Source: Lama glama (Eukaryota). Taken from it: a stretch of 64,000 nt of DNA. A model generated the notes under the pieces. That model was given only the letters and a program-made list of their open reading frames with translations. It was not told where the DNA came from and did no database searches. Numbering within the stretch: position 1 is the first letter of the stretch; the number at the start of each line of letters is the position of its first letter. Below are positions 1 through 64,000 of the stretch, piece after piece. The DNA is taken from NCBI GenBank assembly GCA_028534125.1, contig CM052825.1, positions 1,736,001-1,800,000 of the forward strand, given 5' to 3'. Both the position numbers and the translations under genes were made by a program.

Positions 1-740
1 GCACGTACCATGAGCGTCCCGGTGGGGGTGATGGGTCCGGGCGACGGGCTTGGCGCTGGTCTGTCCCCCTCAGCCTGAGCTCGTTCCCCGCGCCTGGGCC
101 CTCTGGGCTCCCAGACTGGCCTCTAGGGGCGCGTTCGCCGTTCCCCCGCCCGCCGTGTCCGTCCTCGCCCCGTCAGGCTCGGCAGGTGGCGCGGCCCGGG
201 GCGGGGCGTGCGGCGGCTGACGAACGCGAGGCGGGTGAGGCGCGCGCGGGGGGAGGGGTTGTGGTCTCTGTGGCCAGGCCGGGGTCGGGGGTCGGGGTCA
301 GGGCCGGGGAGCACGAGGACCCCGCGTGCGCGGCCTGGGCGCGACCTGGTGGGGGGCGGTCCGCAGGGAGGGCGCCCTCCTCCGCAAGGGCTCAGCCTGG
401 CCGGAGATGGACAGACGGACGCCCCAGCCCGGGCAGGCCTGCTCCTGACTCCGGCACACAGACTCCCTGGCCAGCCCCACTCTCGCGAGAGCCCCTCTGA
501 CCACAGGACAGACGGGCTCCCGGGTCCCCTCCCAGGCCGGACACAAGTGCACTTGCCGGCCGGGAGGTACCGGCAGTGAGTGGGCAGAGAGCCTTCTCCG
601 CGCAGACTGCTGGCGGCAGGGTTTCACACCGACCCTTGCGTGGGGGAGGGGGCGGACGACAGACAGACACTTCCGGTCTGGACTGAGACGTCTGCCCCTC
701 TACACGTGGCCGGCCCCAGAGCGTGCACGCACCGCTCCCT
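1..740. promoter_or_regulatory. CpG island at the BRAT1 5' end (promoter / non-coding first exon region)
   Basis: Very CpG-dense. GC box ggggcgggg at about 198, TCTCGCGAGA at 481-490, ETS site CACTTCCGGT at 668-677, E-box CACGTG at 703-708. Candidate splice donors at 235 and 576. Confidence 0.8.
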
Positions 741-1079
741 CTGGCCCACCTGCAGCCTACCCAGGCCAGCTTCATGCTGTCCTCCCTCCAGAGTCCAAGG
801 CTGGCCGGCTTGGAGCTCCTGAGACCTCACGGTTTACTCCAGGCTCCCATCTCCGGCACCCTCACTGAGGGCTCTTGCTTGTTTTTGACAACCTCCAGTC
901 CCACCTAAGCTGAGGCTTTACATCCATCCCAGCAGCTTGGAGTTTCTGTCTGAGAATCTCAGTCATCTGGCCTGAGGTGAAAGTTCTGGGGCCCGGGCAG
1001 GCATGGGGGCTGCCGCCGGTGACTAGGGCCTGTCAGTTCTGGCCCTGACATTTCCTTTGCAGAAACCCCCAGCCTCATC

Positions 1080-1206
1080 ATGGACCCAGAGTGCTCCCGC
1101 CTCCTCCCGGCTCTCTGTGCTGTCCTGGTAGACCCCAGGCAGCCCGTGGCAGATGACACTTGTTTGGAGAAGCTGCTGGACTGGTTTAAAACAGTAACTG
1201 AAGCAG
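1080..1206 (+). CDS. BRAT1: BRAT1 coding exon 1
   Basis: Acceptor tttcctttgcag ends at 1062, ATG at 1080, MDPECSRLL...KTVTEA, donor gtatgg at 1207. Confidence 0.95.
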
Positions 1207-4200
1207 GTATGGGTGAGGGTGTCACTGTTGACTTTCCACAGAGGCCAGACAGTGCAGGGCTGCCCTGTCCTGGGGAAGGGCCGTCCATCTGGTGTCTTTC
1301 CTTCGTATCTTCAAGATTCCCCCTGGCTTTGGGGACATGGCAAACTGAGCCTGATGGGGCTTGGGCTGTAGGCCTCCTGTTTCTCTGGTCACGCTATGCG
1401 GCTGCCAAGGGCATGGACAAGCATATTTTGTTGTTTGCATTGCACTTTTTGTTTGTTTTAAGAAATCAGTTTTTCTTTCTGATTACGTAAGTAGTATGTA
1501 TTCTTGAAGTAAAGTTTGGACAGCACAGAGGAGTAAAGATGAAAATTAAACCACCCCAAACATCTTTTATTTCCTTCCAGCATTTTTTCTTAGCACATCA
1601 TAGAGAGATATTTTTCTTGTAAAAATGAGGTTGCACCGTAAGTACACCTTGCTGTCTTGCTTTTTCTTACCGTCGTGTGGGTATTTTCCCCGCGGACACA
1701 TTGGCTTTATTGACTATGTCATTCGCTCTGTGAATGGATCTTAATTTTATAATCACTCCACTGCTGTTGACGTTTACGTTTCTAGTGGGACGGCATGGCT
1801 TTCCTTATACATTTGCTCGTGTAGTGTTCTCTCGGCTGATGATTGCCGTAGGATAGATTACATGTCGTTAACTTCTGCTGCTTTTGGCTTTGGTTTACCC
1901 AGTTCTTTACTCCCGTTTTAGTTGAATAGCAGAGTCTGTCGTGTTTTCTAATAGACGCATTTGAGGCTACACATTTCTCTGAAAGTATCACTTTAGCTGC
2001 ACCCTGCAAGTCTTACTGTGCAATGCTTTTGTTGTAATTTACTTTCAAATATATTTCATGCTTTTCACTGTGATATCTCTTCACCCACAAATTGCTTAAG
2101 AGAACATCTTTTAGATTTATGATATGGAGGTCATTATTGATTTCTAATTTATTTCATTAGAGTTAAAAAAAATCTGTATTTTGATTCTTTTGTATCTGTT
2201 GAAGCTCTTCTTGTGGCATGGTGTGCAGACCATGTTTCACATGTTTTGTAGATTTCGCCATAGGATATTGTTTTTTGGTATTTAGTCTTCAGTTGTGGCC
2301 AGTTAGCCACATTTTAAAAATTATTTTTAAACAGCTTTCTCTGAGGAACGATTTATGTACCGTAGAACTGATCCGTTTAAAATGTGTAACTCAGCTGTTT
2401 TTAGTAAATTCACTCTGGATCCACCACCATCCCACAAACCAATTTTGTAACATTGTCGTCCCCCTTGGGAGAAACCTGGTACCCATTCACAGTGGTCTCT
2501 TTTCCTGTATCCGTTCCCCTCAGTGTTCTGCGTGATGAGAACGTCGTCTCCATCCTTGTTCCCGTTGTTAAAGCCTGCAATGTTCTTGCTAATTTGTTTG
2601 CTTCATTGTATTTGGGAGGTGTGTGGAAATCTTATACGAAGATTGCAAACTCAACAATTTTTCTTTGAAATTCTTTCCCCCCCTTTATATATTTTGAAGT
2701 TAGGTTGGGTATGTGTAGGCTTAGACTGTTATTTCTCTGGGGTTTGTTTCTGTGAGCAGCGACTTTCTTCCTAAAGCTCTGATAGTGTTTCTGTTTAAAA
2801 GTCAGTTTTGTCTGACATTCTTCTTGCTGTTCCCAGCTGTATCTTTTCACCCTTTACTCTGGCTTTCTGTGTTGTCAAGCTTCATTGTTTCTTATCAGCC
2901 TTATGTTGCCAGCCTTTGGTTTTTAATGTAATCTGAGCAGCTCTTTATTTTAACAGACAACTTGATCTGTTTCATTTGTTGAACTTACTGGTATGTTTGA
3001 ACCTGTTTTCATGATATTCTTTTTTTTTTAAGTGATAGCAAATTTATTTAGAGAGATACACATTCCATAGGCAGAATGTGGACTATCTCAAAAAGTGAGA
3101 GCAGCTTCTTTTGTATTTTTAAAACCTTTCCCGTTCATTATTGTTGCTCCTTTTACCTCCTTTTCTGCCCTCCATTGGATCAATAAAACTTTTGTTGTTT
3201 CAGTCTTTCTTCCTCTGGTTTTAAAGTTATGCATTCCACTTAAGTTCTTTAGTGGTTACTCTTACACACAAACTGTATTTAAAAAGTCGAAAGTTAGTTA
3301 GAATCTCTATCCTCTGTTCCAACAACACAAGGGTCCCGAGCACTGTAACTCCAGTCCAGACAGTCTTCCATGGCTCGTTGTCTTTATTTTGATTCTGTCT
3401 TGTTCTAAGCTTCTTCAGAGTTACTTATTTTTAATTTTTAAAGTCAGTGCTTTTTTAGATTTGCCCACATGTTTACTGGTTTCTTTGCTCCTTGCTTTTT
3501 TCTTTTTCACTGTTCTTTTTCCTTCTTACTGAGCCATAGTCCTTTCTAAGGGCCTCTCTGTGGAAGCGCTCGGAGCCCTGCCCCGGGTCGCCGGCTCCCG
3601 CCGGCCCGTCTGTGGTTGCGCGCGGACGTGTCAGGTGCCGGGTCTGGAATCAGGGCCTGCTTGCTGTGCCCGTTGCTTTGGAGCTCAGTGTAAGAGAGAG
3701 GCGTCCATCGGAGAGGTGAAGCCTGCCTTCTGCTTTAATTTGCGTCTCTTTTACATGATGTGCAAGGCAGAGCGTCTTCGCAGGTTTCTGGTCATTTGTA
3801 TTTCCTGTCCACGTCCCTTGCTTGTCATTGAGGTGTCGGCTTGCGAGTTTGTCCCCTCGTTGAATTAAAGTCACCATCCTTTGTTGCAGTTTTGCAAACA
3901 TTTTCTCCCAGTTGGACTGCTCAGTTGAACCTGAGAGAAAGGGTGTCTGGGAGGTGACAGGAGAATGGTCCCCCAGGGAGGCAGGCACTGCGCCCCGGTG
4001 ACACGCTGCCTTGCTGCGCCTGCCTCCAGGGCCCAGTCTCCTGTTGCTGCAGGAGAACCCTTGCCTGGTGGAGCTGCTGTTCCGCGTGCTGAAAGCCCAC
4101 GACCCGCATCCCAGAGTCCTCTCCTTCTCACTCCGCCTCGCAGGGCTGTTTGCAGCCCAGGAAGACTGCTTCCAGTATCTTCAGGTGAGCCTGAGTCGTC

Positions 4201-7200
4201 CCTCTCAAGGCCTGCTGTGGCTTTAGAGGCTTGACAGGCTGCAGGCTGCCCTTCAGTCTGGCGGTTGGCCCCCTGTGTGCGGGGACGAGGGACACCTGCA
4301 GGTTCAGGCTCTGCGGGGCAGTGGGAGGGTGCCCTCCCATCCTGCATCCGTGGCGCTGGCTTGGCCTCCTGCCCCTTCACAGACTCCCGGGGGATCTGGC
4401 AGCCCCCGGGTTTGCTACTCACTGTGTTGAGACCTCTGTGGTGAACAAGAATCTTGGGCACATGACGGGAAATGAGGACAGTGCATGACTGTACCATGGA
4501 TGTCCATAAGCCAGGGGGGGTTGACTGAAGAGTTAGTCACTGCCAGCTAGGGGTCAGCTTCATGGGGGCGGTGGGCTCATAGCTGGGTCATAAGGGGTTT
4601 GAGCAGTGGTAAGTGCAGGGCAAGCCTGATACATGGGGCGTGTTGGGGAATCTGGGGTGGGGGACACCTGGAGGAGGGCAGGGGCCCTGGAAGACCCCAC
4701 TTCCCAAGTGTAAGAGCCCAGTAGGCTGTGGGGACCTTTGGGGGTCCTTGAGCACAGGATGTCCTGGTGAGAGGGGGGCCTTTGGCGCCGGAGTTGGTGG
4801 ACCATTTGGAGGAGGGGTTTTTGAAGTGAACTGTGACAGTTGGTGAGCCTTTCTGTAAAACCCAATTCTCCAGAAGCTCTTTTCCCATCAGTTGGTTCTG
4901 GTGGCCACCTGACACCTCCCAGAAGCACAGCTGCCCACAGGCACTTTGTGTGGGCAGCTCACGAGAAAGGTCCCCCAGAGAAGTGCTCTGAACCAGCTCT
5001 GAACAATAGAAAAGCCATCTCTGATCTGCGGAACTTCCCCAGGTTACCCCTTCCTCCTCTGTTTCCCAGCAGGGGGAGTTGCTGCCCATGCTCTTCGGGG
5101 AGGCGGGGCCCCTCGGAGGGGCCGCCTGGACCGCCCCCACAGTGCGCAGTGGCTGGCTGCAGGGCCTGCGCTCCCTGGCCCAGCACCCCAGTGCCCTGCT
5201 CTTCCTTGCTGACTGTGGTGAGTGCCCCATCTGCCCCTCCTTCAGCCTCTGTCCTCACTCTGCCTGATGCTTTGTGACTTCAGGGAAATCGCTGCACCTT
5301 TCTGGGCCTCGTGCTCTAAACGTGAAAATGGCTGTGGTATCACAGGGCCGTTGTGAGGAACACTCAGGGTAACCAGGGGTTGGAGGCCCCTCAAGGGTGT
5401 GTGGTGCCCTGTGGCTCATTGGTCGGACCCAGCAGCTGGGGTGGCTTTGGAACTGACTGGAAAGAATCAAAAGTGGCCAGACTTCTAAAGCCCCTCGCAC
5501 ATGAACCCTCCGTTCTGGTTCCTTTGCCTCTGAGCAGAGGGGAGGCTGGGCCTCTCTCGGAGCCTCCGTGGTGCGTGGCATTTGAGCTCTGGCCGTGAGG
5601 TTCTGAAATCCAGTGCTTAAAGCCGCTCAGTGGTTTCAGCGTCCCTGCTGTCCACTGTGGACTCACTTCCAGCTGAACCTTGTTTCTTTCCCTGCCCCTT
5701 GTCCCCTCCCCCAGGTGCTGTTGACACCATCTTCTCCCTGCAGGGAGATTCCAGCCTGTTTGTGGCCTCAGCAGCTGGACAGCTCCTGGTGCACATCCTT
5801 GCCTTGGCGATGCAAAGCCCAGCCGAGGGACATCCCAGCCCCCAGGGGTGTGACTGGCCAGCGTGTGCCCAGAAGATTGTGTGTCACGTCGAAGACTCCC
5901 TGCACTCCACAGCCACCCCGCAGGTCACGCAGGCCCTGAACGTCCTGACCACCACGTTTGGGCACTGCCACGGCCCATGGACACAGGGCCTCTGGGTGCG
6001 GCTGAGCCCCCTCGTGGCCTGTCTGCTCGAGAAAGACCCCATCCCAGCCTCACACTCGCTCATGGATCTCCTCCTCAGTGTGGCCCGGTCAGGCCCCCGG
6101 GGTACAGCTTTGGGGGGGGGTGCGGGCAGGACTGGGGGGGCTTGTTTTCCTCGGGAAGTTTTACACCTGGGGCCATGTCTCATTAGCTCCCCAAGAACGC
6201 TGCCTTGAGTAGAGGGAATGCCAGAGGATTTCAAAGCCTGCACAGCTGGGGTGGGCCTCCCGTCTCAGCCAAGCACGCCGGGCCGCAGCAGTCCCGCTGG
6301 GCACCGGTGGGCTTTGGCGGGCTGGATGGAGGAATAACATTTTCTTCCTGGGTCCTCTCCTGCAGTTCTCCTGTGGGGAGTTCTGACTGTGGCCTGTGGG
6401 AGACTTTGGCACAGACTCTGAGCCATCTGAGCCCCATACAAGCAGGGCCTCTGGCTTTGGGGATCCTGAAACTGCAGGACTGGTAAGGATTGGGGTTCAC
6501 CTTCCGTGAGGCAGGCAGAGAGGTCAGAGAACTTCAGGGGAGCTCCTGGAACCAGGGCTCAGTCAGGCGGCTGTCCAGGGCATGGCCAGGCAGTGCGTGG
6601 GTGGTCACCAAGGCACTGGCACACATTGTGGCTTCTGTACTCTTAGTGGCAGAATAACTTTTTCATTGGCTCCGCAGAGATAGAAGGGACTCTTGGAGCA
6701 GCCCTGCTCAGTGTAGGGCTGGGTTCATACCCAGGATCTGCTTAGCTGTCTTCTGACCCCTCCCTGGTGGCCTCAGCTTGTGGATCCTGGGCCTCCCAGG
6801 GCTGTGGGACAGCGGAGGGGGGCCCAGCAGGCAGGAGTGGTGGGACAGCTTCCCAGAGGGCAGGGTGTGTGTGCCCTTCCTGGAAGAGGGTGCGGGGTCC
6901 AGAGGGGTGAGAAGGGAGAGGGAGTCATTCCAGGGCTCCGTGTAGAGGACAGCCGGTCCTGTCGGCCTGGGCCGGGTGGCGTGGCCACGGGACCCGCTCG
7001 CTGGCGTGCTGCGGGTGTGGGGCAAGCCCGGATCTGGGCTCCAGGGTCTCCTGATGTTCAGTGAGAGGGAGTGGTCCGAAGGGGAAGGGAAGGGTTGGGC
7101 AGCCGACTTGGGAGGAGAGTTCTGGGCCAGCTTAGCCTCCCAGCCACCCCAGGCCCAAGCACGGTGGCGAGAGCGTGTTCCAGAGTCTAGGAAGGGATAT

Positions 7201-10200
7201 CAGCCCTGGGGGTACTCCCGGGAGGTGGGGCAGCCCGACCCCTTGGCCAGGGCAGGCGCTGCCCATTGGAGTGGGTGTGGCCGGGCCTTACCGGGGCTCC
7301 GCCTGGGACCTGGGCCGTGCTTTCTAGCAGCTCCTGTGGAGTCCCTGTGCCAGTGATGTGAGTGCTGGTCAAGGTGCTTACAAGGAAGCTGTTTCTCAGG
7401 GGAGTGTCCAGAGCCCCAACCCCAGCCCCTTTGCCCCAGACCTGCTGGGGCTGTTAGGAGGGCAGCCAGGTCACCTGCAGGTGGGGGCAGCACTCACCAT
7501 GTCCTCTTGCCAGTCCACAGGCACTGAAGACCCAGGCCTTTGGTGTCCTCCTCCAGCCCCTGGCCTGTGTCCTGAAAGCTGCTGCTCAGGCCCCTGGACC
7601 TCCAGGTAGGCTGCTTGGGGGAAGGGTGGGCAGGCACAGGAGGGCAGGACCCTGGAGTCCTGAGCACGTCCGTGGGGCCGGGGCAGGCTGATGGGCAGTG
7701 GGGTACCTGGCTCGCCGCCTCACGTAAGAATGAAGGTGGCAGAGGTGTAGGCTGTCGTTCCAGGTGTGAATGCTGCTCACGTCTTCATGGCCTGGAGTTA
7801 CTGGGGCATCGTCTGAGGTGGCTCCCAGAGAGGTCAACCTTTGTCCCCTACCCCAGGCCCTGGCAGTCGGTGGTGGTTCTCAACCCAGAACGGGCTCATG
7901 GGCCTGCCACTCGTCCTCCCAGACTGTCTGGGTTCTGTGCAGGGGGCTGGGTGTCCTCTCTTGTGCCTTGTCTCGCTTCACGAGGGTGGAGGAGTAGAGA
8001 AGGGACCCGGCTGTGCCTGGTGGCCCCGTGTGAGCATGGAGGCAGGCCTCCTAGCCAGTGGGAGCTGGCCTGGGAACACAGAGGACAGGACTCCGTTCAC
8101 GAGCCTTGCAGACAGGTTCAGACTGCAGCTCCAGCCAGCTGGACGTCATCCTGGACGAGCCACCTGCTCGGAATCTCTGGTCCTGGTCCCAATCTCTGGT
8201 GTGGATCAGTGGCCGGTGGTTAGGCCTGCAGCAGCCACACAGGAGGTGCCCACTAACCAGGAGCTGTTTCTGGTCGGCCTCCAGGTTTTCCAGAAGGGGC
8301 CACAGGCGACTCGATGACAGTGGACACGTTTCTCTCCTCCAAGTCGGCTTGTGTGGGTCTCCTGTGCCAGGCCCTGGCCCACCTGGAGCTGCTGCAACTG
8401 CTGGTGGGTGTGGCCCTGGCCTGCGTCCACCCCGGCAGTGGGACTTGCGGCCGCACTGACTCTCCCTCCCCTCCCAGCCCCAGCGCCCCTCGCCCTGGCC
8501 CCAGGCGCCCCTGCTTCGGGCTGCGGTGGCAATACTGCGCTTCTGCCATGGCTCAGCAGCCCCCACCAGTGACGTGGGGGGCCACCTGTGTGCGGTCCTG
8601 GCGGGCTGTGTCCGGGTCCAGCGAGCGGCCCTGGATTTCCTGGGGACGCTGTCTCAGGGGACGGGTAAGTGAGGCTGCCTTCTCTTGTACAGCTCAGTCG
8701 GGTAAGCCCTGCAGCTGCTCAGAGACGTTCCTGAGGCTGCTGTCCTCTCATGTCTCCTTGGGGGCGGGGCTGGCATTCAGCTGACCACTGGCTCCTGTCC
8801 CCTGCTTTCCTTGGATTGACATGCTCCTGGACTGAGGAGGCCCCAGAGTGGGAGGTTGGGTGCTTCATCCATCCACGTCTGTCTCAGGCCCCCAAGAGCT
8901 GGTGACGCAGGTGTTTGCCGTCCTCCTGGAGTACCTCACAAGCCCTGACTCCAGCCCCACGGTACAGGTGCAGGGTTCAGGGTGGAGGGTGGGGGCAAGG
9001 AGGGAGGCAGGGGCACCCCCACAGGCCTCTTGGGGCCAGGATTGCTTCTTAAAGTGAGTTTGGACAGGCTGGTGGCCCTGGGCCTGGCATTGGTGGAGAT
9101 GGAGTGAGGGGGTGCTGGGCCATGGAGAGCAGGGAGGGGGTCCAGTCTTACAGGGAATTCTTCATGAGAGATGGAAACTAGAGCCAGGCGGGGCCTACAC
9201 TTAGGGTCCAAACTCTCATTGACGTTTGCTGCGAGTTATCCATTTTCATGACACTGCGGTTGAGTTGTGCTCTGTGGGTGCAGAATTAGCACCATGTGCA
9301 CTGAACAGCAGTGTGGAGGTTTGGACGACAGGCCTGGCGGATTCCTGGGACTTTAAGGAAAAGGTGCCCTGAGCAGTTTCTTGTGTTCTGGTGCAGAAAT
9401 TTCATCTCACTGACAGTGGGAGGTCCTGACGGGAGCCACCCTCCTCCTCTCTCTCTTGGTCTTGGATCCTAGTCCTGCTGCTTCTAGAGGCTTCTGTCTC
9501 ATCAGAACGAAGCCCAGCATTCCTCTCCCCACACCCCACTTTACCCCCAGGGCAGGGGCAGGAGCGCGGGGAGGTGGGCAGGGCGAGCAGGCCAGCTCAG
9601 CCCTCCTAGCCCTGCAGCCCTGCTCTGCCCGCTCCAGGTTCTGAAGAAGGCCTTCCAGGCCACACTCAGGTGGCTCCTGGGCTCCCCCAAGGCCCCTAGC
9701 TGCTGCGACCTGGACCCCCACACCCAGTTGTTCCTCAGAGGTAACCCTGGCCCCTCCAGGGTAAACTGAGGGAGGTGTGGGGCGGAGGCGTTGGGGGCTG
9801 GACAAAGGGCGGGTGGGTGTGACAGGCTCTGACACCCCCCCCACCCTCCCCCTGCTGCAGAGCTGCTCCCTGTGCTGCGGAAACGGCTGTGCAGCCCCTG
9901 CTGGGAGGCCAGGGACTCGGGCCTCGAGTTCCTGACCCAAGTGACCAGACACTGGGGAGGTAAGCGAGGGCGCTGGGCAGGAGGGGAGGCTGGCCTGGCC
10001 TTAGTGCCCCGTTGTCCCCTAGTAGGCGGGAACTCGGGCCACCCAGGCTGCCCTCGGGGAGGGAGGGGAGGCTTGGGCTCAGCCCTTGGTCACCGCTGGT
10101 TGTGGCTGTTTGGACTTCCAGGGCAGGCCGCCTTCAGACATGCTCTCCTTGCTTCAGAGGTGCCTGAGCTCACCAGGCAGCTCCTGCGAGACCCTGAGAG

Positions 10201-11349
10201 TTACGTCCGCGCAAGTGCAGTGACTGCCACAGGGCAGCTGTCCAGCTGGGGGCTGTACGCCACCCCCACCAGCCCAGAGCACCCAGAGGTCCAGCAGGTA
10301 GGAGGCGGGTCCTCTGGCTGTGCAGCTCACACCTGGCAACCGTCCTTATGCCCAGGGAGGGGTGGGTCTGCCGCCCAGGCGTGGGCGGTCTGGGGCCAGG
10401 GCTCTGTGGGGCATGTCTCCTGAATCTCCGGCTCAGCCTTCTGGCACCCTGTTGCTTGGACGTGGTTGCCCTGGTTTGGTGGATGAGCACACGGAGGGCC
10501 AAAGGGGATGTCCCCTGAAGGAGGCAGAGCAGTTTGGGCCCCAGACCTGCCCGGCAGGGGCTTCTCAGGGCGCTCCCTGCTGCGCCCCAGCATGCCAGCA
10601 GGCCTCTGCCTTCCCTGGCCCCTCCCACCCCCCCCCACTCTGTCCTCCAGGAGAGCCTGTTCACGGAGCTTCTGCACATCCTCTCCACGGACTCAGAGGG
10701 CTTCCCCCGCAGGGCTGTCATGCAGGTCTTCACCCAGTGGCTGAAGGACGGCCACACTGACGTGGCTGAGGACCTGGAGCAGTTCGTGGCCAGAGTGCTG
10801 CAGGTGGCGAGCCGGGACCTGGACTGGGAGGTGCGGGCCCAGGGCCTCGAGCTGGCGCTGGTGTTCCTGGAGCAGTTGCTGGGCCATCCTGGCTCCCGCT
10901 GTCCCTATGCTGTGGCCCTGCCCGAGGCAGCCCCACCTGCCACGCTGGCCCAGGTCCTGCAGGCGCTCTGCCGGGTACAGCTCTTTGAGTTTGCCCTCCG
11001 TGCCTTATTTGACTGTGACCGACCTGTGGCCCAGAAGTCCTGTGACCTCCTGCTTTTCCTGAGGGCCAAGGCCACTCCCTGTGGTGGCCCACAGGAGGCG
11101 GGAGCCAGCCCCGACGTGGTCTCTGTGGAGGCTGCCCTGCAGAGGTGGCAGGCAGGCGAGCAGGGTCAGCCCCTGGGGGAGCTGGAGCCTGAGGCTGTCA
11201 TGGCCGTGCTGAGGTCCATGGACCTGGAGGGCCTTCGGGGTACGCTGGCCAAGAGCAGTGACCACATAGAGAAGAGCCCTCAGTCGCTCCTGCAGGACAT
11301 GCTGGCCTCTGTGGGTGTCCTGGGGGAGAATGAGGCCGACTGTTACTGA
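1080..11349 (+). CDS. BRAT1: BRCA1-associated ATM activator 1 (Integrator INTS9/INTS11 assembly factor), complete spliced CDS, 13 coding exons, 2469 nt / 822 aa
   Basis: Exons 1080-1206, 4030-4184, 5070-5217, 5715-6087, 6366-6482, 7514-7605, 8285-8403, 8478-8664, 8888-8961, 9638-9740, 9861-9959, 10122-10297, 10651-11349. All introns are GT-AG and the phases join into one open frame, [37 protein letters not shown]...ENEADCY*, matching recalled human BRAT1. Confidence 0.97.
1480..3560 (-). mobile_element. Cluster of old antisense L1M fragments in the BRAT1 intron
   Basis: AT/T-rich block in a GC-rich gene. L1-like segments such as gcatttgaggctacacatttctctgaaagtatcactttagctgca and a 3'-end-like piece at about 2310-2520. 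Confidence 0.65.
3020..3105 (-). mobile_element. Short polyadenylated retro-insertion (LTR-like 3' RNA end)
   Basis: Minus strand has AATAAA (3048-3043), then a short spacer and A10; TTCTTTT repeated at 3017-3023 and 3106-3112. Confidence 0.6.
4030..4184 (+). CDS. BRAT1: BRAT1 coding exon 2
   Basis: ctccag|GGCCC; [16 protein letters not shown]...CFQYLQ; donor gtgagc. Confidence 0.95.
5070..5217 (+). CDS. BRAT1: BRAT1 coding exon 3
   Basis: tttcccag|CAGGGG; [17 protein letters not shown]...FLADC; donor gtgagt. Confidence 0.93.
5715..6087 (+). CDS. BRAT1: BRAT1 coding exon 4
   Basis: [20 protein letters not shown]...DLLLSVA; AG/GT flanks. Confidence 0.95.
6366..6482 (+). CDS. BRAT1: BRAT1 coding exon 5
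   Basis: [16 protein letters not shown]...LGILKLQD; donor gtaagg. Confidence 0.93.
7514..7605 (+). CDS. BRAT1: BRAT1 coding exon 6
   Basis: [30 protein letters not shown]; donor gtaggc. Confidence 0.93.
8285..8403 (+). CDS. BRAT1: BRAT1 coding exon 7
   Basis: Branch-point-like cactaac at about 8251; [22 protein letters not shown]...LLQLL; donor gtgggt. Confidence 0.92.
8478..8664 (+). CDS. BRAT1: BRAT1 coding exon 8
   Basis: [13 protein letters not shown]...[16 protein letters not shown]; donor gtaagt. Confidence 0.94.
8888..8961 (+). CDS. BRAT1: BRAT1 coding exon 9
   Basis: [24 protein letters not shown]; AG/GT flanks. Confidence 0.93.
9638..9740 (+). CDS. BRAT1: BRAT1 coding exon 10
   Basis: [18 protein letters not shown]...LFLR; donor gtaacc. 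Confidence 0.94.
9861..9959 (+). CDS. BRAT1: BRAT1 coding exon 11
   Basis: [32 protein letters not shown]; donor gtaagc. Confidence 0.94.
10122..10297 (+). CDS. BRAT1: BRAT1 coding exon 12
   Basis: [14 protein letters not shown]...[11 protein letters not shown]...EVQQ; donor gtagga. Confidence 0.94.
10651..11349 (+). CDS. BRAT1: BRAT1 last coding exon
   Basis: [27 protein letters not shown]...[13 protein letters not shown]...ENEADCY, stop TGA. Confidence 0.96.
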
Positions 11350-11538
11350 GAAGCCTGGTGGCACCCTCCGTGGACCCTGCTGCTGCGCCGTGTCCCTTCC
11401 TCGCACTGCCATCCTGAGGGCTCTAGCCTGGCCTGACTGCACATGGGATCCTCCAGGCAAGCCAGGACCAGGCAACCCCACAAGGTCAAAGAATTCCATG
11501 TTTTGCTGTATTATTGAAGTGGCTTATTTTCTACTCAA

Positions 11539-11544
11539 AATAAA
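11539..11544 (+). terminator. BRAT1 polyadenylation signal AATAAA
   Basis: First AATAAA after the stop, about 190 nt downstream, in a U-rich context. Confidence 0.8.
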
Positions 11545-12089
11545 TGTCATTTGACAGTGCCACTGAGTCGGCGTACTGACGTGGGATAGGTCCCAGGCCT
11601 GCTGGGGTTTGGAAAGGCATTTGGGGAGGGACCCTCTGCACAATGGCCACGTACTTCATGGGCCTAGGGGAGATGTTGCTCTGCTTGGACCTCACTGTGC
11701 CCCAGGGACACCCAAGGGTCAGAGAGCAAACAGTTCAGGCTGGAGAGTGGCCTTCGCCCCTGGCCCCTGATGGTAGTGACTCCAGGTCTAACCAAGCCAG
11801 GTTTTCAGTCTCTGAAGCCCCAGGGTCACCCTAACCTCATAGCAGTTTAGAGCTCACTGTCCCAAATGACGAGGCAGGTCAAGTTGGCCGTGGTACTGTC
11901 AGGGGAGTTGGGCTGCGGGCTGGTCCTCAAGGGACCAAACAGATGCTGCACCAGTGCCAGCCCTGCCGTTTCCAGGCCGCGTCGCCCTGCGTGCACCAGG
12001 GCCTTTTGGAACCTGTTTCCTCTTCTGTAAAGTGGAGATTTTACTGTTCGCCTCCCAGAAGTAAGAGTCTCCGTGTTCTAAAGCACCTG

Positions 12090-13210
12090 GTCAGTCAGAG
12101 AATCTCAAGAGAAACCCTAAAATATTTTGAAGTGAATGAAAATGAAACTACAGCTGATCAAAAGCTGTGGGTTGCAGCAGAAGCAGCGCTCAGGCAGACG
12201 CTTACAGCTGTGAGGGCACATGTGAGGCAAGGCGGAGCGTCTGAAATCCGTCACCTGAGCTTCCGCCTTAGGAGACTGGGTGATAGGGGGTTGAGCCCAA
12301 AGCAGGCCAAGAAGAGAAATGACGAAAGTTAGAGCAGGCGCCAGTGAATTGAGGACAAATTCGGAGGAGGAACTCATGTGAGCAAAACCTGGTTCTTTGA
12401 AGAGAGCAGTGGAGTCAGCGAGCCTCTAGCCAGGCTCGGAGAGGAGGAGACGGCGAGAGGCGGCGGCGCTGCGGGCCCCACCATAGCTGGGAGGATGGCG
12501 GAGGGCCGCTGAGCAGCCCTGAGCCTGTGGCTTTGCCAGCTCACCTGCCAAACCGACGCGGGGGGAAGCAGGCGACCCGAGCAGGCCTCTGCCTACCGAG
12601 CAGACGGAATCAGTCATTAATCGCCTTTCAGAACAGCACTGGGCCCAGGGGGCTTCACTGGTGAACTCTACGGAACATTTAAGGAAGAGCTTATACCAGG
12701 TCTGTACAGTCTTTCAGAAGACAGAAGTGGAGGGAATGCTCCCGACTCAGCCTGTGAGGACCAGGCGGTGCCAAGCACAAGTCTGTGAAACCGCCAGCGG
12801 CAGTAAGGGCAGGGGCGGCGGGTGCGTCCGGTCGGCCCTCTGGGCGCTTCAGGAGCAGCTCCTCCAGGGTGCAGAGAACAGCTCACTCGTCCCTCCCACC
12901 GGTGCCACGCGTCATAGAGTTCACGGAAGAATCTCTAATACCAAAGCCAGACAGACACTCCAGGAGAACTAGGGACCAACATCTCTCATGATCAAACATG
13001 GAAAAGTCCTTAACAAACTTTAGCAAGTTGAATCCAACAATGTGTAAGAACTACACACTAGGATCAAGGAGGGCTCATCTCAGGTATGCGAGGCGGGTTC
13101 GGCATTTGAAAGCCTCAGTGCGGCCCGTCCCATCAGCAGCGTAACGGGGCCCACGTGACTGTATCGGTAGATGCAGGAAAGGCTTTTGGCAAAACCTGTC
13201 ATCCCCAGTT
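12090..13210 (+). mobile_element. Decayed LINE-1 ORF2 fragment
   Basis: Translations resemble L1 ORF2: LKYFEVNENETTADQKLWVAAEAALR, VFQKTEVEGMLP, LIPKPDR, VSVDAGKAFGK; multiple frameshifts. Confidence 0.85.
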
Positions 13211-13559
13211 TTCAGGTCTGGCCGAGAGGTGCAGGTCCCACAGCCCCTGGAAGACCCATGCCCTTTCCTGCATCAGAGGATCCTGGACGGCAGGAGGGCA
13301 CGCCAGCCGGAGTTTCAGGTGCTCCTTGTCCGCTGCACCCTGGCTGTCAGTGATGGCTGCAGCACCCCGCTTGGATGCCCTGCAGGATCCCTGCGCTCTC
13401 CGCCCCCCCAACTGCACATTTTTCTCAGCCGCCGCAGCCTTTGCCCGCGTGTGGAGCTGTGCCCTGGAGCAAGGGCGGCTGGAGCGGGCGCGGCTGGGGC
13501 TGGGGATAGCAGAGAAAGCACCCAGAGCCCCAGACAGTCTTCACCTGTTTCTCCGCCTT

Positions 13560-13960
13560 GTTTCAGGAGCAAGCAAGTGAGTGCCTGCTCTTCACAGGTG
13601 GAGTCTGGGTTTCCTACAGCCCCGCCATCAGTCCCACTGGTTTGCAAACCAGCCAAGGTGTCGGACCCCAGGGCTGGGATGCCCAACGTATAGCTTGAAC
13701 TGCTCAGTCCCCAGAGAGGATCTCTAAACCCGGGTAACCCCCTCCTCTTCTGTTTCCTCTCCTAGGGGCCCAGGTCCCGACCTGATGGCCCCTCCTCCCT
13801 TCCTACCCGAGTCCGTGTGGATCTTTGGCACTGCTGTGGTGGTGCAGGAGTCTCTCTGCCAGCCTCCAGTTCTCAGTGGGCGTTGCTCCTCACGTAGGTG
13901 TGTTTTGATGTGTTTGTGGCGGGAGGTGAGCTCTGCCTCCTACTCTGCCACCTCAGTCTT
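13560..13960 (-). mobile_element. LINE-1 5' UTR fragment (antisense)
   Basis: ...gtgttttgatgtgtttgtggcgggaggtgagctctgcctcctactctgccacctc resembles, from recall, the reverse complement of mammalian L1 5' termini. Confidence 0.6.
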
Positions 13961-14799
13961 TTCCTGCAGGTTTTCAGTGTGAGGTGGGCTGGGTCTTCCG
14001 TGATTCTCTCCGCGTGGGCAGGACTGGCCCTGACTTCTGCCCCCTTACCCCACGAGGTCACCGAACAGGTACTGGCACGTGATCTCGGGACAGAAGGGCA
14101 CTGACCAGTCAGAACGGTGCGCAGCTGTCCACAGCACGGTTGCCACGCAGATCTTCCCAGTGAAAGCAGGACACTATCTGGGCCGACCATCTCACCACAA
14201 ACAGTGGGAGATGCTGGGGGAAATACTTCAAACCTTCTGTGTAGGAACGCTAAGGTGCTGCCGAGAGATTAGGGCAAGTTGGGTCACGCAGACACAAGCC
14301 CCTGCCAGGCTCTCAGCTCAGGGAGGGAGAGGCCCTGCCCATCAGATGCCCCACTAGGCGGTAACACGGGTCCACAGTCCTCAGTGAAGAGGGGCTGAAC
14401 GCTCACACCAGTAATGTCCTAATATATACAGTTACCCAGGAAGTAAAGTGTTTCCAAACAGGTGTCCAAGAGGGAAAAAAGCAAAGCTCTAATCCAGCCA
14501 GGTTCTGCAGCCATGTTCACCTGCTCCTGTACGTCACAGGTCTTGGGCAGGCCACCCAGCCTCTCCCACCCGTAGGCTGGGACTCATAAAGCCACCCTGT
14601 TGGTGCTGTGGGCTCCCAGAAGGCAGAGGTGGTCATCTCTACTCCTAGGTTCCAGCACAGGGCTGGCACACAGCAGGTCTGTGTGCAGCCCACCTGCTCT
14701 GGCCCAGTCCTCAGCACCCTAGGGGAGCTCATAGGGCACCCTGCATGTGCTGATTGCTTGAGGTTGGGTGGCTGCTGGCCAGGGCCCTTGAAAGAGAGT

Positions 14800-15218
14800 G
14801 TGTCCGTTAGCTACTGCTGTGTAACAATCTTAGGCCAGTAAGTTGAAACAACAGCATTTTATTATTTCTGAAGGGTCTGGGGGCCAACCAGGCAGGCCTG
14901 TGCTCTGCTTGCTCTCATGCATCTGTGATGGGTTGCCTAGAGGCTAGCTGGCCCAGGGTGGGCTCATGTGTTCTCTCAACTTCCAGCAGACCAGCCCAGA
15001 CTGGTTCTCATGCCACCGCAGGAGCCCACATGAAAGCAGGCAGAGGCATGTCATCACAGTGTCACTCTGTCACCTTTTCTTGGCCAAAGCAAGTCACAGG
15101 GCAGGCTCAGATTCAAGTATAAGGAATAGGCTTCCCCACCTGACAGCAGTTGTGGCGAAAGGCACGATGGTTCAGGGAGGGGTGGAGAATCAGGGTTGCT
15201 TTTGCAATTGACACTCCA
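14800..15218 (-). mobile_element. MLT1-type (ERVL-MaLR) solo LTR
   Basis: tgtccgttagctactgctgtgtaacaa... ggccaaagcaagtcacagggc...cagattcaag signature. Confidence 0.7.
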
Positions 15219-18200
15219 CGGAGGAGGAGCCCGGCATCCTTGCTGTACATGGGCAAAAGGTGGTGGCTAGGCCGTGGTGCCCAGGGAGCCACTGACGTGC
15301 CTGGGATGGGCTTTCAACAGGATGATGGCACAGTTGTCCAGCCTCAGAACACAACCAGGAGCTCTTGTGAGCTGGGCCTACGCCTCAGGCAGCTTTGCAG
15401 CCAGCAAACGAGGTTTGCTGAATGACTGAGAGACCTACATCCTACAGCATGTAGCCCAGAGGAAGCCCTGGAGCCGCCTCAGGGGCAAGCCGAGTGCAGG
15501 GTTAGGGAGTGTCTGCTTATGGGCGCACCCACCCCTGCCTGCCCGGGAACCCGAGGACACAGAGGCCTCGGGTCTCGTCCCCTCTGTGGAGGCCGTCTTC
15601 CCTGCACTCAGCTGCTCCTGTCAGAGCCAAGATGTGTCGCCATGGAAACTGCTTGGCAAACGTGCCGTCAGGCAGAGGCGGCAAGCAGCAGCTCGGGCGC
15701 CTGTTGGAGTGAGGGTGGCGGGGACGGCGTGAGCAAGCAACCCCGGTTGTGTGCGTGTGACCGTGCAGGGCGTGGATGATTGGGGTGGTGTGTGAGGAGG
15801 GGCACGTGTGTGGTGTGCTGGGAGTGAGTGGAAGCATGCATGTGTGTGCATGTGTGTGCATGGAAGCAAGTGTGTCCGTGTGGGTGTGCTCGGAGAGCCA
15901 CGCACGGCAGGGACGCCGGGCGTGTGCAGGGATGTGCGGGCCGCGCTGTGATGCCGGGCAGCGCGCCCACCTGGGCTGAGCGCTTGCTGTGGACCAGGCG
16001 AGGCACCAGGCGCTAACGGGAGCTATCCCCAGCCTGCAGCTACGGGCCAAGGACAGCCACCGGCCAGGTAATTATGTGTCGATGGAAGCGTGTGACAGGA
16101 GGGCTTCTGGGAAGAGGCAGCTGTGGGGCCTGAAACCCAAGTGTGGAGCGGGAGGTCCTCCCTGCGAAGGCACAGGGGAAGGATGCTTCACATGGGGCCT
16201 GGCTGGCCGGCAGAGGCCGGGAGGTGAGGCTGGGCAGGAGAGGAGCTGGGTTGCAGCAGATCTGGAAGGCAGCCAGCGGGTGGCGGCCTCTAATTTTGGA
16301 AACCCAGCTGGGGTTACAGGGTGCCAGGAGAGGAGGGGTGCCTTCTAGGCAGAGGGGCCCCAGAGGGACAAAGGGGGCAGTGTCTGGGTCAAAGCAAGGG
16401 TGGCTGGCAGCTGGAGAGGGTGGGGTGTGGCGGGCAGGTGGCCAGGGCCTCGGGAGCTCCGGGGAAAGGCTAGGCTTCATCCTAAGAGCAAGAAGAGTCC
16501 TTGAAAGGCTTCTGTGGCCACGTGGCTTCGTCTGGCTGTGGGTGTGTGGCTTGGACAGGGCCGTGGGAGGTCGGAGCCATCACCAGGTGAGGTGGGTGGC
16601 CTGGCCTGGGGCTTGGGGCGTCTAGGGACAGCTCGGAGGTAGAGCAGACGCAGCTCGGCCATTTCAGGCTGATGCTGGCTCCACCCGGACCCTCCCCCAT
16701 TGCCTTCCCTGACCACCCCACCCTCACCCCTTCCTGTGCCTGCTTGAGAAGCTTCTGGACCATGGGTTCTGAGGACTCAAACCAGCCACAGAACTGGGGC
16801 TCCCTCAGGCCAGGCTCAGTGTGGTCAGGGGCCCCGTCTCCTCACAGGCCTTCCCAGGGCAGCCCACCACCTGGGGGGGCTCTGCTCCCCGTGGACCCTG
16901 GGCCTCCCTGGGTCTCTCCTGCAGGGCAGGAGGGGGAGGTCCTCCCTGGGGGTGAGGACGTCCCAAATCCCAGTGGTATGGCCTCGGGTTGGCACTCCCG
17001 GCCAAATCACCACATCCTGATGTTTGAGACCCCTGTGTCACCAAACCGAGCTGGGCGACTTGTGCAGAGCAGGGTGCCTGGGGTCAGAAACCTCCCATGA
17101 TGCCCTCGTCCTGCTGGTCCCGTCGGCCCTTACAGTCGCCCGGGTGAGGGCGGGATGGCCACATCCTACAGTTGAGGAAATGAAGGGGCTTGTGGGGAAG
17201 GCAGCTTGTCTGTCTGAATCACCGCTGTCACAGCTGAGCAGGATGCAGGCTTAGCCCCAGCCCCCCAACGCCAGCCTGCTCTGGGCCCCGGGGATGGAGG
17301 CACTGTTGTTGCTAGGACCAGATGCAGGGGCTGTGGTTGCCTGGAGCCCAGAGGGGCGACGTCAGGTCCAAGGGGAATGTCGTCAGGCGCCCAGAGTCCA
17401 GGCTGACCCTGCTGGGGACAGATGTCCCCGAGCAGAGCTCATGTGGTCCAGGAGAGGTCTCTGAGGCCCCGCCCTGTCTCTCTGTTTCTGTTCAGGAAAC
17501 AGCATGTGGATCCCCTCTGGTCCCCTGACCACACAGACCACTACGGGAAGAAAATGAGGTGAGGGAGGGAGGCAGCGAGGGGGAGACCAGGAGCAAGGCG
17601 CCCAGGAGGCGGAGACAGGCAGACGTGGGGGGTCAGTCCCCTGGAAGCTGAGGCCCCCACCCCACCCTCGGCTGAGCCTGTGGGAGCCTGGCTGTGAGGA
17701 GGGAGGGACCTGAGCCGCTGTCAGGAGGGGCGGGGCCCTCGGGTGTGCGTCGGGGCTACCTGAGCCGAGCCCACCCCTCAGCGCGCCGGCCTGGCTGCGC
17801 TCTGGACGAACACGGGTTTGCATACCTGGCACCCAGAGTGAACCCTCATCAGAGGGCGGCCTCACAGGCTGGAGCCCCTGCCTGGCTCTGCCCCCAACAC
17901 CCCCAGGAGGGCCCTCCTTGTGCGGGGGCGGGGCTGCAGGCCACGCCCACCTGCCCGCCTCTAATGCTGGGAGCTTGTTCTCCCCAGGCCTCAGGAATCT
18001 CGGCTGGCCCTGGACAGGGGGTTGGGGCTGGAGCTCCGGGGGGGGGGTCCCTGGGCGCCCATCGTGGGCTGGCACAGGGTGGGCACTCGGGAAATGGTCT
18101 CTATAGGATGGCTGCTGGGCAGCTCCCCAGGAGGCCTGGGGAAACTGAGGCAGGAGCAGGGAGCCCGTGGCCTGGAGGAGGCCTTGACTCCACATCCCTG

Positions 18201-18808
18201 CCCGATTCGAGCAGATCCCGAGTCCTCCCCACGTCCCTCCACCTGGGCCCTGGCTCAGCCCCTATCGCCTCCCACCTGACATCACCTGTGCCCCCTCCCG
18301 ACCCCTCCCCACAGCCACTACTCCCAGGTGACCTCGTGAAAGGCGTAGAAGCTGCTGCTTGGGCCGACAGGCTCCCCTGTCCTTGTCCAGGCCCTTGACC
18401 CCTGCCCCCAGGTGGCCCTTGCACTCTTCACTCCAGGCTCACCAACGACTTCTGTTCCCCAGAGGCCCCGCCCACCCTGGCGTCCAGGCCTTGGCTCACG
18501 CTGTCCCTTCTGGCAGGCAGGACCCCTGACCCTGCCCAGAGACCCGGGCTCAGCTTCTCCTGCCCACCTCACGTGGCACGAGCTCTGCGAAGCTGTGCTC
18601 TCTGCCCCTGCCATGTCCTTGCCCTTGTCTGCTGCCAGCGGACAGAAGGGACACGCCTGTCCCCTCGCACAGCACCTGGCACACGGCGGGGGTCTGAGCT
18701 CCGGCTGGGCTTGTGGTTGCTGTGTCCAAGGACCCACCGAGTGCTGAGAACATTCGGGGTGTTCTGATCCTTAGAACAACTGTATGAAGCATTCTCTTAT
18801 TTTCAGCG

Positions 18809-19240
18809 TGTGAGTTTCCGAGGCTGCTGTAACAAATGACCACAGACGGGGGGCTGGGGGGTGGGGGCTTAAAACAACGGAAATCTATTCTCTCACTGCT
18901 GGAGGCTGGAAGTCAAAAATGAAGGTGTTGTGAGGGCTGCCCTCCCTCCAGAGGCTCTGGGGAGAGCCCTCTCGCCCTTTCCAGCTCCAGGTGGCTCTGG
19001 TGTCCTTGGCTGGTGGCCGTGTCCTCCACCTCTGCCCCTGGTGTCACCTGGCCTCCCTCACTCTGTGTCTCTCCTCGTCTGTCTCTTAGGACACCGCCAT
19101 TGGATTTAGAGCCCAGGTAAGCCAGGATGACCTCACCTTGAGGTTCCCACCTTAATTCCATCTGCAAAGGCCCTTACTCCAAATCAAGATCCCATTCTGA
19201 CCGTCGGGGTGGGCACATGTTTTGGGGGCCTCTACTCAGC
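18809..19240 (-). mobile_element. MLT1-type (ERVL-MaLR) solo LTR
   Basis: gagtttccgaggctgctgtaacaaatgaccaca...gcttaaaacaacggaaatctattctctcac...ggaggctggaagtc...catctgcaaag. Confidence 0.85.
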
Positions 19241-22200
19241 TCTCTGGGGGGACACTGAGGTACAGTGAGGTGAGGCACCTTCTCATCTGGCTGAAGGGAC
19301 GGGGGACCCCACATCACTGCTCGTTTCTAGAACTGGCTCCAGTGAGGTGGCTTCACGAGCGAGGTCTGGGGTCTGGGACGTAGGTGTCCTTGTGCAGGGG
19401 GTGGGCTGACCGGGGATGGGCTGCCTGAAGCCTTAGGTGGCCTGGGTTGGGAGTCAGCAGGCTGCCTCTCCTTTCTGGGGGGCCCGGCACTGGGCAGCCC
19501 CCCACTAACCCGGCAGCCAAAAGGAGGAGATGTCAGCCCAGGCTTGACACGTAATTACTGTCCCAGCCCCTGCCCCCTCCCAACCACAGCAGGGACGCGG
19601 CGGCTGGGGAGGTGGGGGTCCCACACCTCTCGTGTAGTAAGGGCACAGTTTTCGGACAGAACACTAAGCATTTCTCACATTCCAAGTTCTCTGTCCCCCG
19701 CAGTAATGAACCAGAAAATCCTGGCAGCTACACGTGTCAGAAGTGTAGCCTTGTGAGCGCGAATCGATCTGCAGGAATTTATCCCAAGGGGGGAAATCAC
19801 ACACCCGTGCAACAAGGATTTATGGAAACCGGATCATCACAGTCAGGTATCTGTGTCTGCACACACCACTGCTTCACACAATACATAGACAACGCAGAAG
19901 AGTGAGGAACTGGGGGAACCTGAGCTGTCCTAAGCCAGGTGGACCCCCCACGAAACGCAGCACAGTGCCGCGGCAAGGCGAGGAGGCCGGCCTTGGGCCC
20001 GTGGCCAGGCAGGGTGCCACGTGGCGGAGCTGCCGGCGGGACAGGGTGCGTGGTGCGGATCCGTGAAAATGCTCTATTTAAATGTGCAGAAAAGGGGCTT
20101 TTGAAGGATGTCTGACAAAAAGTTCAGAGAGGTTACCTCTTGACAGTTGGAATATGGGGTTTTTTTTTTAGACTTCTAGAATTTTCCAAACCTTCTGCAG
20201 TGGGAGTCTGTTGCTGTAGCATTGTTTCTTAAGGCTCCAACTAGACTCCCTTGCAGTGCCGGGGACGGTGTGACACAGCTCTCAGCCATCCGCGGGGGCG
20301 TTTCTCCAGAATGAGGTGGGCAGGAGGGGCGGGCGGGCTGCCGGGAAGGCCTGGGAGGCTGGCAGTCCAGAACCGGGGCAACGTTTGGCTCAAAAGAAGC
20401 CCTTATCTTAACGGTTCCAAAGAGAAAAGGGCCGCTGGAGGGAAGGCTCCCCGCTGAGGCTAGGGGGACAACGCCGGTGCCTCCCTGTGCTGGGGGTCCT
20501 CTCCCGCCTGGGGGAGGCGGCCCCGGGCAGAGGGGCGCCGTCCCCGCTCGTGCTGCTGGCTATGGCGACTGGACAGGAGGCCGCTGCCCAGCCACCGTGA
20601 CCTGGGGACGGGACGGCTGGTGGCCTTCACTCAAGGTGCGTGTCTTGAGCACTGAACCTCTGCCTCCCTCCCTCTGGCCAGCTCCCCGGCCCATCCCTGA
20701 GACAGGACCCTTGTGGGGATGCAGACCTCCCAGGAGCCGGGAAGATGGTTCCTCGCCTCCCAGAAACACAGGGGAAGCTTCTCCTGGGATGACTCTTCCT
20801 GACCTTGGGGATGGCACGGGGTGCCTGTCCGCCACCTCGCCTGTTCACTGAGCTTCCTTGGTCCTAGCCCGAAGCCCCGTGGAGAGTCGGGACTCAGGAT
20901 AGCAGCTGTGGAGGTGACGGCCCGCTGGGTCCCACAGATGGCAGGAGGAGACCAGGCCAAAGTGCTCGGCTCAGCTTACGTGGGTGACGGGGCCCTGGGG
21001 CCCTGCCTGCCCCCTGTGCTCTGTCCTTCTCCCTGCGACGGTCGGCCCATCTGCACGTCTCGGGACTTCGGGGTGCTGTCAGGAAGGCCTCCTGACCCTG
21101 GGGCTGGCAGGGGGCCCAGGAAGCGTGCTGGCAAGTGGGCACTGGGCTGTCTAGTCTCCCTTGCTTAGGTCAGCTTGAGGGGAGCAGCCCAAAGAGAGGC
21201 AGTGCCCAGCGCCGCCCAGGAGGCCCCGACCACAGAAGGGACGCTCTTGGGGCCTCTCCCCTCACCCTGCGGGAGGGCCATGCCAGGGCTGTCCCTTGGG
21301 GTCCCTCCCCAGCTTCAGGCCACCCACTTCTACACCCCCCTTCAGCATCCAGGCAGGGAGGGGCTCTGAGGGCCGAGATGGGGGCCCCCTCTGCTGTGCT
21401 TGTGAAGGAGCCACCCCCAGCCCCCACAGCCCAGGCCCCAGCCCCTCCCCCAGCAAGCCCCGCCAGAATGTCCCCTCTGCACTCCTGAGCTGTCTCCGTC
21501 CCCTCTTCCTCCCGATTCCCTGCGTGTCCTGAAAGAGCAGTGGAGCCTCCGTTTCCTCCCCAGCCGGGGCCCCCGCAGCCCTCGCTGTGTGACTTGGCCC
21601 CTCTCTGTGGACGGCATTGTCCAAGGAGGACCACAGACGCCTCCCGGATGCCTGTTCGATGGCCTCTTCCCCAGCCTGCCCCTCCCGGGGCACCCGCCCA
21701 CTCCCCTCAGCGCTGCCCCGTGTCCCACAGTGCTTGTCCCTGCTTGTCCCTGCTCCCCCCGGACACGTGGCTGGGGGGACGAAGGCCAGGCCATAGAGGC
21801 CGCTCAGGGCCCACCTCATGAGGATCCCAGTGTGCCAGCTTGTGCTCCAACCAGTGCCCCTCCTGCCCACCCCTCCCCCCAAGCTGTGACAGAGGAACCC
21901 TGATGGGTCCCAGGCTGCACCTCGGCCTCTGACTTCCCTCCCTTCAGCTGTCCTGCTCTGCGATCCTGCGCATTTGCTGAGGAGTAATGACCCCGTCTTA
22001 CTAATCTGAGCATGAAGCTTGGCCCGAATCAAGTGTGGTGAAGCCCCGGACTCCAGACCTGGTGGGGGCTCCTTCCCGCCCACAGCAGCGGCGGGGGGCA
22101 GGTGCCAGGGTCCTGCTGCTGGGGGCCTAGGACAGAGCACAGGGGGCACAGGGTGACTCATGGCTGGAACACTGCCTACTTCGCTTTGGGCGGGCAGCCT

Positions 22201-22561
22201 GGAGGCCTCCTGGGGCTCTCTTGGGTGGGGGGGGTCCCCAGACCAACACGTCCAGGGCAGGTGTCCTGAGAACAGCTGAGGGCTGGTCAGATGGGGACCA
22301 ACATGGACCCAAAACATGGGCTGCGGCTGCCCCTCCCCCACACCCAGGGCGGCAGGGCTGCCTCAGGGCCATGTGCTTCCCTGAAGTTCACGGGCCCTGA
22401 CAGCCTCCAGAGGTCCAGAGCAAGACAGGCGGCAGTGACGTGCCCGGGTAGGTCTGCGGCCGCGTGAAGTCAGGGCAATGAGGAGTCTGGGACCAGGTGA
22501 CAGCGTAAGTCTTGGGAGCCTTTGAGGCCTTGGCTTTTATCTAGGTGACCACTTGCAGGCC

Positions 22562-22640
22562 GTGTGACTGGCTCTCTGAGCCTCCGTTTCCCCATCTGTA
22601 AAATGGGTTGGCATAAGCATTACACGAGGTGACTGTGCAA
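22562..22640 (+). mobile_element. MIR SINE core fragment
   Basis: ctctgagcctccgtttccccatctgtaaaatggg. Confidence 0.7.
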
Positions 22641-23764
22641 TCCAGCCCCAGCCCGTCTAGCACCTGGAGGGCCCTCCGCTGAGTGTCTCATGCAGCTGCT
22701 GGGGTGCACGTGGGTTTCAAATCACCGTCACGGTGGCCCCGTCTGACCAGCGCCCTGCAGGTGATGTTCCTGAAGTGCGGGCCCCCCACCCCCAGCTCTG
22801 TGGAGACCACAGGGGTCACTGGCATCTCCGTCTTACAAATGAGCTGACAGCTCAAAGACGGGAAATGACGTTTCTTGGTTTGGTAGCTTGAGTAGTGGAT
22901 CCAGAGCACAGAGGTTTGACCACTGACCCAGGACGCTTTGTACCCCTCCCTGAGCTTGCTAGGAAGTCCTTGAAAATCCTTCTAGACTAGGACCATCCAT
23001 AGTCAAGGCTCTCTGGGGGGGATGGCTCCGGGCCAGAGACTCCGGCAGCCCCCTCCACCTTGCCTTCTAGACCTTTCCCCTTCTGTGCCAAGGGCCTGGG
23101 GTCTGCGCTGATGAAAGGGGAGCCGTATAGGGGGTGCAGCCTGTGGCCTGAGCTGCATTCTCTATCAGGAGTGAGGACAGCACAGGACGGGGCCCTGCGC
23201 CCCTCTGGGACCCCGCGCTGAGCTGCGGAAGAGAAGGAAGGAGGGAACCCTTAGCAGTGGCCACTGGCCTCGCCCAGTGGCCTGAGAAGCACGATTAACA
23301 GCACAGAGGCCTCCAAGCCTCCCAGGGTCCAGGCATCTTCCTTCCGTATCCTGGCAACTGACGAGGCGGAGGCTGTTCAGGAGGAGGATGCAATGCCTCT
23401 CCCCCACCTCCTGCCACGTGGGAATGTCCCCTCGCTGTCCCGGAGCCGCGCAGTGAAATCCCCACCTGGAGGCGGGAGACACGGCAGGTGGGCCGCGGGC
23501 TGACGGACCTGCAGCGTGGGGGTGCCATGTGGCAGGACCGTGGGGCCACAGCTGCCCTTCTCCGGGGACGAGGGGACCCAGAGAAGGTGTGTGGTAGGAG
23601 CTCCATGGAGAAGGGCCGTCCTGCCTTCCACCCCCAGGACAAAGACCACCCGGGCCACAGATAACAGGACCATCTCTGAGGAACCACGCTGTTCACACTG
23701 CGAAGGGGCCCATGTCCCCGCCCTCACCAGCACTGGGGCTGCAGCGAACCTCTGGAGGGGCGGG

Positions 23765-23915
23765 GTGATCAACCCCGGCTCTGCCATCTGGGTGGGCCTG
23801 TCACATCCCCTGCCTAGTCCTCAGTTTTTCACCTATAAAATGGGGACAAAAAGATAGCTATCACACGGCTTGAGATAACACATGTGAGGCATTTAGCACA
23901 TTGTGCCTGGCATAT
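23765..23915 (+). mobile_element. MIR SINE fragment
   Basis: cctcagtttttcacctataaaatgggga...gcatttagcacattgtgcctggcata. Confidence 0.75.
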
Positions 23916-24071
23916 AAAAACTTCTAAAAAATTATAATTACCTTTAAATGGGGAGACCTCCAAATGAAGGGGAAGTTCCCAGAGGGTGATGGCAGGGCGA
24001 GGCTGCGTGCTGCAGTTGTACCCCATCCTTGCTGGGGTAACCCTGACGCCAGTGCCTTTACAGCGCATCCT

Positions 24072-24150
24072 GGGTTTACCCGTCTCACCTGGGGCCCCAC
24101 TGGGCAGCTCGGGTTTGCCCGTCTCACCTGGGGCCCTACCTGGCCGCCGC
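24072..24150. repeat. Two-copy tandem repeat, about 39-bp unit
   Basis: gggtttacccgtctcacctggggcccc / gggtttgcccgtctcacctggggccct. Confidence 0.8.
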
Positions 24151-24159
24151 TGGCTTACC

Positions 24160-24930
24160 GCGCTCCCCTGCTCGGCTTTAAGATCGCGGGCCCCACCCCA
24201 CCCTCCCCAGGGGTTTGCGGGAGTGTCGGGCGCCCCTCCCGCGCTCTACAGGAAGTCAGCAGAGGTCAGCGTCTGTAAGGCGAGTCTGAAGCCCGGGGAC
24301 TCCGGCCAGCTCTCCGCGCACTGGCGGCCCGCGCCTGAGGCACCCAAGCGGCAGGAGGGGGTGTGGCGCGCACGGCCAGGCGGCCCCATCACACTTTCCA
24401 CCGGGTCCCGCCTCGGTCCCTGCCCCTCGGTGCTGACGTCACGGCGGGACCTCCTGGGCGACTCTCGCGGCCCGCGCCGCGCCTGCCGGCTCCTGGGGGC
24501 GCCGGGCTGCGAGGTGGGCGCGCGGCGGAATTGGGGCGCGGGGCGCGGAGGACCCGGGGAGCGCGGCCTGTAGGACGGAGGCCGCGGGGAGGCCGCGGGC
24601 GCGACGCGCGGAAGACGCGGGGCGCAGTGAGGACCGGGGCTGCGAGGTGGAGGTGCGGCGGGGACGCAGGCGGCCACCGCGGGGGCGGGTGGTTCGGCGC
24701 CAGCACCCGCAGCCTAGCGGGACGCCGAGTCCATGCCCGGACGCCCTGGCCGCGCCGCAGTGCTGGGTCCGGCCGTGCAAGCCCCGAGGACGCCCTGGCG
24801 GCGGCGTGCGCGCTCCTGTGCGGGGTCTGTACTTGGAGGGCGCGCTGGGCAGGAGGTGGGGAGTCAGGGACCGGTGCGCCGAGGAGGGTTGGGTGCAGTA
24901 CCGCGTTCCATGCTTGGCGCCAGGGTCGGG
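24160..24930. promoter_or_regulatory. CpG island, probable AMZ1 promoter / non-coding exon 1
   Basis: Strong CpG cluster about 5.5 kb upstream of the AMZ1 ATG; full CRE palindrome TGACGTCA at 24434-24441. Confidence 0.72.
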
Positions 24931-27654
24931 GCTTCCCAGCCTGGGCCTTGCAGAGGGGAGCCCCGGGGAGCAAAGGGGCTCTGTGACCCTTCCCGGCCAT
25001 CTGCTCCCCAGGGGAGGGCGACCTGAGGGCTGTTCTCCATCCAGGCGAGGGGAGCAAACAGCCATGGGAGAGCCCAGGGCCAGGCAGGGAAAGAGGGCAT
25101 TTCCTGGCTGGTCCAGGTGAGGTACTCCCAGGGAGCCTGGAGGTGCGGGGACCAGCCAGGTATTGGTGGAGAAGGAGGCCTGTCGCTGTTTTATGTTGAG
25201 GAAAAGCAGGGCGTGGAGCAGCACAGAGATGCCGACTTGAGAAGGAATGCTGCCGGGGTCGGGAGGAGAAGAATGGGTCACTGGGAAGGAAACTGTGTGT
25301 GTGTGGGGGGCAGTCAGCGTTTGCAGGTGAGGGCAGCTGAGACAGGAAGCAGGGGTCTGTCCTGCTGAGGTCGAGGCCCTCATTTCCCCTCCTAGCAAAT
25401 GGAAACCTCTGGGAAGTGTGAAACCCAGACCCCTCACATCTCCGCATGGGGCTGCTCGGAAGGCAGACAGTCATGAATAGCTCGCTCGACGCAGCTGCTG
25501 GGATGTTTTGCAAAGTGCATTCAGAATAACAAGAGTCAGAGCATGCTTTCTTGCTGAAGTCTGGGGCATCTGTCCAGTCGGATGGGGAAACAGGTGCCCG
25601 GGCTGAGGGGTTTGGGGCAGCCTGCCCTTTCTGCAGTACCAAGCACATGCCCTTCCTTGGCCTGTGGGTAGGACAGCAGATAGGTGAGGGGGATGCGGGC
25701 ACCCCAGGGAAAGGGACGGGGGGCTGGAAAATTTGGCCACAGCCCCAGTGTTAACAGCAGCAGGGCAGAGACATCCCACCGTTTGTTTATGCTGAGACCA
25801 GCTCTGCTTCTGGAAGCCCATTAGCACGTTAAGAGTTCCAGCTCCAGTGTGGGGCATGGCTGGCTTTGAAATTGGGCCTGGTTGCTGCCCATCAGTGTGA
25901 ACACGGCCTCAGTTTCTCCATCCGAGACATGGGCACCTTAACAGCACCTGCAATGTCACAAGATTGTGCATCTCGAATGAGACGATACAGGTGGGGCTGA
26001 GGCACATGGCTGGCGTCCTGTGCAGGGCACCTGCTGCCCCACAGTCGTGTGCAGAGGAGTGGGAGGGACAGATCTGGAGCCCGGTTTTGGAGGTCTCCCT
26101 TCCGGAGCCTTCATGGTTGCCAAGATTGACAGGTTGGCAAGTGCAGGAAAGGGCCGGGACACGCCTTGCTCTGGCTGTGGCTCCCTCCCACGGCACCTGC
26201 AGCCTGGGACTCAGTCTCCGTCTCTGCCCACGTCCAGCTGCTGTTCCTGTGTGAGCGGCGATCCTGTGCAGAAATGACCTTGCAGGGCGGGTCGGGCGGG
26301 AGTTTCTCTTAGTGGCCCAGGAAGAGAGTGTGGCCAGCTGGGCATCTTGAAAGGAAATGCTCTCTGGGCAGACAGACATTGCACCCCGGACGCAGAGAGA
26401 GCCAGGCCTGCGTGGACGGACGGGGACCCACGCACCCTGGGGCCCAGTCCGGAGCCTGTCCTCCCACTGACCGCCAGCCTGTGTTGGTCCAGGGCTAATG
26501 GGGCCGCTTCTGAGCTCTTTGGGTTTCTGCGTGGCTGGGGTGCTGGGGGGTCTGCCTACAATGAAGCCCCGAGTGGGGTCTGTGTGATGAGGGGCAGTGG
26601 GCCCTGGCCAGAGAGAACCTTCAGGGGCAGGATAAGGTCCTGTAAACGAGGCCCAGAGTGAAACTAGACAGACTGATTTTTCCTGCCTTTGACTGTCTTC
26701 CTTCCCTCTCTGTCGGGAGCCAGGAGTCCCGTGTCTGAATCCTGGTAAGCTGTGCAATCCTGGGCAAGCGGCCTCCCCTCTCTGAGCCTCCATCGTCTCA
26801 CCTATGAGACGTGTGACTGCTGATAGCCATGTTTCAGGAAGCTGCAGGTTCAGACGAGGTGTTGCGTCCAGGGGTGACCTTGGGGTTACGGGCGGAGGAC
26901 CTGCAGGGTGGATGCCCTCAGAGGTCAGCGTCTGTCCCATTTCTGCCTCTTTAGGAAGCTGTGACAGACCCTCCGGGCATCCGGCGGCCTGAAGCGGCCC
27001 CAGAGAAGTGATTTATAGGCCACGCTCAGTTACAGAAAGTAATTCTGAGCCGGCTGTGACCCCAGGGAACATCGGACCGGGGAGGCCTCCAGCTCGCTGC
27101 GGGGAGGTGTCTGTGAGCCAAGGGTCTAGGGCAAGCCAGGGGCACACATGCAGGGTCCCGTGACCCGCATCTAGAGACAAAAGTCGGTCTTGAGATGCTG
27201 TGATGTCAGGTGCTCAAGGCAGGTCCCAAGGCTCAGGGTTGACCTCGGATGGGAGCTGGTGCCTGCTCCTCTCTGCTTGGTCCAGCCTTGCTCTGGGTGA
27301 GGAAGGCAGGCAGCACCGAGCCCTTCTGTCTGGGGGAAACTGAGGCACCGTGGGATCGAAGGTCAGAGGGCCAAGTCCATACTGGCCTGCGGGGCGCTCG
27401 CTCCTCAGGGGTTCCTGCATGCCTCTCTGTGCCTGGCCCCTGGGTCCTGGGCGGCGAGGAGCCCACAGCCCACTACCCGCTCCCAAAGCTTGCTGGAGGG
27501 GTGCCTGGTCAGCCAGGGAGGAGGGGCTCCTAGAGCTTGGCCTGCAGTACCATTCAGCTCACACCGCCCTCCGCTCTTAGCTCAGGGGGAGGCCAGAGCT
27601 CTGGGGACAGTCTCTGAGTCTGTGTGACGTATGCATACACGCATGTGCGCGCAG

Positions 27655-27965
27655 CAGGGCCTTGCACGTGCTCCTCCGCTGGGACTCTCCTTTCAGACCC
27701 CCTGCCTGGCTCCCTCTTTCCAGTCTGCTCAGGGAAGCCCTGTCTGGTCACCCTCTTGAAAATGGCAGTGCAGCCCTGGCCCTCCTGACCCCCACCCCTG
27801 CTCTGCCCTTCCCCCTTCCAGTAGCATTTAACACCTTCTGACACGCAGGACAGCATCTGTCTTCACTGCCTTACGCCTTACGTAGACTTAACGCGCCATG
27901 AGGCCAGGGACCTCTGTCCGTGTTGTCCGTGGGTGCTGGCCGCCCCACGGGTGAGTGGGCACTCA
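27655..27965. mobile_element. L2 LINE 3' fragment
   Basis: gggccttgcacgtgctc...ctcagggaagccct...ccatgaggccagggacctctgtc, resembling the L2 3' end. Confidence 0.5.
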
Positions 27966-28277
27966 GTGACTATGGGGCGGACGAGGGAGGGAGGCCACGG
28001 GGGCTCCTGCCCTCAGACCCTGCCCAGCCCATGACCTCCTGGTCATGCGTTCCCTGGCCTCCGGAGAAGTCGCCACTGTGGTCCTTCCTGATGCCAAGTG
28101 ATTTGGTCCTCAGGTGTCTGGTGTTTTCCCTACAGCCCAGGAGCCATTGTTTATCCCATTGCGAACTGTCCACGTTGCCCTAGAGTCTGGGACAGGGAGG
28201 GAGGTCTGGGCCGGGGTCCCGAGAAGGTGGGGACCCGCTGCCTCCAGTGACGGGGACCAGGGGGCTGGAACATCGGT

Positions 28278-28400
28278 GTGTTCCAATCCCGGCTCTGGTG
28301 CTTACGAGCTGTGTGGCTTTGGTTAAGTTAGTTTTAACCTTACTCTGCCTCAGTTTCACTCTCTGGAAAGTGGGAATGACTGTCCCCACTCCCTGAGGCA
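28278..28400 (+). mobile_element. MIR SINE fragment
   Basis: ttccaatcccggctctggtgcttacgagctgtgtggctttggttaagtta...ctctgcctcagtttc. Confidence 0.7.
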
Positions 28401-28645
28401 TGAACGCGAGGAAGCCCCGCCTGGAACGTCGTGGGGGTGCTCAGTGCTCTTGCTGACCACTTACAAATTGGACGGGCGATGGGCTTGCACGTCGGTGCGA
28501 CCTTTCTGGAAGGCAGTTGGCCGTACAGATTGAGATTCCTTAAACGTCCACAGCAGTGTCTTCTGGGAATCTCTCCTGAGGAAACGGAGACACGGACCTG
28601 CAACGAGGCTCACTGCGGCGTTTTTGGCCAGCCATTCAAATTAGC

Positions 28646-28736
28646 TTTTTTTTTTTTTAAATAGAGGTGCTGGGGATTGAACCCAGGGTCTTGTGCACGC
28701 TAAGCATGTGCTCTAGCCCTGAGCTATACCCTCCCC
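28646..28736 (-). mobile_element. tRNA(Ala)-derived SINE with poly(A) tail, resembling camelid vic-1
   Basis: Minus strand GGGGAGGGTATAGCTCAGGGCTAGAGCACATGCTTAGCGTGCACAAGACCCTGGGTTCAATCCCCAGCACCTC followed by an A tail. A/B-box-like motifs; degenerate TSD (caaattagcttt / caaaacagcattt). Confidence 0.85.
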
Positions 28737-28961
28737 GCCAAAACAGCATTTTTAATAGACTGTTCAAGGATTTGGGAAAACACTCGAAATATACTATGTC
28801 AAGGGGATATGAGATTGCACACACAATTGGATATTAAACTTGTGAAATGTATCGGTGGAAAGAAATACGTAAAGCTCTCTATTGGTAGGGATCTCAGTAG
28901 GCATTCAATCCTGGTTCCCCTCCACTCAGCTCAGTCAGTACTTAACTGAAAAAATACACCT

Positions 28962-29035
28962 GTGTGTGTACGTGTGTGTGTTATACACACACACACACAC
29001 ACTATGTATATAACACGTATGCACATATGTGTAAA
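28962..29035. repeat. Compound (TG)n/(CA)n microsatellite
   Basis: tgtgtgtgtacgtgtgtgtgttatacacacacacacacacac. Confidence 0.8.
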
Positions 29036-30432
29036 ACATCCCTGGAAAAATTAAGCATGTACTTTTCCAGAGGAAGATTTATAAATTACACGTACCCCAG
29101 TTTTCCTCTTTACATGAACACGTGCCCATGTTCACATGTCTGTTCACGCACACATGTACACATAGGTGCACGCATGAGTACACACATGTGAATTTATTTT
29201 CTGGATGAACATTTTAAACTGGGGTTAGCTAAAGGCAGCACAGGCTCAATTCTTCATTCTTCCCACGAAAACAAGGTTGTTCCTGTTTCCCAGCTCGGGC
29301 TGGGAGGCCTCGCGACTCCGTTTTCTGCAGAGACAGGGCAGGCGCGTCTGGCCTGATTCTGAGTCGGGGCTGCGCGGAGCGCGGCGCCTTGTCCTGCTCT
29401 CCTGGTGCTTGCGCACCTTCTCTTCTCCGCCTTGTTCTCCCCCGCCGCCCCTCCCCGCCATCGGGAGGGAGGCCCCCCCCCCACCCCCGCCAGCCGGGTA
29501 CCTTTGGATAAGACGAACCCCCAGCTGCCCGTCCCTTCCCTGGGCTTTTCAGGTGTGTGGTGGGAGGGGCGCTGTTTCTGATTAACACACGGACTGTGCG
29601 CCTGGTTTGGGAGGAAACCCACTCTGTCACCGTCCCCCCAGCCCTCCGTGTCTCCTCTCCCCGTCTGCTCTCTGCTGCGGTTGATGTGCTCTTTGTGGCT
29701 TTGCAGCGTCTCCCTATTTATAGTTCCTGTGGTTGGTGTGTGCCTGCCCCTCGCACGTCCCAGCAAGCTTCTGGGTCTGGCAACACAGGGCCTGCCCTCT
29801 TCCCCTCGGCTGGCCTGGCCACATGGACGTGGGGACCGTGGCCCCCTCCACCGGCCCACGGGGCCCCTTCCGGGAAAGCTGGTGGCTGCAGGTGCTGAGG
29901 TGGCCCAGGCAGCAGGGTGCACTTGGTGGTCACAGAGGGGTCAGGGGCTGCTAGAGTCCTGGTGGAGGGGCCCCTCGGGTTTTACAGGCGCTCAGCACAA
30001 GGGTGGGGTGGTCCCCCTTTGAGGGCTCGGAGGAGTCAGGTGGGACGGTGGAGGCTGGGTGCTGTCCGCATGGGTTACCACGGATACGTGCGTCGCGGCT
30101 GCAGGCCGTAGGGGCGGGGACCCTTCCCCACACTCAGTGCTCGCAGAGGCCTTGGCGTGCGGGAGGAGGGGGAGGAGGAGGGAGCGGCGGCCCTGCCCCG
30201 CTGGGTGGAAGTGCCGGGTCCTGGGGCACCGCCCCCGCGAAGCCCCTTCCCCAGGCAGAGGGAGGGGCTGAGGGCTCAGCCGCATGTCCCCGCAGGTGCC
30301 CACGGGCCTGGAGGCGTCGGAGCCGCTCGCTGCTGAGAAGGCCCGACACAGCGGGGGCTCCGGACCAGCTCGCGGCCTGGCCGGGCGGCGCGCGGGCAGC
30401 AGTGGGGCCTCCGCGGGGTGGCCGGGCCCGTC

Positions 30433-30736
30433 ATGCTGCAGTGCCGGCCGGCCGAGGAGTTCAGCTTCGGGCCCCGGGCCCTGAAGGATGCCCTGGTGTC
30501 CACCGACCCGGCGCTGCAGCAGCTCTACGCGTCCGCCTTCTCCCCGGCCGAGAGGCTCTTCCTGGCCGAGGCCTACAACCCCCGCAGGACGCTCTTCCGC
30601 ACGCTGCTCATCCGCTCGGCCTTCGACTGGCTCCTCAGCCGCCCCGAGGCCCCCGAGGACTTCGAGGCCTTCCACGCCGCCCTGCCGCCCCGGAAGCAGG
30701 GCCCGACGCAGAGGCACATTTACCTGCAGCCCATAG
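30433..30736 (+). CDS. AMZ1: AMZ1 coding exon 1
   Basis: MLQCRPAEEFSFGPRALKDAL...HIYLQPI; donor at 30737; possible upstream acceptor ending at 30295. Confidence 0.95.
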
Positions 30737-33700
30737 GTGCCCGCGGGTGTGGGCGTGGGCCCCAGGCAGCAGGTGGTGAGGACCTGGGGGGCGGCGGCCT
30801 GGGGCTGGCAGGGAGCCCGGGGAGGGGGGGAGACAAGGGCCTGGATCCAGCACCGGGTGGGGGTCTGTGCCCCGGCCGCAGGCAGGACGTGATCTGAGGG
30901 GAGGCACTCTGGCAGGTGTCACCCAGCTGGCCGGTGTGGCCGGGGGCTCCAGGGGTGCTGGGCACCATGGCCGGGGGTCCCGCTGGGGCTGACGGTTCGG
31001 CTCTGCCCCCAGATCTGAGTGAGGGGCCGGTGGGCAGCGCCCTCCTGGACCATCTGCGGAGCTGCACCGAGGCCTTCTTCCTGGGCCTGCAGGTCAGGTG
31101 TCTGCCCTCGGTGGCGGCCGCGTCCATCCACTGCTCGTCGCGCCCCAGTCAGGACTCTGACAGGCTCCAACTGCACACAGGTGAGCGGGCGTGGCGTAGC
31201 TGAGGCGCAGGCCGCCACCGCTCGGCAGGAGGTCCTTTTTGGAGGCAGAAGGTGGGAGGGAGGAGCCCAGGAGAAGGAAGGAAGCCCTCTGCTTTTCTGA
31301 GGTGGGGGAACGTCTATTTCCCACCCTTTAAGAAAGGAAAACCAAGACAAGGGCGTCCAGAGTGTCCAGAGACTTGACCACACAGCCCCGTGTCCACTGG
31401 AAAACCCCAGGACACGCCGAGCAGGTGGCGCGGACCTCTGAGGCCCTGAGCCCTCCTCCAGCCTTCTGTCTTCACAAAGCACTTGATAAGGGTGGAGAAG
31501 ACCCTCTCCCTGGCCCCCCCCCAGTGCCCGGGGGTCACTGGCAGCTGGAGGGTGAGGCTGGTTGAGAGGCACAGATGACCTGGGGGCTGTCAGACCTGCT
31601 GGAGACCTCAGCGAGGGCCCCGGGGAGGGGCTGCTGCCAGGTCTGGGGCGAGCGGGGTGATGCCCCCTCGGCTGGGGGAAGGCCTCAGCTGTTTGCCTTC
31701 CTTCAGCCTCTGCCCCCTTCCTCCTCCCGTCGAGGATCCCAGCGGGAGGCACGCTCCTCCTCCGTCCGCTCCCACGTCTGGTCTTCCCCCTTGCATTCCA
31801 TCCGCTTGTATTTTCATCCTCTGGTTCCCTGGTTCTCTCTCTAGCTACGCCTCACGCGCCATTAAACCCATGGAGTCCCTAATTGCCGCCCCATTTTTCA
31901 CACAGTTCCTTTTGCAAATAGCAGTGCCACTTTTTTATCGTGCTCAGTTCCCCACTAAAAATGGGTTCCGAATTTACACGTACAAACACAGCCGCCTTCC
32001 AGTCTGTGTCCGTCCGTGCGGCCATTTGTGTTGTTTCTGCTGATGCTGTCCAGGCTGCCTTGCCTCGTTGTGTGTCTTGCTTTTGATTGTTAGTTGGACG
32101 TCCTACGTGAAAAGTCAGTTCAACTCATTTTTTTAGAAGAATCTGTGGCCTGGGATGGTGTAAGTTTTCTCCAGAGAGGGTTCTGTATCTCCTAGGCCAG
32201 GCACCTGAGGGAGCTGACCGTCTCGGACAGGCATGCAGCTTTTCTGGGCCACCCCGATGACCCCGGAGCACAGTCTGCATCCCACCCAGGGTGTGGCCTT
32301 TGGGGGAGCAAGCAGAGCAGGGGTGTGTTGTCAGGGTCACCCCAGCCCCTCCACCCGTCTTAGAAACAACTCAGCTTCGTCTCTCTGAGTTCTGATCCTC
32401 TCCCTGGTTCTAATTTCCCATTAGTTCTCTGATTTGTTAAAAGTCCCGTTGATCAAGGCATAATTTACACGTAGAGAAATTCTTCCTTTGAGCGTATGGT
32501 TCTGAGTCCTCACATACACACACGTCACAAGCTGTCACCACACTCGTGGGGGACAGCTTGTCTTGTCCCCTGCCCCCTGGAGCCAGCGCCTCCCCCTTCT
32601 TAGACGTCTTAAGAAGCCATTCTTTGTGTTTCTCTCGACTTGGCAGGTTACCCCTCAGCCGGAGGTAGTGTGCGTTGCAGCTGGCGCTGATTTTAGGGTT
32701 GACAGGGACTCCTGGCTGGGGTGTCCCAGGCTGCAGGTTTGGTCACTCGCCGGGCACAGCCTTCCCCCCATCCCTGAGGATCTGAGCGGGGCCTGGGGCG
32801 CAGTAGCCGGGCCGTGGCACCACATGGCACCATCATGCCTGCCGTTGCTTCCACCCGACTCGGGGGGCCCAGGGTCCACCCCAGCTGCCCCAGGGGCCAT
32901 GGTGCCTCGGAGACCCCAGCCCTGAGGTGCACGAGCTGTACCTGTTGCTCCTGCACTGTTCACCCCCGCCGCCTCGGGAACGGACCGCTGTTCCCTGGCC
33001 CCACGCCTGAGAGGCTGCATGGATCCCTGGGAAAGAAGGGGGCCCGGGAGGGCTGAGCAAGCAGGCAGAGCCCAGAGGTCATGCAAGTTTAAATTCTTGT
33101 GGCCGGATTAACGTGGCTTGGGCACTGTGTCAGTTTCCTGGGGCTGCTGTGACAGAGCGCCGCCAGGTGGGTGGCTTAAGACAACAGAAGTGGACTTACT
33201 GTCCCACGGTCTGCAGACCAGAGCTCTGAGACCAAGGTGTCGGCGCGGCCTGTTCCCTCTGAAGTTCTGAGGTTGGGGGTAACCTTCCTCGCCTCCTCCA
33301 GCTCCTGGTGGTGGCCGGCCATCCTGGGTGTCCCCTCCCTTGCAGCCTCCCCGCTCCGATCTCTGCCTCCATCATCACATAGGGAAGAAATTATGTGTCT
33401 GTGTCTCTCCTGTGAGGACCCCAGACAAACTGAGTCTGCCCTCATCTTACCTTGACGAGGCCTGCAAACCCCACCCCCAGGAAGGCCTCGTCTCAGGTGC
33501 TGGGTATTGGGGTGTTGACATGTCTTTTGGGGGACAGAACCCCCCCTGTAATAGTCATCACCGTTAGCGCCACCGTAAGAGCTGAAATCCCTTGGCCCCT
33601 CCTAGGTCTCAGGCCAGGTCACACCCTGAGACCCGGGCTCTGGGGCAGCAGCCCGTGGCCGCAGGGGGCCATCAGCCCGCAGACGTGTGGGGAGTGCCCA

Positions 33701-36700
33701 GTGCACGCCTGAACAGTCTTAGTAACTTTTTAATATTTGACTACATGTTAGGATTTTGGATGCATTAGGTTAAAACAATGCATTATTAAAATCAATTTGA
33801 GCCGCTTGTTTTACTTTAAAAGTAGTAAAATTTGAAATTTAGTCGCACGTGCAGCTCACACTGTAGGGCAGCGCTGAGCTCCGCCTTTATGACCAACAGC
33901 CGCGTCTTCTCCGCAGCTGGGGTGTTCACATCCCTGAGTGCTGCCCCCCACCCCCGTTCCCCAGCTCATCAAGTCCTGCCTCTGGTCCTGCCGCCCTCCT
34001 GCTGCCCAGGACCTGCCCCCTGCCCTGACTGCCCCCCTCCTCTCCCCTCCTGTCTGCCCTGGGGTGAATCCAGCTCCCGTCTCCCCTGCAGTGGAACGCG
34101 GCTGGAGAAGACGCACCCTGGGGTGGTCAGCTCCTGCTGCACAACCATGACCCTCGAGGGTGCTTGGTGCCCCCGCCCTTGCGTCTTCTCCCTCTAACCT
34201 CTGATGACAACCTTGCTTTCTTTGCTGAGGAAGTACAAAGGGAACTCCCACGCCTCCCTCACCTCCCCACCTGCCGCCCTGTGCTCCCCGTTGTACAGGT
34301 GGACGCCCCCCGGCCCTCCACCCGTCGCCCTGCCTGCTCCCACCCCTTCCAGCAGCTCTTCCGCTGTCCCCTCTCACGGGAGCTGCTATTACGTCTCCCG
34401 TCTTAACACCCTCGCTGCCCCCGAGGCCCCTCCAACTGCCAGCCTGCTTCTCTGCTGCTACATAGCCACACCCCTTGGTGAGAGTCCTTCCCTCCGGCTG
34501 TATCTGCTTCCGCCTCCCTGAGCCCCCCTGCCTGTTCCCCCCCAGCCCTGCACATTCCTGTCTCCCCGAAGGCTCCATCCCCGCCCCTGCCCTCTCTGCA
34601 CTCACACTCCCAGCGCTGCTGCAGCAAGTTACTGCAGACATGGCGATGTCCTAATGCCTGGTGCCTGAGACGTGACCGCCCCGGGGGATGGGGTTTACAG
34701 CTGTCAGCACACCGGCCGTCCCTTCGTCCACATGAGGTGCTGTGTTCACGGGTCCCAGGCACTAGACGCGACATCTGTGGGGCCGTCCGTCTGCTGCCAG
34801 GGGCTGTAGGGGCTCTTCCCTTGAGCAGCCACCGCACTGGCCCAGTGGCCTTTTCGCTGCTGCCACCTGGATGTCACTGGGTGTCCTGGACCCTGTCCAA
34901 ACCAGCTCTCCTGACAGCTTTGGAAACAGACACCCTGAGCTGCTCCTTCCCCCGGGGCCTGGTCCGTAGCCCCAGCTTCACGTTGTGCCGCTTGGCTGCT
35001 CTGAGTTCAGGCTCAGTCGGACAGTTTCTCAGGGACATCACAAGGTTGTGTCCGACTTTGGGATGGGCTGGTCCCCAGCAGAGGAAGAGGGTGATGAGTT
35101 TGCCTGCCCTGAGCCCTGGGCTGGGAGATGGGGGCCTAGTCACCTCCTCACGGGCCCCCTGCCTGTCCCCACAGACGGCATCTTGTCTTTCCTGAAGAGC
35201 AGCAAGCCAGGGGACGCTCTGTGCGTGCTGGGCCTCACGCTGTCCGACCTGTACCCGCAGGAGGCCTGGACCTTCACCTTCGGCAAGTTCCTTCCCGGGC
35301 ACGGTGAGTCAGAGCCCGGGGCTGGTGCACACTCACATTCTAGCCCCCCATGCGGGAGGGGCCACCCGCCCAGGGCTGCCGTCATGGGGCCCTGCTGGCA
35401 GGGCCGGGCCTTTAGGACCCGTGCGTCCTGAAGGGTGGCTTTCCCCGTGGGCTCCCTGAGCTGAGGCTGCCCCTGGCACCCCTGTCTCCGCCTCTCCCCA
35501 GAAGTGGGCATCTGCAGCTTTGCCCGGTTCTCGGGGGAACTCCTGCAGCTGGAGCCCAGCGCCCCTGACCCGGCCCTGGTGGACATGGCAGCAGATGGCA
35601 CGGAGGCGCCCCTGCAGGACAGAGGCCGCACCATGTGCTTCAGCGCCCTGGGGATGGTCCAGTGCTGCAAGGTGGGTGCGGCGGAGCAGATGTGGGGGAA
35701 GGACGAGGACGGGAGGTTGGGGGTTCTGGCAAGCTCTGGGAAGATGCTGGGCTGTGGAGTCAGACAGGAGGACGTGAGGGGACAGCCCCTGGACCCTCTG
35801 CGTCCAGGCCGTGATGCTGTCCAGCTCTCCCAAGGATGAGGACGAGCCTTCACTCACAGGGCGTGGACACGAAGGCTCAGGGACACCAAGCCGTCTGGGG
35901 TCACACACAGCCCTGACGTGGCGGGGCTGGGACCTGAACCCCCGCATGTCTGGCGTTGGGACCACCACCCCAGTGGCCTGCCTCTCCCCCTGGAGCCCAG
36001 GGTGTCCCGGGGGTCGGGGGTGGGGGCTCAAGGCTGCATGGTGCGGGGACCGTCTCCCGCAGGCCACCTGCCACGGGCTCTGCCACCTCCTGGGCCTGGG
36101 GAGCTGCCGGTGGCTCCGCTGCCTCATGCAGGGGGCCCTCAGCCTGGACGAGGCGCTGCGGTGGCCCCTGGACCTCTGCCCCATCTGCCTGCGGAAGCTG
36201 CAGCACGTCCTAGGCTTCAAGCTCCTGGACAGGTACAAGGTGAGTCCCGCCCTGGAGGGGCGGGGGGCTTGCGGCAGGTGGGATGGATGCGCGTCTGTGA
36301 CCCGCAGGCAACGCAGGCCTGCGCTGTCAGCTCTGGGGGTCTCGTGGGCCTGGCTGCACCCTGGCCCAGGGCTGGTGGCTGTCACCACAGGCTGCTCGGG
36401 GGTGGCGGGGCGCACAGCTTCGATTCCCCAGGCACCCCCAGTCCGAGCCGGTTTTCACCACGCACGGACAGGCGGGCCTGAGACCCTGTCCCCGCACTTC
36501 TGTCCTTACGCTGGGTCTTGCTCACGAGGGGGCCTCCCCGGCATCACCTCCTCTCTGCTCAGCTCAGGCCGCCCGGAGGAAGGGCTGGCCCCTCGGGGGA
36601 GGAGGCAGAACCAGACTAAACAGGAGTCTCTGGAGGGGCCGGCAGGCGCTCCTCTCAGTCGGCCCTGCCCTCCGCAGGGCAAGCCCGCGGGGCGACGCTG

Positions 36701-38559
36701 CCCTCTGCTGCTGGCCCGAGGCACTGCGGGGCCCAGGAGGGCGAGGGGACTCCGGGGGAAGGGGTGCATCCTGTGGGAAAGCTTGTTTGAAAACTCAAAC
36801 TTTGCAAACGTGGTTACTTTTTCTTTAAAACCCACCTTTGGATGAAAACACCAAGGTAAAGTTTTCCTTCAAATTAAGGCACAGGCCTATCAACATAATA
36901 GCTTTGGTTTAATTTTAAGACCCAGAGGTTTAAGCCGGAAGCTTTAAATGAATCCCATGGTGTTTGAAGTTCTGGGAAGCTGGCCTCCCCCCTTGCAGTG
37001 GTCAGTGTCTGGAGACCACTGTGTCCAGGTGCCCACGGAGCGGGCGAGGCTCCGCGTTCCTAACAGGACCCCAGGTTGCTGCTGGTCGGGGACTCTGTGT
37101 CGAGGACCGTGGACTAGGGGCTGGGCACTTCCAGGTCACAGAGCTGCCTCCTGGCACAGCTCTCTCCCAGGCGTCTCCATGGTAGAGAGCAGGTCCAGGG
37201 GCGCCGAGGAGACGGCCTGCCTGGTGGGAGAGAGGAGGTGCCGAGCCGCAGCTGCCCGGCTGCAGACTGGCCGACAGTCCTCAAGAGGGTGTGACTGGTG
37301 TGTTCGTCAGCGGCGAGCGCCTGCCCCACCAAGCGCAGGGTCAGGGGACTTGGCCATAAGCAGCTCATTATCTTCACGGTGGGTTTACGGTGAAGGGAGG
37401 CAGGGGGCCCTCAGCCTGGACGAGGCACTGCAGCGGCCCCTGGACCTCTGAAAAGGTGGTCTGAAAAGGTCTGGGATTTCTCATTATGTCCTTTCTTGGG
37501 GTCCTGCCCGCCTGTCAGACAAGAACCCCCCCATTCATCCCTCCCTGGACACCCCCCACCCTGCCCGAACCTGATTCCTAACCTGGTGGGGCCCCGGGGC
37601 CGCCCTGGGTCTGTACCAGTCGGGGGTGTGCTGGGAAATGCCGCTAAGGAAAAGCCTCGATGTGGAGTATCCGCCCCTGTCCATGGCGTGAGGACCCCAC
37701 CACGGCCAATTCCGAGCCGTCCCTGGAGAGGGTCGGGAAGAGGTGGCCAGTAGTGGACCCTGGGTGTGTCGGCTGCACGAGTGCGCCAGGAGCAGAGGCG
37801 CTGGTGGCGTGTTGGAAAAGCGCCAGCCGCGTTTTTGCTGGAGGGCTGTTCCACTGTCAGTTCTGCGAGAACGGACCCTGAATGTCGGCCAGGCTTGCAA
37901 GGCCCCTGGAAGCTTGCCTCTTCAGAGGCACTGGTCTGAGGGCCCCTGGGTGGTGGGGCCCCTTGGCCAGGGAAGTGGCCGCGCAGGCCGGCTCAGCCCG
38001 TGTCTCTCCCTCTTAGAGGCTGTACTTGTGGACTCAAGTGGCGGCGGGGACAAGGCCTGGCCTGGAGGCGGGGGAGCCGTCTGTGTCTGAGGACACCCCG
38101 CCCTGCAGCGCGGACTCGGGCCTGTGCTGTGAGAGCGACTCGGAGCCGGGCACCAGCCTGTCGGAGCCCCTCTCCCCCGACGCCTGGAGCCACGCCTTCC
38201 CTGCTGGCCCTGAGCTGGAGCCCGAGGATGGGCTGGGCTCCCTGGCGGCCGCCGAGGGGCCAGTGGCGGCCCTGGCGGAGCACGGGCGGTGGCTGGCGGC
38301 CTGCGTCCAGGCCCTGGAGAGAGATGTGACCGAGGATGAGCTGGCAGAGCTGGACAGGGCGGTGGATGGCCTGGCCCGCTGGGAGATGTTCACCGGGCGG
38401 CTCCCGGCCCCCAGGCAGGGCCTGCCCTGCGGCAGAGACAGTGCGGGGCTGCGCAGAGTCCTGGGGGACAAGTTCTCCTCCCTCAGGAGGAAGCTGAGTG
38501 CTCGCAAGCTGTCCCGGGCCGAGTCCTCCCCCCGGCGCTGGAAGGCCGAGGACAATTAG
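30433..38559 (+). CDS. AMZ1: Archaemetzincin-1 (archaelysin family metallopeptidase 1), complete spliced CDS, 6 coding exons, 1491 nt / 496 aa; catalytic motif reads HGLCH
   Basis: Exons 30433-30736, 31013-31180, 35175-35303, 35502-35671, 36063-36239, 38017-38559 are GT-AG flanked and in phase. Protein MLQCRPAEEFSFGPRALKDALVSTD...KFSSLRRKLSARKLSRAESSPRRWKAEDN* matches recalled human AMZ1. Confidence 0.96.
31013..31180 (+). CDS. AMZ1: AMZ1 coding exon 2
   Basis: LSEGPVGSALLDHLRSCTEAFFLGLQVRCLP...RLQLHT; donor gtgagc. Confidence 0.95.
33128..33552 (-). mobile_element. MLT1-type (ERVL-MaLR) solo LTR
   Basis: tcagtttcctggggctgctgtgacaga...gtggcttaagacaacagaag...ccaaggtgtcggc. Confidence 0.8.
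33720..33876. mobile_element. hAT-Charlie DNA transposon remnant (MER3/MER33-like)
   Basis: AT-rich block with tgactacatgtt...ggttaaaacaatgcattattaaaatcaatt...gcagcgctg end. Confidence 0.55.
35175..35303 (+). CDS. AMZ1: AMZ1 coding exon 3
   Basis: GILSFLKSSKPGDALCVLGLTLSDLYP...FLPGH; donor gtgagt. Confidence 0.95.
35502..35671 (+). CDS. AMZ1: AMZ1 coding exon 4
   Basis: VGICSFARFSGE...ALGMVQCCK; donor gtgggt. Confidence 0.95.
36063..36239 (+). CDS. AMZ1: AMZ1 coding exon 5 (zinc-binding motif)
   Basis: ATCHGLCHLLGLGSCRWLRCLMQG...DLCPICLRKLQHVLGFKLLDRYK; donor gtgagt. Confidence 0.95.
37400..37450 (+). repeat. Intronic 51-bp duplicate of part of AMZ1 coding exon 5 (36128-36178)
   Basis: 48/51 identical by direct comparison. 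Confidence 0.9.
38017..38559 (+). CDS. AMZ1: AMZ1 last coding exon
   Basis: ctcttag|AGGCTGTAC; RLYLWTQV...SADSGLCCESDSEPGTS...WKAEDN, stop TAG. Confidence 0.95.
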   Translation, partial: RLYLWTQVAAGTRPGLEAGEPSVSEDTPPCSADSGLCCESDSEPGTSLSEPLSPDAWSHAFPAGPELEPEDGLGSLAAAEGPVAALAEHGRWLAACVQALERDVTEDELAELDRAVDGLARWEMFTGRLPAPRQGLPCGRDSAGLRRVLGDKFSSLRRKLSARKLSRAESSPRRWKAEDN

Positions 38560-40486
38560 CACGGCTGGTGTGTCTTGTCCAGCACCTGCCCGTCCCAGGA
38601 CACCAGCTGCCCCGGCGCCGCGGGCCCAGAGCCGCCAGGAAGGAGGTCTTGGGGGAAGCAGAGGGAGCGCCGTGCTCCCCCATGCCCAGTCCCAACCCTC
38701 GGCGGTGGAGCCCAGCATGGGGTTCCTGGGCCCCGGGAGGGCCGTCCTCAGCCCCACCAGACCTCAGAGTGGGTGGCGGTGAACAGGCACTGCTTCTCCT
38801 GTGGCCTGGGGTCCCTCCAGCCGTTCACAGCAGGAGCTCGGAGGCAGCCCTGGGCAGGGCGGCACAGTGGAGGTGGGCGGCCTGATGCTGCCAGCTCAGG
38901 TCCAAGGCCCACAGGCAGGGTCTCCAGTGCAGGGGGTTGTTTCTATGTAGTGCCCCCCCTCCCCGAGGAAGGTTGCTTTCTGCAGCAGTAACTGCATTCT
39001 GCCCTTGGAGGGCGTCTCCATGGGCCTTGGGGACGGCCACCACCCACTGGAGGACGTGCCCAGGGCTCTGCACCAGGAAGGGAGGGTGTCGGAGGGGCAG
39101 GTGGGAGGTGCTGTGAGCAGAGGCCCTTCTGCCTCCCCAGACAGCTGCCTGCTGTGACTGGCAGTGGGGAAAGCCAGCTGGGGTTCTGCCCCCGGGACCG
39201 CTGTCTGACACTGGCGGTCCGCATGCCTGCGAGGGCGGTGTGGTCAGGGCTTTGTCCAGGACAGCTGTCGTCCGGCGGGGCCTTCGGGTCTAGCTCACCC
39301 AGTCGCCGGGAGGGTGTGAGAACGCCCACCACCCCTGCAGGATGGGCTCCCTTTAGTTTTGCCAAATTTTGCTTCTGGTTATTTGAAGCTCTTTTATGGA
39401 CACACATTTGACTGTTTTCCTGACAAACTGACCCTGTTTTCATGATCACATGTGTTGGGGAGCGATGCTTCTGGTTCTGACGGCAGGATCCCAGCAGAGT
39501 GAGGAGCGGGCTCAGCTATGTTCCCATCTGGGAGGGGGTGAGGACGGGGCAGGCCCTGCGGCTTGCGGGCAGCTTATGCAGTTTTGGGGGCCTTCTAAGA
39601 AAGACAACACAAAATACAAATACAGAATCAGGAGGGCACCCCCACCCCCAGCAAGAGCGCCTGAAGCCTCCCTGGAATCAGGCCAGGTGAGAATGTAGGT
39701 CCCAGTCCCAGAAAAGCGCAAAGGAACGAGGCCATCGTGCACGTGAAGGCGCCCAGATGCAGCTCTGCCGCCCCCGCCCTCGTCTGCACGGCTGTGAAGG
39801 GGTGTCGCGGGGCCCCACCGCCAAGCAGGATGGCGGCGGCTGGCGCCTGGGTGTCTGCTGCTGTGAGCACACCGCTCCCTCCTCGGTGGCTTAAAACCCC
39901 AACCGTCACTCTAGCTCGGGAGTCTGCAGTGCGGGCGGGCCTTGGGGGGCCGGAGCGGCCAGCGCTAGCGTGGTTCACTCACGGGGCTGCCGCGTGGCTA
40001 GGCTTCCTTCAAGCGTGGCGGCTGCCTGCTGACGGCGGATTTCCTAGAATCATGTGGAAAAGGCTAGAGGTTGAAGATCATCACTTCCACTCTATTAAGG
40101 CCACCCCGTCACCTGTGCTCACACCCGGGGAGGGGCTGTAGACCCCACCTCCGGGCTGTGGCCAGGTTCCGAGGAGCGTGAGGTGGAAGACCTGCCTCCC
40201 CCTGCGTGGACCGGCCGTCACGCCGGCAACACCACCTGACCTACTCTGCTTTCTGTGAAGAGTAACTGCCTCAGGGATGGAAGACGACCCAGAGGGGACA
40301 GAGGGGGCTCCATGCCAGGTCTTCAGCACCAGCTATCTGTGCCCATGGCCTTTGCCTCCCAACTGTCATAAGTGTCCCAAAACAGCATCCTGAAGTCGGG
40401 AGGGACAGACCGCTTCCTCCCTGGCCTCCACCAGCTGCAGATGGAGTACAATTTTCAAAGACAGCCGCTGGGAGGAATGCTTTGAA

Positions 40487-40764
40487 AATAAAACTTTCAG
40501 GAACAGAGATCAGATTCCTTCCTTTGCTAGAATAGGGGTCCAGGTTCTGTCCCTGCCGGGGGCGAGGAGCCGCTGGGACAGTCCCTTGGGAAGCGGCTAC
40601 GGCAGAGGAGGTGTCAGTGAACGCTGTCTCCCGGAGCAAAGGCATGTTCACCAGACAGGGTGCAGCTGGGCACCTTAACGGGGCTGAACTGCAATGTCTA
40701 CAGAGAACCTTATCCCAGAAACAAGGGGCCCTGGCTTTTATTTTTGTAAATGCATGAAATTAAA
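40487..40764 (+). terminator. Candidate AMZ1 polyadenylation signals (AATAAA 40487-40492; ATTAAA 40759-40764)
   Basis: First canonical hexamers after the AMZ1 stop; the second lies in a U-rich context with an upstream TGTA. Confidence 0.5.
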
Positions 40765-41401
40765 CTTTTTTGCTTCCTCATCTCCTTATCTGTCGAAGGT
40801 CCCTGCAAGTCATGAGGAGAGGTCTTCGAGCTTGCCCATGGACCCCTCGTGCCCCCATACTCGCGTGGGCCGGGGTGGAGGGGCTTGGATGAAGCTGAAA
40901 GTGCTCAGGGCTCGTTATGTTACCTGTGCCGCCGCATGTGAGGCGGGGCTGGGGCATCTCCAGTGCCTTCGAGAGCAGCTTCAAGCCCACGCTGAAACTC
41001 CATCTTGGTGGAGCAGCAGTGCCCGCCGGCCCTCCCCCTGCCTCTCCCCTCCCCCTGCTCCCCTCCCAAAGCCCAAACTCGCCATCAGGTGCTGGGGGGA
41101 GAACCACCCCAAAAGCCGCCCTCCCCGCCTTTCCTGCTGGCAGCTGAGCCCTGGTGGCGTGGGAAAGCGACTTCAGCCCCCGAGCCCCTCAGCCGTCGCC
41201 CCATTTCCAGAGCATGGGCAGGGAAGTGGTCCTGATAATACTGCCCCATGGGGTGTCTGACTGAGACCTTGCTGGGAGGAAAGCAATCTCCAAAAGGGCT
41301 TAAAAACACACACGATGGCTTAGCCACACAGCTCACAGTAAAGCTAGGAGTCCAAATTTAGAGCCCATCACGTTCAAAGGCACAGCTATAGCATTCCAGG
41401 G

Positions 41402-41425
41402 ACACACACACACACACACACACAC
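41402..41425. repeat. (AC)n microsatellite
   Basis: About 12 perfect AC units. Confidence 0.9.
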
Positions 41426-44400
41426 GGAAGGGTCACTCATGGGCCCGACAGCAGGGCCGGGCTGCTAGACCCGTATCAGTTTGGAAAAAGGCAGGCAGAT
41501 CGTCCCTGCAAATCAAATCCCCTTTGAAGGTGTCCTTCTAAGCACCAGAGAATTTCTTACGTCCTGCAAGGCAGGTGCCCTTATCCCATTTTAACCAAGG
41601 GCGCAGAGAGGTTTGGTCACGTGCCCCGGGCTGCAAAGCGGGGGCTGGTATTCAGGCCAGGTTCGCCCTGACTCAGCCCTCCGTGTTCTAGGTCCTTCTT
41701 GGGAAGGCACGCCAGGTGAGTCTGACCAGGAAGGGTCGGGAAGAAAGCATGAGGGTGGGAGCCCTGCACCCCTGGCTCCTCCGCCCCAGCCCTGGGCCGG
41801 CTCTGCCCGGGGTGCTCAGATTGCCCGGAAGCTCTCTGGCGGATCGAGACTCCGGAGGCCTGAGCAATGGCCTGGGTGGGTGGCCGGCGCGCTGGGGCAG
41901 AGACGCCAACTCAAGCAAAGCCTGGGGTTGCTCGGGCTTCGCTGATGTGTTTGTGTGACGAGGGTGCGTCCCCAGGAGCATTTTTACCCTGGTGAAGACC
42001 GGGAGGACCTGAGCTGGAGCCCGCTCGCAGGGGAGCGGACGGGGGCTGCCTCCAGGCTGGCTGTGCCCGCCTGGGCCCCGGACAGGCCGTGGGGGGCGGC
42101 TGGCGCTGTGGACCCCACGGCTGGCCGGCCTCGACCCCTGCACACTCCCGGGGCTGGAATCTCTAGTGGGGCCAGGCTAGGCCTGATGGCTGTGCGCGGA
42201 GGAGCCCAGTTCTAAGGAAACCCCAGGAAATAGCAAATTTATCACCCTCAGAATGTCAGGCTGTGAAAGCTCAACACAGAGAACCGGCCGGGAAGCGCCT
42301 GCTGCTTCGGGAGCTGCTGAAACCCGTGTGACTGACGGGCAGGAAGCGCCGAGCGCCTTGCCTTTTCCAGCACCTCCGTCGGGGAGAACCCAGAACGATC
42401 GTGGTCTATTTTCAAACTCAGCTTCTTGGGTAAGAAGGCAAATGAAAACAAGCTTATGTCACGGGGTTATTTTAAAAAGCAGTTTCCAAGAAATGTCCTG
42501 GCCCCCCCCCTCACTGAGGACCAAGGGCTCGCTCATCAAAGAGGCGGCTGGACCCCGCCTCCCGCGCTGCTCAGGGATCCAACCTCGCATGGCCTCGCGA
42601 TCGACCCAGGCTCTCAACTAACTGGAAACAAAACCAGCTCCACGTGCAGCCAACATCACACAAGCATTTCCACCAACTTTGCTGTCCTGAGCCTGGGCCG
42701 GGCCTGGTGTCCGTCACCTGGCTTGAGACCCCCGCGGCCCCTCGGCTCTCTCGTCCGCTCCCTGACCCGACCTCCGCCCGGTGCCAACTTCCTGGCTGCA
42801 GCGTGGCCGGAACACCACTCCGCAAGGCCGCGTGGCTTCCCTCCTGGTCCCTGGACAGTCTCACCACGGTTACCGTGTTGTTCTTTCTGGCATTGCGTCC
42901 ACCACGTTGCTGTTTAACGGGCTCTCACTGGCTTGTGATCTGTGGGGACTGGTTGGAAAGCCGGCTCCTGCGCTGCTCCCTGCACCTGCGGGTTCACACT
43001 CACCTGCTGTGGGGACGGCAGGACCAGCGGGGCAGGGGCCCCCCGGAAGCACTGATCTGCGGAAGCTGGTCATTCCCTTCTCTGTCCCTCCTTCAGCCTT
43101 TGGGCCACGAAAGGTGGATTTCAAATGAGGAGTAACTGACGTCTGCGCCCGACAGCCCTTCACCTTGGCGGGTGGGGAGGGGGCACGGGGCCGGCTCGCC
43201 TGTCAGTGGGGCTGCCCTCCCGCCCTCCAGGTTAAATTGGGGGACAGGGTTGCTGGCAAACGGGTTCCTGAAAGGAGAGCCTGTGGGGGCCCAGTGTGCA
43301 GAAAGGAGCCCTCCTGAGAGCAGCCACCTCACATTAAGGCAGGGAGGCGCGGGAGCACGTCCACCTGTGCGAGGAGACGGCGCAGGGCGGGGCTCACCTC
43401 CCCCTGAGACCACATCAAGCCATTTTCCACCCTTGCTCCTTGGGAAGGACCAGGGGCGTTTCCCTTGAACGTCCCTTTGGGGAGAGTCCCCTTCAGAGGA
43501 TGGTGGGGACAGCGGTGTCCCCACCGCCGCCCCACCTCTGGCTCCTGGGGGTGGAGGCTGACGTGTGTGGGGACCCTCCTTCCTCCTCCGTCCTCGGGCC
43601 TGCCCGTCCCTCTCCTGCTTCTCATCAGCACCGCCCCTGGGTCCTGGGCTCTGAGCAGGAGTGAAGCCGGGTCCACGGGGCTGAGCCTCCTTCCCTGCCT
43701 GGGACCCGGGAGGCCCTCGGCCCCCAGTGCTGGGCCCAAAACAGGCCTCTCCCAGCAGCAACCACATTGCCCTGATTCCATGAGCGTGGATCACAACTTG
43801 ACTAAATGACTTGATGGGCCCTGGCCCTGTCCAGAGCCGAGCGGAGGTGCGCCCACCTGCCGGCATCCTGACCCCTGGGTCATGGAGGGCTTTGACCTGC
43901 CGAGTGAATTGCGGGTAATCTGAATCTCCTCTGGGGCCTACATGTTACATTTCCATTCTCAAAATTAACACGTTAACCAACGAACTGAGAGAGAAGCCTT
44001 GAGAGAAGAGGGTGACATTCTAGAAATCTAACTGAAAACAAGAGAGTCCACCACGTGAGCGTAGTGAGTAACCCCTCCCGGCTCAGGTGCCCGGCACCTG
44101 TCGGAAGGTGTCTACAGGGCTGCTCTTTCTCGGTGGCAGGGCCCCCTCTCAGGGACGGACCCTTGCTGACGTGGGCAGGCTGCGGGGTCTGTGTTCATCC
44201 ACCACACATCCTCGAGGCTCCTCTTCTGTGCCAGTCACTTTGCCCAAAGTTACGAAAACGTGCCACCACAATGGGCCACTTCCTAAGTGCTGCTCCGTGT
44301 CCACGTTCCCCAGGGCCACGGCTGACGCTTCTGATGTGCTGTAACACGAAGGCCAGCTTTCTCTACTTTTTTGGGAGGGGAGGATCATTATTTCTATTTA

Positions 44401-47400
44401 AACTACTATTACCCACAGCATTTTTCCTGCCGTGAGGCTGCAGCTTCGACTGCTTTCCTCTGTTTCATCCAGGCTGCGGCCTGTACTGGTGACGGTCGTC
44501 AAGCAGGCAGCCCTGAGGGTGGAGGGCATGAGGGGGATGGGCCCAGACCCTGACCGCCCACTCCTCTCGCTTGGTGCACGACGCCCCCGAGCGACCTCGC
44601 TTCTGGGACAGAAGCCGCCGGCCCCAGAGAGGGAGCTGTACCCGGGAAGCCCACGGTTGTGACACTGAACACGTGGTCCGTGGTCCAGGGTCCAGTTACG
44701 TGCTCCCCTGTTCACGAGCCCTCACTCACGGCTCTGCGGGGACAGCAGGGACGCAACACTCCAGGACAAATGTAATTTAAGGCTGATTTTAAGAGATTTA
44801 TAAAAATCATACACACAAACCAGGTTGAACTAGCCACCGCAGCTATACAACACACTTTTCACACGGCAAGACACATCCTTCAACCTGGGATGACGCGTCC
44901 GTGGACCGAGCTTGTCCCCCCTCCACCGTCAGTGCCGTCACAAGCGGGCGTGGGGCTGCGGCGACATCCCGGGGAGGCGCCCGAGACCCAGCCCCTGGCT
45001 GGCTGCGAGTTTCCCTTCTGTGTGTAGAGACCCTGGAAGAGCTCAGCGCTGTTTCTGCAGTGGACGCCACAGCTGATCACCGCCTCCCTGTCCCCTCTAC
45101 GGGGTCCTCCACACACAGCAGGGGCCACAGCACGGTGCTGACGAGCTGAGCTGGGGACGTGGCAGCGAGGAGGGGGCTGAGCACACGGTACTGACCTCCC
45201 GCCCGCGCTTGTGTCGATGCGGAGTGACGTGCTGGCTGATTTTAGCTGCCTCAAAGAGGGTGAAGGAAGACATTCGGAGTGTTTCGCAATTTGCAAGACA
45301 GGTCAGAAGGAAATGTGTGAAGGTTCTGGAGATGGACAGACTCTACAGAGATCTGATTTCCCTGTCAATGGGCCTGTGAGAGTTTAACAGTCACGGCGAT
45401 GGAGGGGACGGCCAACGCTCCCAGCTGCACACGGGCCTCCTGTGCACAGGCACGGACGGAGCGCTCCGGCCACCTGTCTGCAGGTGAGCGCACCTGGAAA
45501 ACGTGCCCAGGCTCGTCCCGACAGCGCCAGAAAGCACCAGAACTGGGTCCCTGAGGGCCTGCTGACAGCCAGCTCCCCAGGAGTCCTGCGCTCAGCGGCC
45601 CGCCTGTCGGAATCCAGGTCATCCTCAGCAGGTGGGATGCGCGGTCCACGCCGCCCTGACCACTGGGAACGGCCCGGCTCTGCTGGGAAGTGCGGTCGTG
45701 GGGAGGCCTCCACCTTGACTGTGAACAGTGGGGTTTGTGTTCATGCGGGGGAAGAATCAGGTTTAAAAATACAAAATAAAGTGAATTCAGTGTAAACAAA
45801 AAGGGGGCCGAATCACAAGCCCGGAGCAACAGCCCTTTATTCAGACAGACTGGACGACCCGGCCCCACGCAGCTCAGCACCGCCCGGGAACCCCGAGGGC
45901 TGCCCCAGCGTTCCCCTGTGGTTTGTGTCACACGCACACAAGAGGAAACCCACACACTACCTCCGTGGCAGCTGGGAAGCGGAGAACCCATTCCCAGGGG
46001 CGCTAGGTTCGCACTTCTTTGTGAAGTGAGCCTCAGAGCCGTGTTTACGGGAACAGATGCAGTCTTTGGGGCCTCTGTAACGAGAGCCTCGCCAGGACGT
46101 GCCGAGGTGTCTTGCTGGGTGCTGACAGGAGGACTGGAGGTCAGTGCAAGACCTAAGAGTGATTTTGGCCTGCGCTCAGCTCTTCCACAGCCCGGGCAGC
46201 TGGGGAGCGCCCGTTGCGCTGTGCGCGCCGTTTCTCTGGGCAGGAACCTCACGGCCTGTTTCTGAGTCCACCCCATCTTCTGCCCCTGCTAGACATGGGC
46301 ACCGACTCCAGGGACACCCGTTCTGCCAGGACACTGGAGACCTCGCTCGGTTCTGGAAACAGCCTGCCCCTTCCCACTGTGACCCAGAAGGTGGTCTTTG
46401 AACAGGACATTCACACGCTGGGCAGAGCTCTGCTCCCCGGGGGCAGGTGCAGAGACGAGGCTGAGGCAGGGAGCCCTGGGGTCTCCAGGCTCCCGACCAC
46501 CCTCAAGGCAGGCAGAGCCCCGCAGGGTGCCCGCCACTCCGAGCCCCGCCAGGGTGTGAAGCACCACGTGCCCTCCAGCGAGACGAGGCAGGATTTCACC
46601 CGAAGGAACCACAGCCACCTATTTTAGGTGTCACCCTCAAGCCTGGAGAGCACCAGCCTCTACGTTCTAGAAGGTCCTGGAGAGAGAGGCCGAGCAGGGG
46701 AAGCGAGGCCCACGAGAGCAGGCAGGCCTCTCGGGACCTGAAGTCCTTCCCCAGGAGAAGGCAGGAGGCAGACAATGACAGTGGGACCGCGGCCCACAGG
46801 CCCCCTCCGCCTGCAGTCAGCCCCAGGCTTCAGCCTCACCCTTCCCCGAACTCGGCACAAACCAGCCATCAGAGCCGCCTTAACTGAGCCCAGCGAGCTC
46901 CCGTCCTCAGGGGGCCCAACACCACCCTCAGGGCCCAGCAGGTGCCCTACAGACGCTGTCAGTAAAAGCAGCCCGTCTGGGGGGCTCAGCTCCTGGCCCC
47001 CCGGTTGCAGGCCGAGCGCCCCAGACGCGAGTCTGACACAGGAATCCCACACACAAGGCCCGTCCACCTCTCCCGAGGGCTCCCGTGCAAAGCAGGCAAC
47101 TTCAGAAGAGCTTGTCATTTTCTTCAAACAAAGCTCCCTAAATTTCCCGGCTTCGCTTCCGATGTACCTGACAGAGAAACTGGTGCCAAAAGACCTGAAC
47201 GGCCTGCCCGGCACGTTGTCAAAGGCTTAGCGGGGCTCTCCACTCTCAAAACACAATGGAAGCCCAGCACCACTTCTTCCTGACTCAGGCTGCCGGTCAC
47301 GACGTTGTGGAACAGAATTCTCACCGTGCAAAGCACAGGATTCCACCAGCCTGGAAGGAACCCTCTGGGATTCTCTGCTTCATGGCCCTGGGCCCCGGCC

Positions 47401-48191
47401 GCACATGGCAAACATCCCCTGCCCATCGCGGGGAGCCAGGAGTCCAGGCATGAGACGTCTCGCATGGCCCAGGCCGGGGCCTGTGCAAAGCCCCTCACTC
47501 GGGTCATCCAACTGGGGTACCAGGGCCGAGTGTCCCAATCTCGTCCACATTTTACAAACGGAGAAATTGACACCCAAAGAGCTTGGCCCACAGCCACATG
47601 CGCGATGAAGCGCACACGTTTTCTGGGGGGGCGGTGCTCCTGCCTTGCCCACTGTGGGCAGTTCAAGCCCCGCATGTGGACGCATACGACGTGCTACCCA
47701 GGCGACGGCCGCTGGATGGCACAGGTGGTCCTTTTCTAGAACAGGACCCCGAGCACGGTGAGCTCTGTCCACAGGGGGCTGTTTGCGCAGAGAAGGCGCC
47801 CCCCAGGGTTGCAGGGAAAGGGCCCCGCCCCACACCTCCCCGGGGCTTCCTCTGGTCTCCTGTCTCTGGACGTGCCTGCATCCGTCCCCGGGTCCCTCCT
47901 CCAGCTCCCGGGCCTCAGGGCATCACGCGTGTGTCTACAGGTACCTGCCGCGTTCCTCGTTCTGGGCCCTCATCTGGAGGCTCCCGCCCAACACAGGGTT
48001 TGGGGCGGCTCTCTGGCGCGCCAGGCTTTGTTTCCCACATGGAGGGAAAGCTGTGACTAACAAACGGTGAGCCTTCAAGGACGATCAGGGTCAGAGCCCT
48101 CGCTCTGCTCTGGGCCCGGGGGCTGGAGGGTGAACTTAACGTTGGCTGTGGCTGCTGAGTGATGTTAAGCAAAGAGAAACTCAGGATGTAT

Positions 48192-48618
48192 TTTAATAAA
48201 CACCCAGGGGCTGGAGTGGTCAGTTCATCAAATTGGCCCCTCCTGCTGACGCTGACCTGTTGTGCAAAGTGTAAGCCATGAGCAGTTCGCCCGACCACTC
48301 CCATCCCGAAGGCGCCAGTGCTCAACGCAGGGCAGCATCTGCTCCCAGGGAGCCCGAGTTAGTCTGTCAGGACAGTCTTGTTTCAAGATTATTTCTTGGA
48401 GTTAAAAATTACCTGACTCATTTTTCTTTTAACAAGGAAGTGAATAAATGAAATAAGGCGTCTAGGGGTCTCTAATTACAGAGCCATGACTCAGTATCTC
48501 TGAAACAATTTCTCTACAAACAGAAGAGTTAGAAAAACACCTCAGCTAAGAAGCGTGCACGCGCCTCGCGTGTAAGCAGCGCGACAGCAAGGAGATGCCT
48601 AGTCTGAGGGAGTTTATT
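48192..48618 (-). terminator. Candidate GNA12 polyadenylation signals (AATAAA at 48618-48613; ATTAAA at 48197-48192)
   Basis: Minus-strand hexamers 2.1-2.6 kb past the stop, in an AT-rich block. Confidence 0.5.
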
Positions 48619-50755
48619 GTTGCTCTTTTGCAGTAACAGATGAGGCGCGACTGTGCCCCGCTTCTCCAGCATCTCAGCAAGAAAGACAACAGGCAAGGAC
48701 AACAGAGGAGTTAAAACACAGGAGCCCTAGTCCTGGGGGGCAGGTGGCTGCGCTCTGCGCGCAGGACCGCCGCGGACGGGCCGAGCCGAGCCTTCAGACC
48801 GCGCTCTCCTCCTCCAGTGACGAGGAGTCAGGGCGAGGGGAGCGGGCGCCTTCAGGGCCTTCTGAGTCACCCGCTCAGCCCGGACAGGAGGAGGGCGGGT
48901 CAGCTCTGAGCTGGGCGGGGACCCGGGCCCGGGGTCCGCCCCGCTTGACCGTCATGGCCTCTCATGACATGCCCGCGTCCAGGTCTGAACGCGAACCAGC
49001 AAACGTGTCTGACCACATGAGGGACAAACAGCGCGCACCGCCGGGAAGGGCTCAAACGCCTCCACCGGCCACGCCGCCCGCAGGGCCGCCCCCTCCACCA
49101 GGGCCCTGGAGAGCATTTCCAAGGCGGTGAGCAGTGCATGAGCCACCCAGAGCCCCGGCGGCGACAAGGGCCGCCCACACCGCCCTCCGCAGGGCGGCGA
49201 CGGGGCCTTGGACCTGCCTGGCAGAGCCGCGGGAGTGTCCTTTCCCCTTCAACCGTGGTCGTCGGCCCTGGTCCCGGGCCGTGCCCTCCTCCAAGTTATC
49301 AAGGGCCACAGGAAGCAAGACAAAAACAGCAAGTCTCCTCCAGCCAAGGGGCCAGCGGAAGCCCCAGCCACCGTCAACAGGAAGCCTTGAGCACTGAAGG
49401 GAAAGAGGGCTTCACGTCGTCTCCTCATTGAAACGCTGATAACAAGGGTGACTCCGGAGCAGGCCTTCCTCCTCCCTCTCCTCTGGGTCACGTCTGCCAA
49501 GGTCACTGTGGGGCTGGCGGGGCGCAAGCGAGGACCGGGAACAGCGTGGCCCGAGGACGGAGCCTAGGGATGTTATTAGACCACCGCGACGTCCGGGTAC
49601 CACTGACAGAGGGCGCTTTTTCCCTTTCACGTGCCAGACAGGACAGACCTTTCAGCAGAGTCCCACACAGCGGGGACCAGGTCGGAATGCAACATAGTTT
49701 TAGACACAGAGAGACACCTGGACAGTTGGCTGAGCGTAAGGCTGACCAGCTCACGTGTACATTCCCAGCCTTCGGCTGTTGCACCAGAGGGGAGCCACGT
49801 CCGACGGCGCTGGCCTGTCGTGTGTGTGCGGTAACAGAAGCAAGACACCTGGATCCGAATCTGGACTCGGGGTTGGCCGCGAGCGGCCCAGCTGTCAGAA
49901 GGCACTGGTGGAGGGGCAGTGCGGAGGACTCGGGTTTCCCCGGGGTCCGCCGGCCTGCCGAGAGGTCAGGTGTGTAGCAAGTCACCAGGTGGCTGGCGCA
50001 TTAACGAGGGCTCTGCTGGCAACCCGGCCGGCTCCCAGGAGCCCCTGAGAGGACAAGAGGCAACCTGCTACGTCTGGAGAGGGAAAAGCTCCCTGCAGCC
50101 TACTGCAGGTGTCGGGAGACGACTCCAGAGAAGAAGAGTCATCTGCAAGGCCAGCTGGTTTAAGTCTCTGCCAGGGTCGGGGCGGATGGGCGAGGGGAGG
50201 GGACATTCACCATCAGCATCATGTGTGTCGCAGGGCAATGTGACACACGGTGGGGGCATTAAGGCAAGTCCACACCTGCAAGTGATCACTCGCTTCCTGT
50301 ACAGCCGGGGTCGTGGCCTCTCGGGAAACTGGCACAGGAGGCTGAAAAGGCAGCTCGCCCTCTTGGGGGTGGCACTGAGGCCCCGCGGCTGGGGGGTGTG
50401 GGTGCGGGGGCTCTGAGCTCGGCGTGAACTTCACTGCCTACAACCGTCCCCAGGCAACGCTCCTTACTGAGGACTAATGAGTTGGAGAAAAGCCATCTGC
50501 GAAGCCATGGGTTTTGTGTTTGTCATTAATGAGTGTGTGTGCGCACGCACACACGTGGTCCTCGGCCGAACTGTGTCAGAAAAGGAGCAGTTTCTGTGAG
50601 AAGACAGCGAGCTGTGTTGCCGGGCGCGCCGCGTCAACCCCAGGGGGGCCGCTCGGCTTTTCAGTAGTTGCACCAGCCCCCAGGCTTCAGCAGCTAACGC
50701 CGCAGCGGCGCGGCCCCTGCCGGCGGGTGCGTCCGGCCACGGCGGGGGGGGGCCC

Positions 50756-51325
50756 TCACTGCAGCATGATGTCCTTCAGGTTCTCCTGCAGGATGGTGTC
50801 CTTCACGGCGTGGAACACGAAGCGGATGTTCTCGGTGTCTATGGCGGTGGTGAAGTGGTGGAAGAGGGGCCTGCTGCGGTTCCGCCGCTTCCGGTCGAAA
50901 CCCTGGACCAGGTAGCGCTGCACGTCCTCCAGCCTGTGCGGGTCGCCCCGGAAGTCCGGGAAGTGCTTCTTGATGCTGACGGTCTTCACCTTCTCCACCA
51001 GCAGGTCCATCTTGTTGAGGAACAAGATGATGGAGACGTTGAAGAACAGCTTGTTGTTGACGATGGTCTCAAAGATGTTCATCGACTCCACCAGCCGGTT
51101 GGTGCGCCGGTCCTCCATGAGGACCTGGTCGTACTCACTGGAGGAGACCATGAACAGGATCGACGTGATCCCGTCAAAGCACTGGAACCACTTCTGGCGC
51201 TGAGACCGCTGGCCGCCCACATCCACCATCTTGAAAGGGATTTTTTTAATGACAAAGTCATGCTCCACGATGCCCTTGGTGGCCTTCCTTGCCAGCAGGA
51301 TGTCCTGCTTGCTAGGGCAGTAGTT
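50756..51325 (-). CDS. GNA12: G protein subunit alpha 12, last coding exon (residues about 193-381)
   Basis: [24 protein letters not shown]...[12 protein letters not shown]...FLNKMDLL...[12 protein letters not shown]...[11 protein letters not shown]2-G5 boxes present; acceptor AG at 51327-51326. Confidence 0.98.
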
Positions 51326-52237
51326 CTGCAAAAACAGGGTAAGGGAGCAAGTCAGGAGGAAGAACGTGAGAAAATAAGAACGAAGAGATGGGGTGGAGCG
51401 GAAGAGAGTGAGACGGACTTCTGCAAGAAGTTGAACTCAATTCCAACAGCAACTTTCACGTATAAAAATACAGACTTACCGTGAAACAGAAAGTGAAGGA
51501 ACTAAGTAGCTCATTTCAAAGTGAATGGGGGCCTATCAGACTGAGGAAGGAGGGTCAGACGCCTCCTGTCAGGCCCCAGCCTGAAGTCCCAGCCACTCCC
51601 TTCCCCACGGGGACCTACCATCCTTTCTCCCCCTGCACCAGAGCTACCCTCTATTTTCCTAACTTCCAGGCCACACGTCTTCCAAAACCTTATTGTGAAC
51701 TGCTTTAAGTTACGTTTTGCAATGCTGTTTAAATTTAGCCTGCAATATATTCAATATTTTATTCTTGGAGGACTCCTAGAGTCTTCAGCAACACACAGGC
51801 AACTGTGGTCCCTCAGGCCGCTTTGATCCTGCGCTACGCAATTCTGCAGTGATCACTGCACACCAGCACTCACGCAGCATCCTCGCCAAAAATGCAGCAG
51901 GGACGGGGCCTCTAGACCCAACTACCAATTCACAAGGCACACGGGGAGAGAAACTTCCTCAAAAGCACTGCAGGGACGGAAGAGCCAAGTCCAGATGGGA
52001 GGAACCCCACATGGGAAATGGTCCAGTCACTCCTGCATCAAATAGAGTGGAAGAAAGAAAAGAGGGAGGGAGAAACCCACAGATGGAAAGGAGCTTCAGT
52101 GACGTGGACCAGCTGCGACGGGTGGGCCTCACCAGGAGGGCGGCTCAAACTGCTAGAATGGCGCAGCGTCCCCAGGGACGTCACTGAGACAAGCGGGGAG
52201 GCTGGCTGATAGTAAGGAGTTACTTCTAATTATTACC

Positions 52238-52332
52238 ATTTTAAAACTGAAGTACAGTTGATTTACAGTGTGCCAGTTTCTGGTGTACAGCAGTGATTCA
52301 GTTATACATGGATTTATTCCTTCTCATTACTG
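52238..52332 (-). mobile_element. L1 3'-terminal fragment (cetartiodactyl-type)
   Basis: tgaagtacagttgatttacagtgtgccagtttctggtgtacagcagtgattcagttataca. Confidence 0.7.
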
Positions 52333-52894
52333 TGGATCTTCCAGGAGAAATCATGGTATCGTGGTTATGATTTTTAGAGCCTTATCTGTCACGAGACACA
52401 CTCTAAAACATCACTGATGAAACGATACGATGATGGTTTGCCCCTGGGGGGTGGGGAGGAGGCTGGTGAAACAAGATGAGTCCTGAGCAGTAACTGTTGA
52501 CCCTGGACTTTCATTAGACTACTTTTGTGTCTGTCTGAATTTTCCGTAATATTTTTATTCTGAAGGAGGCCTTTGTTTGCGGAAGAACTCCTGTCTCCTC
52601 TTGGGAGGCCTGGGCCAAGGCGCTCTCACAGAAACACGGCTTCACATCCCGATTTAGTCGGGACTGAAGGTGCACATGCAAGAAGGTGGGAGCTTCCTCT
52701 GTCCGAGTGAGGAAGTCCTCCCCAGCGCACACGCTTCCCTGCCCGCCCTGACACGGGCCGAGTGGGAGGGAGACGCCGAAAGCCACTCAGGGTCGTCGGG
52801 CACGACAGAGAAAGCCGTCGCGGCTTCGTGGCTCTGGTCCCCGCACAAAGGTTTGCTGACCCTGGATCAGACTTGGGGGTGGGGTCTTACTCAC

Positions 52895-52945
52895 CAGCTG
52901 GCCGATCCGGTCCAGGTTGTCCAGGAAGTACTTCACTGATTCACC
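52895..52945 (-). CDS. GNA12: GNA12 penultimate coding exon (51 nt)
   Basis: Minus strand reads cag|GGTGAATCA...CAGCTG|gtgagt, giving GESVKYFLDNLDRIGQL, in phase 0 with the last exon. Upstream exons lie beyond the window. Confidence 0.95.
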
Positions 52946-55900
52946 CTGTCATGGAGGAAGAAGATTCACGACTCAGTATGGACTGAGGAACCCTCATCTG
53001 GTAACTGGAAGGACCTAACACGGTCAAATGAAGGCTGTCTTGCCTCAGTGTAAACAGGAAGGAAAGGAAAAAGACTAAGTGTACACGTATTTTTTCAAAC
53101 TAAAAACACAATTTAAAAACATTTAAAAATGCAACTTCTATAACTCCGATCCCAAGGTTCAGATTCAGACTGTGTGTCTCCAGGCGCCCCCGCGTGGCTG
53201 TGGTGATGGGCAGGGTGCCGCCCCTCTGACCAAGCTAACCCCGTCCTTCCCAGATGTGGACGCGGCCTGCTCCGGGCCACGCTGCCGGCAAGCCAGACCG
53301 GGAGGTGCAGGCCCTGGGAACAGCTGTGCTTCTGGCAGGGCTGGCCCAGTGCGCTCTAGACACTGTCCTTAAAAACGGTATCGCTTTATGAGAAGAGGCA
53401 AGTTACCAAACACGTTCCAGTTTCTGGAAACAGGCCTGACCTTCCACTTTACATCACATGTTGGTACGACCTGATTTACCGTCTACCACGAGGAGAATCT
53501 TTGGTCTGGACTTCTGCAGGGGAATGGCCAGTCTTCTTTCACCCCCCCGGACATTGTCTGGACAGAACGCTGATACAAACCGAAACTGCCAATCCCTAGA
53601 AGTGCACCTTAAGAATCACCCATGGTCCATTCTCGGAGGAGCTGCACTCCCCAGGGCAGCAGCACTCATGGGTCCAAGAAGTGTTTAGAGGGCCTGCAGA
53701 TGTCGACTTGAATGGAGCGCACAGAGGACGGGGAAAGTGCGCAGGCGTGCAACAGCTCCCCTCAAAGGGCAGGGTGCTGCCTGTTAGCTCCACCCCACGT
53801 GCCCACGGACACCGCTTCCCGCAGAGCTCACTCGGAACCCGCTTGCTGGCAGGGACCAGCAAGGCTGGCGAGGTTCTCGGACGGGGACCTGGGAAGTGGG
53901 CGGCTGCACGCGCATGGCGGTGGTGGGGCAGGGCCACGGCACAAGCAGCAGGCTGACGCTCTCGACTTTTAAGGAGGAAGAGCATCAGAAAGGTACCAGT
54001 TTACAGCTGGGGCTTGTGACGTCATAAAAAAAGAAAACAGGATGAAGATGGACTGGAGCAGCCGCCCCCGGCTTCTCTTCCCCACGTGTCTCCAACAGGC
54101 CTGAAGGAAGAAACCGACGGGTGAATTTCCTTCAGTGACGGACCAGCCTTCCCATTCTAAAATGAAGGCCTTGTGGGATGATTCAGATGAGAGCATTTGT
54201 CTAAGGAGATGGAACACGCTTCCTCCCCATTTGAGCACAGATTGTGAATCACAAGGACGATTTTCCTCCTTGGCATTGCGGGCTGCTGGAGCCGGCACCC
54301 AGCTTCCACCACGCGGCCACCCTGGCCTCGGGCCTCTCCCCACCCCCCAGCCTTCCACGTGGGGAAAGCCTCCATCTGAGTGGCTGTGCACCTTCCCCGG
54401 GGGCTGCGTGCGTGTTCCTGCTCTGTCTGCACATCCCACCTCCTCCCGCGGCCGGACAGGAAACAGCCGGTGAGCGGAGAGTGGCTGCACACGACGAACT
54501 TACGGATTTACGGCTGCCCCTTCCCCGAGACGCCTCTCTCTCCCCTCCCACTGCCCCTCGTGCGGGGCCTTTGGAGGCTCAGCACCGCACAGGACCAGGC
54601 TGGCGAGATCAGTGCACGAGGGACTGGCTCTGGTCACATCTCTTCCTCTGCCAGCAGTGCGGTCCAGCCCACCACAGCTGGCTGAACTCCGGTACTTTCT
54701 GCCAGTGTCACAGGGCAGGTGTGTGCGTGGCAGGGAGCCCATCTGGGTCAAGAATCACTGGCGGAGGCCCCGCAGGGGATGGAGGAAGGACAAAGTAGTT
54801 GTGGGTTAGTCCAAGACGTAGAGGTGGAGGCCGGGAGGAATCACAGGCCGTCAAAAAGGCAACAATAAAGAATGATTCTCCCCTCCTTCCAACGGGGCTG
54901 CCTGGTTAACATAAAATAGAAGCACTAAAAACCCAATGAACGTCTGAAGAATGTCTCGCTGAGGCATTAGTCATTAACTAGCTCAAAACAAATGGAATGA
55001 GTCGGAATCTGGTTTCTTCAGGCTTTTTATGGAAAGCCCCTGTATTTTTATTAACTTATTCAAATAACACAAAGAAAAAAAGCCTTCAAAATGCAACAGC
55101 TCCCCAACTGTCTCTGTTCACCGTATTAGAAATTAAAACTGAGCGAATTTAGAAATACAAAAATATATAAGCACACACCTAGTTAGCCACCAGAGGCAAC
55201 ACTGTCACACGTCACGTGGCCTCTGGAAAGCTCTGCGGTACACTCTTGGGAGAATGGGAGTGAAAAACGCAAACAGTGTCTCAGCATTATTATGAAAACA
55301 GTTCTGAGCAGGCGGGGCCCCTGGAAGGGTCTCAGGGACGCGCACCCCACACTTTGAGGACTGCCCTCGAGGGCTCCAGCGCCGTGCACCAGAGTCCTGG
55401 GCAGCGTGGCGCCACAGCCAAGGCTGGAGGTGGCTGGGCCCGCCGCGAGCGCCCGCGCGCAAGCTGCAGCGCTGTCCGGAGCGAGTGCAGGGAGGGCGGG
55501 GGCGGGGCTGCCGCCATACGCACTGCACATCGCACGGCGGCGCGTCTCAGGACGAGGCGGGGAGTGAGAGGCAAGTGGTGGTAAGACGTTTACACTATTC
55601 CCTACTCACAGGAGGGTCACAAGCGGGCAGAGCCAAGCATAACACGACAGTCACAGGAGCTGAAACACGCACAGTGCTCCCTGAGCGCCGGGCACTGCTG
55701 CAAGCGACATGAGCTCAACGACGAGTCCCCGTTTGACAGACGATAAAACAAGACGGACCGTTTAAGTAACCTGGCCAGTGGGAAGTCATGTGGCTCCTCA
55801 GTCCCTTTAGGGACACACAGAGGGTGAAAACACAGACAAAAGGGAGGGGATAATGAGCCCAAATCAGAATGGCACTTATGGTGGGGCTGGTGCGCGGGGG

Positions 55901-58900
55901 TACAAACTACCAGTGGCGCTCTTACCCTGCGGGGCGGGTGCAGACACGCCTGGCTTACTAGGTTTTGAGCTGTGCATGTTCAGACCCTCGCTGGAGTCAC
56001 ACAGGGTGTGAGAAACAGCTACATATTTTACAATTTCTAAAAAGAGCAAGAGAGAGAAGCCCAGAGAAGGGCATCACAGGACGACGTTGAGGTCGGGCCA
56101 GCCCCTCCACGCGGCTTCTCAGACCAGCAGGCCGACCTTATTAAACACGACCTTTCCACCACTTTTGTCAGAGTCTCACGACTGGGCCTCCTTTCTTGCC
56201 CCCACCTCCTGCCGCCAGAGGCTTTGTCATGACTATAAACACATAAAAATGACACAGACACTCAATTTTAAAAGTATTGAACAAAATAGGGAAACACCTG
56301 GTACTTCAAGGCTGAGCAACTACAAAAAGAAAGGCCTCAGTTAGCAACACGTAAGTGGGGTTCGTGGCTGAGAAAGAAAAGAATTCTGAGTGCCGAGGTG
56401 CGTGCGTTTTCTGAGAGTCTGTCTCCGCTCTCCCCTTTCCTATCACCCATTTTAGCCTGGGGCAAGGAGGAGAAAACGCTGAGAGAGGACTAAAAAGACA
56501 GTAAATGATGAATTACTCAGGATTTCCCGGTAGGGGAGAGGTCACTTTCCCCCACGTTATTCAGGCTCACTTCTGCCTTTGGTCGAGTCCGGTATCCCAC
56601 CCCCGAGGCGTCCCCTAGGCAACCCCACGTTCATCAGCACCCCAAGCGCAACTCCAGGGTGGAACTCCAGGGTGGAGCATGATCGCTGAGGAATCTAAGC
56701 AGTCGATCCCACTGGTCTTTCTCAGACACAACAGGAAGCATTTAAGAGCTAAAAATGCCTTCCCTCCCGAAGTCCATTCCGTGGTTTTCCTTACTTTCAG
56801 GCGTGGTTTGCTCTGTTCTGACACCATCTCACAGGTGCCACGTGGGGCCCGCGAGGGTCCATCCAAGCACACGCACCCCACACCCCACGAATCCCCCCAG
56901 AAACCTTTCAAAACCTGTCACTGCCCCTTTAAGTCTCCCCAACCCCCTGCCTCTAAATCCATCTTCACTTCCTTCTACAGGCAGCTTATCCACGGAGCTA
57001 AGTTTAGCTACCAAATGCTAATCTTCCCTCCAGGGACATCTGAGGTCTCTGCTGGCGGGCCGCCCCGGCAGCACGGCGCTCGCGTCCACGGTGGAATCAC
57101 TGCAGAGCAGCTGGCATCCCTGGGAGCAAGGGCTCTCTCCTCACAACGGTTTTTTTGGGGGGATGGGGGCGGAGGGAGCATCTTTTGGCCGAAGTCTTCC
57201 TCACTCCAACTCATTCCCTCCACCCCAGTCCCGACAGGGCCTGCCTGGTTAGTCCTCACAGTCCACGTCTCGTCCTGGGACAGCTTGTAATTTCTGACCC
57301 AAAGCAGTAAAATTTAAACGGAGCCACAAACGCAACAGAGACGCAGCACAGACCTTAGAAAACCCAGCCGGCCTCCTGCCTCACCTGGCCCTCAGCCGTG
57401 GGGGTCCTCTGAGGTACACTGATGGGAGGGAAAGGCCGACCTGCACAAAACTCCACGGGAAGCTGAGGCCCCAGCTCGGGGGCTTCGCCGCGGGGACCAC
57501 GGAGTGGGCCCTCAAATGGGCCGATGACTTGGCTGAGACCAGACCTCCTGCCGCATGGTTGGAAGGACGGCTGAGCTGGTGACGGAATCTGAGACCTCAC
57601 AGCAGGAAAGTAAAAGGAAAGGAGAAAACCGAGCCAACCTCTCGTTACCTGACGGTGTTCAGGCGATGGGAAGAGACAGCGACACCCTCCCCCGTGGCTC
57701 CCAGCACGCGGCCAGCTCACCTACTTAATTCCCGAGGATAGAAAGAGCTCCCACTAGACAGCGCGTGTTTCCAAAACCAGCCTTTTGACCCTAAACTCAG
57801 AATTTCACCTGATTTACAATCTGGCAACTAATGCTTCTTCTCTCACATTGAATTTGCTATTAAAAAAATTCACGAACAGCCGCCAGGACAGGTGCTGGTA
57901 AACACAAAGATCAGCATGGCTGTGACAAACGGGAGCACGCAGCGGCTGAAAGTGCTGCGACCGCATCTGGGAGCGGCCGGTCCGACCAGCTCTTCAGACG
58001 GCCGCTGAAAACCCACCTCCCGCCGGCCCCCGCCGGCCCCCCCGCAGTCACACCAGCAGAGCGCCACAACTTGGGAGCTACGCAGCCTGCCCAGCTGCCC
58101 ACGGGCCCAGCCCTCCGGGAGCCTGGGCGTCACCTGGCGGCCTCGCACCTGCAGAGACGCCGGGCTCTGCCCTCACCCCGTCCGCAGCCACCGTCCCGAC
58201 CTCAGTCCCTTCGTGAAACATGCAAAGCAGTGGAGAAATCTGTGACAAGATATGCCAAAGAGCTGATTCAAATGCCCAACATTGACTCTCAGGCTGGGGA
58301 GGTGAGCACAGGGCTGTCTCACTTCCAGGAGGAGCTGTAAGGGCCCCGCTTAGTGCCTGGCTGACACGCTCAACACGCCGGGGCTTTGTGAATGACCACA
58401 GACGGGCAAGTGGCTGGACGGGTGCAAACCGCCACCCGGCTGGACAGCACAGCCGGCAACCGTTCTGGGGGCGGCCCTGCACCACGCACCTCATGCTGTC
58501 TCCCATAATCCAGACAGTGTGGTTATTTCAGCCTCGCAGGGGAAGAAACCGAAGCTTAGACGTTAACCTGCCTGAGGTCAGAGAGGCTGCTCAACCCCCA
58601 TGCCACGCTTCATGGCGGAGACCACAGGCCAGCCTCCAGGGTCAAGTGCGAGCGCACTTCTGAGGAGCTGGGTTAGCACAGGGGAACAAGGACAGGAGTC
58701 CCCTTCCTACGAGAAGGCAGTGGCGGGACAGCACACGGGACAGTCGTCTCTGCTCCCGCCCTGCCAGGTGCGGGGCGGAGGAGGGTCAGGGTGCCTCCAG
58801 CTGGATGCTCCCTGGCCACATCCTCCCCCTCCCTCGGGGGACAGAAGGGAGAGAGAAGGGCTCAAAGCAGCCTTCTGTCTGCCAGGCCTTGAGTCATCGG

Positions 58901-60949
58901 CACTGCTCTCAGCTTGGCAGGCAAGGGCCAGCTCTGCTCTCGGGACTGGAGCTGCGGCCGGCCGGGAGGATGGGGGAGGAGGGGGGGACGACCGGAGGCT
59001 GAAGGCAGGGCTGCCCCAGACACGCCTGTGGCCGGGCCGGGCTCCTCACAAAGGGCTCTTGTGTGGCGCTGACAGGTCTGCAGGCGGAGGGTCCGCGCTC
59101 CTGGCCGCGGGACCCCTGGCTCAGCCCTGTTCCTGTGCGGACACTCTGAGCCTGTGCTCCGGGGCAGGCGCTGGCCCGGAAGTCCTCCTCCTCTCTCCGC
59201 CCACAGCCACTCCTCTCATTTTCTGCTGACAAGAAGCCAGCAGGACTTCCTAGGGACACCCCGCACCGAAAAGAAAAGCCAGCGAGACACACGGAGACGT
59301 GGAAAAGCCAGAGGTAACTGACAGGAGAAACTCACACCCCCTCAGCCCACGGCGGGGACCGCGGGAGGTTTGGACGGAATTACTCTGCGGCGGCCGAGAG
59401 CCAGCATGCACTCAGCACCTACATTTATTTGTTTCGTCTGGCAGAGAAATCGCAGAGTCCAGCACAGGGAGCCCACGAAGGATTTCTTCCTTTGGCTTTG
59501 CCAACTGTCTGAGCAAACGCCTGGTCTGAAAAGGCGACCCGGACTCCCCTGACCTCAGCCACAGAGCTGTCTGTTGAGTGGGACGCAGCTCTGCAGGCGT
59601 ATACTGACTTGTTTTCAACTCTGAATGGCCCTATGATCTAAAGCTGGCTCAAGACAAAAAAGAATTATTCCGAGATCTACAAAACCTGGAGAGAACTGCC
59701 ATGAACACTGTCGTGTTCCCCAGCGATGAGCACTGTAAAGAAGGTGCTGGAGCAGGCACCGCCTGGGAACTGTGTTGGATGTACTACTGGGCCACGCCAC
59801 GGTTCTGCAAAATTCAGCACTTCCACTAACTACTCTTACTTACCTTAAAAAAAAAAACACATCAGTAAACCTCAGCCTTTAAGAAGGTTACATTACAAAA
59901 CAAATCAGGCTGAGTAAGGTCATCTTTGTTACTTTAGGTTCCGGTTTGTCGTCCAAAGATCGAATTCAATGCAAGACCAGCCTGTCCAAATCACTTAAAA
60001 AAGTCACGGGCAGTTCAAGAGAGAAGATCAGTCTCACGAAATTACTTTTGTGAAACTGACAATTTGGAGATCCCGCCTCTGTCAGAAACTAAACTTCCCG
60101 ATCAAGTCCCGGTCTCTTTTCGCCACGGTGGGCTTCCTTCCTTGGAGAACCAGAGCCAGATGCAGAGAACTCCTGCCTTGGGCCTTGGGAGCGCAGGGCC
60201 ACGTCCCAGAGGGCGCGCCCCTGCGTGGTCGCGAACGTGTGCGAGTCCCGGTCCGGGCTACTTCTGGGGTTCCTCCTTAGAGCAGCATGAGGGATTTGCT
60301 CAGGGACAGAGCCAAATGAAACGTAAGCCACCCACAGCCTGAGCAGCAGGGGCCCTTGGACAAAGGGCACATTTGACGGGTGTCAATAAACTGCTTCTCA
60401 AAACAACATGTTTTCCACCTTCTCAAACGGGGAACTTTGCTTGATATTTCCGAAAGGAATTTTTTTTAAGCTCAGTAAGTAAAAGAGGGAAGTGTAGGGT
60501 TATTTCACAAAATCTTCCTTCTTACAGCTCAGGGAAGACATGATATTTTATCACACTCGGCACCTAGACTGGGGGTGAAGCTCCCTGTTAAAGGCGAGCA
60601 CTTGCTGGGGAGCTGCGGTGGAGGTGTGTCCAACCCACCCCAGCCCCGCAGACTGGAATGGCTGTGCTGGCGGTCGGCCCGCTGCAGCCGAGGTGGGCAG
60701 TGACGACAGAACCGGGGGGAGCGCCCCTCTCCGTCCACCACTGCTGACTCCACGCGGCTCCGCTGACTTCACCTGGGAAGACAGACACCCCTTACTTTCA
60801 CCAGAACAAGCTCACCTTCAAGAGATCCTGATTCTTACATAACGAAGGGGGAGGAGGAAAGACGGGACAAATACCGCTTATCGTGAAAATCACCTCAAAA
60901 GAACAACATTTCAGCCCTCTTGTAGGCACCATTAGTGAACTGATATTTC

Positions 60950-61355
60950 CTTTAAAAACACTATATAAGAATGCTCATAGCAGCATTATTCCTACAGCCA
61001 AAGCCTGGAAGACAAGCCGAATGCCTGTCACACAGCTGGTGAACAGACAGAGGAAACGTTTACCCACACAATGGAATACGACCCAGAGATAAAGACGAAT
61101 GAAACACTGATACATGCTACAGGATGAAGCAGCCTTGGACGCATCATACTGAGTGAAAGAGGCCCGGCAGGGTTCCATTTACAAGAAACACCCAGAAAGG
61201 CCCCCCGAGACAGAAAGGGGACGGGGGTGCCGCTGGGAGCTGGGAGCTCGGGGGACCTTATGGGGACAGCAGCCGTGTTCTGAAAATGGTTTACGGGGAC
61301 GGCTGCACAACTTGGTAGACTTACGAAAAGTCACTGAATGGTACACTTTTAAAAA
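60950..61355 (+). mobile_element. L1M (MB/MC-like) 3' fragment
   Basis: aagaatgctcatagcagcattattcctacagccaaagcctggaa...caatggaatac...tgatacatgctaca...ctgcacaacttggtagacttac...gtacactttt. Confidence 0.8.
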
Positions 61356-63804
61356 GTTGCATCAGAACAGTTTCCAGAAAGTAGGTCATTTACTCGAGAA
61401 CGCTCCTGTTTTGCTGACACTGACAATTACTCATCTCCGTATAATAGCTCCTAAGTAGGTGAACATCGGTTCAGGTCTAAGAACTATTTCAAAGGCTCAA
61501 ATTTCCAGGGCAGGTAAAGCTCCAATTACAAAGTCTGTGAGAGGGCCGTTTTCATCTTTATTAAACCACAGCTATTTAACAAAACAGCAGCAGGAAGTTA
61601 AACAGACCCCAAATGCCAATGAAAAGGAAACCCGGGTAACACCCGGAATGGACCCACAGGCTCCTGCATGCTCCCCCAAGGCCGGGGCCAGGGCGCCCCA
61701 GCAAGAGGAACACAGGTGTGGGGGACAACCCGGCCTCTGGACAGCCCGAGGGTGGTCCCCCCCCTGTGCTGATGCCTCTGAGAGCCGTGCCTCCTAGAGC
61801 CCCTGAAGAAAGAAAGGCGGATGTGGACTTTTGTACTGGTCTGCCGTCCAGTCTGGGGATGCCCGCCGATGGGACACCCCGGAGGGAGGCCTGGAAGGGA
61901 GCAGACCACCCTCTTCCCGGGGAGGCACAGTGCTGGACGGGGCCCCGACACACTCTCCCGGAGAAACCCGTTTGGCTGGGTTTTACCCATTTTGCTCAGG
62001 TTTATTTGTTGTTAAAATCTTCCTTCACATAAGACTAAAAGTCTACCCTCTTCTAAAAATTTGAAGAAAAAAAAAAAAGCTCTCTTTACAATTTGTCCTT
62101 ATGAAAAAAAAGGGAGAAAATCATCCCCCTTGTAACTTATTAAAACACCGTGGCACCCGATGGATGCGCATCAGGACATCTGAGGCTTACAACTTTGAGG
62201 CAAGGATTAAAAAAAAAAATTCAGAGAAAAAAATGATATGGAAAGCGAGAAGGGGGTGGGAAAGCAAGCGAATGACTCGTCAGCCTTCCTCCTGCAGCTT
62301 TCCGGTAAGTCTGAAACGCTGTTGAAACAAAAAGGTAAAGAAATAGAAAGTGAGGAGTGGAGCCATCCTGTGCCCGTAGCCGTGAGCACAAGAGCTCTCC
62401 GAGCAGGGCTGCGAACGGTGCTTCCGGGAGTCAGCCAATGACGGCCCACCCACCTCCTCAGCCCTCCTGCGTAGACATGGGGCATCAGCTGGTGCCCCTC
62501 CACAGGAGGGCCACTCCAGGGACGCAAGGACAGACCCAGTCGCGTCTGCCCCGGTCACTCACTGGACCGTCCTGCAGCGATGTTGTGGGAGGACAGGGCC
62601 AGAGCTCTGCCCACAAGGGCGACTGTACGCATTTTCTCCAGGCCTCCCGAGGCTGCTGCACTGGTCTGGCCCTGTCTTCCTCCTGTTTATCACCCCCCTG
62701 GTTCACCACTCACGCTCCTGGGAATGTGCTGGCCACACAATGGGTGAGGTTCTGCGTGAAGTTTATCTGCTCAACTATTTGAATCCTCCAAACCATTCCA
62801 ACAAGTAGCTTATTTGTTAACATTACAGGGAGCTCATTTTTGCTTCATAATCCAGACTCCTCTCCACCGGCATCTGGACAGCAGGTTTCGTTCTGACACA
62901 TACGTGAGTTATTTGCTCTCTCACAGTTCAGGGGTCCACATTCACATTTTTATTTGACCTGATGCTAAAGAATTTCCTCTCACTCTAGTATCTTGCTAAA
63001 TTGATAACTTTTAAAAGTTCAAAAAAATTTACAAGACTTCAATTCTAACATTCTTACTTGAGGGCAAGAAACCAAAAACATTTGTAATCCAGGGCCTGTC
63101 GGCTGGTTTAACCACAGCCAAGGCCTGTCCTCTGAGCTGGGGTTGCATCTGAAAGCATTTGAATCCTCTTTGTTTCTCGAACTGGAAGAGAGCTGAACAA
63201 AGGGCCCTGGTGGCTTCAGCCAGTTGGGTACCAGTGCGGCACCTGGAGTTTCCTCTCTTGTTTCTCACAGCGTGTGTCAATGAGCCCTGTGGGGAGGGCA
63301 GAGATTAATCACAGCTGGACTTGCTTGGCCCGATCCTCCAGAGAACAACATCCTCGGAGACTTGAGGGAGCGTTAATTATTTACAAGGCTTCTGTTCAGG
63401 CTGACGTGCAGCGTGCTGAGGTAGGGCTATTATATTTCGCGTGGTGGAAAAGTAACAATCTGTGTCAGGAAGACAACGAAAAAGCTCCCTGAGAGGGGAG
63501 GGAAGCGCAGCCCCAGGAACGTGGATCCCAGGCGCCCCAGCCGACTCTCCTAACAAAATGTGACTCTGAAGCTTACAATCATTTCTATTAAAATTTAAGA
63601 AAAGTACCATCAATTTTGCCAGGGTGATGGTAAAAGTCAATACAAGATTCTGCTAAATGAATAACCAGAGAACTCAATTCTGAATTTTGTGACTCAAGTA
63701 TTCAAAGTTGAAGAAAATCAGCGAGGCCACGGAGGAGGTCTGCATCCTGTTTCTGTTCACAACCATGTATCTTGTATGCGCTGTTGCATGTTACCACACA
63801 CATC

Positions 63805-63990
63805 TTTTTTTAAGAATTGTAAAAAACATGTAACGTAAACATGTAACTTGGCCATTTTTAAGTGTGCGGTTCAGCAGTGTTACGTGTGTTCACGTTGCTG
63901 TGAAACAGATCTCCAGAGTATCTCCATCGTGAAAATCTGAAGCTCCGTACACACTGAGTAACAGCTCCCGCTCCTCTCCCCCAGCCCTGT
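63805..63990 (-). mobile_element. L1M 3' end fragment
   Basis: ccatttttaagtgtgcggttcagcagtgttacgtgtgttcacgttgctgtgaaacagatctccaga...ctcctctcccccagccctg. Confidence 0.75.
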
Positions 63991-64000
63991 GTTCTGCCTT

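Follow-up and report, generated by a model that had tools for sequence, protein, structure and literature searches.

A glycine at the general-base position of AMZ1 in camelids, and the case for AMZ1 as a probable pseudoprotease

The AMZ1 gene of the llama

The stretch of Lama glama DNA analysed here (64,000 nucleotides, hereafter the window) contains a complete gene for the archaemetzincin AMZ1 on the forward strand. A model built from tblastn matches and splice sites joins six GT-AG exons, from 30433 to 38559, into an intact protein of 496 aa. Coding exon 1 (30433..30736) opens with the ATG at 30433 and is followed by exons 2 (31013..31180), 3 (35175..35303), and 4 (35502..35671), the 3' end of which encodes C255-C256-K257, the start of the active-site helix. 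Exon 5 (36063..36239) encodes aa 258-316, with the degenerate zinc motif, the Met-turn, and the Cys4 site. Exon 6 (38017..38559) carries the AMZ1-specific C-terminal tail and ends with a TAG stop.

Exon 5 lies immediately 3' of an AG acceptor and begins with the codons GCC ACC TGC CAC GGG CTC TGC CAC, the segment 36063-36110 being translated as A-T-C-H-G-L-C-H-L-L-G-L-G-S-C-R. The HExxH position (H261-G262-L-C-H265, 36072..36086) has the first two zinc-binding His of an active metzincin, H261 and H265, but Gly262 (GGG, 36075..36077) replaces the general-base Glu, and Ser271 (36102..36104) replaces the third ligand, a His or Asp in xxGxxH/D. In metzincins devoid of the general-base Glu, the zinc-bound water is not activated and there is no normal hydrolysis. 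Gly262 aligns in register on the Glu of HELGH (2x7m) and HEIGH (3zvs), with E of 0.15-0.3, and presumably arose by a single A>G change at 36076 from an ancestral GAG. A second camelid change on the same helix is A258 (36063..36065), which is Val in 64 of 73 orthologues. The zinc-finger-like Cys4 site (C272, C277, C296, C299; 36105..36188) follows the pattern C-x4-C-x-M-x16/17-C-xx-C, with Met279 of the Met-turn inside it (36126-36128), and Leu283 (36138-36140) stands where AMZ2 and archaeal AmzA have Asn. The original prediction, made from the letters of the window alone, had read the same GGG codon and HGLCH motif in an intact frame with intact splice sites, the same four Cys, and a Ser for the third His. 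The six-exon model reproduces all of these, with identical residue numbers.

Best matches, the single copy found, and synteny identify the gene as the AMZ1 orthologue. Profile scores lie below the curated cut-offs: 19.2 bits against 24.4 for PF07998 (exon 5 taken separately gives a weak match to Pfam Peptidase_M54), 54.5 against 145 for NF033823, where the eel AMZ2 (96) also falls below, and 30.3 against the equivalog cut-off of 250 for the CarG-type NF033824, where pig AMZ1 likewise falls below. The AlphaFold2 model has a mean pLDDT of 54 and a pTM of 0.53. Core blocks are mostly at 60-90, a helix spans 249-266, and pLDDT is 55-56 around 271-290. The five top rows of a Foldseek search with this model are archaemetzincins, including 2x7m, 3zvs, 3lmc, and 4axq (best E 2e-5, TM 0.70 by target). 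The predicted structure thus indicates that the metzincin fold is kept with its active-site helix. A search of the ESM Atlas with the tail (330-496) gave no usable match.

Other features of the window were recorded along the way. The llama protein differs from the Vicugna pacos RefSeq protein (P0108) only by R291W (TGG, 36162-36164), a CpG-type change that is perhaps an individual variant; Trp at 291 also occurs in guinea pig, degu, and mole-rats. Exon 5 contains an in-frame internal acceptor AG at 36130-36131; splicing there would remove aa 258-280 and with them everything from HExxH to the Met. Nine records (sea lion, tree shrew, humpback whale, tenrec, and five birds) and both pangolins have such isoforms annotated. 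The intron after exon 5 holds a 51-base copy of the exon 5 interior (37400-37450, 94% identical) that begins 4 bases before the internal acceptor, has CGG where exon 5 has TGG, and lacks the HExxH motif. A large G-alpha exon on the reverse strand (50759-51436; PF00503, E 1e-72) converges on AMZ1 and is likely the 3'-terminal exon of GNA12. A long open frame on the forward strand (10519-11346) has a weak TOG/HEAT-like match and is possibly the last exon of BRAT1, a gene that we take to be a neighbour.

Gly262 in camelids and the repeated loss of active-site residues across AMZ1

All six camelid-type records that cover the motif read HGLCH: dromedary (P0002, P0109), wild or Bactrian camel (P0005, P0107), alpaca (P0108), and a protein from contigs of a sequencing run (P0001). 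Three further records of the cluster (P0110-P0112) are C-terminal pieces that do not span the motif. Pig, peccary, cattle, buffalo, hippo, narwhal, and rhino have Glu at 262. The alignment called for by the original prediction therefore gives a change that is common to camelids and absent from the other cetartiodactyls examined, and the sequencing error or private variant for which that prediction had allowed is ruled out, since Gly262 is found in records of both camelid tribes. The presence of Gly262 in camels and alpaca also makes the change older than the camel-llama split, about 16-17 million years ago. Searches of the llama genome, whose counts are lower bounds, revealed no second AMZ1 copy and no spare Glu-bearing exon. 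They recovered at least one AMZ1 and at least one six-exon AMZ2 with the motif exon HEIGHIFGLRH. There are also at least three AMZ2-like copies that lack introns and contain stop codons (G000 C12, C3, C37; L003, L004) and are likely to be processed pseudogenes.

The loss of active-site residues goes beyond camelids, and beyond what had been predicted: it recurs across AMZ1 orthologues. The alignment comprised 73 AMZ1 proteins, with most species represented once and with isoforms and fragments excluded; among them are four camelids and one low-quality bat record. As a control, we used the best 120 of 2343 matches to an eel AMZ2 query, a fish-heavy set. Among the 73 AMZ1, H261 is kept in 71, E262 in 66, H265 in 67, and M279 in 68, and the third zinc His is missing in 71 (His in 2). 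In contrast, all 120 of the best 120 AMZ2 have H, E, H, and the third H. At H261, E262, and H265, AMZ1 requires a minimum of 12 changes over a core tree length of 6.3 (10 when the bat record is removed), against none over 12.4 in the best 120 AMZ2, a difference with P of about 2e-6 (2e-5 without the bat record). The four Cys (272, 277, 296, 299) show no change in either AMZ1 or the best 120 AMZ2.

Glu262 is replaced by Gly in camelids, Gln in jerboa, Val in lesser hedgehog tenrec, and Lys in Chinese pangolin; for jerboa, tenrec, and bat, the loss is documented by a single record each. It is retained in all 18 sauropsids, the marsupials, and the echidna. The Lys is present in both records of Manis pentadactyla, a species outside the 73. 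The second zinc His is Arg in all four Equus records, both Pongo species, sloth, tamandua, and a sac-winged bat, and it is also lost in salamanders. The pangolins (P0056, P0421, P0424) differ from each other: M. javanica has the whole HExxHxxGxxH, with His at 271, and M. pentadactyla has the same His with Lys for Glu. The low-quality record of the bat Rhynchonycteris naso (P0138) departs at 28 conserved columns, including H261R, E262A, and M279T, which is possibly a true gene loss in one bat.

In the ranking of site rates, E262 lies at the 52nd and H265 at the 60th percentile of the core, both outside the invariant class. The rate of E262 is about half of the protein mean and the residue is kept in 66 of the 73 proteins, so that Glu262 is still under some selection. 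Judged by this pattern of substitution, E262 and H265 appear to be constrained as ordinary structural residues are, unlike catalytic ones, yet they are not free. Position 271 has changed at least 17 times among N, S, T, R, H, and K. Around the cleft, Asn, His, and Asp at 283, 284, and 289 are invariant in the best 120 AMZ2 and replaced in AMZ1, with Asn283 present in 120 of the former and in none of the 73 latter. This Asn corresponds to Asn138, in the S1' wall of Archaeoglobus fulgidus AmzA as described in PMC3427221. C255, C260, and C264 are each found in 70-72 of the 73 AMZ1, where the best 120 AMZ2 have Ser, Thr, and Gly. We also took 140 further representatives, 113 of which cover the motif: 101 have all four residues, and 9 of the other 12 are AMZ1-like. 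Some of the AMZ1-like representatives are distant (43-47% identity) and have Asn in place of the third His, which implies that the loss of this His is old. In two distant homologues from the same 140 (P0181, P0192), all three His are present and Gly or Val replaces the Glu; these are further candidate pseudoproteases.

Because several other mammals separately lost active-site residues, AMZ1 likely acts without proteolysis. The explanation that we favour, and regard as likely, is that the camelids carry an intact AMZ1 with Glu replaced by Gly in both tribes, and that AMZ1 is a non-cutting pseudoprotease across vertebrates, with a predicted binding or scaffold role. Points against it are the complete motif of M. 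javanica and the Glu262 that most orthologues keep under some selection. The best reading of the motif data would then make the camelids one case of a family-wide pattern, a natural knockout of the active site.

The main alternative, which we consider unlikely, holds that AMZ1 is bifunctional: most vertebrates would retain a weak or narrow peptidase activity at a two-His zinc site, and camelids, equids, orangutans, xenarthrans, and others would have forfeited this activity alone and kept a non-catalytic role. The retention of E262, H261, H265, and M279 in most of the 73 proteins fits this view, and so do the 18 sauropsids without any loss, although the placental rate predicts only about 1.8 changes in the sauropsid subtree (tree lengths 0.8 and 4.03) and observing none is unremarkable. 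The Ala-aminopeptidase activity reported for human AMZ1 (Diaz-Perales 2005, as cited in PMC3427221 and PMC4681839) points the same way. According to PMC4681839, E183Q leaves the archaeal AMZ-tk with minimal activity, but its His-to-Asp mutants, including the third-His mutant H192D, keep about 20%; the loss of the third His need not abolish catalysis. However, the human activity "has to be confirmed" in the words of PMC3427221. The losses are moreover spread over unrelated diets and habits, and the many changes at position 271 are unlike those of a ligand. The 2005 study has reportedly been withdrawn; our literature search gave no confirmation of this, and the withdrawal was not counted as evidence. 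Both the bifunctional and the pseudoprotease readings agree that camelid AMZ1 itself very likely does not cut, to judge from its residues, as had been suggested at the outset for a full-length but probably catalytically dead protein.

Selection on camelid AMZ1

We compared the window with Camelus using a neutral rate taken from three intron contigs of one run, in which 30 of 833 bases are unlike those of the window. The variants of these contigs match P0001, and we infer that the run is from Camelus. The window protein and that of Camelus, equal in length at 496 aa, differ at 15-16 residues, where 37 +/- 9 differences are expected under neutrality (P 0.002-0.005); the 201-residue core has 5 differences, against about 15 expected. 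Root-to-tip lengths are 0.076-0.087 in camelids and 0.085-0.124 in six other cetartiodactyls. None of eight relative-rate tests on the core was significant, and the significant tests outside the core had the camelids as the slower lineage (lengths and tests are based on an assumed species topology). We thus found no rate increase of camelids over pig, whale, or cattle. Camelid AMZ1 has been under purifying selection after the camel-alpaca split.

The original prediction had offered a non-proteolytic role or relaxed selection as the meaning of Gly262. The first has gained support. Gene-wide relaxation is contradicted by the neutral-rate comparison and the relative-rate tests, and only the active-site helix looks relaxed. 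Over 205 conserved columns, camelids depart at 4-5 (6 with the R291W of the window), pig and hippo at none. The changes are R93Q, K94R, V258A, E262G, and I413V, two of which lie on the active-site helix. The coding sequence (30433-38559) has a GC3 of 0.905, and since E>G, H>R, and V>A each exchange an AT for a GC pair, GC-biased conversion was considered as a driver; this was unsupported (39 versus 29 unambiguous departures of 133, P 0.27).

These departures would also be expected of an early-stage pseudogene, in which camelid catalysis was lost and the frame survived by chance. The intact frame is weak evidence against it, the chance of no stop under neutrality being 0.23-0.36; a C. ferus record bears a low-quality label; and none of four sequencing runs yielded a contig over exon 5, hence no spliced RNA over the codon. 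Against 35700-38100, three of these runs gave no contig and one gave intron and exon 6 contigs only. Four RNA runs contain 0.26-0.27 of the words of 35100-39600, but the one of them that was also among the runs assembled against 35700-38100 gave no contig, and the words were not counted as expression. The deficit of amino-acid differences, in the whole protein and in the core, the ordinary root-to-tip lengths and relative rates, and the length of 496 aa in both tribes render a pseudogene very improbable. That camelid AMZ1 hydrolyses by another route (a migrated acid, substrate-assisted catalysis, or a new Cys-based metal site) is scarcely credible: the conserved AMZ1-specific C255, C260, and C264 and the predicted pseudoenzymes that turned out active, e.g., USP53, speak for it, but R93Q, K94R, V258A, E262G, and I413V add no acid.

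A predicted binding role and its known counterparts

The features by which a pseudoprotease is recognised, missing catalytic residues, a kept fold, and purifying selection, are found together in camelid AMZ1. We therefore return to the pseudoprotease explanation, under which AMZ1 probably uses a metzincin fold stabilised by a zinc finger for binding or as a scaffold, with AMZ2 keeping the peptidase role. After the AMZ1/AMZ2 duplication, AMZ1 would have lost the third His and the Asn-His...Asp residues of the pocket, and its active-site helix would have acquired the cysteines C260 and C264. The former catalytic residues would then have been under ordinary structural constraint only, hence their occasional drift, and AMZ2, intact in this genome, would have retained the peptidase role. 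The fold, held by the Cys4 zinc, would most likely bind a partner protein through the cleft or the Cys-rich helix, by analogy with CarG.

A broader version, somewhat less secure but still favoured, is that AMZ1 has been a pseudoprotease since early vertebrates, with its selected function in the Cys4 site, the Cys-rich helix face, and the C-terminal tail. Camelids, Chinese pangolin, jerboa, tenrec, equids, and orangutans would then be natural knockouts, and the reading of the AMZ1/GNA12 hydrocephalus locus as a loss of protease would be wrong. PMC8036322 classes AMZ1 as an aminopeptidase, a review of normal pressure hydrocephalus (PMC12911591) counts it among the metalloproteases that degrade matrix, and PMC11361830 describes a hydrocephalus risk allele as reducing brain AMZ1 expression. 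If the broader version is true, this locus has been misread as a loss of matrix proteolysis. A fixed loss of the general base in a protein under selection, repeated in other mammals and differing between sister pangolins, provides a comparative test of whether AMZ1 needs catalysis. E262G itself is an ordinary point substitution and gives no pointer to special camelid biology.

Doubt on the activity of AMZ1 has been in print since 2012: PMC3427221 names the Glu as the catalytic base and describes AMZ1 as having Asn, Ser, or Thr where the third His would stand, "raising some concern" about its activity. The present analysis contributes a control set of AMZ2, a test against the neutral rate, and the two pangolins that differ at Glu262. 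Our literature search, whose scope stopped short of subscription papers and supplements, found no printed report of the camelid change.

Among known systems, the closest is vertebrate AMZ1 (M54, PF07998). Aligned from end to end, the window protein is 84-86% identical to those of pig, narwhal, and rhino; it shares with them the missing third His and the intact Cys4 site, and a G-alpha gene adjoins it, as at the human AMZ1/GNA12 locus. It differs in also lacking the general-base Glu and in V258A on the same helix. AMZ2 and the archaeal AmzA and AMZ-tk have in common with camelid AMZ1 the fold, Gly268, the Met-turn, and the Cys4 motif. Their HExxHxxGxxH is complete (in 120 of the best 120 of 2343 AMZ2) and the Asn of the S1' wall is present, whereas camelid AMZ1 has lost this Asn along with the Glu and the third His and is about 135 residues longer. 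The nearest functional parallel is CarG of Myxococcus xanthus, described in PMC3427221 as an inactive homologue with a regulatory role, in which an archaemetzincin fold likewise has its catalytic Glu replaced. CarG is bacterial and has Gln for this Glu, whereas camelid AMZ1 has Gly. Its score below the NF033824 cut-off makes camelid AMZ1 an analogue of CarG and not a member of that family.
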